A stretch of DNA of 12,558 nt from a virus. Below, one piece after another: positions 1 to 12,558 of the stretch. A model generated the notes under the pieces. The model searched no databases and was not told the DNA's origin. It was given only the letters and a program-made list of their open reading frames with translations. Numbering within the stretch: position 1 is the first letter of the stretch; every line of letters starts with the position of its first letter. Location of the stretch: the IMG/VR virus record IMGVR_UViG_3300044639_001767; one strand, written 5' to 3'. The translations under genes and the position numbers were made by a program.

Positions 1-561
1 TGCTGTGGGATTCAGCAGCTTGCGTGCCAACACCACTGGTGGCAGCAATACTGCTGTGGGTGTCAGCAGCTTGCAGTGTAACACCATTGGCACCAGCAAT
101 ACTGCTGTGGGATTCAGCAGCTTGCGTTACAACACCACAGGCACCAACAATACTGCTGTGGGAGTCAACAGCTTGCGTACCAACACCATTGGCACCAGCA
201 ATACTGCTGTGGGACTCAACAGCTTGCGTGCCAACACCACTGGTGTCAACAATACTGCTGTGGGAGTCAACAGCTTGTGTACCAACACCATTGGCATCGC
301 CAACACCGCTGTAGGCGCATACAGCTTGCGTTACAACACCACTGGCGGCAGCAATACTGCTGTGGGTATCAGCAGCTTGTGTGCCAACACCATTGGCACC
401 AACAATACTGCTGTGGGATTCAGCAGCTTGTGTGCCAACACCACTGGCGGCAGCAATACTGCTGTGGGACTCAACAGCTCGCGTTACAACACCACTGGCG
501 GCAGCAATACTGCTGTGGGTGTCAGCAGTTTGCGTTACAACACCACTGGCAATTTCAACGT
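1..561. repeat. Eleven tandem copies of a 51-bp unit (tgctgtggg..tcagcagcttgcgt.ccaacaccactgg...caatac), about 85-95 % identical to each other. The array continues upstream of the window and degenerates after about 561.
   Basis: Read directly by eye: units begin at 1, 52, 103, 154, 205, 256, 307, 358, 409, 460 and 511. Each encodes one 17-aa fibre repeat. Confidence 0.9.
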
Positions 562-2185
562 TGCTGTGGGCACTTATGCGCTGAATACCATGAATTCAGG
601 CACCACCAGCACTACTGCCAACGTGGCAGTGGGTGGATCAGTTCTTCGTGCGGCTACTACTGCCATAGGCAACACTGCCATGGGCGCCAGAGCAGCAGCA
701 GCCACCACATCTGGTAAGTATAATACTGTTTTTGGAAGTAGAGCATTATTGGCCAACACTACAGGTGGATATAACACTGCTATTGGTGGTCTTGTATTGT
801 GTTTGTCTAATACTGCGACTAACAGTACCACTGGCAACACAGCCGTTGGTCATATGAGCCTTGCCCAATCTACCTTGGGCATTTGCAATACAGCTATGGG
901 AAACAGAGCGGGAAATTCCAATACAACTGGTAATGCCAACGTTGCCATTGGTAACAGTGCGCTTCTTACCAACACAACAGGTGGCCACAATGTGGCTATT
1001 GGTGTTGCAGCACTGTGTATTGCAAATGTGGGTAACACAAGCGCAACGGCTAATGTGGCTGTGGGTTTCAGTAGTCTAGGCGCCCTTACTACAGGCTTAT
1101 CAAATGTCGCTGTAGGATCCAGGAGCGGTGCATCTATTACCACAGCTAGCAACAATATCACATTGGGCAATCTAACATTGTGCTCCAATACAACCGGAGA
1201 CAGCAACGTAGCCATCGGACACAATGCACTATCATCCTCCAATACCGGTAACACATCATCCACAGCCAATGTGGCTGTGGGAGCCAACTCTTTGCAGGCA
1301 GTAACGAATGGTAATTCCAATGTGGCTGTGGGATCTAGAGCAGCCTTGGCTATTACTACTGGGTGTGGCAACATCGTATTGGGTAATACATCCTTGATCA
1401 GCAATACCACCGGATCATTCAATATTGCGGTTGGAACCAATGTGTTGTGTAGCATGAATGCCGCCACCACAAGTGCATCTGCTAACATTGCAGTGGGCGC
1501 ATACAGCCAAAGTTCATCAACCACAGGCAGTGGCAATACCAGTTTGGGTAATTTAACTCTTATTGCTGCAACCACTGGTTCCTGCAACACTGCTGTTGGT
1601 GCATGTGCAGGATGTAATATCACCACTGGCACCAATAATACCTTCCTGGGATACAGGGCGGTAGCAGCCACAATAACAGACAGCAACACAATCACTTTGG
1701 GCAACAGTGCTATCACCACTATCAGAGCACAAGTTACCAGCATTACTGCACTATCCGATTGTAGAGACAAAACCAACATTGTGGGCATTCCAGTGGGCTT
1801 GAACTTCATAAGAGAAGTAAGACCAGTCAAGTTCACCTGGAACATGAGAGATCGTGCTCAGGTGGGCGTGGATGATGCAGGATTTATCGCACAGGAATTG
1901 GATGCACTCAGCACTTGCTGGGGTGTGGAATGGTTGAATCTTGTGAAAAAAGACAATCCCAACAGATTTGAAGCCACTCCCAACAGACTGTTTCCAGTAG
2001 TGATCCAAGCTATCAAAGATTTGGCCGATAGGTTGGATCAACAAAGTCAGCATCCATTGAAGGTTGCTAAATTCACAACTGAAACAAGAGATCAATTGGA
2101 AGTGCAAGACGGTATGCTGATCTACAATGTCAATGAATCCAAATTCCAGGGATATGCCAATGGCGCATGGATAAACCTAGGTTGA
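2..2185 (+). CDS. Tail fiber/tail spike-like protein, 5'-partial (ORF open to window edge). It has about 30 degenerate 17-aa repeats (N-T/V-A-V-G-x-x-S-L-x-x-N-T-T-G-x-x) and a C-terminal S74-type intramolecular chaperone domain.
   Basis: Long ORF with no start inside the window (the track start at 5 is GTG in frame with upstream sequence). The periodic 17-aa repeat is typical of beta-helical fibre or adhesin repeats. The C-terminal block ALSDCRDKTNIVGIPVGL...FIAQELDAL matches the S-D-x-R-x-K-x-N-I auto-cleavage motif of endosialidase and T5 pb1-type chaperone domains. A 11-bp-stem hairpin follows the stop. Confidence 0.75.
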   Translation, partial: AVGFSSLRANTTGGSNTAVGVSSLQCNTIGTSNTAVGFSSLRYNTTGTNNTAVGVNSLRTNTIGTSNTAVGLNSLRANTTGVNNTAVGVNSLCTNTIGIANTAVGAYSLRYNTTGGSNTAVGISSLCANTIGTNNTAVGFSSLCANTTGGSNTAVGLNSSRYNTTGGSNTAVGVSSLRYNTTGNFNVAVGTYALNTMNSGTTSTTANVAVGGSVLRAATTAIGNTAMGARAAAATTSGKYNTVFGSRALLANTTGGYNTAIGGLVLCLSNTATNSTTGNTAVGHMSLAQSTLGICNTAMGNRAGNSNTTGNANVAIGNSALLTNTTGGHNVAIGVAALCIANVGNTSATANVAVGFSSLGALTTGLSNVAVGSRSGASITTASNNITLGNLTLCSNTTGDSNVAIGHNALSSSNTGNTSSTANVAVGANSLQAVTNGNSNVAVGSRAALAITTGCGNIVLGNTSLISNTTGSFNIAVGTNVLCSMNAATTSASANIAVGAYSQSSSTTGSGNTSLGNLTLIAATTGSCNTAVGACAGCNITTGTNNTFLGYRAVAATITDSNTITLGNSAITTIRAQVTSITALSDCRDKTNIVGIPVGLNFIREVRPVKFTWNMRDRAQVGVDDAGFIAQELDALSTCWGVEWLNLVKKDNPNRFEATPNRLFPVVIQAIKDLADRLDQQSQHPLKVAKFTTETRDQLEVQDGMLIYNVNESKFQGYANGAWINLG
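1754..2182 (+). other. C-terminal intramolecular chaperone / peptidase S74-like auto-processing domain of the fibre protein; candidate cleavage serine encoded at 1754-1756.
   Basis: The motif L-S-D-C-R-D-K-T-N-I, followed by about 140 aa rich in conserved aromatics and acidics (FTWNMRDRAQVGVDDAGFIAQELDAL), resembles the self-cleaving C-terminal domains of phage tail spikes and L-shaped tail fibres. This is judged from memory. Confidence 0.5.
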
Positions 2186-2191
2186 TAGAAT

Positions 2192-2230
2192 AACCTCACA
2201 GTATGCAACTACTGTGAGGTTTCAATTCCT
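2192..2230. terminator. Bidirectional intrinsic-terminator-like hairpin between convergent genes. The stem is aacctcacagt/actgtgaggtt (11 bp) with loop atgcaact, followed by a T-rich run on both strands.
   Basis: Perfect inverted repeat at 2192-2202 / 2211-2221. The + strand then reads tcaattcct, and the - strand then reads ttattctatc. Confidence 0.55.
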
Positions 2231-2251
2231 GAAGATTTTGGTGGATTTATT

Positions 2252-2668
2252 CTATCTGCGTTTACCCAGTTCAGTCATCTTCAAATTACCGGCATATTGC
2301 ACAGGACCTTTGTGATACAAAGGCATGAGATTGGCCTTTTTGGCTTGTGCTGCCTTGAGTGCAACTGATTCGCGGTCAGCCATCACAGGATCATCTGCAT
2401 AGGTGCGTTGCCACTCACTGTCAAATACACTCTTTTTGAATCCACCCACGCCAAATCCATTACTGCATTCCAGATCTGTTTTTTCAGGCTTGACAGTGCG
2501 AGTGAGTTTGCCTGTGGATTTGGCTCTGCTTGCCAGTTGATCGGGATGAATGCCCTGCTTGCACAACCAAGCTTCATGTTCAGCTTTGGCCTTTTGCTGT
2601 TTAGCAGATGGCTTCTTGCGGGAATTGCCAATGTTGTTATAGGCAGGACCCAGTAAGTGCATGGTCAT
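2252..2668 (-). CDS. Hypothetical basic protein of 138 aa (MTMHLLGPAYNN...). The start is moved to the internal ATG at 2668, which has a strong ribosome-binding site.
   Basis: GAGGAG lies 7 nt upstream of the ATG at 2666-2668. The track start at 2713 has no ribosome-binding site and would sit inside the upstream terminator T-run and promoter. The protein is Lys/Ala-rich with no recognised motif. Confidence 0.55.
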   Translation of the reverse strand: MTMHLLGPAYNNIGNSRKKPSAKQQKAKAEHEAWLCKQGIHPDQLASRAKSTGKLTRTVKPEKTDLECSNGFGVGGFKKSVFDSEWQRTYADDPVMADRESVALKAAQAKKANLMPLYHKGPVQYAGNLKMTELGKRR

Positions 2669-2691
2669 TGTCAAACTCCTCAACCTTCTAT

Positions 2692-2720
2692 AATCTAGCA
2701 CATGTGCATTCATGCGTCAA
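2692..2720 (-). promoter_or_regulatory. Sigma70-like promoter for the 138-aa gene. On the minus strand the -35 is TTGACG (2720..2715), the spacer is 17 nt, and the -10 is TAGATT (2697..2692).
   Basis: Hexamers and spacing read directly. It is placed immediately after the upstream terminator and about 25 nt before the ribosome-binding site. Confidence 0.4.
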
Positions 2721-2752
2721 AGAAAAAAGGTGGTGTAATCAAATACACCACC
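2721..2752 (-). terminator. Intrinsic terminator on the minus strand. The stem is ggtggtgta/tacaccacc (9 bp) with loop atcaaa, followed on the minus strand by TTTTTTCT.
   Basis: Inverted repeat at 2729-2737 / 2744-2752 with an A-run at 2721-2728 on the + strand (equivalent to a T-run on the minus strand), downstream of the 85-aa gene. Confidence 0.65.
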
Positions 2753-2823
2753 CTTGAGTAACTAGTAACATTCAAATATTCTCTCAATTCACTGGGTGAT
2801 CAAGAGTATCAAAATTGGATTTA

Positions 2824-3081
2824 TTATAGTCTATTTAGACTAGAGCAGTCATGACCTTTCAAAGGTGATCTTGCTGCGACTGCCATTCTTGTCCCTGGCA
2901 CTGATGCTATAGGAGTGTTCACACGCAAACCCAGCTTGCGCAGTTCACTCATTCTTGCACGTAGACTGCGAACATTCCACATTGCCTGGGCCTGAGCAGA
3001 CGTGAGTTCACGGCCAGTGCCTCGCAGATAATTCACAATCTTTTGTGCTTGACTGACATCAGTAGTTGTAATGGTTGCCAT
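2824..3081 (-). CDS. Small putative DNA-binding protein of 85 aa (possibly winged-helix / HTH_39-like).
   Basis: AGGAGG lies 6 nt upstream of the ATG. The segment LTSAQAQAMWNVRSLRARMSELRKLGLRV resembles small phage helix-turn-helix proteins. The assignment is from memory and weak. Confidence 0.6.
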   Translation of the reverse strand: MATITTTDVSQAQKIVNYLRGTGRELTSAQAQAMWNVRSLRARMSELRKLGLRVNTPIASVPGTRMAVAARSPLKGHDCSSLNRL

Positions 3082-3125
3082 AGTATGCCTCCTTGTTGCT
3101 TGTTTTTGAGCTATGCAATACTCAA

Positions 3126-3154
3126 AATTTAAGCTAACAAACAGGCAACGTCAA
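3126..3154 (-). promoter_or_regulatory. Sigma70-like promoter for the 85-aa gene: -35 TTGACG (3154..3149), 17-nt spacer, -10 TAAATT (3131..3126).
   Basis: Read directly on the minus strand. It is located just downstream of the hairpin at 3157-3181. Confidence 0.4.
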
Positions 3155-3156
3155 GC

Positions 3157-3181
3157 ACTCCACCAAGATAGTTGGTGGAGT
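3157..3181 (-). terminator. Hairpin (10-bp stem actccaccaa/ttggtggagt, loop gatag) downstream of the 94-aa gene. There is no clean T-run, so it may be a weak terminator or a processing/stability element.
   Basis: Perfect inverted repeat at 3157-3166 / 3172-3181. Confidence 0.3.
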
Positions 3182-3203
3182 CTCAACTCACACTCCAGGA
3201 CTA

Positions 3204-3488
3204 TTAGGCAACCATGCGCTGGTCACCATCACCAGCATCACCAACTTCCTCAGCCACAGTTTCAGCAGTGGGGATGGTGAGTCCGCGACGTGCAGCAAGA
3301 TCAGCTGCCATCACAGTCTTGAAGGCATCTTCCTTGGTCATCTCGCCAGGCAGCTCGACGAACTCAATGTTCTCGAAGCCTTCCTTGGTCATGGTCTTGA
3401 TGCGTGCATCAGCACGACCATTGGTAAAGCGAAACTTGTCCTTGCCCTTGTAGATGGCAGCGCCAATGTGAGTGAAAGTCTTGGCCAT
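3204..3488 (-). CDS. Hypothetical protein of 94 aa. The KGKDKFRFTNGRAD segment is faintly YegP/DUF1508-like.
   Basis: AGAGGAG lies about 10 nt upstream of the ATG. The composition is protein-like. Similarity to known families is weak and from memory only. Confidence 0.6.
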   Translation of the reverse strand: MAKTFTHIGAAIYKGKDKFRFTNGRADARIKTMTKEGFENIEFVELPGEMTKEDAFKTVMAADLAARRGLTIPTAETVAEEVGDAGDGDQRMVA

Positions 3489-3528
3489 AGCTGTTGTTCT
3501 CCTCTGTTTTGAATCAGCTTATGTCATC

Positions 3529-3556
3529 AATATAGCATCTGACTCTGATCAGTCAA
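3529..3556 (-). promoter_or_regulatory. Sigma70-like promoter for the 94-aa gene: -35 TTGACT (3556..3551), 16-nt spacer, -10 TATATT (3534..3529).
   Basis: Read directly. It is the divergent partner of the + strand promoter at 3601-3628. Confidence 0.45.
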
Positions 3557-3600
3557 TGGGATTTTTTGCCAAAATAACTGATTAAACCCCTAATTGATTG

Positions 3601-3628
3601 TTGACATTTTTGCGCCTGGTGCTATTAT
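3601..3628 (+). promoter_or_regulatory. Strong sigma70-like promoter: -35 TTGACA (3601-3606), 16-nt spacer, extended -10 TGcTATTAT (3620-3628). The predicted transcription start is about 3635-3636, at the A of the PTH2 start codon, giving a leaderless mRNA.
   Basis: Consensus hexamers read directly. The ATG at 3636 lies 8 nt after the -10 hexamer and there is no Shine-Dalgarno motif between them. Confidence 0.5.
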
Positions 3629-3635
3629 CAGGTTT

Positions 3636-4061
3636 ATGAAAAAGAATTCACCCGTTTACGCATATGTTTTGATGAGAAATGATCTGGCCAGCCTGGGCGC
3701 AGGCAAGGCAGCAGCACATGCTCATCATGCAGGAACAAGAATGACCTACCATGTACGCAAGCATGGCACCAGGGCACAAAAAGATGTGCTCAACACCTGG
3801 GAACAGGAATGTGAGGGTGTGGGCACCACCATCGTGTTGAGTTGCGATGAAGAAACCATGAAGTGGTGTGTGGCAGAAATTGAAAAACTGCGAGATCAGG
3901 GTTGCAGTGCAGGTGTGTGGCGTGACCCCACCTATCCCAGCACCACAGAGCGTGGGTTCTGTTTGATGGCAGTGGATGTGTGTGCCTGGGTTCTGGGCAG
4001 CAAGGACGATCTTTCACCTATCCTCAGCGACCTGCCTCTCATGAACAATTGTGCATGGTAA
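3636..4061 (+). CDS. pth2: Peptidyl-tRNA hydrolase of the PTH2 (archaeal/eukaryotic) family, 141 aa.
   Basis: VYAYVLMRNDLASLGAGKAAAHAHHA aligns by eye with PTH2 [25 protein letters not shown]. The downstream pattern (VLNTWEQ..G..IVL..DEE..., DPTYP) also fits PTH2 topology. The ATG at 3636 is preferred over the TTG at 3594, which overlaps the promoter. Confidence 0.65.
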   Translation: MKKNSPVYAYVLMRNDLASLGAGKAAAHAHHAGTRMTYHVRKHGTRAQKDVLNTWEQECEGVGTTIVLSCDEETMKWCVAEIEKLRDQGCSAGVWRDPTYPSTTERGFCLMAVDVCAWVLGSKDDLSPILSDLPLMNNCAW

Positions 4062-4064
4062 CAC

Positions 4065-4274
4065 ATGCAAGTGACCTTGACTCTGTCAAAAGAACAAATT
4101 CATAAATGGCAACAAGTGTGGACTCACAACGGATTTAGAGACTGGAATGATGCTGGTAGTTGGCTCTGGTGTAATTACCGAGCCAATGCCTATCGTGATC
4201 GTGGAGGCATGCTGTTTGTTTTTGAAACGCAAGAAGAACAAACGTCATTTTTGCTCTCCTGGCTGTCTGACTAA
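4065..4274 (+). CDS. Hypothetical small protein of 69 aa, possibly translationally coupled to PTH2 (4-nt gap).
   Basis: Trp-rich, protein-like ORF starting 4 nt after the PTH2 stop. There is no clear ribosome-binding site. Confidence 0.35.
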   Translation: MQVTLTLSKEQIHKWQQVWTHNGFRDWNDAGSWLWCNYRANAYRDRGGMLFVFETQEEQTSFLLSWLSD

Positions 4275-4503
4275 TAGGCCTATTCCACATGATATGGCGT
4301 GAATACAGAGATATATGGAAAAACCAAACTCTCTACATAGTAAGTCTATCATCAGAAGAATGGCCCAGTGCAACCTTGCATGAAATAGTGCATGGTCTCT
4401 GCTTCCAGAGACCCGCCGAATTACCGCTATCTTACAGCATCATAACTTGTGAACTGTTTGTTATTCACCAGCTATTATTAGCATGGGCATCGCACATTGT
4501 CAA

Positions 4504-4944
4504 CTACAAAGTATATTCAAAATTTTGCGTGTGTGAATTTATTTGCAGCAACTGAGCACCATTTTTGATGTGAAATTTGGTTGCCATGTCCGTGAGAGGA
4601 CTGAGAGTCACCAATCTTTGGATGTGACCCAAATTAGTCTTCACATGATTTCTCGCATGAACAATCATGGCCTGACCTCCACCTTTTTCAATAGCCCAGA
4701 TGGTGTATAACACTGCCACTGTGGCATCAGTGCCCTGATAGCTGAACAATTGTTGCTCTTGAGTAGGCACTGTATCTGTGAATGCCACACATACCACACT
4801 CTGCGGCTCATCCTGCTCGTTTAACAGCACCCAAACACTGGCATTATTGCCCACTCGCTGATGTGGGGGAATATGAGGACGAACAGGATCTTCTTTGATC
4901 AATTCCATCAAGGGATCGTGGATATCCTCTAGAGTTACCAGCAT
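4504..4944 (-). CDS. Hypothetical protein of 146 aa, possibly a GNAT-fold acetyltransferase (weak). The start is moved to the ATG at 4944.
   Basis: AGGAG lies 8 nt upstream of the ATG at 4942-4944 (MLVTLEDI...). AIEKGGGQAMI...KFHIKNGAQ loosely resembles GNAT motif A and the C-terminal region. This is not confirmed. Confidence 0.55.
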   Translation of the reverse strand: MLVTLEDIHDPLMELIKEDPVRPHIPPHQRVGNNASVWVLLNEQDEPQSVVCVAFTDTVPTQEQQLFSYQGTDATVAVLYTIWAIEKGGGQAMIVHARNHVKTNLGHIQRLVTLSPLTDMATKFHIKNGAQLLQINSHTQNFEYTL

Positions 4945-5011
4945 GTGTGCGTCTCCTATAATACACATATTTAAAGACGCAGCACTAGTGTATTTCAAAT
5001 AGCTAGACTTT

Positions 5012-5269
5012 TTAGCACCAATTCAAATCAAAATATGTTTTGTATGCTTTGTCACAAAAATACACTGTGAGCAAAGTTTTTTTCTGATCACTGCTCCAAT
5101 GCTGCCAACTGAGTTGGCCCATATGTTCCAGACACCATTTGATGATCAGTTGACTGCGTTCCTGATCCAGGTTGTGCAATTCAGTTTTGTAGGGCCAGTG
5201 CTTTGCCATGGGTTTGTATTTAAGATCTACTCTGCTAGGTATTGTGGATCCCACTGCAATACAAACCAT
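5012..5269 (-). CDS. Possible small protein of 85 aa from the track ATG, or 65 aa from the internal ATG at 5209.
   Basis: Protein-like composition but no ribosome-binding site. It overlaps the next ORF by 43 nt in a different frame. Confidence 0.25.
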   Translation of the reverse strand: MVCIAVGSTIPSRVDLKYKPMAKHWPYKTELHNLDQERSQLIIKWCLEHMGQLSWQHWSSDQKKTLLTVYFCDKAYKTYFDLNWC

Positions 5270-5457
5270 ACAAAAAGTTCATGAGTTCTAAAGATCAATG
5301 CCATATTCAAGGGATCAATATCCCAATCATCTGCGTCAAAATTATCCTTGCACCATTCTATTTGGTCCTTGACCAAATGTGGTAATTTGTCCTTGTGACC
5401 AAAATTGACTATATCTATAGTGCGTAATTTATAGCTGGGATAGGGAACTGCTGTCAT
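5227..5457 (-). CDS. Possible small acidic protein of about 76 aa. The first ATG is at 5457; the track start at 5466 is TTG.
   Basis: Asp/Trp-rich, protein-like ORF. There is no clear ribosome-binding site. Confidence 0.3.
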   Translation of the reverse strand: MTAVPYPSYKLRTIDIVNFGHKDKLPHLVKDQIEWCKDNFDADDWDIDPLNMALIFRTHELFVWFVLQWDPQYLAE

Positions 5458-5518
5458 CTTGTCCAAGAATGCGGCAAGAATTGTTGCAGAGTCAATTTGT
5501 AGGAGATTATGGAAATTT

Positions 5519-5546
5519 TGGTAGGCCCCCTCCGGTTCGAACGGAG
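5519..5546 (-). other. tRNA 3'-half-like element on the minus strand. It has a T-arm (ctccg-TTCGAAC-cggag), a 7-nt acceptor 3' strand ggggcct, discriminator a, and an encoded CCA. No matching 5' half was found.
   Basis: Read directly from the reverse complement of 5519-5546. A second T-arm-like hairpin (tgagg-TTCAACT-cctca) lies at 5572-5588. Attempts to fold a complete cloverleaf (type I or type II) by hand failed. Confidence 0.4.
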
Positions 5547-5791
5547 ATATGCTCGCTTATAGTTTGGGGATTGAGGAGTTGAACCTCATTGTGTAACCTA
5601 CATCCCCCGAGGCGAGTTCATTCACCAATTATGATAGAGGCCCTTACCAACTGTTCATATATTATGTGCTAGATATGGGTTTGTCAACACATAATATATA
5701 AATAAAGATGGTAATCCTGTTGCTACGAACAACAGGAAACCCGGCTTGGAGCCCCAGGCTGTCCCACACATATATTTACTTGGAGATTCCT

Positions 5792-6280
5792 ATGTTTATC
5801 AATAACAAATATACCTCTTGGTATATCTCATTGGTTAGTAATGCTCAAACTAGAAATTTAGATAGATCTGTCTATACTGAAAAACATCATATTATTCCCA
5901 AGAGCCTAGGGGGCAATGATGCAAAAGATAATCTTGTTAGACTTACTGGCAAAGAACATTTTGTAGCACATTTATTACTTACCAAAATGACCTTTGGGGT
6001 CAATGCAAGAAAAATGGCCTTTGCCTTGTGGCGGATGACACAAGATAATAAGAAACGAGACAGGTTCCGAATGTCTTCTCGGCAATATCAAAATATCAAA
6101 ACTGGCATGAGCGAGGCAATGAAGGTACATAACAAAGGCAAGAAACTTTCTCCAGAGCATATTCAGAAAGTAAAAGAGGGAATAGCAGCAAAAGGCGGGG
6201 CACATAATAAAGGCAAATCTATGAGCGAGGATCAGAAACACACGCGCCTTTTGGCTAGGGGTGATTGGGAATGTTCATAA
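5792..6280 (+). CDS. HNH homing endonuclease with NUMOD3 DNA-binding repeats, 162 aa as currently open.
   Basis: GGAG lies 6 nt upstream of the ATG at 5792. The HNH motif is EKHHIIPKSLGGNDAKDNLVRLTGKEHFVAH. NUMOD3-like repeats are present (NKGKKLSPEHIQKVKEG, NKGKSMSEDQKH). Confidence 0.8.
   Translation: MFINNKYTSWYISLVSNAQTRNLDRSVYTEKHHIIPKSLGGNDAKDNLVRLTGKEHFVAHLLLTKMTFGVNARKMAFALWRMTQDNKKRDRFRMSSRQYQNIKTGMSEAMKVHNKGKKLSPEHIQKVKEGIAAKGGAHNKGKSMSEDQKHTRLLARGDWECS

Positions 6281-12558: not shown

Follow-up and report, generated by a model that had tools for sequence, protein, structure and literature searches.

The open reading frame (ORF) at positions 3636 to 4061 of the window, by which is meant the whole 12,558-nt stretch of virus DNA analyzed here (IMG/VR record IMGVR_UViG_3300044639_001767), was found to encode a divergent protein of the PTH2-type peptidyl-tRNA hydrolase superfamily and to lie directly behind a near-consensus promoter. 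The -10 element of this promoter ends 7 nt before the ATG, and a corresponding arrangement was found in all 13 of the diverged loci that were compared. The geometry is best read as that of a leaderless transcript, and the comparison of loci supports this reading well. The window itself comes from an uncultivated tailed phage and contains an HNH homing endonuclease, a tail-spike gene whose product has an endosialidase-chaperone domain, and further genes characteristic of large phages; a megablast search of the whole window against cultured phages gave no nucleotide match. The main features are as follows.

3601 to 3606, + strand: -35 hexamer TTGACA of the rightward promoter, from direct reading and the promoter scan
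3620 to 3628, + strand: extended -10 element TGcTATTAT, with the TG at 3620-3621 and the hexamer TATTAT at 3623-3628, after a 16-nt spacer from the -35
3629 to 3635, + strand: discriminator caggttt, 7 nt, between the -10 and the ATG, with no space for a Shine-Dalgarno sequence
3636 to 4061, + strand: PTH2-like gene, 141 aa, with ATG at 3636-3638, TAA at 4059-4061, and the motif DPTYP at residues 97-101
4065 to 4274, + strand: conserved 69-aa ORF, 3 nt after the stop codon of the PTH2-like gene, without a Shine-Dalgarno sequence, in the same transcription unit
3529 to 3556, - strand: divergent leftward promoter TTGACT-16-TATATT with TG, assigned to the 94-aa gene
3204 to 3488, - strand: 94-aa gene with a normal GAGGAG ribosome-binding site

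Assignment to the PTH2 superfamily

A Pfam search with the protein returned a single match, to PTH2 (PF01981; E value of 8.8e-7), which scored 29.6 bits against a gathering cutoff of 23 and was limited to profile positions 4 to 83 of 115. An AlphaFold2 model built from 30 relatives (pLDDT 92.4, pTM 0.86) displayed the Pth2 alpha/beta fold, a four-stranded mixed sheet flanked by helices. When the model was compared with the PDB using Foldseek, the top 13 matches were all Pth2 chains (3erj, 2zv3, 1xty, 1wn2, 1rlk, and 1q7s), with E values of 1e-5 to 5e-4, a probability of 1.00, and TM scores of 0.67 to 0.85 normalized to the target, while the matches that followed were unrelated, with E values around 1e-2. 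A sequence search of the PDB gave weak matches to human Bit1/PTRH2 and to Sulfolobus solfataricus Pth2. The family was also aligned with five solved Pth2 sequences, the human one being 100% identical to 1q7s, and the hhalign match (probability 92.8, E value of 4e-7) spanned almost the whole length. Since Pfam, Foldseek, and hhalign agree, membership of the ORF in the PTH2 superfamily, as judged from profile searches and the predicted fold, is secure.

The PTH2 assignment made in the sequence-only reading was therefore borne out by the HMM search and agrees with the fold. The likeness to archaeal Pth2 held at the level of the superfamily but not beyond it: with the NCBIfam equivalogs NF003314 and TIGR00283, the protein scored 20.6 bits against a cutoff of 126 and 19.2 against 82, and Thr90 of the archaeal enzyme is replaced, as described below. 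By these comparisons the protein is a divergent member of a PTH2 subfamily and no orthologue of archaeal Pth2. In PHROGs it was placed in phrog_1866, a family without an assigned function.

With the archaeal and eukaryotic Pth2 proteins of PF01981 (S. solfataricus, 1XTY; human PTRH2/Bit1, 1Q7S), the phage protein has in common the alpha/beta fold (TM score of up to 0.85), the N-terminal pattern RxDL...GK...H, Lys and Asp at the positions of K18 and D86, and a C-terminal L-x-L. It is unlike them in its low identity (17 to 22%), its length (141 aa, compared with about 115 to 120), its longer beta3-beta4 hairpin, the presence of DPTYP in place of DAGxTQ, and its carrier, a phage of a bacterium.

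Active-site residues and the DPTYP subfamily

In S. solfataricus Pth2, we take Lys18 to stand at the start of helix 1, within the GKGK motif, Asp86 to lie in the beta3-beta4 hairpin and to form a salt bridge with Lys18, and Thr90 of the DAGxT motif to be the proposed nucleophile. All three residues, K18, D86, and T90, were reportedly found to be critical in that enzyme by Fromant et al. in 2005. In the hhalign alignment, K24 of the phage protein was aligned with Lys18 and D97 with Asp86, but the Thr90 position was occupied by Pro101, which is near-invariant in the subfamily. A threonine, T99, is located near this position but is conserved in fewer than 90% of the subfamily members. The same alignment indicated a beta3-beta4 hairpin about 7 residues longer than in canonical Pth2.

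Conservation was examined across 60 diverse members of the subfamily. G23, H31, G63, and D97 were invariant, D97 being so in the alignment of 30 relatives as well, and R14, D16, K24, P98, Y100, and P101 were conserved in at least 90%; this pattern defines a motif, DPTYP, at the place of the DAGxTQ of the canonical enzymes. Because one of the three critical Pth2 residues is replaced, hydrolase activity is something that we infer: it is likely, with the acid/base pair kept but the proposed nucleophile not. The exchange of Thr90 for Pro101, together with the longer hairpin, suggests that catalysis or substrate may differ, and the substrate specificity may thus not be that of canonical Pth2.

The subfamily was found to be large, divergent, and mostly metagenomic. 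An exhaustive profile search returned 1,077 cluster representatives (50% identity) at an E value of ≤0.001, of which 688 were found at ≤1e-10, and look-ups of clusters gave metagenomic entries only. Peptide patterns of the close clade detected no relative in 185,579 GTDB species genomes, and Pfam searches of ten longer subfamily members revealed no informative N-terminal fusion domain.

Start codon of the PTH2-like gene

The database gene call for this ORF (P0001) comprises 155 aa, beginning at an in-frame TTG at 3594, and the ORF lister gave the corresponding span of 3594 to 4061; this exact 155-aa call stands for 21 member sequences, located on 27 contigs. The Met encoded at 3636 (M1) was invariant among the 30 aligned relatives, and most gene calls start there. 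N-terminal extensions occurred in a few calls (P0001, P0005, P0009, P0015, P0023, and P0026) and were mutually unrelated. In four loci (L016, L017, L021, and L022), no in-frame start candidate other than the ATG was found ahead of the conserved motif. The codons at positions 8 to 10 (Y8-A9-Y10) differed synonymously among the loci, and this stretch is therefore translated.

Two other starts were considered and rejected. For TTG 3594, the 14-residue extension is unconserved and would be impossible in several relatives. For M13, which is also an invariant Met, residues 7 to 14 form the core strand beta1 in the model, residues 1 to 12 are conserved, their codons differing synonymously, and the M13 codon is preceded by no Shine-Dalgarno-like sequence. 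Gene callers accordingly mis-start the PTH2-like gene, giving 155 or 187 aa instead of about 141 to 149.

Promoter geometry and evidence for a leaderless mRNA

In a consensus promoter scan, the promoter at 3601 to 3628 was joint best in the window, with 11 of 12 positions matching, and was the sole 11/12 site with a TG extension. A search of the intergenic region for operator-like repeats yielded one modest inverted repeat only. Over its first 60 nt, the putative mRNA had a minimum free energy of -3.4 kcal/mol, compared with -7.56 ± 2.16 in shuffles (z = +1.93). At least as good folding was obtained for 199 of 200 shuffles, although such weak structure is likewise common in ordinary 5' coding regions.

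Related loci were gathered from IMG/VR, JGI metagenomes, and exact-protein look-ups, and the promoter comparison set consisted of 13 distinct loci that share synteny and have 51 to 95% protein identity to the window. In 13/13, the homologous ATG was preceded by a -35/-10 pair whose -10 ended 5 to 7 nt away, the distance being 7 nt in the window and 5 or 6 nt in the relatives. The TTG of the -35 and the TA of the -10 were invariant, and TGn preceded the -10 hexamer in seven loci. Four relatives had a -10 without the usual final T (TATACC, TATAAC, or TATACG) and a weak -35. The hexamers had a mean pairwise identity of 0.72, compared with 0.30 in the spacer and 0.37 in the discriminator; in this comparison, spacer and discriminator are near-random while the hexamers and their distance from the ATG are kept. 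The start codon was ATG in every one of the 13 loci, and the sequences of the 5- to 7-nt gaps were unrelated and too near the ATG for a Shine-Dalgarno sequence. Six bases between the -10 and the ATG place the canonical +1 on the A of the ATG. Other genes of the window have AAGGAG or GAGGAG sites 7 to 9 nt upstream of their starts, namely, the HTH_39 gene, the 94-aa gene, the homospermidine synthase gene, the MVP-like gene (ATG at 9090), and the MCD-like gene (ATG at 4944).

Because the hexamers are kept 5 to 7 nt from the ATG while their flanks have diverged, and because other genes use AAGGAG-type sites, a leaderless transcript is the best reading of the promoter-ATG geometry. The sequence-only reading had described a TTGACA-16-TGcTATTAT promoter 7 nt before the ATG with no ribosome-binding site, and both the direct reading of the DNA and the conservation in 13 loci confirm it. 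It had also placed the start of a leaderless transcript at the A of the ATG. Leaderless transcription agrees with the conserved geometry, but as to the exact base, we infer that transcription starts either at A3636 or at T3635, the latter giving a 1-nt leader.

Two other accounts of the same region were weighed. The mRNA might not be leaderless, either because translation starts at TTG 3594 or because transcription begins at a more distant upstream site and ribosomes use the ATG without the help of a Shine-Dalgarno sequence. The database calls that give 155 aa from TTG 3594 would fit the former, and the latter has precedent in the Shine-Dalgarno-independent initiation on leadered mRNAs that occurs in many bacteria (PMC4117421). 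This account appears quite improbable, however, since the extension is unconserved and in some relatives no in-frame start candidate precedes the ATG, since TTG 3594 comes before the -35 and lacks its own ribosome-binding site, and since the promoter scan found no second + strand promoter in the 147-nt intergenic region and the nearest genes upstream are on the opposite strand. Conservation of the hexamers at a fixed 5 to 7 nt from the ATG would also be unexpected. The promoter might, alternatively, be a chance match, with the ORF expressed by other means. Over the whole window, 24 promoter-like sites were found, compared with 19.8 expected from shuffles, and because this class is not enriched, the single match at 3601 to 3628 is weak evidence when taken alone. 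A chance match is nevertheless extremely unlikely: the 11/12 match includes the TG, its position is kept in 13 diverged loci whose flanking sequences are randomized, and the histogram of promoter-to-ATG gaps, described below, peaks sharply at 5 to 7 nt.

The leaderless arrangement, which remains the preferred reading, did not extend to distant homologues. Those in L023 and L024 (about 50% identity), and the more distant ones of L009, phiN3, and Kikimora, were inside operons or had leaders with normal Shine-Dalgarno sequences. The PTH2-like protein therefore does not require leaderless expression, which in this comparison is a trait of the window's clade and not of the protein family.

Leaderless geometry at other genes of the lineage

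The gap between a strong promoter and the first ATG was tallied for ORFs of at least 60 aa in 17 loci (384 ORFs). The tally peaked at 5, 6, and 7 nt, with 5, 11, and 3 matches, respectively (19 in total), whereas most other bins held 0 or 1; a second, broad group at 28 to 45 nt corresponded to ordinary leaders. In addition to the PTH2-like gene, the 5- to 7-nt peak includes a dCMP deaminase gene (L022:743) and a PP-loop/TilS-like gene (L022:6892), whose starts match independent gene calls, as well as a 139-aa gene in L001 and several genes in L006, L008, L010, and L011. As the same geometry is found at other genes, leaderless starts look like a routine device of this lineage and not a stress device.

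In Caulobacter, 9.6% of coding sequences are leaderless, and during normal growth their translation matches that of leadered ones in efficiency (PMC4117421). With the recurrence of the geometry at other genes, this makes it unnecessary to suppose, as had been proposed from the sequence, that the transcript is suited to translation under stress. Leaderless mRNAs are known from lambda cI (transcribed from PRM), from Caulobacter crescentus (375), and from S. meliloti (171). With these, the predicted transcript would share a -10 a few bases from the ATG, the absence of a Shine-Dalgarno sequence, an AUG start, and an unstructured 5' end (PMC9031893 and PMC4117421). It is unlike them in that its transcription start is placed solely by geometry and conservation.

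Genomic neighborhood

Leaving aside the near-identical copies L012 to L015, tblastn detected the 69-aa ORF at 4065 to 4274 in nine related loci (33 to 94% identity), downstream of the PTH2-like gene and on its strand, and in the window it is the only clearly real ORF downstream of that gene. As its start lies 3 nt behind the PTH2-like stop codon and lacks a Shine-Dalgarno sequence, its translation is probably coupled to that of the PTH2-like gene. The divergent arrangement was syntenic in at least ten loci (L012 to L021). In syntenic loci, the PTH2-like gene always opened a series of small + strand ORFs, and the opposite cluster was made up of an HTH_39 winged-helix gene together with a gene for 72 to 94 aa and one for 138 aa. 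The promoter, of the host sigma-70 type, and the position of the gene suggest that the PTH2-like gene would be expressed early. A search with PADLOC gave no match for it or its neighbors.

A GNAT-fold neighbor, the MCD-like protein, was considered as a possible tRNA-acetylating partner and rejected, its sole similarity being to malonyl-CoA decarboxylase and not to TacT-type toxins.

Several observations concerned tRNA genes. In ten related loci, an intact gene for an amber-suppressor tRNA(CUA) follows closely behind the MCD-like gene and has a promoter of its own. In the window, only the first 35 nt of this tRNA gene remain (4443 to 4407, minus strand), the break falling within the anticodon loop, and the promoter, at 4503 to 4474, is intact. 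The 3' half was absent throughout the window, in which Rfam found no RNA family. The fragments examined from relatives with the suppressor tRNA gave no sign of TAG recoding, as reading TAG as a sense codon added no more coding coverage than doing so for other stops, and TAG still ends ORFs in these relatives. In relatives, this tRNA(CUA) gene and that of a TilS-domain protein occur within a few kilobases, and a tRNA(CAU) gene was present in two loci.

Homologues in cultured phages and a possible host

Homologues with 33 to 42% identity, belonging to the DPTYP-type subfamily, were detected by tblastn in 30 cultured-phage records. All were from phages of Alphaproteobacteria, with Caulobacter, Brevundimonas, Sinorhizobium, Erythrobacter, and Ruegeria as hosts, and many were already annotated as peptidyl- or aminoacyl-tRNA hydrolase. 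The alphaproteobacterial -10 consensus is GCTANAWC, and several -10 regions of the lineage, reading GCTATAAC or GCTATACC, come close to it. Together, the hosts of the cultured homologues and these -10 regions hint at an alphaproteobacterial host for the phage lineage. The homospermidine synthase of the window was closest to those of Ralstonia and Achromobacter phages.

PTH2-fold proteins were also found in BFVD, in phiN3, Myrna, Atu_ph07, RaK2, VH7D, S-CBWM1, and several giant viruses, and phiN3 provided the best viral structural match (E value of 6.6e-12, TM score of 0.84 to 0.85). The sequence-only reading had set a PTH2 in a virus of a bacterium against the unrelated Pth that bacteria normally use. 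Such an occurrence is not unusual, as shown by the cultured-phage records, by BFVD, and by the literature: PTH2 was described across group 2 and group 3 jumbo phages by Iyer et al. in 2021, who proposed a role in ribosome rescue (PMC7824862), and the Pth2 of Klebsiella phage RaK2 was noted in 2013 (PMC3622015). The PTH2-like genes of cultured phages, among them Sinorhizobium phages phiN3 and phiM12, the Caulobacter and Brevundimonas jumbo phages, Erythrobacter phage L02, RaK2, Myrna, and Atu_ph07, have been interpreted as ribosome-rescue or tRNA-recycling factors (PMC7824862); no experimental study of any phage PTH2 was found in the literature searched. These genes are operon-internal, overlapping or abutting the genes upstream and without a promoter of their own, whereas in the window's clade the gene is the first of its unit and apparently leaderless.

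Proposed mechanism and alternatives

In the mechanism that we favor, the PTH2-like gene would be the first of a short rightward operon, probably early, of an uncultivated tailed phage. Host sigma-70 RNA polymerase would read the near-consensus extended -10 promoter and begin transcription on the A of the ATG or on the base before it, so that the mRNA would have neither a leader nor a Shine-Dalgarno sequence. It is proposed that 70S ribosomes and initiator tRNA then bind the 5'-terminal AUG directly, in keeping with the reviewed features of such mRNAs (PMC9031893), and that the 69-aa ORF is translated next, probably by coupling. The PTH2-fold product would most likely hydrolyze the ester bond in peptidyl-tRNA or N-acyl-aminoacyl-tRNA and so release tRNA in the course of infection. 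Considered from end to end, from the leaderless start to a tRNA-ester hydrolase that frees tRNA, this chain of events is on balance probable. As to the purpose of such an activity, bacterial Pth reverses TacT acetylation (PMC9241777), and a role against toxins of this type is therefore possible. Both ribosome rescue and counterdefense against tRNA-acetylating toxins, the roles put forward in the sequence-only reading, are plausible as hypotheses.

The PTH2 fold may instead have taken on a changed job, that of a host-takeover or specialized tRNA-directed esterase and not of general peptidyl-tRNA recycling. Candidate reactions would be the hydrolysis of fMet-tRNA or of ordinary aminoacyl-tRNA, leading to shutdown of host translation, or the removal of adducts from the tRNA 3' end. 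Pro101 at the Thr90 position, DPTYP in place of DAGxTQ, and the longer hairpin are consistent with such a change, as are the scores far under the equivalog cutoffs and the place of the gene at the head of a putatively early operon of small ORFs. Acceptance of an initiator tRNA would have a parallel, since S. solfataricus Pth2, unlike bacterial Pth, is said to accept E. coli formyl-Met-tRNAfMet, a result reportedly described by Fromant et al. in 2003 (Nucleic Acids Res 31:3227). The homologues of phiN3 and Erythrobacter phage L02 lie 1 to 3 kb from NAD-salvage genes, and a macro-domain gene additionally adjoins that of phiN3, a neighborhood suggestive of counterdefense. However, conservation extends to the Lys/Asp pair, the RxDL motif, and His31, which would be expected for the ordinary reaction, and neither a fusion partner nor a neighbor pointing to a specific substrate was found, the N-terminal extensions having no Pfam domain and PADLOC giving no match. 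A changed job is the main rival but seems less likely than the favored mechanism. A more far-reaching proposal would make the DPTYP-type PTH2 a functionally distinct phage branch, serving early translation reprogramming or counterdefense, with a specific blocked or mischarged tRNA as its substrate and with obligatory leaderless expression that bypasses 30S/Shine-Dalgarno initiation. Its substrates could be, for example, toxin-acetylated aminoacyl-tRNA, initiator tRNA, or drop-off products of stop codon suppression. This proposal is unlikely; if it were true, synthesis of the PTH2-like protein would be independent of 30S/Shine-Dalgarno initiation that is perturbed by the phage or by host defenses.

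Significance

Phage PTH2-like proteins and leaderless mRNAs are both of kinds already known, and current knowledge is not overturned by the present data. Useful additions are the comparative evidence for leaderless expression, its recurrence in the lineage, the corrected start, and the DPTYP subfamily without Thr90. If the placement of the transcription start holds, the 13 diverged promoters fused to the same AUG would constitute a natural test case for leaderless expression in phages and in their host, and the recurrent -10-to-ATG geometry may offer both a clue for host prediction and a correction rule for gene callers.

MCD-like gene, tRNA genes, and TilS-domain protein

In most relatives of the window phage, the PTH2-like gene is syntenic with a gene whose product is similar to the catalytic, GNAT-fold domain of malonyl-CoA decarboxylase (MCD), an FH-x-x-NGA motif included. 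Similarity of this MCD-like protein to tRNA-acetylating toxins was looked for, and none was detected. Directly downstream of the MCD-like gene, 10 related loci (L001, L003, L004, L005, and L016-L021) carry an intact amber-suppressor tRNA with anticodon CUA, 71 to 76 nt long, with CCA encoded in most and with a predicted sigma-70 promoter of its own. The window was found to retain the promoter and a remnant of the tRNA, which breaks off within the anticodon loop; an unrelated 8-bp hairpin comes next, and the 3' half was found nowhere in the 12,558 nt. No sign of TAG recoding was detectable in the fragments examined.

4504-4944, minus strand: MCD-like protein, 146 aa
4503-4498 (TTGACA) and 4479-4474 (AATAAT), minus strand: retained tRNA(CUA) promoter
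4443-4407, minus strand: tRNA(CUA) remnant, first 35 nt only
9131-9733, minus strand: TilS N-terminal domain protein, 200 aa, NCBIfam domain match

The last of these features comprises only the N-terminal (PP-loop) domain of lysidine synthetase, TilS, and does not have the tRNA-binding C-terminal domains. Its score of 122.5 bits passes the NCBIfam domain cut-off of 93.6, and on that match the protein is a predicted phage tRNA-modification enzyme. An 88-nt tRNA with anticodon CAU, present in the related loci L001 and L021, is a possible substrate.

Other genes of the window and its relatives

The window also holds three further genes of note.

5-2185, plus strand: tail-spike/fibre gene, interrupted by the window edge
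6601-9090, minus strand: major-vault-protein-like protein, 829 aa
10969-12372, minus strand: homospermidine synthase-like gene, saccharopine dehydrogenase domains

The tail-spike/fibre gene encodes dozens of degenerate NTAVG-type repeats and a C-terminal endosialidase-chaperone (Peptidase_S74) domain. The vault-like protein contains a major-vault-protein shoulder domain (E 3.7e-19) and Vault_3 repeat domains; PHROG and PADLOC searches returned no match for it, and its gene is also present in the near-identical loci L012-L015. The homospermidine synthase-like product shares 41% identity with the hss product of phage RSL1 (Ralstonia) and 33% with that of phage Motura (Achromobacter). Relatives of the window phage also encode AdoMet decarboxylase, ferritin, and superoxide dismutase.

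In the cultured phages Sinorhizobium phage phiN3 (L025) and Erythrobacter phage vB_EliS-L02 (L027), the PTH2-like homologues lie 1 to 3 kb from genes for NMN adenylyltransferase and nicotinate phosphoribosyltransferase, with a macro-domain (Appr-1-p processing) gene also nearby in phiN3. The surroundings are an NAD-salvage, anti-defence-like neighbourhood.

Intergenic repeat and probable leaderless starts

The intergenic region contains an inverted repeat whose two arms overlap, respectively, the leftward promoter's start region and the -35 element of the rightward promoter. The arms might serve the adjoining HTH_39 protein as paired operators.

3521-3531 and 3597-3607: 11-nt inverted repeat, arms ATGTCATCAAT / ATTGTTGACAT, 91% complementary

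A strong -35/-10 pair ending 5 to 7 nt before the ATG was also observed at other genes of related phages (L022:743, L022:6892, L001:5101, L006:2056/4961, L011:1618/3956, and L008:1598/3118), including those for a dCMP deaminase, a PP-loop protein, and a 139-aa protein. Judged by this spacing, leaderless starts seem to recur in this phage group. Public gene calls place the start of the PTH2-like gene upstream of the ATG at 3636, at non-ATG codons (window 3594-3635), giving 155 aa from TTG 3594 (protein call P0001) and 187 aa in another call (P0009), presumably for lack of a ribosome-binding site ahead of the true ATG. Such calls point to a risk of systematic mis-annotation for leaderless genes.

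Follow-up and report, generated by a model that had tools for sequence, protein, structure and literature searches.

The window analysed here, a 12,558-nt stretch of viral DNA, carries on its minus strand (5643-5519) a complete tRNA gene of 125 nt, the anticodon loop of which is split by a 48-nt insert (Table 1). As a whole, the observations described below are best explained, with a probability that we put at about 0.72, by an intact tRNA(CAU) gene of a huge-phage-like virus that is split by a structured, mobile mini-intron, which would be excised from the transcript and would spread in the ways that we propose.

A preliminary description of this locus had correctly recognised a T-arm, an acceptor strand, a discriminator A and a CCA on the minus strand, but held them to be a tRNA 3′ half and not an intact tRNA, as no 5′ acceptor strand, D-arm or anticodon arm could be matched. 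All three are present (5643-5612 and 5556-5552), and the gene is complete apart from the insert in its anticodon loop. The locus was resolved by the intron-mode ARAGORN run that the same description had suggested, which reported c[5519,5643] as a tRNA of 125 nt containing an intron of 48 nt. No tRNA was found by default ARAGORN on the window, nor by Rfam on the whole window at E values of up to 10; both blanks are uninformative, because the insert breaks the tRNA models. Upon deletion of nucleotides 5608-5561 in silico, default ARAGORN called a 77-nt tRNA(CAT), and it is only after this deletion that the sequence forms the canonical cloverleaf (RF00005), with a 7-bp acceptor stem, D-arm, 5-bp anticodon stem, 7-nt loop (U33, purine 37), T-arm with a loop of the GTTCRA type, and discriminator. 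The interrupted architecture is beyond chance: when the window was dinucleotide-shuffled 300 times, intron-mode ARAGORN gave four hits in all (about 0.013 per window), and the architecture recurs in relatives with strong covariation. The single-sequence folding energy of the locus, by itself, was not significant (z = -1.55). The gene may be independently promoted, judging by the consensus match of a sigma-70-like promoter, the top site of the region, with 15 nt between the end of its -10 hexamer and position +1 of the tRNA.

Table 1. Features of the interrupted tRNA gene and its neighbourhood, numbered as positions in the window.
Feature	Position	Strand	Basis or remark
Interrupted tRNA(CAU) gene, encoded CCA	5519..5643	-	ARAGORN intron mode; spliced-form call; cloverleaf covariation
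5′ exon	5609..5643	-	Sequence; holds acceptor 5′ strand, D-arm, anticodon stem 5′ strand, C32 U33 C34
Acceptor 5′ strand GGGCCTC	5643-5637	-	Pairs 7/7 with GGGGCCT, two G-U pairs
D-arm TCAT-AATTGGTGA-ATGA	5634-5618	-	Sequence
Anticodon stem CTCGC/GCGAG	5616-5612 + 5556-5552	-	Sequence
Loop nucleotides C32 U33 C34	5611-5609	-	CUC invariant across family-A genes
Insert, 48 nt	5561..5608	-	Interrupted/uninterrupted alignment and layout table of inserts
Insert outer stem, 5′ and 3′ strands	5608-5602; 5571-5565	-	Covariation
Insert middle GUAGGUUACACAA	5601-5589	-	
Insert T-like arm TGAGG-TTCAACT-CCTCA	5588-5572	-	
Insert tail AACU, 4 nt	5564-5561	-	
3′ exon	5519..5560	-	Sequence; A35 through CCA
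A35 U36 A37 A38	5560-5557	-	AUAA invariant across family-A genes
Variable loop	5551-5547	-	Sequence
T-arm CTCCG-TTCGAAC-CGGAG	5546-5530	-	Sequence
Acceptor 3′ strand GGGGCCT	5529-5523	-	Sequence
Discriminator A73; CCA	5522; 5521-5519	-	Sequence
Sigma-70-like promoter TTGACA-17 nt-TAATAT (predicted)	5659..5687	-	Consensus scan, 10/12 matches
Free-standing HNH homing-endonuclease gene, divergent from tRNA	5792..6280	+	Pfam HNH 21.9 bits (cutoff 21.4); phrog_655 'homing endonuclease' E = 1.7e-42
TilS-like lysidine synthetase, N-terminal catalytic domain only, 200 aa	9131..9733	-	TIGR02432 lysidine_TilS_N 122.5 bits (cutoff 93.6); Pfam ATP_bind_3 E = 1.7e-30

The position of the insert within the anticodon loop follows from comparison with its homologs. 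In all seven genes that carry inserts of one sequence family (family A), and that represent five unrelated tRNA bodies, the order is CUC^insert^AUAA; the first and last nucleotides of the insert vary among these genes, the base before AUAA being U, G, A, A, A and A. Alignment of an interrupted homolog (L034) with an uninterrupted one (L013) leaves a 51-nt gap exactly at CTC^ATAA, which cannot be shifted. These alignments place the insert between C34 and A35, which would give a mature CUCAUAA loop with the anticodon CAU, and the predicted spliced junction at 34/35 reads ...CUCGCCUC|AUAAGCGAG.... Across the junction, the spliced window tRNA shares 84-92% identity with tRNA(CAU) genes of phages (over query positions 1-43 or 8-43), and the best match of the spliced L012-type tRNA is E. 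coli tRNA-Ile, with the loop CTCATAA. Splicing at 33/34, suggested by two sequences and yielding a UAU or GAU anticodon, was rejected, as the wobble base would then be U, G and A in turn whereas C34 is invariant.

The insert folds by itself into a tRNA top half in miniature: an acceptor-like stem of 7 positions stacks on a T-arm of 5 bp, the loop of which reads UUCAACU. Where a tRNA has its D-arm there is a small hairpin with a GG-containing loop, the anticodon arm is absent, and the 3′ end is a 4-nt single-stranded tail. The end geometry is that of a mature tRNA, because the 5′ end is flush and the overhang is as long as N73-N76. The Rfam tRNA model spans 5607-5565 from end to end once its D and anticodon arms are treated as deletions (16.4 bits, gathering score 29), and in the clan competition tRNA wins over tmRNA. 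The second T-arm-like hairpin of the preliminary description is real, but it belongs to the insert, and its spacing is 25 nt, not 26; the idea that it acts as a processing signal may also be right, with the hairpin acting as part of a tRNA-mimicking insert.

The structure is supported by compensatory changes, which affect four of the seven pairs of the outer stem and two of the five pairs of the T-like stem. When the helices of host and insert are taken together, 95.9% of cells are paired versus 72.7% in shuffles, and 23 of 33 pairs are compensatory, a level reached in 0 of 500 shuffles (slid controls, 33-59%). All four cloverleaf helices covary, and RNAalifold independently recovers the same structure of host and insert. 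Much of the cloverleaf covariation may represent divergence between distinct tRNA bodies, possibly older than the insertion. In the sole comparison within the same body, between the window and its relative L004, the three exon changes are all in loops and none in stems, which is a weak hint of selection after insertion.

The comparative set consists of 11 inserts in three sequence families (A, B and C) and at least eight tRNA bodies. The layout is common to all 11: the 5′ end is flush, N72 is followed by 4 nt at the 3′ end, and the middle loop has GG; the L033 insert lies one loop position earlier, with its layout unchanged. In families B and C the insertion position is 35/36 or 34/35, and the outer stem has only 4 bp plus mismatches. 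In all three families the loop flanks rebuild a loop of 7 nt that has U33 and, at position 37, a purine, and the reconstituted anticodons suit the bodies that carry them (CAU in all family-A genes, UAA or CAA in Leu-like bodies). By pairwise identity, the insert is conserved more strongly than its host tRNAs: L016 and L028 are 100% identical in the insert vs 66% in the exons, and L012 and L016 94% vs 66%. L012 and L028 combine one tRNA body with two insert variants, and the insert is present in L034 and absent from its homolog L013. At the level of sequence comparison, these patterns show an insert that is exchanged between different tRNA bodies and is mobile.

The interrupted tRNA locus is conserved in many contigs, and the insert family is one of short, ORF-less, mobile tRNA-mimic mini-introns, seen so far only in uncultured large-phage contigs. 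Exact-pattern scans of viral and metagenome contigs with the window exons plus insert gave no match. Neither a search of 185,579 species genomes with the family-A and family-B cores nor a scan of deposited phage genomes found an insert, only generic tRNA halves, and no tRNA was found in the regions around the MVP homologs in LR756500 and LR756501 (462-735 kb phages). A covariance model that combined all the insert families was dropped, since MAFFT left the outer stems unaligned across families, and a structural scan with shuffled controls was used in its place. A viral contig, L023, has tandem free-standing mini-tRNA-like modules of the same acceptor and T-arm design.

The link of the tRNA to a homing endonuclease and to TilS, pointed out in the preliminary description, turned out to be meaningful, and the HNH and TilS_N profiles both score above their cutoffs. 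The HNH cassette (about 5798-6533) is absent from L004, a relative otherwise 99.4% identical to the window, and identity between the two falls from 99.4% to 83% across it. Endonuclease or endonuclease-like genes also adjoin the tRNA copies in L016/L026, L003, L025, L034 and L027; none was seen near the copies in L012, L028 and L033. This adjacency could merely mean that tRNA clusters are endonuclease hot spots. The locus has the arrangement of a collaborative homing system, an endonuclease-less intron beside a free-standing endonuclease gene, with both being polymorphic. Precedents are the psbA intron of cyanophage S-PM2 with the free-standing F-CphI (PMC6083498) and T4 mobE with I-TevIII (PMC2790892). 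As here, the endonuclease-less intron of these systems adjoins the free-standing homing-endonuclease gene, cassette and intron are polymorphic, and identity drops sharply at the endonuclease boundary. In the precedents, however, a self-splicing group I intron resides in a protein gene, whereas here a tRNA mimic resides in a tRNA gene and the endonuclease target is putative. In such a scheme, the insert would spread at the DNA level when the neighbouring endonuclease cuts uninterrupted tRNA(CAU) alleles, and it would shield its own allele from cutting.

The window tRNA(CAU) is probably tRNA-Ile2, a substrate of TilS, although conceivably it is an elongator tRNA-Met. The CAU anticodon within a CUCAUAA loop, as expected of tRNA-Ile2, follows from the junction seen in seven homologs and in one interrupted/uninterrupted pair. 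The pairs through which TilS rejects tRNA-Met are 4:69 and 5:68 in E. coli and G3:C70 and C4:G69 in B. cenocepacia (PMC11947777). The acceptor stem of the window tRNA has G3:C70, C4:G69 and C5:G68; other family-A bodies differ at these pairs, and the L012-type body is without C4:G69 and C5:G68. With its gene 3.5 kb from the tRNA, the TilS-like enzyme probably modifies C34 of the window tRNA, a functional link that we infer. The C-terminal domains of TilS are the readers of the acceptor stem, and the phage TilS is without them. One possibility is that the insert, being next to C34, points a TilS that has lost these discriminating domains to the right tRNA(CAU).

Removal of the insert from the transcript would leave the 7-nt loop CUCAUAA, and the structure of the insert itself would serve as the measure for the splice sites. 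In the simplest pathway, cleavage of the RNase P type would occur first, at the flush 5′ boundary, so that C34 ends in a 3′-OH; another endonucleolytic cut, just after the 4-nt tail, would provide A35 with a 5′-phosphate, and an Rnl-type RNA ligase would seal the loop. RNA ligases are common in jumbo phages (PMC7824862); no RNA ligase gene was seen on the short contigs carrying the window tRNA. The outer stem of families B and C would be a weak substrate for RNase P. The usual cleavage site of RNase Z is behind N73 and not behind a tail of 4 nt other than CCA, and a plain combination of RNase P and RNase Z was rejected, as RNase Z would leave three tail nucleotides on the 3′ exon and no 7-nt loop would result. 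The plain combination also misfits the introns of Lak megaphages, and only its weaker, structure-measured version was kept.

These Lak megaphage introns, called 'enigmatic' by Devoto et al. in 2019 (PMC6784885), are the closest precedent; they are 79-141 nt long, polymorphic among related genomes and, wherever they occur, strongly conserved. Like the insert described here, they are short and ORF-less, interrupt the anticodon loop of huge-phage tRNAs and are not group I introns. In their Table S6, parsed by eye, each intron has an acceptor-like stem and a T-arm with a UUCGAAU-type loop near the 3′ splice site, a module similar to that of our insert. A short, ORF-less, polymorphic anticodon-loop insert with a tRNA-like module abutting the 3′ splice site is therefore what we found here as well. 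The Lak introns differ in that their module is preceded by a UACA hairpin and ~27 nt of A-rich linker, that their tail is 1-3 nt long and that their apparent site is 36/37, whereas our insert is minimal (48 nt), with a flush start, a 4-nt tail and a site at 34/35; no sequence similarity between the two was seen by eye. Because the Lak module has ~27 nt before it and 1-3 nt after it, no single RNase P/RNase Z rule accounts for every intron of this sort.

Other known systems share single properties with the insert. Group I tRNA introns are likewise located in the anticodon loop, mobile at the DNA level and associated with homing endonucleases, but they are self-splicing ribozymes of ~200 nt or more with a conserved core, in contrast to a 48-nt element with a tRNA-like fold. 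Archaeal and eukaryal introns (removed by EndA/TSEN plus RtcB or Trl1) are, as here, short, situated in the anticodon loop and detectable by ARAGORN in intron mode, and they are protein-dependent, as our insert would be; their splice sites, however, are set by the mature tRNA domain, whereas here, in a bacterial virus, the sites track the intron's own structure. RNase P minihelix substrates and the tRNA-like domain of tmRNA also have an acceptor-like stem on a T-arm, a canonical T-loop and no anticodon arm, but, unlike the insert, they are not nested in the anticodon loop of another tRNA, and the insert has no CCA end. The 3′ ends of tmRNAs, too, have the family-A motif GAGGAUGUAGG ahead of a T-arm, a likeness to the tRNA-like domain that is probably coincidental. 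A tmRNA was rejected as a candidate, the ARAGORN tmRNA search being blank and the Rfam clan winner on the insert being tRNA.

The insert may, alternatively, never be removed, in which case the tRNA gene would be a dead target that a mobile tRNA-like element has inactivated, or the mini-tRNA itself, set free by tRNA-processing enzymes, would be the product (a decoy, regulator or handle) and the host tRNA a mere carrier. No splicing machinery was found, the insert is conserved more than the exons, the tandem modules of L023 suggest that RNAs of this design may have an independent role, and Devoto et al. mention an intron that may itself encode a tRNA (PMC6784885). Retention is nonetheless rather unlikely in our view, given that in all three families the flanks rebuild a canonical 7-nt loop whose anticodon suits the body, that several distinct tRNA(CAU) bodies have intact cloverleaves, that the exon changes between the window and L004 spare the stems, and that a promoter-like site and an encoded CCA are kept. 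A self-splicing or self-cleaving RNA, whether of the group I type or in the form of a small ribozyme next to the exons, would agree with the known tRNA introns of bacteria and phages, which are group I and lie in the anticodon loop. It is very improbable here: at 48 nt the insert is far below the size of group I introns (P3-P9 core, typically 200 nt or more), Rfam intron and ribozyme families gave no match at E values of up to 10 on the window or on the locus alone, and the conserved elements are tRNA-like helices and not a catalytic core.

Taken literally, the intron-mode output of ARAGORN is a tRNA-Pro(CGG) with an archaeal/eukaryal-style intron near 37/38, where a bulge-helix-bulge would be cut by a splicing endonuclease, and G37 would suit tRNA-Pro. 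We give this call almost no credence. The isotype switches among homologs between Pro(CGG), Arg(CCG) and Lys(CUU), and because of this the intron placement by ARAGORN is arbitrary; the supposed anticodon sits in the covarying outer stem of the insert, and the alignment of L034 with L013 sets the junction at 34/35 instead of 37/38. A scan of 10 sequences for the bulge-helix-bulge (two 3-nt bulges on either side of a 4-bp helix, with both splice sites in the bulges), in both geometries and all 8 registers, found none that was complete or consistent across homologs, and an intron of this class was rejected. Just as implausible are the readings offered in the preliminary description, namely that the element is what endonuclease insertion left of a tRNA, that it is the half of an attachment site that derives from a tRNA, or that it is a hairpin formed by chance. 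They draw on the adjacent homing-endonuclease gene and on the blanks of default tRNA finders and of Rfam at the scale of the window. The endonuclease did not, however, destroy the tRNA, as the HNH cassette indel, ~155 nt upstream from where the tRNA starts, lies clear of both gene and promoter; neither an integrase nor a repeat of the tRNA 3′ half was found within the window, and there is no other sign of an attachment site; and chance is contradicted by the intron-mode match, by the full, covarying cloverleaf and by conservation of the locus in many contigs.

To our knowledge, bacteria and their viruses are thought to hold only self-splicing (group I) tRNA introns, and the short introns of Lak megaphages have been reported once and have stood unexplained since 2019. 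We tentatively suggest, as a doubtful but conceivable generalisation, a third kind of tRNA intron beside group I and bulge-helix-bulge introns, namely 'tRNA-in-tRNA' mini-introns. Their ruler would be the intron's tRNA-like top half, with its flush 5′ end and N73-N76-length overhang; they would use tRNA end-processing nucleases of the cell or phage and an anticodon-loop RNA ligase, and would move by collaborative homing with HNH or GIY-YIG endonucleases between tRNA genes of the same anticodon loop. The locus described here is a minimal, 48-nt example, and the set of inserts provides testable rules (the site, the flush 5′ boundary, the 4-nt tail, the elbow mimic and the endonuclease adjacency). 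Standard annotation overlooks or mislabels such genes, with default ARAGORN and Rfam being blank and the intron mode giving the wrong isotype, and because of this the tRNA repertoires of huge phages, and inferences on their codon usage, are incomplete. If the proposed pathway is true, it would add to the bacterial world a new splicing route that depends on proteins and draws on ordinary enzymes of tRNA processing and RNA repair, and it would be a new means by which selfish elements colonise tRNA genes.

The locus at 5643-5519 is an interrupted, otherwise intact tRNA(CAU) gene that carries a tRNA-mimic mini-intron. The preliminary description had recognized the 3′ half correctly: the T-arm, acceptor strand, discriminator A and CCA are all on the minus strand as it described, and its second T-arm-like hairpin is also present, though 25 rather than 26 nt upstream. 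The 5′ half, which it could not match, does exist, and the acceptor 5′ strand, D-arm and anticodon stem were all identified (see the table). Neither default ARAGORN nor Rfam found a tRNA at the locus in the window, and ARAGORN in intron mode, a check that had been proposed, called a 125-nt tRNA, c[5519,5643], and placed a 48-nt intron in it (chance rate, 4 matches in 300 dinucleotide shuffles of the window, about 0.013 per window). The earlier observation is thus partly confirmed and its interpretation partly supported. A tRNA gene wrecked by the endonuclease, one of the origins suggested, is contradicted by the position of the HNH cassette (~5798-6533), which sits clear of both the tRNA gene and its promoter and is an indel relative to the close relative L004.

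Features of the interrupted tRNA gene, of related interrupted genes and of neighbouring genes (L-numbers, related viral contigs)
Contig	Feature	Position	Strand	Remark
Window	Acceptor 5′ strand	5643-5637	minus	GGGCCTC; pairs with 3′ strand at 7/7 positions
Window	D-arm	5634-5618	minus	TCAT-AATTGGTGA-ATGA; normal D-arm
Window	Anticodon stem	5616-5612 / 5556-5552	minus	CTCGC / GCGAG; 55 nt enclosed
Window	Insert	5608-5561	minus	five parts
Window	Insert part 1			outer-stem 5′ strand GGGGGAU
Window	Insert part 2			13 nt containing GUA-GGU-UAC
Window	Insert part 3			UGAGG-UUCAACU-CCUCA; G-C closing pair, T-loop-like sequence
Window	Insert part 4			outer-stem 3′ strand AUCCCCA
Window	Insert part 5			tail AACU
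Window	Second hairpin	5588-5572	minus	TGAGG-TTCAACT-CCTCA
Window	T-arm	5546-5530	minus	CTCCG-TTCGAAC-CGGAG
Window	Acceptor 3′ strand	5529-5523	minus	GGGGCCT
Window	Discriminator	5522	minus	A
Window	CCA	5521-5519	minus	
Window	Promoter-like sequence			TTGACA-17-TAATAT, sequence match; ends 15 nt upstream of tRNA +1
Window	phrog_655 HNH gene	5792-6280		
Window	Major-vault-protein (MVP)-like gene	6601-9171	minus	MVP shoulder and vault repeat domains
L003	Family B/C interrupted tRNA gene	1133-1272		
L004	Family B/C interrupted tRNA gene	4278-4417		
L012	Family B/C interrupted tRNA gene	15667-15794		
L025	Family B/C interrupted tRNA genes	3135-3262; 2880-3027		
L033	Family B/C interrupted tRNA gene	17811-17936		
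L016	phrog_655 HNH gene	9502-10227		4 nt from tRNA
L003	phrog_655 HNH gene	2120-2866		
L025	GIY-YIG/NUMOD3 gene			
L003, L034, L027	Weaker endonuclease-related ORFs			

ARAGORN labels the gene Pro(CGG), but clear homologs get Arg(CCG) or Lys(CUU) instead, and its splice placement is arbitrary because the supposed anticodon sits in a covarying part of the insert. Inserts of the same sequence family (family A) were found in seven genes, which represent five unrelated tRNA bodies (window; L004; L012 and L028, one body; L016, identical to L026 and L029; L027; L034). The loop order in all of them is CUC, insert, AUAA, and both the first (G, C, G, C, U, C) and the last (U, G, A, A, A, A) nucleotide of the insert vary. 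Alignment of the interrupted L034 gene with the closely similar, uninterrupted tRNA(CAU) of L013 opens a 51-nt gap that fits only at the CTC/ATAA junction and cannot be shifted, which fixes the insertion site at C34/A35. The mature tRNA would then have the loop CUCAUAA and the anticodon CAU. When the window gene is spliced in silico, default ARAGORN calls a normal 77-nt tRNA(CAT), whose sequence aligns with phage tRNA(CAU) genes on both sides of the junction, and the best match of the L012-type body is E. coli tRNA-Ile, with the loop CTCATAA.

We favour tRNA-Ile2 over elongator tRNA-Met, because the window tRNA has G3:C70, C4:G69 and C5:G68, which are TilS identity pairs according to reports on B. 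cenocepacia and E. coli, and a TilS catalytic domain above its curated cutoff is encoded 3.5 kb from the tRNA gene. An initiator tRNA is unlikely here, since G1 is paired with U72 and a GGG/CCC run is missing from the anticodon stem.

When Rfam was applied to the locus alone, the best match was the general tRNA model, lying end to end on the insert with the acceptor and T-arm matched and the D and anticodon arms deleted (16.4 bits, E = 0.5; gathering threshold of 29 not reached). With a structure that we specified, 95.9% of cells were paired in alignment A1 (72.7% in shuffles) and 23 of 33 pairs showed compensatory changes, with both sides changed at 4/7 outer-stem and 2/5 T-like stem pairs, in a set of six related sequences where part of the host covariation reflects differing tRNA bodies. 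None of 500 shuffles was as high, and slid structures gave 33-59%. RNAalifold independently produced the host cloverleaf and the insert's three helices.

Two further insert families were found, family B in Leu-like tRNA(UAA) genes of L003/L004, L012, L025 and L033, and family C in a type II tRNA-Leu(CAA) gene of L025. Family B hosts include a type II body with a long variable arm and also bodies with a short variable loop, unusual for bacterial-type tRNA-Leu. In 11 inserts of the three families (the L033 parse being set by homology), the insert begins at the first outer-stem position (N1, a flush 5′ boundary) and ends 4 nt past N72; GG is present in the loop of the middle hairpin, and the T-like loop reads UUCRAYY; the flanking nucleotides always give back a 7-nt loop with U33, A37 and an anticodon fitting the body. 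The L033 insert sits one loop position earlier with the same internal layout, which suggests that the boundaries would be measured from the insert itself and not from the host tRNA. In its end geometry the insert resembles a mature tRNA, the 5′ end being flush and the 3′ end overhanging by the length of N73-N76.

Inserts are more conserved than their hosts (insert versus exon identity, 100% and 66% for L016/L028, 94% and 66% for L012/L016, 80% and 52% for L016/L027). The single body of L012 and L028 has two insert variants, one identical to the insert of a different body, and homologous tRNAs occur both with and without an insert. Free-standing homing-endonuclease genes adjoin many copies; none was seen near those of L012, L028 and L033. 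Identity between the window and L004 is 99.2-99.5% as far as the HNH cassette and falls to 83% past it, across the tRNA. In collaborative homing, an intron shields its own allele from an adjacent free-standing endonuclease, which mobilizes the intron (PMC6083498), and the identity drop appears to match this pattern. At another site in this phage, close to the family-B interrupted tRNA-Leu, there is a second, diverged copy of the HNH 5′ region (L003 2696-2923, L004 5841-6068; 71% identical to window 5737-5962); two different interrupted tRNAs of the genome thus each have a phrog_655 endonuclease paralog next to them.

The insert would have to be removed for the tRNA to decode. A group I intron is not compatible with a length of only 48 nt and no Rfam intron or ribozyme match; an explicit scan for bulge-helix-bulge introns (both strand geometries, all splice registers) found none in 10 sequences, and an ARAGORN search ruled out a tmRNA. 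The splice sites have no sequence conservation, yet are fixed relative to the mimic of a tRNA top half, and for this reason we propose structure-measured excision, giving a probability of roughly 70% to some protein-dependent route of this kind. Bacterial RNase P recognizes the acceptor/T-stem stack and the T-loop/D-loop elbow, and cleaves minihelix substrates. If the first cut fell on the flush 5′ boundary, C34 would carry a 3′-OH; a second cut past the 4-nt tail would give A35 a 5′-phosphate, and an Rnl-type ligase would seal these ends. Such ligases repair broken anticodon loops and are widespread among jumbo phages (PMC7824862). This specific RNase P and ligase route is, however, rather doubtful: RNase Z normally cuts after N73, the outer stems are short in families B and C, and the tRNA introns of Lak megaphages do not obey the same ruler. 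No ligase gene is visible on the short contigs carrying this tRNA.

The family-A motif GAGGATGTAGG followed by a T-arm (compare window 5606-5572) is also seen at the 3′ ends of tmRNA genes, in the tRNA-like domain; such ends, presumably prophage attachment sites, occur in viral contigs L015, L019-L022 and L024 and account for most viral-contig matches to the pattern. In L023 (IMGVR_UViG_3300031992_000385; ~4560-4830, minus strand) a free-standing 42-nt mini-tRNA-like module occurs in three tandem copies (period ~116 nt), none of them inside a tRNA. The 7-bp acceptor-like stem shows compensatory changes from copy to copy; every module also has ~11 nt that include GGAACA, a T-arm whose loop is UUCGAAG or UUCGAAU, and a 3′ end resembling CCA. 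These modules may represent independent relatives of the insert design.

The window is a piece of a huge-phage-like virus. It has genes for a tail-fibre-like protein that carries an S74 chaperone domain, and for PTH2-like, HNH endonuclease, MVP-like, TilS-like and saccharopine/homospermidine-synthase-like proteins. Within the phage collection, matches to the MVP-like protein are confined to uncultured phages of 462-735 kb (LR756500, LR756501, LR756503); the protein has thousands of metagenomic homologs (>6,000), some on 375-570 kb contigs and many on contigs of 100-570 kb. Its gene marks a recombination hot spot, with tRNA and homing-endonuclease genes recurring immediately downstream. The same TilS protein is present on many contigs, up to 27 kb; this 200-aa protein (9131-9733, minus strand) consists of the PP-loop catalytic domain alone, without the C-terminal domains by which cellular TilS tells tRNA-Ile2 from tRNA-Met. 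The tail-fibre-like ORF (5-2185, plus strand) is built from dozens of NTAVG-type short repeats, which also produce long spurious ORFs on the other strand and in further reading frames, and ends in the Peptidase_S74 intramolecular chaperone domain. The PTH2-like call (3594-4061, plus strand) is weak (Pfam 29.2 bits, cutoff 23; NCBIfam far below, 20.2 against 126 and 18.8 against 82). A 93-nt direct repeat (10504-10596 and 12446-12538, 95% identical) brackets the saccharopine/homospermidine-synthase-like gene (10969-12372), suggesting a duplication or cassette boundary.

"Enigmatic" introns in Lak megaphage tRNAs were reported by Devoto et al. 2019, who described phage tRNA introns as previously unreported and one Lak intron as possibly encoding a tRNA itself (PMC6784885). 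All the Lak introns of their Table S6 have an acceptor-like stem and a T-arm near the 3′ splice site (PMC6784885), which places them in the same class as the present inserts. The present families, however, consist of shorter inserts without the 5′ hairpin and linker, and have a 4-nt tail and a site at 34/35 or 35/36. A full-text search, with most subscription journals outside its coverage, found no paper explaining Lak-type tRNA introns. The tRNA-mimic mini-intron belongs to a barely characterized kind, of which the present form is new.
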